Assembly: GCA_001642005.1 (NCBI GenBank)
Contig: LWCA01000008.1
Span: forward strand, 1-64,000
Length of the DNA stretch: 64,000 bases
DNA from: Intoshia linei
Lineage: Eukaryota; Animalia; Orthonectida
Direction of reading: 5' to 3'
Under the pieces are notes generated by a model. That model was not told where the DNA came from. It saw only the letters and a program-made list of their open reading frames with translations, and made no database searches. Positions 1 through 64,000 of this stretch are shown here, piece after piece. Position 1 is the first letter of the stretch; each line of letters starts with the position of its first letter. Both the position numbers and the translations under genes were made by a program.

Positions 1-1587
1 CAAAAATTGATATAAGAGACTGTACAACATCATGTTCAGAAATGGTAATAATAACTGTTAGTATGTTAACGGTTAGTATCTGTGACGATACTACACCTCA
101 CTTTTTAAGAATAAGGTATTTTGTTAGCTTCTAATACTTCTATGATTTGATTAATTACAAAATTATCGAAATTAACAACTCAGAACTTGCATGCAAATAT
201 AAATCCCATTATGGTAGATAGAGTACATCTTGAATTTAAAGTTTTAATTTAGAACCCACATACACATCTACAATATCTAAATAAATTTAAGTTTATATTT
301 TAAAATGAAAGAATTGACAAGATTAAATAGTTTAATGATAAGAAATATTGATTGGAGCGTCTCAAGAAGTAATAAATGTTTAATTTTTTTAACAATTTTA
401 GATTTGGTATCAAATTAAATTTTTTTAAGTCTTAATGTTGGGGAACGCTGTTCATGGGTAGTGCAATCTTAAGGCATCCTGGATAATCAATATTATACAT
501 ATATCGATATATCATTGAACATTCATATAGCTCATAATTTTTTTAATCGTTAACATTTAATTTATAACGAAAATATGCGATTTTACAACTTCATGAATAC
601 ATTTTTGACCATTTGTTCTTAGTTTTTGTAAAAAATTAATATCAAAGCTAAAACTTATTAGATTCGTACCATTTTCACATCTATTTAATTCAAACCCTTT
701 GAGTTTGCCGGTAATTAATTAATATTTAGATGAAGGGTTGCTAAACTTTTTTCGAAAAAAAATGACATGAATTGCTCCAATTTATTTTAAATGTGTAACT
801 TTTATATTACTATTTTAGAACAATTGTATGATGTTTTTGAAAAATTTGGCAGAATTCGAAATTTGTCTTATCCTTTTGTAATATTTAATATTTATTTGAT
901 TGGTTTTATTATAATTAGGAGCACTAATGTGTTTAAAGGCAATCCATGGGCCATGAAATTAAATTACAAAATATTGATATCTTAATTGTATGTGTCTCCA
1001 CTAGAGCCGTGGAAATGGGCTAGGCAGGACCGTGGAGAGGGGGTGGCTAGGGGCCTACTTTTTAAATTTATTAATAGGTAATGTTGGAAAATTATCGTAT
1101 AATAAAATGTTCCATTAAGATTAAAATTAGTTCCGTGTAAATAGCTTATATAATTATAATTATAGTGCGTGTGTGTGTTCAGCTTTATTTAAATAACTAC
1201 CCGCTTAAAATTTTATACAGTCCACATTTCAATTATAGTTTTTTTCGGGGATGTTCACAAACATAATTTCAATCTTCAAAACTCACATCTTACGGGTTAA
1301 AAATCTAATGGCCTTTTTTTTTAAAATTAAACAAGTTTAAAAATTTAAAAAAATTATATCTTCAGTGCCAAAACCCCAAATTACCCTTCTTTTTTTAATG
1401 AAAACAGCCCTAGAATTTCAAAAAAACAACGAAACTAAAACAACTTTGTTAATATTATTTTGATATTTATTACAATCTTTTTTGGTAAAATTCGACTAAA
1501 ATATGTTTATAAAGTGAAAATTTGGTTAATTATTGATACATAATTGTTATTTTTAATTATTTATTAACTTGGTAAATTGGTATTGAA

Positions 1588-2012
1588 CAGTGGCGACTCT
1601 TTAACTTGGGCTACTCGGGCAAAACCCGAGTTGATATTTTTATATTTTTTGAAAAATATTCAAAAAAATAAAATATTTAATATTTTTGAAATGTTTAAAT
1701 TGAATCAATTTAAATACACATAACTCGGGCACATTTTCATTTGACTAATAATAAATCTATAGATTAAATTTATATAGAGGTTACATCTAAAATTTTATGA
1801 GAAATTATTTATATCTTAGTTATGTTAATTTTAAATATCGTTACAAAAAATTTGAATCTTCATTTTTTATTTATAATTTTCAGATTTAGTTTATAATTAC
1901 GTCTTATTAGTAAATTTTTTTTTGATATATATTATTTTCAAATAAAAAAAAAATGTGTGGTTCCCATAGAAATTTTAGCCCGAGTGATTTCGAATAACCA
2001 GAGTCGCCACTG
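1588..2012. mobile_element. hAT-type MITE (family A)
   Basis: TIRs CAGTGGCGACTCT / AGAGTCGCCACTG; 8-bp TSD gtattgaa/gtactgaa; related copy at 60509-60936. Confidence 0.85.
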
Positions 2013-2440
2013 GTACTGAATATATATCATCACATTGAAAATGACAAAATAGGTTTTTATAATTTTATTTTTTATGGAATTTATGCTATTTATGACAATT
2101 TTTAGGATTGGACTGTTTTTACTTTATTTTCAATATTATACACACATTTTGTCTAGTAATTTAAAAAATGGGATAACAATCGTTTTTAAAATTCTTTACG
2201 CAAATTTTAACAAACAAAAAATTAAGATGGAATAATTCACTTTAAAGTAAAAAGTAATGTGATATAAGATGGTTCCACCTGAAGCAAATTTGGAAACCAC
2301 TCCTTTAAAGGATTGATAATAGTGAGTAGTAGGATTTTTAAGTTAAATTTTCAACATGAATTTATTTTTTTGGTATAATAAAAATGTGCCCTCGGCAGAG
2401 TCAAGTGCTGTTTGTACGTAGTACATAACAGTCAAGCTAG
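2013..2440 (+). mobile_element. 3' part of non-autonomous Helitron
   Basis: Ends TGTACGTAGTACA hairpin + TAACAGTCAAGCTAG|T; same internal sequence as ~27217-27646 and ~52445-52772. Confidence 0.75.
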
Positions 2441-3076
2441 TGTTGTATAAAATTCTAAGAATTTTTTATTTATACAAAAAATGGTAATTTGTGGTTTTGG
2501 CCGTAAAGATATAAGATTTTGAAATTTAAATTTATACATAATGTTGATAATTTTAAAATATTTATCAGATTGTCTATTTTTTAAAATTCTAGGAGTGGTT
2601 TCAATTTTAAAAAAGTGTAATTTAGGGTTTTGGCCCTGAAGATATAATGTTTTTAAATTTATAATAATGTTTATGATTATAAAATCCGTATCAGTGTATA
2701 TATTTTTTTTAAATTCTTAAACTTGTTTGAGTTTGAAAAAAAGGACAATTGGGATTTTTGACCCGTAAGATGTGAGTTTGGGAGGTTTAAATTTATCTTA
2801 TTATATCCCCCTGAAGAAACTGTAATTGAAATGTGGACTTTATAAAATTTATACATAAATAACGTACAAAAATTAACATTTAACGGTAAAAATAGAATAA
2901 CACTTAGTTAATAATTTTAATGGTTAGTTGGCTTGTCTAATAATTTAGTTATAATTGTAATTACTGAGTTAAAAGTATTTATATTTTCTAAATTACTAAA
3001 TATAAAAGTTTAGAATTGAATTAACTTAACTGATTTTTACATTATTATGCATTATTTTATTATTACACGTTCTTAT

Positions 3077-4514
3077 TATGAGTTCTGATTATTCGAAAAT
3101 TTGAAAAACCGGTTATCGAATAATTTTGGTTATTTGAACAACGATTATCCGATTAATCGGAATTTAAAATTTTTAACATAAAAACCAATAATTCTTACTT
3201 ATATTACTTACTTGTATAACTTATATATATAATATGCTACGCGATTTTTGTTTGTGTGTGTGTTCCACTTTATTGAAATAACTACCAGTCTTAGAATTTT
3301 ATAAAGTCCACATCGTTTATTTCAATAACTACCAGTCTTAGAATTTTATAAAGTCCACATTTCAATTACAGTTTTTTCCGAGGCATATAATAAGATAAAT
3401 TTCAACCTCCCAAACTCACATCTTACGGGTCAAAAACTCAATTGTCCTTCTTTTTGAAATCAAACGAGTTGGAGAATTTAAAAAAAGTATAAAATTGTCC
3501 TTCTTTTTGAAAATCAAACGAGTTGGAGAATTTAAAAATATATATACGCTGATACGGATTTTAAAATCATAAACATTATCATAAATTGCTGATGCGGATT
3601 TTAAAATCATAAACATTATCATAAATTTAAATTTAAAAAAATACACTGATGCGGATTTTAAAATCATAAACATTATCATAAATTTAAATTTAAAAAAATT
3701 ATATTTTCAAAGCCAAAACCAAAATTACTCTTATTTTTTTAATGAAAACAGCCGTAGAATTTAAAAAAAATTTACAGGTAGTACACAAAGCCGTCTTAAG
3801 CCACTTCCTGGCCCTGGGCTAAGCAAAGGACCGGAGGCCCTTCAAAATTTTGAGCGAAGCAAAAAAGTATTTGTAAAAAAAATTTCGAGCGAAGCGATAA
3901 AAAAATTTAGGGCCCATTTTTTGAAAATTAATAAGATCAAATCAAAGATTTCCTACTTTTTTTTGAATATTCACTTAATAGAAAGGTTTTAATGTTTAAT
4001 ATTATCATTTGAAACAGTTTTTATGTCAATATTATATGATGAACATTGTAGAATATATTTTAAATTGAATATTTACCAGAACTTTGATTCTTTAAATGAT
4101 TTTCTTTCTAGCTATTTGAATTCCCACACTTCAAAACTTACATATATTACATTATATATATATATACACATGTATAAACTGTTTTTTAAGATATAAGTGT
4201 GAAGTTCTTTTTAATAAATTGGTGACCTCTTTTTAAGATATAAGTGTAAAGTACTTTTATTAATTTGGGGACTTTTTTTAATTAGTGGCCCTGGGCTACA
4301 TCCCATATTGCCCATTTCTTAAAACAGCTCTGGTGGTATAGTTGTATTCTGTTAACACACACAAAAAATTTCAATCCGAATAAGTGATGACTTCACAGTT
4401 AAAAAAGCGTTTTAGTATTTATATATAAATTTTTGAAAATCCGATTATACGAAATATATTCCGATTATTGTAAGCGATTAACCGGGTTTTCGATTAATCG
4501 GATATCATTCCCTA
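3077..4514. mobile_element. Nested cluster: outer hAT-like element containing a Helitron fragment (~3205-4430), which itself contains a hAT MITE
   Basis: Perfect 8-bp TSD gttcttat (3069-3076, 4515-4522); CGATTA-rich subterminal repeats at both ends; right terminus CATTCCCTA. Confidence 0.7.
3786..4332. mobile_element. hAT-type MITE (family B)
   Basis: TIRs CAAAGCCGTCTTAAG / CTTAAAACAGCTCTG; TSD gtagtaca/gtggtata interrupts the Helitron consensus ACAGGTGGTACAGTTG; inverted sister copy at 23051-23482. Confidence 0.85.
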
Positions 4515-5465
4515 GTTCTTATGTATTCTTACTAATTTTTATAACATGCTTAATGTGTAAATTTCAATTTATTATAATAATTTCACTGCAGGGTTTCATC
4601 GTATTAATTTATAATTCTTAAAATTTAACACTTAAAGCTTGATTGTTATTTAATTACATTGTATTCTAATTTTTTTAAATTACTTGAGTAAACAAATCCT
4701 ATGTTATGTCATTTCTACAACAGTTGTAAATGTTTCATATATAAATGTATTTGATAATTTTTTTTAAATTTTTTAATCTTTTTTTTTATTATAATTATAA
4801 TTAAAAGTCATATTTTACATGTATTAAAATGTAGAAAACGTTGTTATTATTGTTTCAAGTATATTATCATAATTCATGATCTTTAGTGATATTTCTGATT
4901 AAAATATATAATTATCTATAATAAATTAATCTTATTCTAGAATAATATTGGATTCAACAAAAAATTTGCAATTCTAACATATGTCAGTAAAGAAGCAAAG
5001 GAATCTTTAACAAAAAATTTCCAACATGAGACAATAAGTTTGAACGGTAAAGAGGTAAATTAAATAAGTAGTAACCTGGATTAAAATTTTTTTAAGCTAG
5101 AATACAGAGAATTAAAGGAATAATTATTATAATAATAATTGTATGTAAATATTTTACAGTATTAAATCTTACAAATCGTATAAATCTAATGTCAAAACAC
5201 TTAACATTATAAGAAAACGGTAAATACGCAACTATGCTCTTGATAAGCACTTGAATGGTATTATTGGTTGTATATGGCACTAATAATAGATTGACATTAA
5301 ATGTTGATAAACACGCCTATAACAAAATACCAACGATTTGCCAAGTCAGAGATAAGTATCTAGTGTAATATTATAACACTTGCTGAATATTTTCATTTCA
5401 TAGAAATTATTTTTCGAAAAGTATACTATAAATTAAATTTATAATTTTAATTTATTTAAATTATA

Positions 5466-8400
5466 ATGATGGAATCACGAGAAAATAAAGAAAAATTATC
5501 TGAAACCAATTTCACACCTCATTTTATATCAAACTTATTATCGAATAAAAAAAAGGAAAATTTAAAAACAAGTTTATCAAGTATTCAAGTATCTCATTTA
5601 TCGAAAAATATCAAACAAAACATGTTTTACAATAAATATATAATGTTGCAAAAACCACAATTTCCAATGAAGAGGAGAAGAAGGACTATTTTTAAAGACC
5701 ATCAGTTGGAAATGCTCGAAAGTACATTTTCTATTAATCAATATCCCGACATTGTTTTGAGGTTGAAAATGGCCATGGTGCTCGGTTTACAAGAAGAAAG
5801 AATTGAGGTTTCTATTTTAATAAATTATATAATTATGCATAAATTTTATTATTTTATTTTTTTCAATTTTGAATTAACATGTAAATGAATCTTTATATTT
5901 TAATATATATTATATAATTTTCTTTATTAATTTCATTTTGCACATGTACTTGAAAAAGTAAGTACAATGGCACAATACTCAGTGTTTTTCAAGTGGATGA
6001 AAAACCTTATTTCTATATTAATAATCCAATGATTATTTCAAGTGTTTAGTCAAAATCTGCTTGATTATATTATTGAATATACATTACACCAAGATGTGTA
6101 AATTCTTTATCTGCATTGTTAATTTAGTTTAATTTAACCCTTTACTAGTCGCGCTTTTTCAAAACGTAAACAGTCGCAAGAGGACAAAAATGGCCGTTTT
6201 TAATGAATGAAAAAGTGACACGATGTAATAAACAAATTTACATATAAAATATTTAATTACAATGATAATAATAAATATGACGCTGATTGATATATTTAGT
6301 TTTATAAATCTGTCTTTAAAGAAATTTGAACATACAATATTTGAATGATTTTTGCAAACGTAGACCGCGCAGATTTTGCACAAATTATTAGTTTTTTTGA
6401 ACTCATTGGTCACACAAAAATAACATTTTCGTCTTTTTACAGCAATTGATGTAGCTAAAATTCATAATTATTCTATTTATATATAAAAATTACATGTATG
6501 TTGAAAAGATAAATTTCTGATTAATTTGTTTTTGTTACATAAAGATTTTCCAAGTTGTCTCAAGTATAATGTCCTCGGCATATATACATTTCCCGATTTA
6601 TAAAGAATATAACTGTTTACAGCCAAAATATTCAATAAACCTTGAAACAAACAATGAGGCCATCCTATAGTTTTGTTTTTGGTATTGTATTCGTTACATA
6701 AATAATCAAGAACGTCAACACCTCCTTTGTTTTTATTATANTACATGGATGTTGATAAGATAAATTTGTGAATAATTTGTTTTCGTTACATAAAGATTTT
6801 CCAAGTTGTCTTAAGTATAATCTCCTCGGCATATATACATTTCCCGATTTATAAATAATGTAACTTTTTACAGCCAAAATATTCAATAAACCTTGAAACA
6901 CTCAATGAGACCATCTTCTAGTTTTCCTTTTTGTACTGTATTCGTTACATAAATAATCAAGAACGTCAACACCTCCTTTGTTTTTATTATAAAATAATAT
7001 AAGGTTAGGTTTTTTTTATCCTCTTCGTTGAAATTAATGCTATCATGCTTTGTATGAGATCAAATTNNNNNNNNNNNNNNNNNNNNNATCCTATAGTTTT
7101 GTTTTTGGTATTGTATTCGTTACATAAATAATCAAGAACGTCAACACCTCCTTTGTTTTTATTATAAAATAATATAAGGTTAGGTTTTTTCTTTGCATCC
7201 TCTTCGTTGAAATTAATGCTATCATGTTTTGTTGAGATCAANAACGTAGACCGGACATATTTTGCACAAATTATTAGTTTCTTTGAACTCATTAGTCACA
7301 CAAAAATAACATTTTCGTCTTTTTACAGCAATTGATGTAGCTAAAATTCATAATTATTCTATTTATATATGAAAATTACATGGATGTTGAAAAGATAAAT
7401 TTCTGAATAATTTGTTGTCGTTACATAAAGATTTTTCAAATGTCTCAAGTATTATCTCCTCGGCATATAACAATTCCCGATTTATAAATAATGTGTAAAA
7501 AGTATTAAACAAACAATGAGGCCATCCTATAGTATTCCTTTTTGTATTGTATTCGTTACATAAATAATCATGAACGTTAACACCTCCTTTGTTTTTATTA
7601 TAAAATAATATAAGGTTAGGTTTTTTCTTTTTATCCTCTTCGTTGAAATTAATGCTATCATGCTTTGTATGAGATCAAATTAACAAATTTTCTAGGTTTG
7701 GGACAATAAGAAGCTAGTGTAATTATTCCTAGATGGCCGAAAATGGTAGAAAAAACAGACCGGTTTTTTGTAGACACAAATTGAGGCGCTAATTCCCTTT
7801 TATTTTTTCTAATGGTACCACATAATGTTATTTTTTTTCCCACAACTGAAACGCCAATGGTATCGATGTAAACCAATTATCCATGTTACATTGCGCCCAC
7901 TTCCCCAATAAGGTTTCAAAATTCGTAGAATAACATTTATAGGTTTATTTTTGCTTTTATCGTCGTCTTTTCCAAGGTATAATTCCAAATTACAACAGTA
8001 AAATGTAGAATCTACAAAATTATATAATTTTAGTCCATATTTTCAAGGCTTCGAAGGTAAATACATTTTAAAATTGCATCTTTCTCTAAATGAGACCATG
8101 GTTTCATCCAATGTTAAGTTATTTCCAGGTTCATAGTTGTTTTGGAAATTTTCCACAAAAACATTAAATATTTCCCTTATTGGTGCAAGCCTGTCATTCT
8201 TTTTTCTTTGTTCTCTAGTGTGTATCTCGTCAAATCTAATAGACCTGGACAAAAATAAAAATCTATTATAAGACACCACGGTTCTAATTGCATCAATACC
8301 GCATCCATCACTTTCCCACTGATCAACAAGTTTATTTGTATTATTAGTAATATTATACATATACTTATTATGTATTATATTTAAGCTCAATTTAAATCTT

Positions 8401-9020
8401 AAAAATAATGTGACATTTTAATTATTTACTATGGCTCATGTCAAAATATAATATGTTAATTTATTTTTATTCATAAAAAACGGACAAAAATGTCCTCTGC
8501 GAGTAGTAAAGAGTTAACTTGTTTTACATAATAACTTTATAAATAAGTATTTTTTACAAATCTTAAATCAACGAAATCAAAGAAATTATTGATATAACTT
8601 GATTTATAAGGCGTTACTCTTTGGGTTAAACAAATTATGTATTTTTATACATTAACCTTATTCACTGTAGTATAAAATTGTTATTTGTCTATTTCAATTT
8701 TACATGTCACATTTAACAATATTTTTTAATCTACCGATGTATTTTACCGACTGTTTAATCATTTAGGGTTTATTTAGAATTTATAATTTAATTTATTTTA
8801 TAGTATCAATTGATTATATCTAACAGATATTTTCTTATGTTATTTTTATTCAATTTGTACAATTTATATTTAGGTTTGGTTCAAGAACCGAAGAGCGCGT
8901 GATAGACGAATCAAAAAATCTTTACCGGAAAGTCGACAAGATACCATATTGAATACTTTACATTCTTCTCAAAAAATTAATTACTCTTTCAATAATTTTC
9001 GTGTTAATAATTTCAATTAA
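5466..9020 (+). CDS. gsc: Goosecoid-like PRD-class K50 homeobox protein; 2 exons (5466-5807, 8874-9020), 162 aa
   Basis: Splicing GAG|gtttct...tttag|GTTTGG gives the complete 60-aa homeodomain KRRRRTIFKDHQLEMLESTFSINQYPDIVLRLKMAMVLGLQEERIE|VWFKNRRARDRRIK. It has K50, the RTIF arm and E46 (EVWFKNRRA, as in Gsc; Otx has QVWF, Pitx RVWF). The intron is at the PRD-class 46/47 position. There is an eh1-like HFISNLL near the N-terminus. Confidence 0.88.
6138..8513 (-). mobile_element. Degenerate piggyBac transposon inside the gsc intron
   Basis: TTAA at 6134-6137 and 8514-8517. Terminal inverted repeats CCCTTTACTAGTCGC / GCGAGTAGTAAAGAG. Transposase fragments LTLDETMVSFRERCNFKMYLPSKP, GTIRKNKREL, YNKNKGGVDVLD and a C-terminal Cys-rich CKICAVYVCKNH. 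Multiple frameshifts and stops. Confidence 0.93.
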
Positions 9021-10121
9021 TTTTTTTTGTTTGTAAATATGTTTGTAATATCCGTTATGTTGTTTTATAAATAAATAGATTTCTTGGACTAACTATTTTG
9101 CTGTTTACATTTTTTGACATGCGTCATAATCAAGTTTTTAATTAATTAAATGGTCAATTAATCTCAGATATTTGAGAGATTTACATTGTGCATTTCAACT
9201 TGCAAAGATTGTCTATTTATAATCAATTAATAGCTATTTAAAAATATTATCCTGAGGCGTAGAAATTTTTAATAACATTTTCGCATTTAAGTTTTGACTG
9301 AACTTGTAATATATATTTTACTTTGCAATTTTATAATTTGGCTGATATATTGATGTACTAATCGTTATTGATTTTTAATATAAACTGGTTAATTGTTTCT
9401 ATTAAAAATTGAATAGTTTTGAGTTTGAATTTATCATTTGATAGTGGTACTGCAAACGTTATATTAAATTTTTATTGGACAAATTACTCTAATCGTTTTA
9501 TTGTATATCACATCAAGAATTTGGTAGTACCAAATTTTATAATTCGATATGTATTATTAGATATTTTGAGATACTAAGTTTACAATACAGTATTGCAACA
9601 GTACAGTAATATTATATGTACCGCTATATTATATCTTTCGCTATAGACTTAAAAAACGTATGTGGTTAGTCAAGTGACACACGTCAAAATGGCATCCATG
9701 TTGTAGATATAAATACATGAGTGAAATGAAACAGATAATTGATTATGCACTTGTAGTTACAGTTGTAAAATACACTAATTGAATACCCTTGGGGGTACAA
9801 ATTAAGCACAAAAACAAGCATCAACAAATTATTAAGGATTAATCATTTGTGTCAGTGTGTAATACACACTGTGTATGAAACTTGTAGTATTCATTTGGCG
9901 TTGATTTATCACAAGATATCACACGTCAAATTAACTTTTATTGATTTTATTTATATTTTAATTGATATTGATCAATCAATTTTATAATGTTGTGGTAATT
10001 TCAATTATAATTTTTATTATTGGAACTGCATCGTCTAGTTCAGGGTGTGGAAAGGTTGTCTTCGGAGTATTTTGATTTTATATTTTAATTCCTTACATAA
10101 TCTTGAATGTCTGTGAGTGTT

Positions 10122-11244
10122 ATATTATCGGATCTAGGTAGGGTGCAGGGTACGGCCACCCTTAGCGTGACAAATGTGCCCTAAAATATTTTAATTTGTG
10201 TATTAACATTGTGAAAAATTAACAAAAATTTCAAGGACCCTTCGTTTACGTTTTATGTATATGTTAACGTCCGTTTGGAGAATCAGGCATTTTAAAGAAT
10301 TTCATTTATTTTTGAAAATATTCGATATTTGTTTATTTTTACCAACCCTTTAGAGAAAAATAATGATCATTTATCATTAATCTATATATTATTTTTGATG
10401 TTAGTAACATCAGTTTAAGTTAAATTATCGGACTTAACGTTGTTCATAATCGAAAGAAAGCTTGTCGAAAATGTTGATTTTAATGAAGTTGAACAACTCA
10501 ACAGGGGCGCATTCAAGGGGTGCAGAAGGGGCAGTTGCACCTCCTAAATTTATAAAAAAATTTTTTTTAATTAATGTTTCGTAAAATAACTGAAAAAGGT
10601 TTCAATTTATTAAAACAATATACTAGATGGCGCATAACATTAAATGTCATTACATGAACAATTGATCATGTGACTTGAGGCCTTTTGTTACATGAACGTC
10701 TATGTGGACTGGCCCTCATGAATTGTCACTATGATTATAATTTTGATATTGAAAGTTTGGTAATAGAGAAAGATGAATTTGCCATACTTCATCCAAGAAG
10801 ACTGGACATAATTGATTTAGGATTATTTAATGAACAAAATTAATTTCTCTTTTTTTTTGTGCTGATCATTTTTTTTATTTTTACGAAAAAATACAAATTT
10901 GGAAACTATTGTATAACAACCTTTAAATGAAATTAAAAGGTACGCTTTAAAATCAAACTAAACGCCTTAATATTAAAAAAGACGCCTTTAAAATTTTTTC
11001 GCTTTCGGTCAAGTTAAATATATTGCTCGCATCCATTAACTAGCCTCTTGGATCTGCCCTGCTAAACAGTTGAATGTTCAACATTCAAAAATTTATAGTA
11101 GAATGAAAACTAGAAAAAAAATATTATAATTATAGATAGAAATATTTAATAAACATAATATAAAAATTCCAATTTAAATACATTATATGCGTTTGGCCCT
11201 TAAAATTATTTTGCCTTCTGGCTGAAAATCTTAAATCAGCCACT
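10122..11244. mobile_element. Degenerate composite hAT-like insertion within a Helitron-like element (host ~10090-11960)
   Basis: The host sequence breaks at gagtgtta and resumes at gtgtgtta-ccgtt. GC-rich TIR-like blocks at ~10127-10170, 10502-10545, 11040-11061 and 11215-11244. Confidence 0.5.
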
Positions 11245-12671
11245 TGTGTGTTACCGTTTATTTAAAAAATTAACAATCATAGAATTAAAAAACTCAATTT
11301 CTAATACAGCTTTTCGCGAGTGATGTTTATAGCTATGTTTCATTTTTCGAAATTTAGTCCTTCAGAATCAAAAAAATAATTTCCCTTTTTTTTAAAAATA
11401 AAATCAAAGTTGAAATTAAAAAAACTAAAATTCTGGGACTCGTTTTAATATCATTAACATTGTCGTAGATCGCAGCCTCAGAAACTTACATTTTCATGAT
11501 CAAAATTACTTTTTTATATATAAAAAGTCTTAAAATTTTATAAACCAAAAATTCTGGGATAGATTTTAAAATCATAACCATTATCATAAATCACAATATT
11601 AAAAAAGTGCATTTCCACAATAAAAACCACAGATTACCATTTTTTTAAAAAAAATTGCAGTTGATACAATTTTATCCAGTTAATACCCAAAAAAATTTCA
11701 ATATGATAAAGTAACACCTTCACGGTCAAACACTTTATTATTCATTTATTTTGGAATTATTTCATTAATAAAAACCAAATAAAATATATAATAATTGAAA
11801 TAATGAATGATTCTAGAATTTAAAAAATAGATCATTCTGGAATACCTTATTCCATTTGATCTAGATCCAGAATGTAGATTCTCGAGACAAAATTTCAGCA
11901 TCAGAAATCTACGCATTGTAAGTGAAAAATATAACTTTTAATACATTTTCAACCAATATTTTTTAAATTTTTAATTATTCTTCCGCCAATTTCAAAAAAG
12001 GTGGGATTTACCGTATACAATGTATAGTATACATTTTATACTATACATATTTGAAATATAGAAATATGGGTTTTAATCCCATAAATTGATTTCATTTGTT
12101 TTTTTATCATTGCTACACGCAATTTCTAATTTTAAATTATGATAAAATATATGAAACTGTAAAAAAAAAAATATATGTAAAAAATTGTTATAAAAACAAA
12201 AATTTATATTATAATGCTAGCCGCACATTCCATAATTGTGACCGCAAATGACCCGCGAGCAGTGGCGTATCTAGGATTTTCAGTCATTGGGCGAAATAAT
12301 TATTAAGGGGCCAAACACATATAATGTATTCAAATTGGAATTTTTATATTATGTTCATTGAATATTTCTATCTATAATAATAATTTGTATTTTTATATAT
12401 ATTGCCAGGGGTCTTATTTAAATCGCAATAAACCACTAATTAAATTAATAATAATCAACAATGAACATTTTATAAATGCAACATTTTTGTATGATTATTT
12501 GTTGAAATTGAGCAGGTTAACCGGTATATTAAACTTGAACTTAAATTTTGATGTCGACCTTAATCAAACACACTAGAAGATTTTATGAATAATTTTCTAA
12601 CGAAATCGGTTCAAAGAATTTATAAAAAATAGAATATATGTAGTACATTTTATTTACACTGAATTTAAGTT

Positions 12672-15600
12672 TTATTTTTTGTTGTTTTTCTCGGTCAATT
12701 GACTGATCAACGAGTTAGCTATAATAAAAAAACAATGATTTGAAGTGTAATTTTCAGACGTCAAAAATATATTTTTAAATATATCCATCATTTTTTGAAA
12801 TTTTGAATCCGTAAAGTTAATCTTCATCAGATACATATAATGGTAGGTATAGGTGTACATTGTATTTTGGATACAATCTAAAAGTACAATAAAATAAAAT
12901 ACATTAAAGGAATTAATTACAATAAAAGTTACAAAAATTCAATTCTTAAAAATGATGAAATTATTTTATACTATCGTAGATGAGTAAATACTCTAATTTT
13001 TTTGAAAAAATCTCAATGATTGCAATGGAAAATGAACAATATAAAATTTGAGTTTCAACTGAAATTCACTCAGCTGAGAGGCCATATTAAATGAATTTAT
13101 TTGAAAGAATTGTAATTACCTTTAAGAAAGTGAATAGTGCATGTAACAATATCCGTCATTAAAATAAAACTTGTAGCGTTAACAATAATATAGTCTACAA
13201 AATCTAGCATGAGATGGTGATTATTTTTTAAAAAATATTTATAGAATCCTATTTCTTCATATTTTAAAATTATTCCGTATATTTTTTTAAAATTTTCGTA
13301 TTTGTTTAATGTAGTCATTTGGTGGAGTGTATACAAATATACAAGACGATAATTTCCTCGAGATATGCACAAATCCATTATATTGTCGAATTGGATATCA
13401 TTTTTCTCCAGTACATTTATTAGTATGTTAAGTAATATCGATTCTTCATTTTTACTCATCTCTTTTTCTTTATAGATAAAACGATCCGTTAATGGCTCCA
13501 ATAAACATTCTTTTAAAGGTAATCTAAAATTTTAATAATTTAAATGTAATTAATTCAAATCAAGGATGTATCGGAATTTATTTAATAAATTTTGTCCAAG
13601 ACCAGGTTGAATGTTATGTACTACTTCCAAACAAAACCTAGCTAATCTGAGGGCGGTCTTTTTAATTGTACCAAAAGAATAAATTCAATAAGTAAATCTA
13701 ACTTAAAAATGCTACCATTCAATATTATCAATCTTTTAAAGGAGTGGTTCCCAAACTTGTTCAATTTTTTGTGTGTATTAACTGGATATAACTGTATCAT
13801 CATTAAATTTTTTTAAATTCTATGGATGTTTTCATTTTTTATAAAATGGGTAATCTGTACTTTTGATCGTGAAAATGAATTTTTTTGAGGTTGCCATTTA
13901 TAATAATGCTTATGATTTTAAAAAAACTATCCCAGAATTTATGTTGTATAAAATTCTAGGACGGGTTTGAATTTAAAAAAAAAGGACAAATTTTTGACTT
14001 TGAAGGACTCCATTTCTGAAAATGACATTTGCCATAAAACATCACTCTCGAAAAACTGTAATAGAAATATGGAATTTTTAAAAATTGACTCCTCTTACTT
14101 TCTTAAATAATCTTTTTTTAATAAAAACAGCCCTAGAATTTAAAAGAATTTACAGGTGGTACAGTTGTATCCTGTTAACACATAAAAAAATTTTCAACGT
14201 CTTATATCAACATATTCTAATCCAAAAACAAATTTTAAAATGAACGAATATTTTTCAAATTTTAATATTCATTCCACAATTAAAAAAAAATAAGCGTAAA
14301 CTTGTATATTTAAAATTTAAAAATTTTGGATTTCAGTCTCACATATTAATTTTTTCGCATTTTCAGATTTCTAAAATTAACATAAACTGGAATGCACCTC
14401 TATCTTTTACTTATATAAAATTGAATGTCTGTGTGTGTTACCGTTTACTTAAAAAATTATCAGTCCGTTAATTTCTAATACAATTTTTCGAGTGTGATGT
14501 TTTAATGGAAATTTAATTTTCAGAAATTGTGTCTTCAGGGTCAAAAACACATTTTAACCATTTTTTTAAATAAAATCAGCACAAGAATTAAAAAAATAAA
14601 CATGTGTTGCTTTTTTACTAAGAAAAATAACTATGCTTAAATTTTGCGACTGGCCTCAAGGATTCTTGAATTAACTGGGTTACAGCATTTATAAAAATAA
14701 CTAGGTTGACTGTTATGTACTACGTACAAACAGGACCTAGCTAATATGAATACTAAAATGCTTTTTTGACTGTGAAGTCGTCACTTATTAGATTAAAATT
14801 TTGTGTGTTAACAGGATACAACTGTACCATCTGTAAATTATTTGAAATTCTAGGGCTGTTGTCATTAAAAAAAAAAAAGTAATTTGTGGTTTTGGCCCTG
14901 AAGATATAATTTTTGAAAATTTAAATTTATGTAAATGTTTATGATTTTAAAATCCGTATCAGCGTATATATTTTTTAAATTCTCCAACTTGTTTTATTTT
15001 CAAAAAAAAGGACAATTGGGGTTTTTGACCCGTAAGATATAAGTTTGGGAGGTTGAAATTTAGTTTGCGAACACCCCCGGAAAAATCTGTAATTGAAATG
15101 TAGTCTTTATAAAATTCTAAGACTGGTAGTTATTTCAATAAAGTAGGACACACACACAGACACACACATAAACAAAAATCGCGTAGCATATTATATAAGT
15201 TAGGATATACATTTTCGCTTCATTCCAATTAAATAAATAATCGACTTGATTCTTTATTATACAAGTTTCCACTATGAATATCAAAAAATCTTGTGTCAAT
15301 GGTTTGCTTTCATTTATTGTTTGAAAAATAGCATTAGCGAAATATATAGCTGGATGTAAATTCATACCTACGTCTTCAATTTCTATAAAATTTAAATATA
15401 ATATTTATATTGTTACTATAGTATTATTTTTGTGCTCCATCAATTAACGCCGAAAAATATTTTTGGTAACTACTGGATTAAACATTGGATAGGGCAACCA
15501 TATTTTAAAAACAGTGTATGTACTACTTGGGACTTAAAATTTTCATCTGACCGGGCCCACTGGTTGATATCCAGGTCTCTGATAATTATTAGAAAGTATT

Positions 15601-17604
15601 ACAAAAAACATTTATCCCTCTCCTTCTAGCACAAGGATTATTTATAAATGGTTCTAATTGACGCATTAACGGTTTCAAATTAATATAACCCAAGAGTTCC
15701 AAAACGTTTCACCCGTCGACTGTAATTTCACATTAAATTTTTCTAGATCAGTTTATCTAATTTTTAGGAAGCATTATCAAAATATTATCACTACATTATT
15801 TCTTTACTTCCATAGACTAAGGCTAAGTTCAATATTAAATTATAACTATCCAATTTTTAATCAACTGGATCTTGTATTATGGAAATTTAAAAAGTTTTTC
15901 CAATTTTGTAAAAAAATAACTGTGAAAGTCTAAAAATTAACACCTTTTTAAAATGTTAATGATTTTTTCGGCGGAGCATAAAAATAGGCGATATGATGAC
16001 ATAATACCCTTTGGCTACAATTTATATGATTTGCTATATAATTATACCACAAAAATCCATCATAATGTTAATATTTCTTAAAATTCCATTGGTAGAATTA
16101 ACAGCAATCCATGCAGCCTTTTTATAATTTTTAGCTTCCATAGCCAATTCGAAATTTCTCCTAATCTTAAAATCAAAACATGGTTCATTGCACTTGAAAG
16201 TTGAAATGGATTTATTCCTTGAAACATCAGAATAATCGACTTTTTCAATTTGAATATATTGAAAATCTATTTAAAATCAAAACTAAAAAATAAAATAATG
16301 TACCATCATAAAATTTATCAAAATTTTGCCAACACTGTAAAATTTTATTTCTAAATAACGTCATGATACTAATATTTTGATTGTTTAGAGATAATGTTTT
16401 GTAATTTTGAATTATTTTACATATTTTACTTTGTATATAAAATTTTTTTAAATTTTTTTTAAATAAATTTTCTTTTGTTTCTATAATTTGAGCTTTGTTA
16501 AGTATATATTCCTTCAATTTCTTTTTTGATTCGTGTGTTAATAATACCGCCTCATTCATTAAATTTTTTCTATTTAATTTGTAAGTTTCTTCATTTATTT
16601 CATTGCGGATGAGTTCTTGATCAGTTACTAAAAGTTAGATGAAAAATATTATATAAGAAACATTATTATAATAGTGTTTCTTAATCTCGCTACATCAAGT
16701 TTAAGTGAGATGGAAAATATTTCTACTTTCATTTTTTTTGAAAATACACTAAAAATTTTGCATAAAATTAAGATTTTTTTATTGACTCTATATAAACTGG
16801 AAAGGGTCGATAACCGATATTGCAAAACAATTTAAAATTACAATGAGTTAAATTGTTATCAATGCAAATTTTATCAAATTTTAACAAATTTTTATTTTCT
16901 ACTTCTTTGTGTTTTTGAATGATTAATATTTTCTCATTGATATCATCTTGAAGTATTAAATTTTTTCGTTTTATCATTAGTATTCTAAAAATTATCGTGA
17001 TCTATTTATACAATATGTAGATAAAATATGTAAAATTACTTTTCGGTTAGATCCTTTTCATGTTTTAAATATTTTTCAAGATTATTTTTTTGAACTGTCA
17101 ATCTGTTTACCAGTGCTTTTAATTCACACTGTTTTTGACGTTTTTTTAAATATTCTTCGATTTTGGCCTCGTAGACACTTTTAATTGTGAAAAATTGACT
17201 GTACCTTTTTGATAATTTTATTATCTAATTAATAAATAATGTATGTTTACATTTGGTTATCCTAAATCGTTTCACGGGTTGAAATGTAAAGAACAAGTTG
17301 AATTGTGGATTTTTAATGTTTTGGACATTAGACAGTGACGATATAACGACAGGTGAATTATGGATATGAATCTATTTTTTCCGTTTGGTTATAATTATAA
17401 AGTGGAAATTTTAGTAAGTCTCGAATTTTGAAAAATTTTATTTTATACATGGTATAACTTATAAGAAATTTTAAGTCACGTTTCACTGTTTATTACCTTA
17501 TTAAAATAATCGCGAGCTATATCGTATCTTTCTTCAATTCTATTGCAAGGTATCAGTGACAAATCATTCTTTAAGGAATTTTCCAATTCCTTCAAATATA
17601 CCAT
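12672..17604 (-). CDS. CLHC1: Clathrin heavy chain linker domain-containing protein 1 (multi-exon; 3' boundary approximate)
   Basis: Exon 17497-17604 (MVYLKE...RYDIARDYFNK) splices in phase 0 to 17040-17224 (IIKLSKRYSQFFTIKSVYE), resembling the TSNAXIP1_N-type start of CLHC1. A coiled coil and RPFP follow. The linker-domain motif RNFELAMEAKNYKKAAWIAVNSTNGILRNIN is at ~16030-16170, then PAIYFANAIF...VDYLFNW at 15211-15380. Confidence 0.78.
14701..15205 (-). mobile_element. Internally deleted non-autonomous Helitron with both termini, in a CLHC1 intron
   Basis: 5' A|TCCTAACTTATATAATATGCTACGC + GT microsatellite; 3' TGTACGTAGTACA-TAACAGTCAACCTAG|T; no TSD. Confidence 0.85.
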
Positions 17605-18564
17605 TTTGTATCTTGTATCCAAGAATATATACATACAAACAATTAAAAATTGATAATTTTATATTTATTAACATTTGCAAATAAAACTGAAAAAAAAATA
17701 TTATGACAAAGTTTTAGATATTGAATGTTAAATTTTCCATCTTTTTTTCAATTGAACAAATTACATTTTTACAATTGTTTATTGGGCTAATACAACAGAC
17801 TTTATAATCTTGCCCAAATTTTACTATAATTAGTGCGTGTTGTAAACGAGAAACTGCAATAATTCTAAATATTATTAATATAAAGTAACGAAAGATTAAT
17901 CGGACCAGTTTACCACGGAAGAAAAGCAGACAAGTGTATAATATCCTTATTTATATACCTTATATATTGTAATATGCTACGCAATTTTTGTTTATGTGTG
18001 TGTGTGTTCAACTTTATTTAAATAACTACCCGTTTTAGAATTTTATAAAGTCCACATTTCAATTACAGTTTTTTCCAGGGGTGTTCGCAAACTAAATTTC
18101 AACCTCCCAAACTCATATCTTACGCACGCATATCTTAATTTGAGCGCACCTTAAATTTTGATAAGAAAAAAAACATATCGATATTCGAAAATGGGCAAAG
18201 ATTAAAATCGATAAAAATATAAAATCATAATAATACAAAAATACTTTTAGGTGGTGACTTAAATTTAGTAATGAACATTTGACATATGATGCAATGTTAA
18301 TATTTTTGGTTTTCATCATATTATATTAAACGGTTATAAATACATATAAATACATTATATTAAATTGTAAATCCCAAAATATACATCACAGAATTGTCAA
18401 TGTAAAAGTTTGACATTAATTTTCAAAAATTTATAAAATAAAGTAAAATTTCTTTACGACGCACGAGATGTTTACTCATGAGTCATGATGCACAAGTGCG
18501 TCGCGACGCACGGGTTAAAAGTCACTGCATTTATCTTTACTTTGAGTAATATCATAGTTATTAA

Positions 18565-18606
18565 CCTTTTAGATGTGACCATATGGTCACATCTGGAAAA
18601 AATGGG
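18565..18606. repeat. TTAA-flanked 42-bp mini-element with a perfect 24-bp palindrome
   Basis: TTAA|CCTTTT-AGATGTGACCATATGGTCACATCT-GGAAAAAATGGG|TTAA. Confidence 0.65.
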
Positions 18607-19333
18607 TTAATACTGCATTTCTTCACTGGTTCCGACATAACTTAACTGGATCCATATGTGTTTATTTTAGCAAGATTTTTAATTAAATTGGCTGTAGACC
18701 CATAAAAAATAAAAAATGAAAAATAGAAAGCGTCAAAAAGCTTGACAATATATGAATTTAATGACAATTCATAGGGACGAATCCACAGTAAATATTATCT
18801 AATCGTCTGATTCTGTGTAATTTTCAGATAATTAGTTTTAGTAGAATTGGATACATATTTCGACATATGAGACCTTCTAAGTTATATACTTTATGCTTAC
18901 CTCATACATTCTCGTTTAACTACTATAAAATGTTCATTTTCAATTTCAATTCTATCAGATTCCCAACCATTTGCAAGTATGTTATATTCAATCTAAATAC
19001 AATCATATAAAAAACGCTATTGATAAAAAAGTGTTGTATAGATTCAGATGCATAGATTTCAAGAAGCAGAACAAGAATTCAAGAATCTTGTGTCATACAA
19101 CGTGCAGAATATTATTTATTAATTTAGTCAGCAGTATTGCCCATAAATATCTCAGTTAATCTATTATCATAGAAATTGTCGTATACCATATTCGAAAAAC
19201 CCCATTCTCAGTTTATATTGAAATTATTGCATTGATGACGTCAATGTGACGCAATTAACATGATTTAGAGACATTTAAGTAAATTAAAGGTGATTCAAGC
19301 AAAAATGATAAAAATTAAAATAATGCGTTATAC

Positions 19334-19997
19334 CAGTGCTTCCCAAATGAAGTGCCACCGCGCACTAGTGCGCCGGCAGCTAAATCTGATTTTTTTTAAA
19401 TTTTGATTATTTATTTTAACGATCTTTAATTTAAAATTATAAATTATTGCATTCGAGGGACCCTTATTAAAGAAGTTTGAGAACGACTGTGATAATAGAC
19501 ATTTTCAAAGATATGAATTTATTTAATGTATGTTGCATAGAATGTGTACAACTGTGAAATATACACATTCCACGGGCAAGTCGCAGAATGTATACATTTC
19601 ATGGATAAGTCGTAGAATGTGTAAAACTTTCAAACTTTATATTTTAGTTTAATTTTGGGTTTTATAAATTTTTGTAAACCAAATTTTAAGGGGCGTTTCT
19701 TAAAAATTTTTCTTTAAACCAAACTTTTAATGGGGGTTTTTAAGATTTTTTTTTGAACCTTTTAAACAATAATTGATAGGTTTTTTATGAGAAGACTCTT
19801 TCTTTCAATTTTTAAAATTGTCAAAATAATTTTGGGACCAAAATTTGATTCTTAAAATTTACTAAATATTCCCTTAAAAGTATGGTTCAAAAAAAATTTC
19901 TAAAACTCAAAATTAAACTAAAATATAAATGAAAATTTTACACATTCTATAAGACATATATAGTGCGCCGCAAACATAAAAAGTTTGGGAAGCACTG
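19334..19997. mobile_element. hAT (Charlie/Buster-like) MITE with a nested foldback element (~19530-19958)
   Basis: TIRs CAGTGCTTCCCAAA / TTTGGGAAGCACTG; perfect TSD cgttatac; internal long inverted repeat (~19610-19680 vs ~19887-19950). Confidence 0.88.
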
Positions 19998-20814
19998 CGT
20001 TATACAGTATCAAATCAAAACATATCAAGCATAGACACCTAAAAACATTTTCGCAAACGATGTGTCGTATCATATAACCCTAGTCACTCCTCCAAGGGTC
20101 TTAACTTGACATTATAAATTTAGCACACAAAATAATTGATATTCAAGAATTAAATTCTTTTAAATGATCAATTTGGAAAATTGAGGCCCCATTTTATATT
20201 TAGTAAAGTTATGTAAATCAAATTTTTCATATACAGTATTCTCTCTCTAATTCACCAAAGTCGGGAGTCGTGACCCGGGACTTGACGTAACTTCAAAAAA
20301 ATAAATAAATGTAACCATATCAACCACATATATTGTTTATTTTGATTAGAAAAATGTTTACTTCTAGACACTGTTAATAAAAGAATCTCTTCAAAACAAT
20401 ACATGGCGAGGTACAGAATTGGTGAGATGTATAAATTTTTTTTAACATTTCCAAAATAAAAAAAACATGATACGATTTACGGAATGGCGCCTTGTAGAGA
20501 GAATACGATATTTTGATGTCTTACATTTCGGTTGTAAATGGATTCTTCAGGAAACTTATCGATCTGGGTATCGGAGTAATCAAAAATACAAGCATAGTCG
20601 ATTAAATCTGTATCAACTATTTCAAAAACTTGAAAATGCATAAAAATTAAGTTTATATTCAAATAAAATGATAAAAATTTTACATGAAATTTATGAAATT
20701 TTAAATTATCTTTTAAAAAAGATGCAATTAAAATGAATTGTGTAATGGAAATTTATGTGTATAAAATTTACTACACATTGAAAAAATAAAAATTAAAAAT
20801 AAACTCAATAAATA

Positions 20815-21269
20815 TATATGTTACAGGCAGTTTGGAAATCCAGGCAATTTGAAAATTTCAGGCATTTGAAAATTTGAATTATTAGTCACGTTGTTATTTA
20901 ACCTAATTAATTAGAGTAAAATAAGATTAAAAATACACAAAATTAAATATAAATATACAATTGAATTGGATAAAAAAATATTCTCTGGTGTGAACACCAT
21001 AGAATATTTTTAATTTTTTTGTAAAATGGTTTGTAGGTAAAAAATTAATAATAATATTTCAGTTTTAACTGGGGTCTGTAGTCTAAATAACTGAGTTAAA
21101 CAAAGCTTTAGTTACTAAAGTTGACTCTAAATCTCACTCTCCAAATCTTAAATTAAGAAAATAATGAATGCGTTTAACCGATTTTATTAAACTAAGCTTT
21201 AGTTACCAAAGTTGCTCTATAGACAATTAATCTTCACAAATATAATTTTCACATTGCCTGTAACATATA
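20815..21269. mobile_element. MITE-like element directly upstream of DCTN2
   Basis: Perfect 15-bp inverted repeat TATATGTTACAGGCA / TGCCTGTAACATATA; internal segment shared with ~40478-40605. Confidence 0.65.
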
Positions 21270-21420
21270 CAATTGAATGTAACAGTAAAACAAAAATAAA
21301 GTGGATTAAAATGTTCAGTAACAACAAAGTTATTTTGAAATTAGTGATAATTGTATAAATAAAATTGATTGTAAAATTTTATAATATCCCTAAAAATCCT
21401 TTAATCATAGAAATTAAAAA

Positions 21421-22344
21421 ATGTTGTCTGAAAAATTAAAAAGTACAATCGAAACAGAAATTTATGAAACTGAATCAATATCAGATGAAATAATAACCGA
21501 AGAAAAAGAACAAGTTGAAGATGGATTTGAATTTTTAGAAACTTCTCCAGATGATTTTGAACGATTTAAAAAATATTTTTCTTCAAAAAACTTTATTCAA
21601 TCACAAACCGAGCAAAATTTATTAAATACAAATTCATTAAATCAAGAATTATGGAGTGCTCAATCGTTTTTTAATACAGATAAAAATGAAATTACTAGAA
21701 AGGATGATATTCATAACGAAATTAATCAAATTTCGACAATACTGTCAAATTTTCCAATCGACGCGTATACATTTAAATGTATTTCTCCAATAAACAGAAA
21801 CAAGAATGAATTGAAAAATTTTTTTGAAAATTGTAAGGGTATAAATGAAAAAATTTGTCAAGTTGAAGAAAGATTAAAAAATGTTGAAACTTTTATTGGA
21901 TTTTCAAATTTACCAAATTCATCGCTCAATGACTTGACTAAGGAAATTAGTAATATCAAAGCAATGTTAAGTACTGTCGATTTGGATAATTTGAAATCTG
22001 TTAAAAATTTTTTAAATGTTTTTATTCAGTTGCCACCGAATTTAACTAGCGATTTATTTAAAATTACTAAATTGAGTCAAGATGTTGAATCCATCAAGTA
22101 CATTTTAAATGTTGTGCCGTCTCTTGTTGATCGATTAAAAAGTCTTAATTTATTGAATTCTGAAGCTAAATCCAATTGGAATATGCTTTCTGATATTTTA
22201 CCTACCCAAAATTGTACAAATGAACACATTTCTAGTATTAAACAACAAATTGAGGATATGAATGTTAATTTAAATTATTTTCAAGAAATACTTATTAGTA
22301 ATGCTCAAAAATTAAATGTTAGATTGAATAAATTAAATGTTTAA
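21421..22344 (+). CDS. DCTN2: Dynactin subunit 2 (p50 dynamitin), single exon, 307 aa
   Basis: N-terminal EIYETESISDE (cf. DVYETSDLPED), FERFK, KICQVEERLKNVE, LSTVDLDNL, VPSLVDRLKSLNLLNSEA and a C-terminal coiled coil ending RLNKL, all collinear with dynamitin. Confidence 0.8.
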   Translation: MLSEKLKSTIETEIYETESISDEIITEEKEQVEDGFEFLETSPDDFERFKKYFSSKNFIQSQTEQNLLNTNSLNQELWSAQSFFNTDKNEITRKDDIHNEINQISTILSNFPIDAYTFKCISPINRNKNELKNFFENCKGINEKICQVEERLKNVETFIGFSNLPNSSLNDLTKEISNIKAMLSTVDLDNLKSVKNFLNVFIQLPPNLTSDLFKITKLSQDVESIKYILNVVPSLVDRLKSLNLLNSEAKSNWNMLSDILPTQNCTNEHISSIKQQIEDMNVNLNYFQEILISNAQKLNVRLNKLNV

Positions 22345-23050
22345 TTTACTTTTTTTTGATGAATCCATTTATACTTATTTTTTTTTATTGTTTTTGGTCG
22401 CATTGGCAACATTGTTACTTTACATGTAAAACATTTTAATAGTCCAGTTTCTTTGATTCTTTTTTTATTACTGTGTTAGAGATTTCTATTGTGCTACTAT
22501 TTTCAACATCTCGTATTTTGTCCATCTATTTTTAGCTTGTAAATATCTATACTATCTTAAAATAATAATAAATATGCTCAGATTATTATCGCCTTCAATT
22601 TGTATGATTTTAATAATGTTCACTAATGACAAATTTTATTTAATTTATTTTAAACACTTTTCAAAAAATTTCATTTTAAAAATACCAGTGAGGTATCAAA
22701 ATTAAATTAAATGTGCCTTAAAAATTATAAATATTTTGTGATTCTCCCTTATTTATTGAAAAAATTCACACTGACAATCATATTTGTTAGGCTTAATTTC
22801 TTTCAAATCCTTTGCTATATAAAAAGGAATGACTGTGTGCGTTCACTTAACTCTGTTTACTGTTCAGTGACAAACCTACCATACTTAAGACGCCAATTCG
22901 AACTTCATGGATACCAAAGTCTGGGTGTCCATAAATATTTTTTGAACAACTGTTACAATCCTTTACTCATATAAAATTGAATGTGTGTGTGTAAGTGTTA
23001 CCGTATATTTAAAAAACTAAGAGTCATAGAATTTAAGTAAACCCAATGTC

Positions 23051-23482
23051 TAGAGCCGTTTTAAGGCATGAGCAATATGGGTAGTAGCCCAGGGCCACTC
23101 ATTAGAAAAGCCCCTTAATTAATAAAAGTACTTTACACTTATGTCTTAAAAAAACCCAATTCATTAAAAAATACTTCACATTTATATATTAAGAAACATT
23201 TTATAAGTTTTGAAGTGTGGGAATTCAAATAGCTGGAAAGAAAATAGTTTAAAGAATCAAAATTCTGGTAAATATTCAATTTAAAATATATTCTACAATG
23301 TTCATCATATAATATTGACATAAAAACTGTTTCAAATAATAATATTAAACATTAAAACCTTTCTATTAAGTGAATTTTCAAAAAAGGGGCCCTAAAATTT
23401 TTTTATCGCTTCGCTCGAAATTTTAAAGGGCCTCCGGTCTTTTGCTTAGCCCAGGATCACGAAGTAGGTTAAGACGGCTCTG
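23051..23482. mobile_element. hAT-type MITE (family B) inserted in a Helitron-like element
   Basis: TIRs TAGAGCCGTTTTAA / TTAAGACGGCTCTG; perfect TSD ccaatgtc (23043-23050, 23483-23490). Confidence 0.9.
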
Positions 23483-23984
23483 CCAATGTCCAATCGAGTT
23501 TTTAGCAGGGGATGTTGACATTTATTTTTCAGTTTCCGAATTTGATTCCTACAGATGAAAAACACAATTTGGTCTATTGTTTAAAATAAAATCAGCCCTA
23601 AAATTTAAAAACATTAAATTCTGGGACGCATTTTAAAATCATTAACATTGTCGCAAATCTGAGCCTTAGAAATGCACAGTGTGCATGGTACACCTTCAAA
23701 GGCACAATTTATTCTTAGTTTTAAATTGAAACAAATTGCTTAAAATTTTATAATTACAAGTTCTGGGATAGTTAGAATCATAAGCATTATCATAAATGAC
23801 AGCCTCAAAAAGTTTATTTTTAGTATCAAAACCCATGATTACCCTTTTTAAAAATTAAAATAATCTTATGTTTTTCATGTATTAAATTGTAATATGATTG
23901 TTATACAACAAAATTTACAAATCTCAGGCTGCAAACAGTGCAGTACCAGGTATTACAATTTCTCTGTACATACAATATGTACTA

Positions 23985-24678
23985 TCCTTACTTATAAAAT
24001 ATGGTACGCAATATTTGTGTTTGTGTGTGTGTGTTCCACTTTATGTCAATAACTACTAGTCTTAGAATTTTATAAAGTACACATTTCAATTACAGGTTTT
24101 TCCGGGGAATATAATAAGATAAATTACAACCTCCCAAATTCAAATCTTACAAATCAAAAACCCCAATTGTCCTTTTTTTTGAAAATCAAACAAGTTGTAG
24201 AATTTAAAAAAATATATACGCTGATACGGATTTTAAAATGATAAACATTATCATAAATTTAAAAAAATTATATCTTCAGTGCTAAAACCACAAATTACCC
24301 TTTTTTCTATGAAATCAGCCCTAGAATTTAAAAAAATTACAGGTGGTACAGTTGTATTCTATTAACACACACAAAAAATTTCAATCCAGAATAAGTGACG
24401 ACTTCACGGTCAAAAAAACATTTTAGTATTCATATATTTTTTCCAAAATATTTTATTATAACTAAAAATGTGAAATAACGAAAATGTCCGAAATTAAAAA
24501 ACAGGGTTATTCTGATAGAGCTTATTTCAGTTGATGTAAATAAAAAATTTCAACCCCAGAAATCTGCGCATTCCTGGTGAAAAATAATTTTTAATATACG
24601 AGAGTATAATATATATATATATAGATAATATATAAGAGATAAGTGGTGTTTGTACGTAGTACATAACAGTCAACCTAG
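23985..24678 (+). mobile_element. Non-autonomous Helitron with both termini
   Basis: A|TCCTTACTTATAAAATATGGTACGC...(GT)n...TGTACGTAGTACATAACAGTCAACCTAG|T. Confidence 0.85.
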
Positions 24679-25239
24679 TGTATTATATAATTATTTTGTA
24701 AATATTGTTTTATCATATTGGTCACAATTCTGAGAAGGCTGTATCCCTCAAACACTCAATATCGAAATGCCACTGAATGGCAGTATAATGCAACATTTAT
24801 GTATTAAAAATTAATAATACTAGTAGAATCTACAATTATTATTATGAATAAATGTTTTATAATATAATTACTAATTTACGACAAAAATGTAATTCTACAT
24901 TTAAAACAACTAATCAATCCAATTTTAGCCTACTTATAATTAAACTGATTATATAAACTAGTATTTCTCTTAGTAATAGTAATATGTAAACAGTAATAAA
25001 TAATAATTTGTAATTCTGTGCCCTTGAGCAGTTTATATAGTTCATTAATCTTGTTACATTTTTGGATTTTACGTTAGCTAATTAAAACGAAAAATTTTAA
25101 CTAATGGAACGTAAAAAATACACAAATTTTGAAATTTCGTTCACTCTACTGTATATGGAAAAATACTAAATTCAATTTGAATAATATTAATTTTATTGTG
25201 TTTACAATATTAATTATAGTATCTGGAGTACAAAAACTA

Positions 25240-25854
25240 TTAGGTCGTTTCATAGGTAATGTCGTTTTTATTATAACTTTATTATAAATCATTATATCTT
25301 TACGAATATTTACTGTAAGTGCGTTATTTTTTTATTTTTACGAAATATGGACAAATGTGTATTCGATGAAAGAGTAATTTCCGATGACAAACATATTTTT
25401 AATTAGTATTTAAAGAAACAAGTTGGATGATTATGATGGTCATATCAGACATATTTTACTTTATGAGTTTCATATGGGGCATACCGTATCGGAAACTAAT
25501 GAAAATATATGTAATGTTTATGGCAAAGATGCTATCAACATACGAAAAACTCAAAGATGGTTCTTAAAGTTCAGACAAAACAATTATAACCTAGAAAATG
25601 TCCAACGTTCCGGTAGACCTAGTCTAGTAGATGAAGACAAAATTAAAGAGGAATTGATAAAATCTCCAATTCAAACATGTACGTCATTATCAAATGTTGC
25701 TGGTTGTTCAAGAACAAGTGTACATCGAGCTCTTAAAATGATGAATAAATCGAATAGATGTGGTATTTGGGTNACGAAAATAAATTTGAACATTTTTGAA
25801 ATTAAAAAAGAAGACCATTACACTTCTGATCTAAATATCCTTCCAAAAAAATAA
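25240..25854 (+). mobile_element. Truncated mariner element (Mos1/SETMAR-type HTH region)
   Basis: TA|TTAGGTCG terminus; HIRHILLYEF...NICNVYG...QRWFLKFR...RSGRP...HRALKMM...GIW; similarity ends at the N (25773); no DDD domain. Confidence 0.9.
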
Positions 25855-26040
25855 ATATTTTGAACTCTCTGTATCTCTTTTATTTATATTATTCTGATGA
25901 TGTTAAGGAAATTGTTCTTAATTATAATTATATAATAATTAAAAAAGTTTAAAAAATTCCCAAAAATGACCCAACTGCGAATATACAAATGAAAATAAAT
26001 AATTACATGTAAATGACTATTTTTATATATTACTTATATA

Positions 26041-26307
26041 TTAGGTCGTTTCATAAGTAATGTCGTTTTTACTGTAACTTTATTATAAATTATTATATCT
26101 TTACGAATATTTACTATAAGTGCGTTATTTTTTTATTTTTACAAAATATTGACAAATGTGTATTCGATAAAAGAGTAATTTCTGATGACAAACATATTTT
26201 TAATTAGTATTTAGAGAAAATAATTGGATGATTATGATGGTCATATCAGACATATTTTACTTTATGAGTTTCATATGGGGCATACCGTATCGGAAACTAA
26301 TACCTAA
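26041..26307 (+). mobile_element. Second, internally deleted copy of the mariner element
   Basis: Near-identical to 25240-25500; ends ACCTAA|TA, the reverse complement of the terminus. Confidence 0.8.
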
Positions 26308-26650
26308 TAGATGACCACATGGTATTAATATGGGTTCATCGATAAAAAAAAGTGTAATTTTTTGTACCAGTTCACTAGTAATTACATTATTATTATTATG
26401 TATTACACTGCAGTGTAGTATATCATTATGCATAAAATCGGGTCTAGTGAGAAATATGATTAAAATTATTTGTAAATGTAATGTTTTAAATCTATTACTT
26501 ATGATTTATGTTTGAATAATTCTATTTAATAATTGGCTTATTATTACACTGCACAAAACTAAAAAAAGTTTTAAAAAGTCAAAAATGATAGAAAGAATCT
26601 TCCATTAGTACTAAAGTTTAGTCTGAACAAGAGTTTTTCGTAGATATGAA

Positions 26651-29600
26651 TTAATATATTACTGCTAATATTTCAATTTCATTTTCTCTTTTTTGAGCCA
26701 ATAATTTTGTTTGATTTAGCAAAATTAAATGAGATTCATAGCCTTCTAATAATTTAGTTTTCGATCTGATACTATCTATCATAGTTTGGACTGAAGATGT
26801 AATCATTTTACACAAATTGGTAAGCTTTGAAGAAATTAAATCTTTATCAACGTTCATATTCATTTGATGTGAAACCAACATAGTTGAATCAATTTCCAAA
26901 AGAGCAGCCAATTGTTTTGTCAACATTTCAAACTAAGATAACATTAACATGTATAATATAATATAACATAAAATCTATAATATGGTGAAACATTCATGCA
27001 TATTATTTTAGTTAGTCACACTCTAAGAATCGCCTATAAAATAAAAGTTTCAGTTAACTGGCCAATAAATTGTCATGAAAATGTTTGTCAACATGTAAAA
27101 TCAATGAAAGAAAATTTTCAAAATTAAATCATTTCGTTGTGACCGTGTGTTAATTAATCAAATCAAACGAGACCTAGAATTATTAAAAATACACAATCTG
27201 ATACTCATTTAATGCAGATACTGAATATATACCATCACATTAAAAAAGAAAATACCGGTTTATTTACAATTTAGTTTTTTCTGGAATTTAAGCTATATAT
27301 GAAAATAACTAGGATTTACTGTTTTAATATTATTTTTTAAGATTATAACCTCATTCTCTCTACTAAATTAAAAAAATAGGACCAAAAATTGTTTTTAAAA
27401 TTCTTGACGCAAATGTTAAAATAAAATTAAGTGGGAATAATTCACTTTAAATTAAAAGATAATGTGAAATGACCGGTCTGTGGTGAAACAAGTTTGGGAA
27501 CCACTCTTTTAAGGATTGATAATATCGAATAGTAGCATTTTTATATAAGATTTTATTATTGAATTTATTTTTTTGGTAGAATTAAAAAAGTCCACGCTCG
27601 TCAGAGCTAGGTGCTATTTGTACCTAGTACATAACAATCAACCTAATAATGGATAAATTGTTAGTACGTTTTTATTCTGGTCACTTTACCTAAGTGAAAT
27701 CTAATAACACTGAGTTATCAGCAGTTGAATTTTATAATTTCCCACCTAACGATGGTTTCAAACCTTCATGCAATATATTATAAGTTACTTTGTTATCCAT
27801 TAAAGTATTATTCTTTAATTTTTCATTGTTACCAGAATAATCATAATTATAGTATTTTTTTGGTTCAAAATTTAAATTGATTTTTTCATTTTCTTTTTTA
27901 TTTTGGCCATCATTTAATTTTCCATTAACAGCCATACTATTTTTAATGTTTTTATTTAATGGTTCAATAGAAGCTAATGGTAATTTTGGTAACATGTCAT
28001 TTGATTTAAGTTTAGATACTTCTCTTCGTAACATTTTGACTTCTAATATAGCCTCCTCGTGTGTTGGCACTAAACAATACATTTTATAAATATTTATTTT
28101 AGATTTTACCTCAGCTTTAATAATATTATTTACAATTAAAGAAAAAAATGATGTAAATATTCATCGAAATGAAATTTTTAATAATTGTAGTACATCAACC
28201 TCTGTCCTTTAACAGGTTATAGACTATAACTTATAGAGCATCTTTTTCTATCATAAACATCAAACTAAACAATGTTACCAAAATTGAAATAAATTTCAAA
28301 ATTATACTAACAAAGTTATACTTAACCCTTTCCCTGTATGCGATGAAGTAATGTTAGTGATGAGACACGTGTGTATTCTGTTATGCACCGTAAAATAATG
28401 AAAAACTTTATTCTTTTATACCTTCATACTAATACACATTTTCATACTGGTAATTTAAAATTATTAAATTAAATTATTATTAAAATTAACCTTTTATGAT
28501 TAAAATTGTTGAGCTTTATAAATGTAAAATTAGATTAGTTATTTTATATTCTTAATCAGCAAATCACATTTATCTATACATTAAATGCAATTTTATAATG
28601 TTTAAAAAATGTCACACGCTGCTGGGTATATAACAACACTAAATATATTTAATTTACTTGGATTTTTGAGAAATTCCAATTTCTTTAATCGTTTCCTCAT
28701 TTCAACTATTCCATTTTTCTGATTTTGTATAATATTTTCATGTCTCGCTAATGTACAATCGATATTTTTCTTTTTAATTAATTCCAAATTTTGTTTCTAA
28801 AATATTATTCAAAATAAGCAATTATTTCATAAGCTTATTTAATTTTAGTCTTTGTGTAATTAATTAAAAATAATACCAAATTTTCAATTTGAACTATATG
28901 GCTTTCTAAATTATATTTGTAAGATTCGTTTTCTTTGGTTAAATTTGATATTTTTTTTCTATTATTCAATAAAATTTCTTCTAGGTTCTTAATTTCAATT
29001 TTACTATCTCTAAATTAAAATTATGAGATATATCAATATTAAATCTACATATTCAAATATAGCACAATACAACATTTTTCAACATTTTTGACGACGATCC
29101 AATTAATTTTTTTCAGAAAGTGAAGAGACGTGTAATAAATAAATTATTTGAAAATTATAGATATTTCTAATGCGTAGTTACTGAAATAATTAGGCGGAAA
29201 TATTATTTTACAAAATTTAAAAAATTTAATTTTTTTATACATATATTATATAAAATATGCATATAAATATAAAATAATACGAAAAATCTATTAAAACAGT
29301 ATTTTCGAAAATATAACCACTATTTCAAATTTTTAATGGAAATTACTCCAAAAAAAAACTTTTTTGACGACGATCTGAAATTATCCTATTTTATTATGAG
29401 AACCATTAACTCACATAGATAAAAAAAAATTGGAGTAATTTTTATAACGTACTGTTTTAAATTAATGATTGAATAATTGAAAAATTTTTTGTAATATTAA
29501 TTAGACACCATTATAATTAATCGCACTGTAAAATATAATACCGTATATAAATTAATAATAATATGTATTATACGTTAATAATTAACTTAATTCTGAGTAT

Positions 29601-32600
29601 TTATAGATTTATTTAATTAACTATTTTAATTAATTATTAAATTTGAAAACACCTTTTGATAACGATAAAATATTTAAAAACATTATTTTTTTTATATTAC
29701 ATATTTTTTAGTGAGATTTTAGTGGATACGCTTTTTAAGTGTTGTTCAGGGTTATCAAAGTTAGAATGATATCCTATCAATTAGCTTAACGGTTATTTAC
29801 TTCGTAAAAACAGCAGCTAGCTCTGCCGAGGACCGATTTTTTAATTTTAAGACGCATTTTTTAATTTATTATAGACATATTAGAACATTTTATATACAAA
29901 AAGTTTATATAAGCCCACGAAATGTATGTATTTAAAGGGAGACTTCACTGTATTTACTATTTTATTTTTATAGAATGCAGGTTATTTACGATGATTTTTA
30001 GGATTGTAATATTTTTATTTTATTTTTAACATTATATATTAATTCTTTGTAATTACTAATAATTAAATACATTTAATTTAATCAGTCAATGATAATTTTT
30101 TGAAAAATAAGAGAAATTAAAACTGAACATTTTTTTTTAACAGAAATTGTCGTTTGAGCTTTTAAACGTGGTACCGACTTTATAATATTGTTCTCCATGT
30201 TTAGTTTAACAGTTTATTTTAATAAATTTGTTTCGAGCTCAATTTTTTTGGATTTTTAAATAATGTAAATAGCCAAAACTCGAGAAATTAAATCGTTAAT
30301 AAAATACAAAAAAATTAGTATTTTTGCAAAAATATTTTAAACAACTTAACACGCAATGTCAATAAAAAATAATTAATTAAATTCAATTACGTCAAATTTT
30401 TAGCCATATCGTCAAAATTATATTTTTCTGATTGATAATTTTTTTCCAAATTAAAATTTTTTATGCGTAGATCGTCCAATTGAATCACCACAGATTCAAA
30501 TTCTTTTTTATATTTTTCGTTGTCTTCTTTTTCTTGTTGAGATAATTCCGCTAAAAATAAATATTTTGAATATATTGGATAAAAGTGATGAAGACGAAGG
30601 TATATCATGATTGGTCAGTTTTATTCAATAATTGTTGTATTTAACTCCATTAACTTTTTTTATTCAATAAAATCTATACTCTACTGCTGATAATCTAACA
30701 ATGTAACTATCAGTCAGTATTACTGAGTCAGTGATGAGCTAGGTACTGTTTGTACGAAATACATAACAGTAAACCTAGTAAATTAATATAATTTAGTAAT
30801 ATATAATTGATGGTGAATATTTTATGCGATTATTTTTTGATTAACCTGATCAAAATTCTAGATTCTCGATAGATCTCTACCATGGAAATCTGACAATTAC
30901 ATAAGTAATGATAACCTTTTACGTCAGTAAACTTTGATAATTGTTTTTTTAAATTAAAATTTAAATATTCGACTTGCTTCTCTTTTTGAATGAGAATCCT
31001 ATTTAATTGAGTAAGATCTCGTTTTAAAGTCATGTTATCCTGCTTGGTCTCTGTTAATGCTTGTTCAATAGCGAGAAAATCTTCATTAGGCTGGTTCAAA
31101 TTTATTATATTATCAATTTCATCTATTTTATCGCTACATATTTGCTCATTTACATCTTCGATACTTGGAACATGTTTCTGTGATTGTACACCTGGTATAT
31201 ATTGTAGTTGTGTATTTTTCATATCTAAATAATTTTCAGTTTCATTGATTTTTCAAATAATTAAGTTAAATATTAACTGAAAATTCAAATTTTTAAATAT
31301 AAAAATTAAAAAAACACTGCCATTTATATCTCTTATTAAATTTAATTTAATTGTGGGAAAATTATATAAAAGATAATAAAACATAAAATTAGAAATGGTG
31401 ACGTTTAATTAATCCTTTGACACGAAAACGCAACTTAAGTTGCATCTAATACATCGGCTCATATTATAACCACACCTACTTTAAGATCATTTAAAATAGA
31501 TACAATCTATTTTAATTGTGTTAGGTTTACATTATTCGTCCGTTTACATCGTCCGATAATATGACGGAATTTCAATCTTCTCCCAAATCAACATACTTCC
31601 ATGCCAAAAAAAAACTATTTATTTATGAGTTTTTGAAAAATGAAATAGTAGATAAAGACATATTTATTATAAGTTTACAAAGATTCTCACAGCGCCCGCC
31701 CTAGCGCCCTACAATTTCACCGCCCCAAGCGGGCGCTATCGCCCACTTAAGGAAAAACTGGTTTACATCAACATGTGTCACATTTCATTTTGGTAGTAAA
31801 ATATTAAGTTACATAAAAAGAAATTGTAGTTATTTTTTGAAAAGGCTTACCTTTACTTTTCGTTAATTATTAATTTTTTATATTTTTATGTGAATGAAAC
31901 ATACAAAATGATCTGAAAAATTAAATTTATAGATTTTGTAAAATTATGGGCGTAGTTATATATTTAAAAATATAAAAATCCAACGTACGCATAGCCGTAC
32001 CAGTAAAAATTTAAATGTACGTTGAACGTATCACTAAGATATCATTACTAAAAACATTTTTTTAATCTTTTAGTTTTAATTAAAAATTCACACCTCTAAC
32101 AATAGTATACATTTTATCATTTATTTATTTAATGTTCTAATGTTAATAACTTTTATTTTATATTGTATTCATTTGACCAATGACTATTACTTTATTAAAA
32201 ACCTTTATTTACTCATTATACCTTGTTTTTGCCAAAATACTAATTAAAATATTTATAGTTATAAAATATTTACCAAATATAGGGGTGGGGAATCTCTCCA
32301 CCAGTCAAAAGTTTGCTCTCGTAAGATTAATTTTGGAGCACTGAGGATTTCAGCTGATATTCATAACTTATATCATCATTTCATTTACCTTTAGTACATT
32401 AAATATTTTTTTCTATTCCATTCTTTAACCGTCAAAAAATAAATTTGGACGATTGATATAACCAAAACAAAATGGTCATAAAAACGATAATTATAAAACT
32501 TTTTTCGGTATTAGAGAATAAATTCAATGGTATACGATGCAGCTGAACATGATTTATTAAATAATACAAAATATTTTAATTTTTCTCGACAAACCAAGCA

Positions 32601-35600
32601 GCAATTTAACTTTTTGTAAAAAAAATTAAGAAAAATACCAAAATAAATTTAAATTTAAAAATTTTTTGTTATTATTTAATATATGAGTGCAACTTCGTTA
32701 ATAATATTTTTGAATAACGGTTTTTGCCATCGTGATTTCGATTCAAAAATATACATTATCAACACTGGTAAGTTTTGAAAAATCGCAAAATTTAAAATAA
32801 ATGTTACACCTATTGTATATGGTTTAGTTTGTTTAAAATAAAATAATTTGATTAATTTCATAAGCATGTGATTGATTGAACAATCTGTTTATGTAAATTA
32901 AAAATATATAATATATCATTTTTATATAACCTTCTTTAATTTTTGAAATTTCAAGATTTAAATCACGTATAACAAAATCTTTGCAATGATTTTTTTCTTG
33001 GATAATTTTGAGTTGTTCTTCCAATACAGCGATTATTTCAGATTGATCTTTCATTTCATTTTTAATTGCGTCTTGTTCAGAAGAATGGTTATCTTGAATA
33101 ATTTTGACATCTAAATCGTAACTGTTTTGCGTTTTTACATGCTCACTAACACTTTCCCTATATTTACTCTCCATATCCATCTAATATTTTTTTATTATAA
33201 TACTTTTTACATCATATGGCCATATGGCCTGGGCCTACAACATGAGGCGCCTAATAGTTTATATTATTAAAATGGCAATGTTGGAAAATTTCTTAAGTAT
33301 GTCACAACTATGATGACCAATGCGATGTATAACTGTTATTTTCAATGTTTAGGCAATAAACCATCGATTAAACAATGTATAGACGTGCCAATTTTAAAAA
33401 AAAATTGATAGGGGCCGTTTATTTCAATCTGGCCGGGTCTACTACCGGCTCAACACGGCCCTGGCTGTATAGCATACAAGATGGTTAAAATTAGTTTCTG
33501 TTAACCGCCATTCGTCAACAAAATAAAGTTCATTTGTACGTAATAGATTACAATTTCTTGTTTCAAATTTTCAACAATGATGCTATTTTTTGATGATTTT
33601 TCAATAAGTTCAGCATAAACTGATTGTAATGACTGAAGGTCCTATTTTAAAAATAAAATAATTGATATATGATTTATAATTAACTGTGATTTATATTAAT
33701 ATTATAATACAGTGAAACCTCTTTACAAACAAACGATTTTGAAAATGTAACGACTAATTTGTTTTTTGTAGTATCAAAAAAGCGTGATAAGTGTCATAAA
33801 AATTCAATAAAACGTAAATTTTGACATGTCAAATGTAATAAAAAAATTATATAGGTTGGATATATTTTTAAAAGCATGATAATTTGTTTATAGAGGGTTT
33901 TGTTTATAAAGAGGTTTCACTGCACTAACAATTCATTTCATTTTGTCTGGTACATTTTCATGACTTGACATGAAATTTTACTATATATAGATGTAATTTA
34001 ACTACCAATCCATTTTCACTAAGAATACGTCTTAGATAAAGTGACCAGGTAAAATCAATAATATCAATTTTAGTTTAGTGATATTCAAAGCGAAATTAAA
34101 TATTTATGATCGCTAGAGTAAAGCAACCCATTTTAATAAGACTTATTATTAATAGTACGAAATTTATACTCTAGGGTGTCACACCAATCAAAGAATTAAG
34201 GGCGATTAGTGCGGAAATTGTGTGTTATCATGATATATAAAATAATCTGGAATGGGGTTTGAAAGATGCCAATTCGATTACGCTCATCATTTTACAGTGT
34301 TGTCAAATCCTTAAATCAATAAAGTGATAATCAATTTAAAAAATTATTTTAAATATATTGGTGAAAGAAATTATTGATTTATGGACTCGTTTTTCATTGG
34401 AATCCGTCAGTTTAGGATTGATCAACATAAAACTAAAAAAATTATCGTTAGTTACAATAAGTTGATAAAAAACGTAAATAGAAATAAAACAAAACCTAAT
34501 TGGGATGAAGTCCTCAACGTCAGAGATTATAAAATCAAATTGAAATGTGAGGATGAAGCTTTCTTTAACCTTCAAGAAAAATAGGACAATGTTCCAATAT
34601 ATTTTCAGTTATACAAGGGAAAAAACCGAGAAAGAGCCTACAAGTGGCCAATTTTCAATATGAAAGATATAAAGATAACGAAGAAATTGAAAATGATTTA
34701 TCTGATATTGATTACGTAAATTTACCCAATAAACGTAAAGCACCGAATATTGGCAGAGTTGCATTTATGAAAAATACCTCTGTGAGGAAACCCGTAATTA
34801 TATATATCTAAACGAAATCCAAATTGCAGAGTTTCTACACATGTTGGAGTTTATAAATCACAACTAAGAAATTTATTTAAGGTCAACTTGACTATGAAAG
34901 AAAAATTTTGATCTTATGACGAATCTTTTTGCATACATTTTGATGGAAAAAGAACTAAAAGCTATATAGAGGGAATAAAAACTTTTCCAAACAGTAAAAG
35001 CGCTACTGTGGCAAATGCAGTTAAAGAAGTTATTACAGATTTTGATTTAAAAGAAAAAAATCTTTAATTATTACTGATACAATTCCTGCTAATACAGGAA
35101 AACATCAGGGTGCTGTAACTCTTTTACAAAAAAAATTTGAATAATTTAAAATACATTTTATCGGTTCATAGATTTCATATTTTGGATTTAATTTTGAAAC
35201 AGGTCCTTAACCACATCTTCAATTATAATTAAAGTTCCCCAAATATGGATTATTATTTTATTATGTTATTATACAAAATTTTATTAACTTAAAATCAAGA
35301 TATCATGGCAAAATTGAAATTGTAGATTCACTAAATGTAGGAACAGAATGGAGAGATGATTATAGAGAGCTGAAAAATTTGTGTAATTGTTATCTAACAT
35401 ATTAAAAATGTAGAAAGTTGCCTATAATGAGTTTATGATGTCTTCGGTCTCTATCCAATGCAAGATGGAATTCGCGTGCAATTTATTGTTTTAAGGCGTT
35501 TTTACCGAATATTGATAGAAGTCAAAATATGATTGATGCTTGTAACTTCATATCAATATATTGGGCACCTGCATGGTTCACTTCACGTTTTAAAAAAGCC

Positions 35601-38600
35601 CCTTGGTGTGAATTAGAAGTTTTCCTAAAATTTCATCATTATTTCAAACCTTACAATTGTATAATGAGACATTGGAAAAAGAAGGAACACCCATTTGATA
35701 TAGCATATAAAAATGAAATTGCCGAAAGAATTTTGGCCACCATGTGTAGTTACATCAATAATGTTAAGAGTGACACTATGTTGAAGTCAAAAACTATTTT
35801 TGATAAAAATTAAATTATAACTATTTTTAATGTTTTTTTAATTTTATGACTTTACTGACTGATATACTCACATCTTTGCTTTCATCATCATCTCTTCTTG
35901 CATTGCAGCAATAACATAATTTTCTATTTTTTTAGATTTCAAGTAAAATATTTTGTCTAATATTTCATAAAACTTACTTTTACTTCGATCAAAAGCTCAA
36001 TTTTTTCATTTGTATACTATTTATGTCATGATATTTTGTAATATTTTCCAAGAGTTCGGTTTATGTCATATCCAAACAGAATCTATACATACCAAACATC
36101 AATATTTATCGTCTATATCTTTTTGAATATAATAATTATTTAAAAATTTCTGGGGTTGAAATTTTATGTCTATATTAAGTGAAATAACCTGTATCAGAAT
36201 AATTTTCATTACTTTAAATTTTTTATGTTTATAAAATAGTTTCGAAATAAAAAAAATGAATATTAAAGTTCTATTTTTGACCGTAAAGGCATCACTTTGC
36301 CAATTTAAAAATTTTTTCTGTATTAACTGGATATAACTGTATGAACTGTAAATTTTTTTAAATTCTAGGATTACTTTCATTTTAAAAAAAAGGGTAATCT
36401 GTGGTTTTGATCATGAAAATGCACTTTTTCGAGTTTTGGATTTATAGTAATGTTTATTATTGTGAAAACTATTGCCTAATTTATGTTTTATAAGAATCTA
36501 GAAGATTTTTCATTTTTAAACAAAAGGGGGTAATTTGGGGTTTTCATCGTGAAGATATAAGATTTTGAAATTGAAATTTATCATAAATGTTGATAATTTT
36601 ATAATTTTTATCAGATTCTGTATTTTTTATAATTTAGGACTGGTTTGAATTTTAAAAATAAAGATAATTGGGGTTTTTGATCTTGAAGAACTCACTTTCT
36701 GAAGATGAAATTTACGATAAAACATCATCCTCGTAAACTATAATAGAAATATGGAATTTTTAAAACTCCAACCCTCTTACTTTGTTAAATAAAATGGAAC
36801 AAATAAAGACATACATCTTTAACTAAATTACTTTCTTTAAGTAACTATAATATTTATAAGTACTTCTGGACGCTTTGGCTAAAGTCTATATTTAGGTTTA
36901 AAATTTTTTCTAAATAAACTAAAAAAATATGATACTTAAATAACTTTACTATATAATATTACTTTTATAACTTTTAGTTTGTCAGAAAATGCACCTAACG
37001 TAATGATTATAAATTACAAATTTAAAACGATCAATCAATTCATTCTTCTTATCTATGTCAACCTTAAATTGAATTCTCAGGTTTTCCATTTCTGTGTGTT
37101 TATCGTTTTGAATACATTTAAATTTTATTTCAAATTGTTTCTCCACTAAATTTAGAAATTAATAAATATGAAATTTTATAAATTAAATTTTTTAAAATTT
37201 TTGGTCTATTCATGGATTATCTCATTATACTCTATCACATTGCAGCAACAACAAACTGGGCGTACATGTATATTAGAAATAGCAACAGCGAATTGTCAAA
37301 AAATATACGGTATGCGCAAAAGATAAAATAGTATTACTTTGCATTTTTAACGTATTTAAACCATCATTATATCTATCTTGATAAATAATTCTTTGAGATT
37401 CAATTTTATTTTTAAATTGTTCAAACTGCTTTGTTTTTAATTGTTTTAGTTTACCATCAATTAAACTATTTTCTTTATGAATCCTATTTATGTTTTCCAA
37501 CATATTTTCAATATAATTATCAATACCTAAACATTCACTAATGTAATATGAAAATAAATGTCTCATTGAGAAAATCATTATAAATGAAAAATTAATACCC
37601 AAATGAATTATATCGCATGATTTTATGTTGTACTTTAAAAATTTTTCTTCAATAGATTGCACAATATTTAAAAAAAAATTTGAAACATGTTGGAATGATT
37701 TTATTATCCACTCTGTCCATTCGGTAGTATCCAAACAAGTAATATCATTTAGAAAGTTTTTAATTTTTTGAGAATTGATCCAATTATGACAAGTCAATAT
37801 ATTCTTAAAATAAAAATTACTAATCAATACTTTATATTAAATCAATGATTAGTGAGCATATAATAAAACAATTAATAACGTAAATAAAAACTTGAAAAAA
37901 TTAAATTTATTTATAAAAAATATTTATTCTTCAATTTACAGTCTTCAAGTTCTTCAAGTCTAAATATTTCATTAATTTATTAAATCTTAATTGAAAAATT
38001 TTTTTTTGTAATTTATTCAAGTTTTTATTACATTTGGTAAAGACTGTTAATATCGATTTTGTAAATAAAATTTACCAAAGATTTGTTAATTTTTGAATTT
38101 AGCACATCCAAGTTGTTTCGGTTTGACTGAGTATCTCTTTTTAGTGATTCATTTTTTGATTTTAAATCAGATATTTTTTTATTGATATGTGTACGGTCCG
38201 ATATAATAGTTTTCAAAAATTCAAACAATTGGTCGTCGTTCATATTTTTACTTGAAGATGCATTTATTCCTGGTGTAGAAAAGACAATTTCAGTAACTCT
38301 ATTACGCATTCGTACGAGCTAAATTTTTAATAATTATGAATAATAACTGAAAATTTATTGACCATTTTGCATACTAAGCACACCGATTTAAGTACGCCAA
38401 ATAATTTGGCGAAAAAAATTTCAAAACGTAAAATCGGAAATGTTGGCACCCCTGCACAATATATCATAAATAAATTGCAACTGATCATTACTTGGTGTGA
38501 AATTAGTTTATTATCAACTTTCATATCTAAAATTATTTTGTCCAGTTCCTGTATTTTTATTTGCTTTTCATCAGATTGAACTATTAAATTTTCAATTTTC

Positions 38601-41600
38601 TAAATTATATAATGTATATAAGCTATATTTGTAACGCATGCATCTAATAAATCAAAATTTATTTTCAATGTATACGATATGTTTCTCAAAAATGGCGACA
38701 GATCTTATTGATTACGGAAAACTTTGCATTAAAAACGATTTATTAACAAAAAATAATGTACACAATTATATAAGATTTTTTTAAATATCGGTCAATATGC
38801 CAGAGTACATGCCTAACACGTGGGTCCTTGTAAGAATTTGCTTTACAGGTTAGACTTTACATTTTAATAATTATAATAGTTTCAGTTTTAGTTTGATATT
38901 AATTGAAAATTTTAATACCAATTCAGATTCTTTGATTATATTTATTTTTTCGATGTAATTTTCTTTCAACTGCATATGAGCATCATTTTTTTCTTCCAAT
39001 AAATTTTGCATATGATTTATTTTCTATAAAATTTTAGAAATTATCAAATGACAATCAAATAATCTAAAATTACTTGTTTGACAGTCAAAAGTTCAGAAAA
39101 ATTATTTTTATTATCAATTTCATCCCTTCTTTCACTTTCAATTTGATGAAACTATAAAAAATATAATTAACAGATTGTTAAAAATTGTCAAAAATGATAG
39201 GGACAGATTTGTTAGTAAACAAAAAATTAAATGTAAATTAAATTCAAAAAACGGACATTTTAAAACAACTAAAATTAAAATACATCAGACACAGAAATAA
39301 CCATACAATAAAAATACAATAAATTTACATTTAAATTAAATTTAAAAATCGATAGTTACAAAAGTTTTTAAATTAATAATATATCCAACATGTAAATAAA
39401 GTCTACATATTAGAAACATAGTAATATTACTTAGTTACAAAAAAGTCTAATTAATTTCACATCTGATTGAAATTGGAAATTTAATCAAATTTATTGTTAT
39501 GGAATGAATTGTTATAAACTCAGGATTACATTATTTTGCATTGACTTTAATTGAAAAGAATTTTCTTGTAATTGTTCTCGGAATATGGAAATTTCTTGAT
39601 ATAAACCCTTAATTGTTTCATCCTATAAAATATATAATGATTAATTAAGAAATTTAAATAATTATATAATTATTCCAATACTTGACGTATTCTTGCATAT
39701 TGTATTCAATTCCACATTGAAAGTGGAGGGGAAATTATAAATACATAAATACTGTTGCAATTATACAATTGTAACAAGTGATTGAAAAATAGTATTATTA
39801 ACCTAATATTATGTAAAACCTTTTTAATTAAACAATTTTGTAAATCATTAATCAAACTTTTATAATAATTTTTCTCTTTGTTTGAATTTTCCAATTCTTT
39901 CATTTTTGCACTATTGTTTTCTTGATTGTTACAAGAATTTGAAAGTTTTTCCTGACTTTTTTCTCTATATATATCAAAATATTCATTTTCTTTCATATTT
40001 TGCAACTATAGACAATATTTAATTCAGAAAAAAATGTATTTACTTGTTCTTTTAAAGATGCTACTTCAATACACTTGAAAGCTAATTTTTGTTTCATAGA
40101 CAATGGATCCATATTTTTTGTTTCCTGTCTAGATTGAGCTTGTGAAATTAATTTCGACTCATATTGCTGGACCACATTTTGTAATTTAGAAATTTGTTTA
40201 CGTAAGATTTTTATAATGTCATTTTGAGGGCTGTGTTGGTCGTTTCCGTCATTATTTCTTTGTGATGCTAATCTTTCTATTAAATTTTCATTATTATCTG
40301 ATTCGGATGAATTATTGGACTCGACCTAAGTTTAATATATGATGTGATATTTACTGATTTTATTATTTTAATCAAACGGATATTCAACGAAATTTAAATC
40401 AAACCAAGATAGTAAATTTTCGGCGCACTATCAAAAGATCGTAAAAAATAAACTTCATAACTAAACTAAATATAGTAAATTGAATTGGATAAAAAATATT
40501 CTATGGTGTTGACACCATAGAATATTTTTATTTTTTTTGTAATATGGTTTGTAGGTATAATATGGTATATTAATATTTCAGTTTTAACTTGGTCTGTAGT
40601 CTTAATTAAATGACATAATTAATTAATTATTTAATTTAAACTTAAAAAAAATAAATACGATCTTTTGATTTACGATATTGTGAACGGACACGTAAATTTT
40701 TAATAGAAATTACACATTGAGTTTCATGTATTGAATAAAATTATAATTTTGTAAATATTTTACTTTTTAATTGGTCAAAATTCTGGAGGGTTTCCCTCTA
40801 TAACGAGCCGTCTCTGACTATGAGTGTACTTAAAAAAAGTATCATAAACATTCCTATTAAATTTTAAAAATTTGTCAATCTTTATTGTCAATCTTACCTG
40901 GACAGCCTAATTTAATTTAATTTTGATGTTTCAAAAATATATATTCTAAGTTAGTTACTTAATTTATTATTTAAAATATATAAATTACTTGAGCATCTTC
41001 TATTTCTTCCTTTTCAACTAAATTTAAATATTTAAAATTAAATTATGCAGTTAGATTTCAATTAGAAAATGTTTTCTTTTATATTCAAAAATTTTATTGA
41101 TGCAAAACCACTTGTATGAATTAATGTCGTTGAAATTGAATTGATTTTTATCAAATATGTGAATGAGATAAGTTAAATATTTTTTATCACTATGCTAACT
41201 TATATAATATGCTACGCGATTTTTGTTTGTGTGTGTCTGTGTGTCCAGCTTTATTTAAATACCTACCCGTCTTAGAATTTTATAAAGTTCACATTTCAAT
41301 TACAGTTTTTTCCGGGGATGTTCGCAAATTTAATTTCAACCTCCCAATTTCACATCTTACGGGTCAAAAACCCCAGTTGTCCCTTTTTTTGATAATCAAA
41401 CGAGTTGGAGAATTTAAAAAAATATATACGCTGATACGGATTTTAAAATCATAAACATTCCATAAATTTAAAAAAATTATATCATCAGGACCAAAACCAC
41501 AAATTACCCTTCTTTTTTTAATGAAAACAGCCCTAGAATTTCAAAAAAATTTTACAGCTTGTACAGTTATATCCTGTTAACACACACAGAAAATTTCAAT

Positions 41601-43493
41601 CTGAATAAGTGACGCCTTCACGGTCAAAAAAGAACTTTAATATTTATTTTTTTTATTTTATTAAAACAAAAAATGTGAAATAATTAACTGTCCGACAAAA
41701 AAAAGAGATTATTCTGATTCAGCTTATTCCAGTTGACATAAATACAAAATTTCAACCCCAGAAATCTAAGAATTTTCGGTAAAAAATAATTTTTTAATAT
41801 ATTATCAGCCAATATTTTTTAAATATTTCGATTAAAATAAAAATTCAAAATGTAAATATTGATCCTACAATTTCCAAAAAAAATGTGCAGTGAACGTCTA
41901 CACATTTCTAATAAAGAAATATGGGTGAAAATCTATATAATTCAATTCTTCGGAATTTTTAAATAGAATCGAATGTAAGTTACCTTCGAATGAACTCCAA
42001 GCTGATTGCGGACGAGAACATATGGGTGTAACAGTTCTTCCAAATGTTACGTTTTTTTTAGGGTTTGGTTTCTGTATATAGTGGTTTTTCATCATTGAAG
42101 GATATTGAGCGTTATTTTTGGTATTATCAATAAGCTCTAATGTAGCACATGACGTTTTAACTACGTTTGTTGAACTAAATTTTGCAGATTTTGGTCTTGT
42201 CTAAAGATTTGAATATACATTTATTTAAATATATATATAATATATTTTGTATTATAATAATGATTATTATTATATTAGTTTTAACGATATTAATATTTCC
42301 ATGATATGGATATAGTCCGCCTGTAAGATTTCCCATTCATATATGTGTTTCTCAACACACCATTCTAGAAACTAGATTAAACTACATTATATGTATTAGC
42401 CACCTAATTTGTATTATATTACACCATGATGCACGATTTTAATTAAATAATGATAAAATCACGATAAAATAACATATTCGGATGACATATAAGTCTTCCT
42501 GTAAACATGATTTATATATGTAAATATATATTATAAAAAATATGAGTCTCATGGCAGCTGTTTGGTATTTTTTCGTATGGGAAAATATGCACCATCATTG
42601 AGATACTATAGCAATTTATAATATGTAAAACAAAATATTTTTTTTTTGTAATGATGATTTTTTTAATTTATCTATTGGTATAAGCAAAAATATTCTGAGA
42701 GGTCGAAAGAATGTTCTATTTTGTTGAACAGTGTAATATATTCAACTCTTGTCAGAAGACACCTTGTCAGACTCATAATTTATAATAATGATATGTTCTT
42801 TTATATCATTAATAAAAGATAACATTATTAAAAGTACGAAAATTTACATTATTAACATAATCTTGCTGGTCACTCAATTGAAATTTAAATGCGTATAATT
42901 CGGACAAGTATCCCAATCGAATAATATCATTGTGACGTAAAACAACACTAGAATTTTGAACCCTTGTATCATTAACATATGTCCCCTGTCTTGTATTTAA
43001 ATCGTGTATAATATAAGCCACCTCAGCTTCACTGTATTCTATTAGAATATGTTGATTTTCAATTTCTTCGCACTAAAAATTATTATTAAAATTTTATAAA
43101 AACAGAATATAAGTGAATAATTATTCAATTATAATTCAACCTATAGGTATATAAATGAAATGATGAAAAATTGAATGGTTTCTAAAAACGTTATTCAATT
43201 TACCCAAAATATATCTTAATGTCTTAATATTAATATCCATCAACGGAGTTATTTAAACAGTATCTATAAAGATTCTTACACGAAAATATTGTTGGAATAG
43301 TCCAGAAAAATTATATAAATATAGTTAATCCTAAATAACGCATATACAAAAATTGATATTTCATTTTTCATTACATTTCTGGAATGACCATAAATAAAAT
43401 GCCATGGCATATTATCATTACATTGATATTGACATCACACCCTGATCTACCGATAATTGTCAATTTCGAAGATAATTTGATAATGTTTTTCAT
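26651..43493 (-). CDS. FHAD1: Forkhead-associated domain-containing protein 1 (FHA + long coiled coil; roughly 20 exons; both ends approximate)
   Basis: The first exons give LTIIGRSGCDVNIN|CEEIENQHILIEYSEAEVAYIIHDLNTRQGTYVNDTRVQNSSVVLRHNDIIRLG (FHAD1-type FHA). A series of minus-strand coiled-coil exons follows (e.g. ~40044-40325, 38076-38318, 32930-33180, 30915-31223). The distal exon has KTKLLEGYESHL, resembling the FHAD1 C-terminal region. Confidence 0.8.
33710..33922. mobile_element. pogo/Tigger-like MITE
   Basis: TA|CAGTGAAACCTCTTTACAAAC ... GTTTATAAAGAGGTTTCACTG. Confidence 0.8.
34172..35813 (+). pseudogene. Decayed hAT-superfamily (hATm-like) transposase in an FHAD1 intron
   Basis: Left terminus TAGGGTG; fragments IHFDGK, ITDTIPANTGKHQGA, HILDLILK, ARWNSRAIY, EIAER; many stops and frameshifts; right TIR not found. 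Confidence 0.7.
41195..41960 (+). mobile_element. Helitron-family copy (5' ~770 bp)
   Basis: CTAACTTATATAATATGCTACGC start; collinear with the 23985 and 50336 copies; no 3' terminus. Confidence 0.8.
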
Positions 43494-45849
43494 TATATGC
43501 TTCGTGTCATTTATGGAAATATTTTCACATTTTAAATATTAATATAATATAAAAAAATTTGTTTGTGAAACTAAGCTAATATTTAAAGTATACAATGCGT
43601 TAAATATTGATTCTGACAATTTTTATAGTAATTTTACATGTGATTTATTAGACAGAATTCTTTCAGCTATATAAAATTATTTTATTTAGGTCAATATATT
43701 AATATAAAATAAATGCATTATTAAATTTTAAATATCACGTCACAACAATTAAAAATATTATATATGACTTAATTGAATTTACCATTTAATAATTGAAAAT
43801 AATATAACTTATTAAAAGTGTTTCTTTTTTAAGCAGTTATTGTTTTAAATAAGTTTCACATCCTTAATTAATAAGTACTTCAGCTAAAAATGTATGTCTA
43901 TGAATCTGTTTTTTTCTAACCATTTATTTAAGAAAGTTGGAAGTGTAAAGTTTTAAAAGATCCAATTTCTAATACATTTTTGGCGGATGAGGTTATATCG
44001 CTAAAGTTGCAGTATATATTAATTAATAATTAATTAATTTTACATTTAAATTAATATATTAATATAAGAATATTAAATTCAAAACTTAGTTAATCGTTGT
44101 GCGCAACTGACTCATGCAATTTCAGAATGTTTTACTAGTGATATAGTGTTTGTAATTTTATAGGAATATTAGGGTGTTTTTATATTTTTATAAGAACAAA
44201 AATACAGGGTCATACGACATGAGAAAAAATGAATAAAGTTATATTCACTATGACTTTATTCATTATTATTGTGAAATTAACGTGAAAATAATTTACTTTA
44301 AATATTAAATGTATATCTTTGATCTTAAATGTCTAATTCATTACAAAATATTTTTAAAATTTTCACTACAATTTTCGTTATAGTTGTACAATTGTATCCT
44401 GTTAACACACACAAAAAATTTCAATCTGAATATATGACGCCTTCGCGGTCAAAAAAGCATTTTAGTATTCATATATTTTTTTCCGAAATACACAATTACA
44501 AAAAATGTGAAATAATTAACTGTCCGAAAATTAAAAAAAAAATAAGATTATTTTGATAGAGTTATTCCTGTTTAAATCCTGCGACGATCAATTTTTTCAC
44601 TAAATGGATACACACAGACACAAACACACATACATTTTTATATAAGAAAAGGATCATGAATCATTGGCTTTAGTACATCCTGTATTCTTTTGATAAAACT
44701 TTCGATATCATTAAAAAAATACTATTGGTCTTATATGTATCACAATATTCTAGAAAATATCATTCAATTTGATTTATTTATCAAAAATAATTTTTTTAAA
44801 ATAGTACTTAAAAAATATTAAAGAAGAAGCAGTTAAAATATTTTGACTTATGTTCAATTAATTAATAAATTCATGTCTTTTTTTGAAATTATATATTTTT
44901 TACAATTACAATTGAAGATACAATTCTTTACAAATAGAAACTAATAAAAAATGTAATTCCTATTACCGTAATAAAACTTACACTGAGGGTAATTTCACTT
45001 GGATTGTTAAAATTAAAAATTCGTTATTTAATGAAAAAATATGCATTTTATGTAAAAAATCCAAATTATCATCAAAAATTCAAACAAAAATGGGATGAAA
45101 TATGCATGATAGGAGATACAAATGTGAAGATTGATGAGAAAGATGAAATTTTTCTTTAAATGAAAATTAATTCAAAGGCTATAAAATTTTAATACTATAT
45201 ATTAAAAATAAAAAATTTCATAAATGTAATTATTATTTTATCATTTTAAAAAGTATTTTGACGAGCCGCATGTGATCCAAGAACCTCTATATAACCACTC
45301 TTTATTATTTTATGCAACACCAACATGAAATGTTATTATTGTTTATAAAAAAAATTGAAATATATTTGGGCGGAGCAAATTGTAACGTTTTGTAAATGTA
45401 ATCGAATATTTAAAATTATATTTATTTCATAAAAATGTTAATTATCATCCATCCGTTAAAATTTATATTAATTTTAATTAATAAAAGTAAACAGCAGAAT
45501 AATATAAAACGATTCCATGCGAACAATATGGTGCGATTGAACTTTCCTTATTCATGTAATAATCATAATGGGAACCCTCCATCCCTAAATTTCTTAATCT
45601 GAATAATATAACGTTATACATTACATTATTTTTATATATTCACGGTAAACTGCGATTTACTATTACTATTTTATAATATTTAAATACACAATATTTACAT
45701 AAAATATATAATAAATGTACTGGCTTGTCCTAGTTTACATAGTTACCACCAGTGTTCACTTTAAGGTTTCTAAGTTTAGGGTCCCCAGATTTTTTTATAT
45801 ACGCCGCCATAATATATGCAGCATTAAGATTTTTTCATTCAAAATTGCA

Positions 45850-46640
45850 GCAAAAATTCCGAAGGAATGAATTATATAGATTTTCACCCATATTTCTTTA
45901 TTAGAAATGTGTAGAGGTTCACTGCACATTTTTTTTGAAATTGTAGGATCAATATTTACATTTTCACTTTTTATTTTAATCGAAATATTTGAAAAATATT
46001 GGTTGATAATATATTAAAAATTATTTTTCATCGGGAATGTGTAGATTTCTCGGGTTGAACTTTTGTATTTATATCAACTGGAATAAGCTCTATAAAAATT
46101 TAATTTAATTTTTTTTTTAATTTTTGGATTAATTAAAAATCATTAAACCATTAATTATTTCACATTTTTTGTTTTCTAAAATATTTTAAAAAAAAATATG
46201 AATACTAAAATGCTTTTTTGACTGAGAAGTCGTCACTTATTAAGATTGAAATTTTTTGTGTGTGTTAACAGGATACAACTGTACCACCTGTAAATTTTGT
46301 TTTCATTAAAAAAAAAAAGTAATTTGTGGTTTTGGCTTTGAAGATATACTTTTTTTATATTTAAATTTATGATAATGTTTATGATTTTAAAATCCGTATC
46401 ATATATTTTTTTAAATTCTCCAACTCGTTTGATTTTCAAGAAGGAAAAGAGGGACAATTAAGGTTTTTGACCTGTAAGATGTGAGTTTGGGAGGTTGAAA
46501 TTATATTTGCGAACACACCCGGAAAAAACTGTAATTAAAATATTAAATTTATAAAATTCTAATTAAATAGTAGTTATTTAAATAAAGCTGAACACACACA
46601 CACACCCAAACAAAAATCGCGTAACACTTAATATAAGTTA
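45850..46640 (-). mobile_element. Helitron-family copy (5' ~790 bp), inverted relative to 41195-41960
   Basis: Reverse-complement match to 41195-41960 along most of its length. Confidence 0.8.
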
Positions 46641-48136
46641 AAATAAAAAAAATAAATGAATTTATTCATAAAATTCTCACGATCCCTCGGTTGAAAACCA
46701 CTGATTTAGATTATATTTATCGTTGTTTATATTTATATTATAGTTTAAAATATCCAATATTATAATAAAATTATTAGTCCATATTAATTATTAATTAAAA
46801 TTTTATAAAGTTAATCAGGTTAAAAAATCAAATTTTTTTTTAAATTTTAACTTTTTTTAGATTAATAAATTTAAATGATTGTAATGACTAAATGATATGA
46901 CTATTATATTAAATTTATGATAAAAAATCACACTCGAAAAAATTTTTAAAAATCGACTCTCTTTATTTTTTTAAATAAAGTGAAACAGATACATAAACCG
47001 ACATAAATGTTTAATTAAAGTACTGTATATAAGTTAGGATTGCAACCGTTATGTTACATCTGCAGGACGGAGATTATGTATTGTTTATTTTAATTTTATT
47101 TACTTATAAATTTATGTTATAATATTAGGCTAAATTCATGTTATGTAAAGTTTAAAATTGAATGTTTAACTTTATTAATACAAATAATTTTAACATTCAT
47201 TTAATTTTTAAAATAATTTTTTTTGCTTATTAAATGTCTAACGTTGTAGTCGTAAATGCTGAAAGTGATCATACTGAGAATCGCGTTTTGATTACAGTTC
47301 TATTATGTCTTTTTTGCACACCCTGTGTCGGTAATTATTAATTTATATGTTTGAACTATTTTTGGTTAATGTCATATTATTTTTCCTCTTGCATTTACAT
47401 TATTTTATAGGTGCCATATATTACTGTTGTTGCTCGCACTAGGAAGAAATTTAAAATATATTAATAGTTTGTTACATTTACTATCAATAAATGTTAAAAT
47501 GATGTACATTATAATTTCCGTTATTCATTTATTCGGTTATTTGCCCATTCCGTTATTTTCATTTGTATATTTAAATTATTATTTAATGTTTTCGAATTTA
47601 ATCATTGTTTATGAAGAAAAATTTTGGTAAAATCGAAGCCAAAAAATTGGAAACATTTATCTAAAAGTATATGGGTTAAGGCGGTTGATATTCTGGTATT
47701 ATAAATCGCGTTAATCGAGGTAGACTTATATTGGGTATATGTATCTAATTTGTTTATTTTGAAGAATTATTTTTGATTTTTTGAAGCAGCCGCATGATAG
47801 GAACGGCTCTGGTCCACATAAAAATATCATTTTATTTAACATATTTATATGTTAGCTTTGTACACTACATATTTGAGTATCAATATAAATAATTCCATAA
47901 TTTATTGAATAGTACAAATAGAGAGATTAAATATTTGAAGAATCATAAGTACATTTCATTTTATTAAAACGTTTCGATTCCTAATATTATTTTGTCTAGT
48001 TATAATATATAGATAATGACTTAACAAATCACTACATTAAGACTTTAAATAATTAATCTAAAGATAATTTACCAATGCAGAATTATGGAAAGGTGCACTT
48101 TCTTGTAACTACTGTACTGTTACTAGACCTAAATCA

Positions 48137-48406
48137 TTACTGAGGAAGTGTATGTGTATTTTCGCATATTGGGAACCATTGGAAATATTCGATTTGTTTT
48201 CGTCCAATTTTTTGGATTATATGACCACTTTTAATATTAAAATTACACGCTTCTGAAAATATCACATTTTTCCATAACTTCATGGAATATCCAATGAGAT
48301 TAGTACTGAATTCCAATCTCTTTGGAATATTCAGTGCTGATATCCTGGTTTTCTTGTAACTGACGATTATCAAAATATAATCCGCGGATCTTGTTAAGAC
48401 GTGCAT
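48137..48406 (-). pseudogene. Tc1-like transposase fragment
   Basis: KRLEFS...WKNVIFSEACNFNI resembles the Tc1 RLxFA...WxxVIFSDESKFNL motif, with the catalytic Asp lost. Confidence 0.65.
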
Positions 48407-48999
48407 TTCAAAAAAAATATAACTAATTTAAATTAATAAAGCTCAATTTGAGCACTACATTAAAATTAATCTTGCTTCCTAAAATTTTGCATAGACATAC
48501 GTATAAATCAGAAGAATAAAATTAGAGAATGACATATCAGAGAATATTACTGAACAAATATGTATGACCATTCATTCCAATTTTTTGACCAAAATGTCTA
48601 ATTTTTTAGCTTTGCACGTCATTGAGCACTTCTATGATGTTATTTTTTTATGTAAAATTTGGCATGTGTGTATGTATTCATAAAATGAACAAAATTATCG
48701 AAGGGCCTATCAGAAAATGTAAAAAAAAATTTACTATGAAAATTTTGTCCACCCTATTATACTCATTCTCTCTTATAAATTAATTAAATTTAAAAATTGG
48801 TCATAATTTACGCTCGATGCCGAATATCAAATACAAATAATAATATTAATGTATAATACATTATTTTTTTCATTATACGATCCCGAAATCATTGGTCCAT
48901 GCACAATTTGCAGTGCACATGGATCCATAAAATAACATAATATTACGTTGCAATTATAAAGTAACAAAATTTAATACTTTAATTTTTTTAAAATTAAAA

Positions 49000-51813
49000 C
49001 TAACTAGAAAATATATTAATTGTTTCAGGTTTCACAATTATAATTGATGGCCTAGGATGATCTCTGTACATATGATCGTAAATTAATTTAATCATTTCTT
49101 TATTGTGCAGAATTCCCACATGAGTATTTTGATCAAATTGTTGATGATATCTAAAATATTTTGATTTGCTCCATTTGGTACACCGCGTTAACGATTCATA
49201 GTTTACTGTACCATCAGCTTTTTCATAATACAACTTAGGTTTACCATGCGGATAATCGGTATGTCTATAATCTAATTGTTTTATCGTATATAATCCACCT
49301 CCGTAGAAACACAAAGTATCAACTTGAGGCTCTTTAAGATCGTTAACTAGTGACTTCACTGCTTTCCATCTGTTCAATCCATATGGAATATTAACGGATG
49401 TCAATAATTCATCCATATTATTTATAGTATAATTTTTGTTCTTTGTCAATACAAATGGCTCTTGAGATTTCCATTTAGTTGTAGATGGAGCTGCCGCTAT
49501 AGGTACATTCCAAGACGTTTCTAATTTTTTCCACTGTTCGGGTTTTGTATAAAATATGCCAAAGCTGTCTCCTAAATATATCTTGTATTATTTATATTTA
49601 ACATGAATATACCCAATAGCATGCCTTTAATGGTTTTCACAGAACCACTGAACGGACCACTTATTGGAATGTATAATTTTATATGATCATTTTTCCATTT
49701 TTGTGATTTATGATTCAAAAAATACAATGCTACTATTGTACCAAAAGAATGAGCCACAATTGTAACTTTTTTTTTACTTACGTTGTACATTTTTTCAATT
49801 AATTCTCCCACTTTATCATAGTATGCATCGTCTAATTTAAAAAAATAATTATCTTATAATTTTGTCTATTACTCGGAATTTTTCTAAAGTCGTACGGAGC
49901 GGCAGCAATATCGATACCATTTTCATATTGTCTCAGTAAGAAAAAATTGTAAAACGTATGGAAAAGCTCAGCTAGATTGCATGATATATATTTCAAATTA
50001 ATTTTAAAATATTACTACGACGTATTTTCAATGTTGATAAATCTACAATAGCATCCATTCTACCAAAACTATCATTATGTATGGTAATATTAACGCCTGG
50101 AGTATTATTGCCATATTTCAAATTGTGGTTATCGTAATGTAACCTATAAATAATTATTAGATAATTATTAGCCTATGTCAAAAAACACGTTTTTTATGAA
50201 TAAACAAAGGCCATAGGTAAATATGAGAAATTTTGTGTATGTTACGAATATTCATATGAAAATATGGATAATCTTGTCAAAGGTTTAAAATTGGGATTAA
50301 GTTTTTGAATTATTAATATAATTACGTTGAAACAATCCTAACTTATATAATATGCAACGCAATATTTATTTGTGTGTGTGTGTTCCACTTTATTAAAAAA
50401 ACTACCAGTCTTAGAATTTTATAAAGTCCACATTTCAATTACAGTTTTTTTCCGGGACGTATAATAAGATAAATTTCAACCTCCTAAACTCACATCTTAC
50501 GGGTCAAAAACCCCAATTGTCCGTCTTTTTGAAAATCAAACAAGTTGGAGAATTTAAAAAAATAAATACACTGATACGGCTTTTAAAATCATAAACATTA
50601 TCATGAATTTAAATTTAAAAAAATTATACCTCAGGGCCAAAACCACAAATTCCTTTTTTTTTTTAATGAAAAAAGCCTTAGAATTTAAAAAAATTTCAAT
50701 TCGAATACGTGACGACTTCACGGTCAAAAAAGCATTTTAGTATTCGTATAATTTTTTTCCGAAATATTTTATTAAAATAAAAAATGTGAAATAATTAACG
50801 GGCCGAAAATTAAAAAAAAAATATTATTCTGATATAGCTTATTCCAGTTGATATAAATACAAAAGTTCAACCCCAGACATTTACGCATTGCCGATGAAAA
50901 ATAATTTTTAATATATTTCAACCAATATTTTTTAAATATTTCGATTAAAATAAAAATTAAAAATGTAAATATTGATCCTATTCTTTACACAAATGTTAAC
51001 AAAACTAAATTAAGATGGAATAATTCACTTTAAAGTAAAAAGTAATGTGATATGATGGTTCCATCTGAAACAAATTTGGGAACCACTCCTTTAAATGATT
51101 GATAATAGTGAATACAGTAAAATCTCGATTATGTAAATTTTAAAACGTTAAATTTTAGTTTATTTGGAGTTGAATTAGAGTGTCCATAAGTACTAAATAC
51201 GTACTCCATAAATACCATAGATAATTTTAGTCAATATTTTACTTGTAATATTTCACTTTCTTAATAAAGTGAAGTTTTAATAATTTTATATTTTATAAAA
51301 ACACTTTATATCGTTTAATTTGGATCACATTAAATTTATTAATTAATAAAAATTAATTATTTTTTAATTATGACAAAAAAAATTATAATTCTAAAGAGAG
51401 TTTATTGATTTTTACAAACATTTGGAAAATCATAGTGGTTGTACGTAATACATAACAGTCAACCTAGTTATAATATATAAATTATAAAATTATTATAATT
51501 TTAAATCAAGTTGCTCAAGGTGTTAAAATTAGTCGCTAAAAATGGATTACATCATTCTTTCTTTAAAGCAATCGAATTGTGGCCATAATTCAAATTTGAA
51601 GTTTATCCACTCGGTATATCTATCATTATTTTTCAAGCAATACCATGATAGTTTAGCATCTTTTAGAGTATTATCGAGTTTAGAACCACCAAATCCTGGA
51701 ACTAAATATTAAAGTACAAAACGAAAACATTTACAAAAAAGGATGGGCATATTTTCCGATAATGCTAATTTTAACATATAACATAATAGAGCAGAAATAA
51801 TACTTAACTTCAT
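49000..51813 (-). CDS. Secreted LCAT / lysosomal phospholipase A2 (group XV)-family acyltransferase, about 6 exons
   Basis: Signal peptide MKLSIISALLCYMLKLALS; PILFFPGFGGSKL; lid cysteines (WYC...FDC); AAPYDFRK; nucleophile elbow AHSFG; GPFSGS; DGTV; THVGIL. The Ser-Asp-His triad is intact. Confidence 0.92.
50336..51467 (+). mobile_element. Non-autonomous Helitron with both termini in an LCAT/LPLA2 intron, carrying a secondary insertion (~51113-51430)
   Basis: A|TCCTAACTTATATAATATGCAACGC ... TGTACGTAATACATAACAGTCAACCTAG|T; part of the insertion recurs inverted at ~53452-53590. Confidence 0.82.
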
Positions 51814-54800
51814 AATGAACGAAATTATATAATACTTTATCTAATAAAAACATAAATAATTATGTATTAATATTAATTACAATATTGACTAAACGTAAAT
51901 TTCTCAATATATATATAAATTAATAAAGTATTTCAAAATAATGTAAATATAGTCAGTTTGATATAATCTGAATATACTATAAATGTTATCATTCATTTCA
52001 AATTAGCCAGTTTAAAACATAATGATATAAAATATAATAAGAAATAATAATTAAGACAAAAAACTTGTTTAGACAATAAGTCATATTATTTCACTTTTTC
52101 ATCATATAATTTTTGGATTTACGATTTTATTTTATTTATTATTTGCTAGCAAACTCTCAAGTACTATATTAAACTTTTGTAAAAAGTACTGAGTTAATGT
52201 GTACTTAGTTTTACTATTACAAAAACTCAGTACTTAATTTTGAACCTCATTTATTTTACGAGTCACTTATTTTTGAAAATTATTTATTTTGCCAATTAGA
52301 TTGGTTTTTTAAACAATGCATTAAAAAATTACATTAAATAAATAATTAAATTATCAATACCTGCAACTAACGCAACAATTGAAAGATTATTTTCTGCGGT
52401 GGGGACCAATTTTATATTATGATGAAAATTAAATTATAATAAACTAACTTGACTGTTATGTACTTCGTACAAACATCATCTTAGCTCTGCCGAGGGCGGA
52501 CATTTTTATTCTTCCAGAAAAATAAATTAAGTAAGGAAATTTAACCTAAAAATGCTACTATTCACTATTATAAATTATTTAAATAAGTCGTTCCAAACTT
52601 GTTACACGTGGACCCGTCATATCACATTACTTTTGAATTTAAAGTGAATTATTGCATGTTAAATTTATTTTGTTAACATTTATGTAAAGAATTTTCAAAA
52701 AAATGGTTATCCCATTTTTTTAATTTATTAGACAGAACTTCTGTATAATATTAAAATTAAAGTAAAAACAGTCTGTAATGATGAATGTAGCAGGATAAGT
52801 AAAGAGCCTTTATAATAACAAGATATTTACAGATGTTAATTTAAAAATAATAACACGTGATAAATGTAAATAAACAATTTAATCTTCATAGTGATCACAT
52901 TGACATCACTACACCTCCCACACAAAATCCTTAAAATAGACAGAGCGGTTCGTTTTCTTTTTCTTGGTTTATATTGATTTTGTTGTTTACTTTATATTTT
53001 TTATATGGCATTAAAAGTATAATTATAAATTCTACACTACAACATAAATATTTACACAGGATTTGACAGGAATTTAGTTAAAATGTTAATTCTACATAAA
53101 AAATAAAATGAATACTCAACTGTTTATATAAGACTAAGTTGATTGTTATGTACTATGTACAATCAGTGGTAATCAATAAATTATTGCAATAGCAATAATT
53201 GCAATAAATTTATTGCAATAATTTATTTTTGATAAAAAATATATTGGAGCAATAATTTAAAATATTTCAACAAAGTTATTATTAAAGTTTTATTAGTTAA
53301 CTAATAAAGATCACTAAACTTACTTATTTACTTATATACTAAACTTAAAAATATATTATCACTCAAAAATGTACTTTTCAATAAAATTTTTATAATTTTC
53401 GTCATCTGCCTACTCTAAATCGAAATAACAAATAACAATATAGTAATTATNTATTAAAACTTCACTTTATTAAGAAAGTGAAAAATTACAAATAAAATAT
53501 TGACTAAAATTATCAATGGTATTTATGGAGTACGTATTTAGTACTTATAAAAATACGTACTTTTGTTAAAATAAGTACTTATGGACACACTATTTTATTT
53601 AATGATATGGGTAAAACATTGTTATCTGAAAGTTCATGTTATAGCAGAGTGGATAATTTGTATACCGATTTGGACATCTTTTTATTTAAGATGAACTAAT
53701 CTGAGTTCCTTTGTGCCAATCGTTACAGAAAGTAAACAAATTTTTGGATTTAATAAAATTTAGAATTTGGAAAATATAATTTGAAGTATAGTTTTGTATT
53801 TCGGCTTTTGGAAACATCCTATTGTACACTGTACGTTGGTTCGATATTAAAGTTAATAGATAATATATGTATAATAATATGATGAAATCTTTGAATAAAT
53901 ACAAACACGTACACGTATATAAATAAATGTAATATTTGTTACTACACATAATAAATTATTCACTGTTTACAACGAATTCTAATGACATACTAACCTCAAA
54001 TCCAAGTATCCAAAGTGTTACATATGGATCCTGGCGAGTCCACCAAATAATTTATTTTTATTATTTGGAATTTAAATAAAATTACGTCGATCGACATTAT
54101 GATCTGACAATTCTGTAAAATCACATAATACATATTATTTACATAATTATAATGTAGATTATTTTCTATGAAATAAAAACAGTATGCTTCCATTTCTGAA
54201 ATTGACGCCTTCGCAGTAAGAAAAGCATATTATGGCTTCAATAGTAACCCTTATTTTGTTAATTATTTTAATTAAAATTGAAATAAAAACTATTATATAA
54301 TATACTAGTTGAGTGTTATGTACTACGTACATTGTACGTCGTACAAACAGCATCTAGCTTGCCGATGGCTCATTTTTATTCTACACAAAAAATATATTAA
54401 AGTTGAAAATCTAACTTAAAAATGCTGCTATTCACTATTACCAATCGTTTAAAGGAGTGGTTCCCACATTTGTTTCACGTGGAACCGTCATATCACATTA
54501 CTTTTTACTTTGAAGTGAATAATTTCCCAAAAAAAAGTGTATACTGTGAATTAGTTTTTTGAACATAAAACTTTAACTTAAAAACTAAATGACCTGCGTC
54601 AAATGGCTTTTAATTGGAAAATCTTGAGTAGATATATAATAAGTTAATATTGTTACTAATTTGTATACAACTCTATTTAGCTTAATAGTTTTGTATTTTA
54701 GTTATATAGTCCGACCCCGTTTTTCGGCAAACCTCAGAGTGGATATACTCGTATTTTGGAACAGTTTTACAATCTCAAAATTAACACACCACGTTTGATT

Positions 54801-54840
54801 TGGTGCATCTCCAAATTTGGTGCAATTATATCAAAACATA

Positions 54841-55086
54841 CTATCCATACCTAAATAAAAAAATACAAATAATTTATAGAATCATTTCTAAAAACATTTC
54901 TTACCTTGGTCTATTCATTTCCATCAACCTTCCTTTTATTATGCTGACAACATCGTTAAAATTTTTATCTTGACTCGTTTCAATTTCATTATAAGGATTA
55001 ATAATATCGTCAATATCCATTATTCTTCCGTTGACACAACTGATAACCAATATTAATGAAAAAATTAAAAAAATGTTTTTATGCAT
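54841..55086 (-). CDS. NPY/NPF-family neuropeptide precursor A; exons 54905-55086 and 54841-54850; 63 aa
   Basis: MHKNIFLIFSLILVISCVNG|RIMDIDDIINPYNEIETSQDKNFNDVVSIIKGRLMEMNRPR^YG*. A phase-2 intron splits the last Arg codon (CCA AG|gtaa...tttag|G TAT GGA TAG), the hallmark intron position of NPY/NPF genes. Confidence 0.85.
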
Positions 55087-57282
55087 TTTAATATTCAAAA
55101 TTATATCGAATTTATGCAAAATAATTAACAATGAAAATATTTAAAAAATTTACTTTTACGTCAAACATTTTATAATTTTTAAATTTAATTAATCCACATT
55201 TAGTGGTGGATTAAATCAAATTGATTGAATGGAAAGCTGCAATATTAAGAGTGTAAAGTCAAATATTTAATTAATCAAAATTAAAGGTAATACTTATTGA
55301 ATCGAAATTAAATTTAATCAATAATATGAATAAATTTCAAAAATTTTAGTTAATATTATCATAAATTAATAAATAATGGATAGTTGCTTGATTTCTAGAA
55401 AAAAGGAAAGTAGATGTAAAAATACTATTAACACAGAATTTTTTTATTTAACAGTCACAATTTGCCATATATTTCATTCTTTAGATGGATATGTTCAGTT
55501 TAAAATTGCATGCACTTGAATACTATGTTCTTTAATAATGAGCGAATGAAATTTGTGTGAATGTGCGTGATACAATTTTTATTGAAATAATACATTTGTA
55601 TGTTGATATATGCAGTACATTAAGGTGTGTCTCGTGATATTTCAAGAATATTAAGTAATTATTATTGTTGAACTATCATAATGCTTAAATAATTAAGTAC
55701 TTTTTTACGCATAGTGTATGTAGACTAGGGGTTAGTGATTGTGATTTCCCAGGAAAAATAAAAATTTTTTATTCATATATAACATAAAAGCATTACAAAT
55801 TATAGAGACCTTAATTAATTTTAGAAACCAAAAGAAATTTAATTAGTGAAATAACACGAATCTAGATTGAAATTTACAAATTTAATTAAAAAAAATTTTA
55901 TTTATTTTAGATTGTTGAAAAAGTGTTTCAAAACACACATAATATTGATAAATTTGTCTGTTAAACGCGTTCTACGTTTTGTAACGAAATATTACTCGAA
56001 ATTTTTTTAAAATAGAGGCCTCATTTTTTCTATTTGAGCATTAAAAAAATTATTTTCTATTTAATATATTTAATATTAATACATACTATTTATATAATAA
56101 CATTTATTATGTATCATATTATTTTTTGTATTACATTTAATTTGTCAAGTGAAGAGCCTTGGATGTGTGGCTAGGGACTATGTGAAATTATGAAAAACAT
56201 TTAGGGTATTTTTCGTTTTCGGTTGACATGGAACTTTTTACCTTCGGCTATGGGTAACAAGTTTTTAGTACAAATAGTATCACCGAAATTTCATTTTTAT
56301 TTAATTTTTATTTACATCATTAAAAATATTCATTGCTGTGTTATAAATATTGTCACTATGCATATTATTTAAATTTTGATTTAATATTATTTGAGCAGTG
56401 CTACCCAAACGGGTCCTTGTGTTTTTTTTAAATTATAGGGTTCTTTTCTTTTCCTAAAAAGGCTAACTGGGGTTTTGAACATGAATATGTACGTTTCCAA
56501 GACTAAACTACGACGATATTAATTATAACTAAAATAATTATTTTAAAACGCGTCCTAGGAATTATGTGATTTAAAGCTGTAGGACTGATTTTATTTTATT
56601 TTTTAATAAAAAAGAGTAATTTTGGGTTTTGGACCTAAAGGACTATTATAAATCTCAGAGTATATGTTCATTAAACATTGTTCAATACCTTTCAATGCCA
56701 AACCATAGGCGACTGCTGTGGTAGTAGATATATGGCTGGGACGGCATTTGGTTACAAAACTAAGAACGGTATATGCTTCATAAACACCACCATGGATTCT
56801 AAAAATGTATTGGAAAAGTATTTCCTGTCTACTTAGTACAAAAAGCATTCTAGCTCGCAGAGGTTGGACATTTTTATTATACCAAAAAAAAATTCAATAA
56901 TAAAATCTTAATTAAATATGCTGCTCATTATTAACAATCATTTAAAGGTGTTTCCAAACTTATTACACGTGGACCCGTCAAAGCAAACAAAGCATATTAG
57001 ATAAGTATGGATTTTGTTTAAAGTCGCAATGTTCGAATCATAGGATGTTTATGACTATTACAGTAATGCCATTTATCATTAACGTTTAAAAAAATATCAA
57101 TATTATTATATAAGTGTTATTGATTATAATTTATAAATTATTCTCCTGGGAAATTCTAACGTTTATACAAATCACATAAGGATAATATATATTTATTTGA
57201 AATTTCGACATTTACTAAGAGTATTAAGTAATTAAGCTATTCTACATACAATGTAATTATTGATGTTAGTTTTTAATATATT

Positions 57283-57803
57283 CTATCCATATCTAAAATA
57301 AAAATACATTGATACAAGTCAATTAAATGTAATATTAAGACATGATATTAGGAAATAGAAATTTTACTGTCTAAAAGCAAAAATAATTTTAATATTTAAA
57401 TAAACAATGTAAAGTTTTCATTAATTAATAATTCGTCACTATCCCATTTTGGTAAAATGGTAATACCAGAAATTCAAAATATATTTTTAATATTTTAAAA
57501 AATTCTAATGAAATTCTAATAATCCACACAATGGACATTAAAAATATTACACATGATATACATGTATGTCACAAATGTACTTGTATCATTTACATGTGAT
57601 GAAATAATAATAATATTTTACCTTGGCCTGTTCATTTCCATTAATCTTATTTGTATCGTTTTTAAGACATCATCAAAACTTTCATTTTCTACAGAACCAT
57701 CCTCATAAGAATTAATAAAGTCATTAATATTAACTATTCTGCTATATATTGTAGTACCAACTACAATTATAATCACTAAAAATACAAAAAAATTATATTG
57801 CAT
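57283..57803 (-). CDS. NPY/NPF-family neuropeptide precursor B; exons 57622-57803 and 57283-57292; 63 aa
   Basis: MQYNFFVFLVIIIVVGTTIYS|RIVNINDFINSYEDGSVENESFDDVLKTIQIRLMEMNRPR^YG*; CCA AG|gtaa...tttag|A TAT GGA TAG; same 182+10 nt coding exon structure as copy A. Confidence 0.83.
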
Positions 57804-58822
57804 TGTGAATTTATTTATGCTTAATGTATTTGAGTTGTTTAATGTCAAAATAAATATATAATGATAATTTCTAATGATAAAAGTGCACCCATAACATAAT
57901 AATTTAATTGTATTGCTAATCAATTTACATTAACATACATTGTATATTATAAGATTGCTCAATAATTTGCAAACATTATTATAGTGCGTTATTAAATTAT
58001 ATTTTTATTGATTTCTCATATGTATGTACAGTATTGTATATAATACATAATGTATAAGGTTTTAATAAATTTTTTAATGTGAACAAATGTATCAATATGA
58101 AATCAACCAGATTATATTGCATTTAAAATTTAAACAGATTAATTTTGTTGTATAGATTACATTTGATTGCAAACGACATTATTGACTAAAACGTGGCGTT
58201 TTTGTTCTCGACCAGCCAACTAGTTTAATATTTTCGGCAGTTCAACTCTTGTGTGACAAGAAAACTCACTTTCTATATAGTTTCACGCTAATCTTTTCAT
58301 TACTTTTAAATCACTATCAGAACAAGACTAATAACCAGGGATGGAGATAGCAAGTAATTTTTAAATTAACTGGAAATAATAGTTATTAATCAAGAACATG
58401 GTGAAAAGCTAGGAGCCATATGGTTTGGGTCTACAATCATGAGGGGCCTACCTTTAAATTTATTAATACTGTAATATTAGTAGTAATACTAGTAATATTG
58501 AAAAATTTTTAATTATACCACGATTATTATTATACCAAAAATTTTTATATTAACATAACAGTCCAATAGTTATTTTTAATTTAAATAAATTTACTTTTTT
58601 GGAAATCCCAAAGTTAGTTACTTAAGTTAAGTAGACAATTTTTTAATTTTTGTATTATTTAGAATTTTAGAACGAATTATATTTTATCATGATTTTTTTA
58701 TTAAATTTTTAAATTTTAAATTTAAATTTTAATTTTTTTAAATATCTTAGTAATAAATTATTACTATAAATAAATATTTTACCAAATTTGTCCTGCTATT
58801 TTTTGAAGCGATTGATCCTGAT

Positions 58823-59113
58823 AAGGTGTGTCAATTATGCATTGTCGCCCGCGTTATAATATAAATTTTTATTTTTATAACAAAAATTTTCAAAATTTCT
58901 TTTTTTAGTTTTTTTATATATTTTTCATGATTACAATGATAAAATTTTTTTATTTGTTATACACTTATTTCATTACTATTATTTCTTATTTTATTTTATT
59001 AATTAATTAAAACTGTTAGTTTAATAATAGTTTGAGTAGATATTTTTTGTTTGGTTCGCGTAATAATTTTTTTTCATATTTATCGCGCCAAGCAAATTGA
59101 GTCTGACACCCTG
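58823..59113. mobile_element. Small hAT-like MITE
   Basis: Right terminus TGACACCCTG, degenerate left terminus, TSD atcctgat/atcctgac. Confidence 0.5.
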
Positions 59114-59292
59114 ATCCTGACGATTCTTACAGATTTTCTTAGGTTTAGGTATGACAAATGAGAATATTGTATAAAATTTCGCCGGCATCACCACTGGTAA
59201 TCAACTGATTAAATCAGTAGGAATCGAAAAATGTGATTTAACAATTTATAATTTACAGTACAAGTTCATTTATTAGTGTTATGGAGTCTTCA

Positions 59293-62200
59293 TTACTTGG
59301 TCATTTGTAATACTTTATTATGAGCTCGTTCATTGGCTAATGCTAGATATCGTATATTTTCAATACACCCTGCAGCAGCTTCTTGTAAATTTCTGTCATC
59401 GCTTCCAACCATTTCAAGTAAAGTCTATTTAACAATATATAATTTAATTATGCAAATATATTTAAAATCTAATGCAATGCAGTTTTTACCAAATGGGGAT
59501 TAAGCCCACAGGATTTCAATAATTTACAAACCATTAAATTCCATGGACCTCAAATAAAACAATAATGCATGATAATGAAATAAAAAGAATGTTTAGGCTA
59601 ATAATTATTTGAATAGTACCGATACAACACCATGATCGTGCATCGTAATGCAATTATCTGGATTTTCGGATAATCGATATAACGCTCTAGCGGACGATCT
59701 GTGCACATTTTCATCTTTAGAGGACAAATAGTCTACAAGTGGTCTAACAGCACCAGCTTCGCCAAGTAACTCTCTATTTTTGTGCCAACTGCAACACCTA
59801 GCTATAGCTTCAGCTAAATTAAATATAATATATATACAAAATTTTATTCCTTTAAAAAAATTAAATTACCTAAATGAGTACGGAGTAAATCATCATTAGT
59901 GTCAGTCAAATTTGCTAATAAGGGAATCACACCATGATCGGTTATGACGGCTAAATTTTCCTCATCGTTAGCAATGTTCGCTATAGCAGCACATACACCG
60001 GCCAATAAGTAGACATCATCGGATTTTAGTAGACTAACAATTAATTCCAATCCACCAACAAATGATCGAATCATTTCTCCAGCATCCTATATTTTATTAT
60101 TTATTTCCGTATATTATCGTAATTTTAAATTTAAAAAATTAATTTTCTTAGAAAATCTTTCCGAGAGTGACGGTGAAAAAACGTTTGGGAACCAATGACT
60201 TACCCAATATAAATTAAAAATTATTTATATAATATTTTCTATAAAAACCAGAAAAATGCGACCCAGAATACAGAATATTCAAGTTTTTTACCCAACTACA
60301 TTTGTATTTGATGTATTATTAGTAATAATAATTACGTCTAAATTTTCTAAATAACGTAGGGCATGAAAACTACATAATATGTAGTACTAGGGTGTCCAGT
60401 GGACATGATTTTATTATATTTTATATGACACCAGTGTTTTTAATGATGTTTGAATTCCCCATAAAAAACAGCATAATTATCTATAGAAACAAAATAAAAG
60501 CTGATTAGCAGTGGATCACTCAAGCTAAAATTTTTATGACAACCACACATTTTTTTTTAAATTAACATAACTAAGATATAAATAATTTCTCAAAATTTTA
60601 GATGTAACCTCTATAACAATTTAATCTATAGATTTATTTACTAGGCAAATTTAAGTATACCAAAGTTGTGTATTTAAATTTTAAATTGATTTAAACATTT
60701 ATGCAAATATTTCGCTAAGTGATTGTAAAGTGAATAATCTTTTCTGAATTTCAGAATCTGAATATATAATTGTGCTCATATTTACAAATTAGAAATTAAT
60801 TTAACAATTATTAAGAAATTTAATACTCGAAAATATTAATTATTTTTTTTTTTTTAATATTTTTCTAATTTTTCAAAAAATATATAAAATCAACTCGGGC
60901 TTTGCCCGAGTAACCCGAGTTGGAGAGTCGCCACTGCTGATTAGTATATATAAAATACAGTAATATTTTAAATGTATCCTAACATTTTTGGTATCAATTT
61001 CAATAATTACTTTTGAGGCGGTAAATATTAATCAATTTCATTTTTATGGGTGATAAATGCTTAAAATAAATAAGGCATCCACATGCAAAAGGGGTGATTC
61101 AAATAAAAAAAAAGTGGACATCCTAATGTAGTATATATACACATTATATACACACATATTATCACACTTTCGTTAATAAACGTATAATGATTTACATTTC
61201 ACTGAAAAATTTATATATTGCAATAGTACAATGCAGCGAATTCACAAGTAAAATATTTAAAAATATACAAAATTTTTATATACGTTATCTCAAAAATAAT
61301 AAATCATACCTTCATATTTTCAATGCACGGACATATGGCCCATGCAGCACTGGAAACCACCTTCTCATTGTTGCTTTTTAAAAGTGACCACAATAGACGA
61401 ACACCATCAAGTCTGTCAATCAATCTAAGATTATAATAAATGATTTTAAACTACAGTTTGAAATGAGCAGTTATAATTAAGTTTGCAAGATAAGTAAAAA
61501 GCCGATAAAGCCATGTGATTTATCGTATACGAGTAGTCACCGTAGTAGTAGTATTATAAAGTTTGATAATAGTGTAGTGAGTCACTATGAAACCCATTTT
61601 AAGACAGAAAAACTAAATAATATTATAACATACCAGGTTGACTCTTATGTACTACGTACAAAAAGCATTTAGCTCTGCCGAGGGCACATTTTCATTCTAC
61701 AGAAAAATTAAATTTACGTTGAAAATCTAAACTAAAAAATCCTACTATTCACTATTATCAATCCTTTAAAAGAGTGGTTCCCAAACTTGTTTCAGGTGGA
61801 ACCGTCATATCACACTACTTTTTATTTTAAAGTGAATTATTCCATCTTAATTTTTTCATCTGATTTTCAAAAAAAGGATAATTGTGCTTTTTGATCCTTA
61901 AGATGTGAGTTTGGGAAATTGAAATTTATTTTGCTAACATCCCCCGGAAAAAAACTATAATTGAAAAGTGGACTTTATAAAATTCTAAGACTGGTAGTGA
62001 CTATCAATAACTACTTTCAATAAATGTTATTAAAATAAAAAGTAACACACACACAAACAAATAATATATAATGCATAGCATATTATATAAGTAAGGAATC
62101 CTTACTTATATAATAGTTACTAAGCTTACCTTACTTAACTTTACCATACTAAGGATTAACCCCTACATATTGACTATCACAGAATTTATGTTTTATAAAA

Positions 62201-63910
62201 CTTTAAGACATATTTAATTTTTGAAACAAAGGGTAAATTGGTGTTTTTGACCCTGAAGTTATACGTTTCTGACGCTAATATAAAATAAAATGTTAATGAA
62301 TTTAAAACGCGCCCCAGAATGTTGGTTTTTATCAAATTTTTGTGTTAATTTTTTTAAACAAAATGGGAAATTGGGTTTCTGACCCTAAAGGACTCAAATT
62401 CTAAAACTAAAAAATAGATAAAAATACGCTCTGGGAAAAACTATATTAGAAATTGAAAAATTTTTCAATAAATGGTTACATATACAGAAACACACACACA
62501 TTCATTTTTTGTTGTTTTTGAAACGCACAACCCGAATCAACACACACCTATAAGAATTGAAAGGTTTAGTGCTATGTCTCGTAAATATTATCAAAAAATT
62601 ACGGTATATTGTCCGGATCTATGGCGCATTGACCGACAGCTTTTGTGACATTTACCAATAATACATGATTAGTTCCAATCAACAAGTTCACAAGCTGTGG
62701 TATTCCTCCTGATTTACGAATAGACGATCGATTAAATTGATCTTTAGCCAATTCTGCTAATGCACCAACTGCATTAATTAAAACCTAAACATTTGTATTC
62801 AAGTAATAAAATAATTTACAATTTCAGGTTGATTATTCAATAAAGAGACAAGTCTTTCAATAACTTTTAAATCCCTAAACTTTTTAACATTTTCAGGGCT
62901 AATTGAACATTTCCAAATGGCACCTGTGGCAGCGGACAAAATCTCCTTATTGTTTGATGAATCATTGATTAAAGCCACTAAAGGTTTCAATCCATCGTGT
63001 TGGCGAACTAGATCTCGACTTTCCACATCTTCAGCACACTAAAAATTTGATTCACTACCAACTAACAACTAATTTACCTTAAAAATAGCATTGGCTGCGT
63101 GCATTTTTAACTCTTCGTTTTTACTATTTAGATGTTTAACTAAGTCTTGAATCATTTCTTCTTTACGAATGGCGATTCTGTAATATTTTTCACTGGCGCA
63201 TTCTTCTAAAGTACCCACTGTTGGTATAAGCATGCGATCATTAGAAGATTTTAATAATCTAGCCAATATCTTGATAGCTCCGGCATCGCTGATTGCCTTT
63301 TTATTCGATTTACTTTTTGAACAACTCCACAAAGCGAGAACGCCACACCTAGCCAATTCAAAATTTTTTTCATTTTCCAGCATTGATTTTTTACTTACTT
63401 TTGCAGTAGTATCTTCAGCAGGTAATTTATGCAAAAGTGAAACCTTAATAAATACACTTAATTTTGATAAAATATTAAAATACAATTTTATCGATTCCAC
63501 CATTTTGCCGTACTGTCGTTCTAGCTCTTTTAAATTTTGCTACATTGGAAATAGTTTCGGCGGAAAGGCATTGCAAATCTTTATCAGGATATTCCAAAAT
63601 TTTAACCATTACCTTTAAACCTCCCAAATCTGCAATCACTCTTCTAATGTGTGGATTGATTGATATTTCTTTCAAAATTTTTAAAGATCCAATCTAAACG
63701 AATATTAAAATCTAGACCAACACTGTTAAAACATTAGATACACGTTTATTTCAATAATAAAACCTTGCACTTGATTTCATGCGTATCCAAAAGATTTATC
63801 AATATTTCCAATCCACCGACATCTTTAATAGCATATTGACAACTTTCAGTGGCTAAATTGAATTCACGCATAGAGCATAAAGCTATAATTGTAGCAGTTT
63901 GATTTCCAGC
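59293..63910 (-). CDS. ARMC4: Armadillo repeat-containing protein 4 / outer dynein arm docking complex subunit 2; 3' exons only, 5' part lies beyond the window
   Basis: ARM-repeat exons [108 protein letters not shown]...[26 protein letters not shown]...LALANE. Confidence 0.95.
60509..60936. mobile_element. hAT-type MITE (family A) in an ARMC4 intron
   Basis: Perfect TSD ctgattag (60501-60508, 60937-60944); termini CAGTGG / AGAGTCGCCACTG; inverted sister of 1588-2012. Confidence 0.85.
61633..62097 (-). mobile_element. Internally deleted Helitron with both termini in an ARMC4 intron
   Basis: 5' TCCTTACTTATATAATATGC; 3' TGTACGTAGTACA...CAACCTGG|T (fits CTRR). Confidence 0.8.
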
Positions 63911-64000
63911 CTAAAATTTAATAAAATAATTATGAAAAGTAGTTAGATATTCAGAGGGTACACGCCATCAATGGTGACTCACAACATGCATTTTTAGAAT

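Follow-up and report, generated by a model that had tools for sequence, protein, structure and literature searches.

Two tandem genes of Intoshia linei as probable minimal precursors of divergent NPY/NPF-family peptides

Neuropeptides of the NPY-PYY-PP/NPF family (PF00159) share an RxR(F/Y) C-terminal motif followed by a Gly that acts as amide donor (PMC6389622; PMC7314547). The NPFs measure 36-40 aa and end in RPRFamide (PMC7314547), and PMC7314547, citing Mair et al. 2000, names a phase-2 intron within the codon of the Arg that precedes the terminal F/Y as a conserved hallmark of NPY/NPF genes. In contrast, sNPF/PrRP genes encode short peptides and carry a phase-1 intron in an N-terminal or central position (PMC7314547). 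Several NPY/NPF-like paralogues may occur in one spiralian genome, as is the case for NPY-1 to NPY-4 of Platynereis dumerilii and for the npy expansions of planarians, all of them still recognisable by sequence. Lophotrochozoan NKY peptides, described as NPY paralogues, are likewise long (38-43 aa) and end in an RY-amide, in the form of LLRY or IMRY. In luqin precursors a short peptide is combined with a C-terminal part that contains Cys.

Orthonectids rank with the most reduced of all bilaterians, with a nervous system of approximately 10 cells (bioRxiv 10.1101/235549), and the genome of Intoshia linei measures 41.6 Mb (PMC9218549). The literature that we searched contains no description of orthonectid NPY/NPF peptides. 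In the window (the whole analysed stretch of Intoshia linei DNA, 64,000 nucleotides) we find two head-to-tail neighbours on the minus strand, genes A (57803-57283) and B (55086-54841), with two exons each (Table 1). The sequence-only reading had described them as two precursors of 63 aa that run up to ...RLMEMNRPR, hold a GT within the last Arg codon and end in RPRYG-stop once spliced, which we could reproduce base for base: the joined frames of A and B are 192 nt each and encode 63 aa plus stop, ending in RLMEMNRPRYG-stop.

Table 1. Coordinates of the features of genes A and B and of the spacer between them (positions of the window).
Feature	Position and length	Strand	Description
Gene A exon 1	57622..57803, 182 nt	-	ATG at 57803 to AG of last Arg codon
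Gene A signal peptide, predicted	57741-57803, ~21 aa	-	39 more residues before AG
Gene A intron	57293..57621, 329 nt	-	GT..AG, phase 2, within Arg codon
Gene A exon 2, coding part	57283..57292	-	A TAT GGA TAG; Arg completed, then Tyr, Gly, stop
Gene A conserved-tail codons	57622..57647	-	RLMEMNRP + AG; amino acids as in gene B, synonymous differences
Gene B exon 1	54905..55086, 182 nt	-	ATG at 55086 to AG of last Arg codon
Gene B signal peptide, predicted	55027-55086, ~20 aa	-	40 more residues before AG
Gene B intron	54851..54904, 54 nt	-	GT..AG, phase 2, within last Arg codon
Gene B exon 2, coding part	54841..54850	-	G TAT GGA TAG; Arg completed, then Tyr, Gly, stop
Gene B conserved-tail codons	54905..54930	-	RLMEMNRP + AG
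Spacer between A and B	55087..57282, 2,196 nt		Intergenic, unconserved between copies

The open frame of gene A contains no upstream in-frame ATG. Both N-termini are strongly hydrophobic (maximum Kyte-Doolittle mean 3.4-4.0 over a 10-residue span), a small residue occupies position -1 of the signal cleavage, and the predicted mature peptides are acidic and 41 and 42 aa long. Gly directly precedes TAG in both genes, leaving neither a dibasic site nor a C-terminal flanking peptide. The intron of gene A extends from donor GTAAAATA to acceptor ...TTATTTTAG, with a T-rich tract (pyrimidines 11/15), and the intron of gene B from donor GTAAGAAA to acceptor ...TTATTTAG (pyrimidines 12/15); with 54 nt the latter is close to the median of 57 bp for introns of this species (PMC6543705). 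The spacer holds short interspersed repeats (e.g. about 56830-56990) that are found again elsewhere in the window, and its positions 55878-55916 were excluded from later searches. Poly(A) and TATA motifs were excluded as evidence because chance alone should produce them at 25% GC.

The genome also contains canonical members of the family. Pfam Hormone_3 (NPY family) detects three other loci (L033, L034 and L035), which match PYY, NPF and NPY among solved structures as well. At the C2345 locus, a Hormone_3 match situated on another contig than the pair, the arrangement of genes A and B returns: a signal peptide and one peptide ending in ...RPR (exon 1 of 63 codons, against 60 codons and two bases in the pair), AG/GT within the Arg codon, an intron of 45 nt and then G TAT GGT TAA. 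This short-intron reading gives R-Y-G-stop at a similar total length, again without dibasic site or flanking peptide. The statement of the sequence-only reading that such an intron is the signature of NPY/NPF genes thus agrees both with the published hallmark (PMC7314547) and with a Hormone_3 gene of the same genome. Across the 41.6 Mb the pattern CCNAGGTW..TAGRTWYGGNTAR occurs only in gene A, gene B and C2345. As a reversed-pattern control yields 6 genome-wide matches against 3 real ones, the DNA pattern by itself is no rarer than expected by chance; all three real matches (3/3), however, fall on signal-peptide ORFs that end in RPR, which we do not attribute to chance.

Splicing at these positions is deduced from genomic DNA, and it could be argued that the ORFs are expressed but spliced otherwise, or remain unspliced, so that no RPRY-amide is formed. 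In both genes exon 1 is directly followed by a stop (AGG TAA); because donor GTAA supplies this in-frame TAA, an unspliced product would end in ...NRPR. Use of another downstream exon has a precedent too: C2345 is the only annotated paralogue (hypothetical protein A3Q56_01118, Intoshia linei), and its public model has an intron of 143 nt, uses another acceptor and, lacking the Gly, continues after ...RPRF for 31 residues. In the C2345 gene, then, acceptors other than that of the short terminal exon are possible. Nonetheless, AG/R-TAT-GGN-stop is the only downstream element common to A, B and C2345 (at 329, 54 and 45 nt) while its surroundings have diverged, and none of the alternative phase-2 acceptors yields a conserved extension. 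To our knowledge, an unamidated ...RPR end is without parallel in the NPY/NPF family. We consider other splicing unlikely.

Similarity searches with the peptides themselves give a different picture. Whereas the three canonical paralogues match the NPY/NPF profile, genes A and B do not match PF00159 Hormone_3 at E <= 10, nor any of the solved NPY/PYY/NPF structures at E <= 10, and a genome-wide search with a profile built from the canonical NPFs of this genome does not detect them. Weak Pfam matches to DUF5385 and NEMP lie far below the cut-offs and were rejected as noise from the hydrophobic segment. A direct comparison between the pair and the canonical peptides points to weak residual similarity (hhalign E = 4e-4 at a probability of only 34%; anchored BLOSUM z ~2, P ~0.02-0.03). 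The alignment shows where the structural residues are lost: L033, L034 and L035 keep YY, Y and PP, whereas the pair carries R and V at positions -10 and -17 (counted from the C-terminus) and no more than one Pro ahead of the tail. C2345 also keeps PPLPP and the Tyr residues.

Searches outside the genome were negative as well. No homologue of the pair was found in a word-indexed collection of 5.8 billion proteins and no relative among 1.84 billion representative proteins, where the only two hits, long repetitive proteins that align with profile positions 19-37, were judged spurious. Exact-product look-ups, in a source that may withhold records of this genome, returned no match for gene A exon 1, nor for the annotated C2345 paralogue. 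Since the public collections searched hold no matching protein, we regard the pair as unannotated. This bears out the expectation that gene predictors would miss it: no database protein corresponds to A or B, though the annotated C2345 paralogue is in the database.

Given these outcomes, the assignment to the NPY/NPF type has two sides. Gene architecture and C-terminal motif support it: both genes encode a single long peptide directly after the predicted signal peptide (41 and 42 aa against the usual 36-40), both end in RPRYG-stop, and the phase-2 intron lies at the exact position in A, B and C2345. The predicted layout is alike as well, with AlphaFold placing a helix at 43-57 followed by a free tail in gene A, and a helix at 31-48 followed by a free tail in canonical L033. 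The peptide bodies do not support it: Tyr -10/-17 and the Pro-rich N-terminus are absent and the peptides, instead of being neutral or basic, are acidic. Also, the pair lacks the dibasic site and C-terminal flanking peptide of the family as well as the second coding intron that usually accompanies them, and its terminal exon has only 10 coding bases. Because the peptide bodies match no profile, the designation 'NPY/NPF-type' is founded on the architecture of the genes and on their C-terminal motif. The paralogues of Platynereis (where NPY-4 ends in ...SRPRFamide, as in the canonical Intoshia linei genes) and planarians also come as several per genome, but the pair is tandem, far more divergent and lineage-restricted.

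The missing profile-level similarity also leaves room for amidated peptides of another family (NKY, sNPF/PrRP or luqin/RYamide), with the NPF-like intron acquired by chance or exon capture. NKY peptides can be equally long (up to 43 residues) with an RY-amide end, and the PrRP receptor is the nearest match of one paralogue among the candidate receptors. The described NKY tail, however, is LLRY or IMRY and not RPRY as in the pair. The phase-1 intron elsewhere and the short peptides of sNPF/PrRP genes (PMC7314547) do not fit genes A and B. Luqin's short peptide and its Cys-containing C-terminal part are both missing from the pair. The pair shares its intron position and its terminal exon exactly with a Pfam-verified NPF gene in the same genome (C2345). 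This alternative is improbable in our view, and from its gene architecture we regard the pair as very divergent members of the NPF family.

The two genes are further supported by counts and substitutions. On both strands of the window there are two R-P-(AG/GT) sites and two AG/R-(Y/F)-G-stop motifs and no more, and each site has its motif on the same strand and correctly ordered, at a distance of 54 or 329 nt; by chance, such a terminal motif is expected within 400 nt at approximately 0.002 per site. Introns and flanks of A and B can no longer be aligned, apart from the terminal coding segment and the T-rich acceptor, which are retained. Overall dN is 0.38 and dS 1.37. The last 11 codons differ by 5 synonymous and 0 non-synonymous substitutions, a significant contrast with the rest of the mature peptide (Fisher p = 0.0026), and shuffling assigns p ~0.001 to the identical run of 11 residues. 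Judged by this substitution pattern the C-terminus of the pair is under purifying selection, as had been proposed for the identical tail. It is highly improbable that we are dealing with non-genes (chance ORFs, decaying pseudogenes or interspersed-repeat fragments), for despite the very high AT content (25% GC), the repeats in the spacer and the missing annotation, the genome holds two copies only, both outside repeated segments, with intact frames, retained splice signals and Gly-stop, dN below dS and exclusively synonymous changes in the 11-codon tail.

Taken as sequence evidence, these results indicate that A and B are probably real, tandemly duplicated two-exon genes that encode minimal precursors of secreted NPY/NPF-family peptides. 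Exon 1 would provide the signal peptide and, directly behind it, one long peptide; removal of the phase-2 intron that interrupts the last Arg codon would let exon 2, with its 10 coding bases, finish Arg and add Tyr-Gly-stop. Once the signal peptide is removed, no convertase or carboxypeptidase step would be needed, and PHM/PAL would use the C-terminal Gly to produce peptides of 41 and 42 residues ending in ...RLMEMNRPRY-NH2. PHM domains (amidating enzyme) are present on contig C1376. Proprotein convertases are present in the genome too. A minor possibility is the release of LMEMNRPRY-amide by monobasic cleavage at the conserved Arg; the rule of an upstream basic residue fits gene A (Lys at P6) and not gene B.

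The predicted C-terminal helix would then present the RPRY-amide tail, flexible and under selection, to a peptide GPCR of the rhodopsin type. A search for NPY/NPF-type receptors, proposed along with the sequence-only reading, produced at least one NPY-receptor-like candidate: the C-terminal exon of the GPCR on contig C1685 is closest to NPY1R, NPY2R and NPY4R (E = 2e-16). The receptor classification is soft, as the middle exon of the same gene comes nearest to the substance-P (NK1) receptor. The paralogue on contig C3445 is the one closest to the PrRP receptor. In a search against named homologues the C1685 C-terminal exon gave no match at E <= 1e-8, probably due to the length window and database size. 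The NPY-receptor-like genes on C1685 and C3445, which are divided among several exons, are the best candidates, and may pair with the peptides. As NPF receptors we set aside L006 and L007 (galanin/allatostatin-A-like), L005 (kisspeptin/galanin-like) and L004 (amine (5-HT)-like).

A wider reading, which we put forward as a decidedly long shot, is that the pair forms a branch of the NPF family confined to orthonectids, possibly with a convertase-free precursor and a peptide that diverged outside the receptor-binding tail, possibly for action on the host. Such a precursor might require signal peptidase and the amidating enzyme alone. The divergence could reflect secretion to act on NPF/NPY-type receptors of the nemertean host (e.g. 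in feeding or reproduction), instead of, or besides, action within the parasite's own nervous system of approximately 10 neurons.

Summarizing, if the models of genes A and B as divergent NPF-family precursors hold, Intoshia linei retains five or more NPF-like genes, and three of these share a terminal exon of 10 coding bases (completion of Arg, Tyr, Gly and stop). Gene finders would then skip or mis-model that exon: public protein collections lack the pair and the annotated paralogue is left without the amidation Gly. Intron position would thus recover neuropeptide genes that are invisible to profile searches. The short, synthesisable peptides together with two candidate receptors would open peptidergic signalling within a minimal nervous system to experiment, along with the question of whether the host is manipulated.

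Intoshia linei is an orthonectid and a parasite of nemerteans. On the minus strand of the window, a direct reading and an ORF listing reproduced, at the same coordinates, the two short ORFs proposed in the sequence-only reading. Both end ...RLMEMNRPR followed by TAA and carry a GT donor inside the last Arg codon. The joined frames of the two genes, here A and B, were translated and compared locally only; each measures 192 nt and encodes 63 residues with the C-terminus RPRYG-stop. Protein identity is 43% across exon 1 and the final 11 residues are identical. The exon-2-encoded residues lie outside every database query because each query with the pair used exon 1 only, and spacer positions 55878-55916 were left out of later queries, as were loci L001, L046 and L047, in which these positions occur. 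The assembly holds 41,603,068 bases at approximately 25% GC; the literature reports a genome of 41.6 Mbp (PMC9218549) and introns with a median length of 57 bp (PMC6543705).

Locations of the paired genes, related loci and other features (first six and last six rows: window positions)
Feature	Location	Strand	Details
Gene A exon 1	57803-57622	minus	minus-strand reading and ORF listing
Gene A intron	57621-57293, 329 nt	minus	donor GTAAAATA, acceptor ...TATTTTAG
Gene A terminal coding segment	57292-57283	minus	A TAT GGA TAG
Gene B exon 1	55086-54905	minus	minus-strand reading and ORF listing
Gene B intron	54904-54851, 54 nt	minus	donor GTAAGAAA, acceptor ...TTATTTAG
Gene B terminal coding segment	54850-54841	minus	G TAT GGA TAG
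C2313 gene (L033/L044)	G000:C2313 match 3567-3659	minus	top Pfam NPF score
C2345 gene (L034)	G000:C2345 match 8850-8948	minus	Pfam Hormone_3; exon-1 reference L034:1504-1692:-
C1156 gene (L035)	G000:C1156 match 8140-8217	plus	third canonical NPF-like gene; Pfam Hormone_3
Peptidylglycine monooxygenase (PHM) gene	G000:C1376:8016-8830 and 12392-12508	plus	PHM domains
Multi-exon peptide GPCR (L029)	G000:C1685:7522-8439	plus	candidate receptor
Multi-exon peptide GPCR (L025/L031)	G000:C3445:46661-47600	plus	paralogue of C1685; candidate receptor
Homeodomain exon	5466-5888	plus	
piggyBac-type DDE transposase fragment	8043-8390	minus	
Dynamitin-like single ORF	21421-22344	plus	
Mariner (HTH_48) transposase fragment	25423-25854	plus	N inside
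LCAT-like exon	49000-49449	minus	
Armadillo-repeat exon	63069-63503	minus	

Both ORFs could also be read without splicing, as precursors ending ...NRPR at the TAA. This is less well supported than the spliced reading. Although the distance from the donor differs greatly, A and B both preserve the T-rich acceptor and the 10-base coding part of exon 2, and none of the other phase-2 acceptors yields an extension conserved between the two.

A Pfam Hormone_3 scan of the whole genome gave three further loci, on contigs C2313 (34.4 bits), C2345 (28.9) and C1156 (25.5). In all of them a signal peptide precedes a peptide bearing PP..F...E..Y(L/M)N....YY...SRPR, their Pfam matches all end at RPR, and a profile built from them matches PYY, NPF and NPY among solved structures. 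In the C2345 gene AG|GT lies within the Arg codon, followed by a 45-nt intron and G TAT GGT TAA (R-Y-G-stop), an intron and terminal-exon architecture identical to that of the pair. Among public proteins the profile found a single match, 'hypothetical protein A3Q56_01118 [Intoshia linei]', which equals the C2345 gene up to the final RPR of exon 1. The publicly modelled intron is 143 nt long, has a better pyrimidine tract and leads to ...SRPRF plus 31 residues without Gly; the 45-nt intron gives ...SRPRYG-stop. The short terminal exon of this gene may therefore reflect an alternative 3' splice site, or a gene-finder favouring the longer frame may have mis-called the public model. The C2313 gene likewise places AG|GT within its Arg codon, with no Y/F-Gly exon in 3.5 kb downstream; its sole look-alike acceptor (422-nt intron) leads to R-Y-Q-stop without an amide donor. 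This copy may be decaying, or its final exon may lie elsewhere. The C1156 gene reads AGA TTT without a GT donor after the Arg codon, and read-through yields ...SRPRFILYIGL-stop, without Gly. Possible explanations are intron loss, an unamidated product or a pseudogene.

The earlier NPY/NPF-type assignment of the pair stands on the architecture shared with the C2345 gene, but not on profile or structure matches. Exon 1 of the pair gave no Hormone_3 match in Pfam at E <= 10, nothing among solved NPY, PYY and NPF chains, and no relative in two very large protein collections. Aligned to the canonical peptides with hhalign, the pair reaches E = 4e-4 at a probability of 34%, in part owed to signal peptides, and with BLOSUM scoring anchored at the C-terminus it stands about 2 SD over shuffles (P ~0.02-0.03). 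Outside the shared RPR, likeness to the canonical peptides is weak. AlphaFold predicts, at moderate confidence in both cases, a helix followed by a free tail for gene A (residues 43-57) and the C2313 protein (31-48), a common layout. Another RF/RY-amide family, such as NKY, would fit the RY ending, but NKY peptides end in LLRY or IMRY, and this alternative is less well supported than an NPF-like origin. A phase-2 intron inside the codon of the Arg before the terminal F/Y separates NPY/NPF genes from PrRP/sNPF genes (PMC7314547).

Genes A and B are old duplicates retained by selection on the protein, strongest at the C-terminus. Codon comparison of the 11-residue tail shows five synonymous and no non-synonymous differences, against 9 and approximately 25 in the rest of the mature peptide (Fisher p = 0.0026), in agreement with the earlier claim of synonymous change within an identical tail. 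Over the full alignment dN is 0.38 and dS 1.37; upstream regions, introns and 3' flanks gave no alignment between the genes. Regular-expression scans of both strands of the 64-kb window found no more than two R-P-(AG|GT) sites; AG|R-(Y/F)-G-stop motifs likewise number only two, one downstream of each donor on the same strand. Genome-wide, P-(AG|GTW)...TAG|R-(Y/F)-G-TAR matches only gene A, gene B and C2345. The bare DNA pattern is not rare, as the reversed control yields six matches; the non-chance element is that all three real matches sit after signal-peptide ORFs ending RPR. A non-gene reading of the pair is less well supported.

The genome holds exactly two copies of the pair genes, both outside the short interspersed repeats that occupy part of the spacer. 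Such repeats lie at 56830-56990 (spacer) and 54333-54525 (just downstream of gene B). They are ~150-200 nt long, 73-86% identical, recur at least five times each in the window (for example at ~2.3, 13.7, 27.5, 52.5 and 61.7 kb) and are probably members of an abundant non-autonomous element family.

The standard neuropeptide-processing toolkit is kept in the genome. Contig C1376 carries both PHM domains of the amidating enzyme. Proprotein convertases are represented by three P domains (C3070, C65 and C2278); therefore the Gly-stop design is not imposed by convertase loss. The 59 exon-level 7tm_1 matches fit the published figure of 32 rhodopsin-type GPCR genes in I. linei. The last exon of the C1685 gene is nearest to human NPY1R, NPY2R and NPY4R, but its middle exon is nearest to the NK1 receptor and the C3445 paralogue to the PrRP receptor. 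The genome thus encodes a receptor in the RF/RY-amide GPCR group, its exact type being provisional, and both genes may encode receptors of the NPF-like peptides. Other GPCRs include a galanin/allatostatin-A-like pair (L006 and L007), a kisspeptin/galanin-like receptor (L005), amine receptors (L004, L008, L011, L017) and two lineage-specific single-exon clusters (L015/L016/L020 and L013/L021/L027/L030), in which L015 and L016 are recent duplicates (92% identical).

NPY/NPF genes are already known, including expanded sets of paralogues in spiralians. The literature searched holds no description of orthonectid NPFs, and their occurrence in an orthonectid appears new. The same applies to a pair missed by annotation and profile searches, as had been expected of gene predictors, and to a minimal precursor with the stop directly after Gly. 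After minus-strand transcription, removal of the phase-2 intron and translation of the 63-residue pre-peptide, the signal peptide would be cut off ahead of the conserved RI(V/M)(N/D)I and the C-terminal Gly converted to an amide, making endoproteolysis unnecessary. The secreted peptides of 41 and 42 residues would bind a GPCR through the invariant RLMEMNRPRY-NH2 end, while the variable N-terminal two thirds perhaps adjusts affinity or stability.
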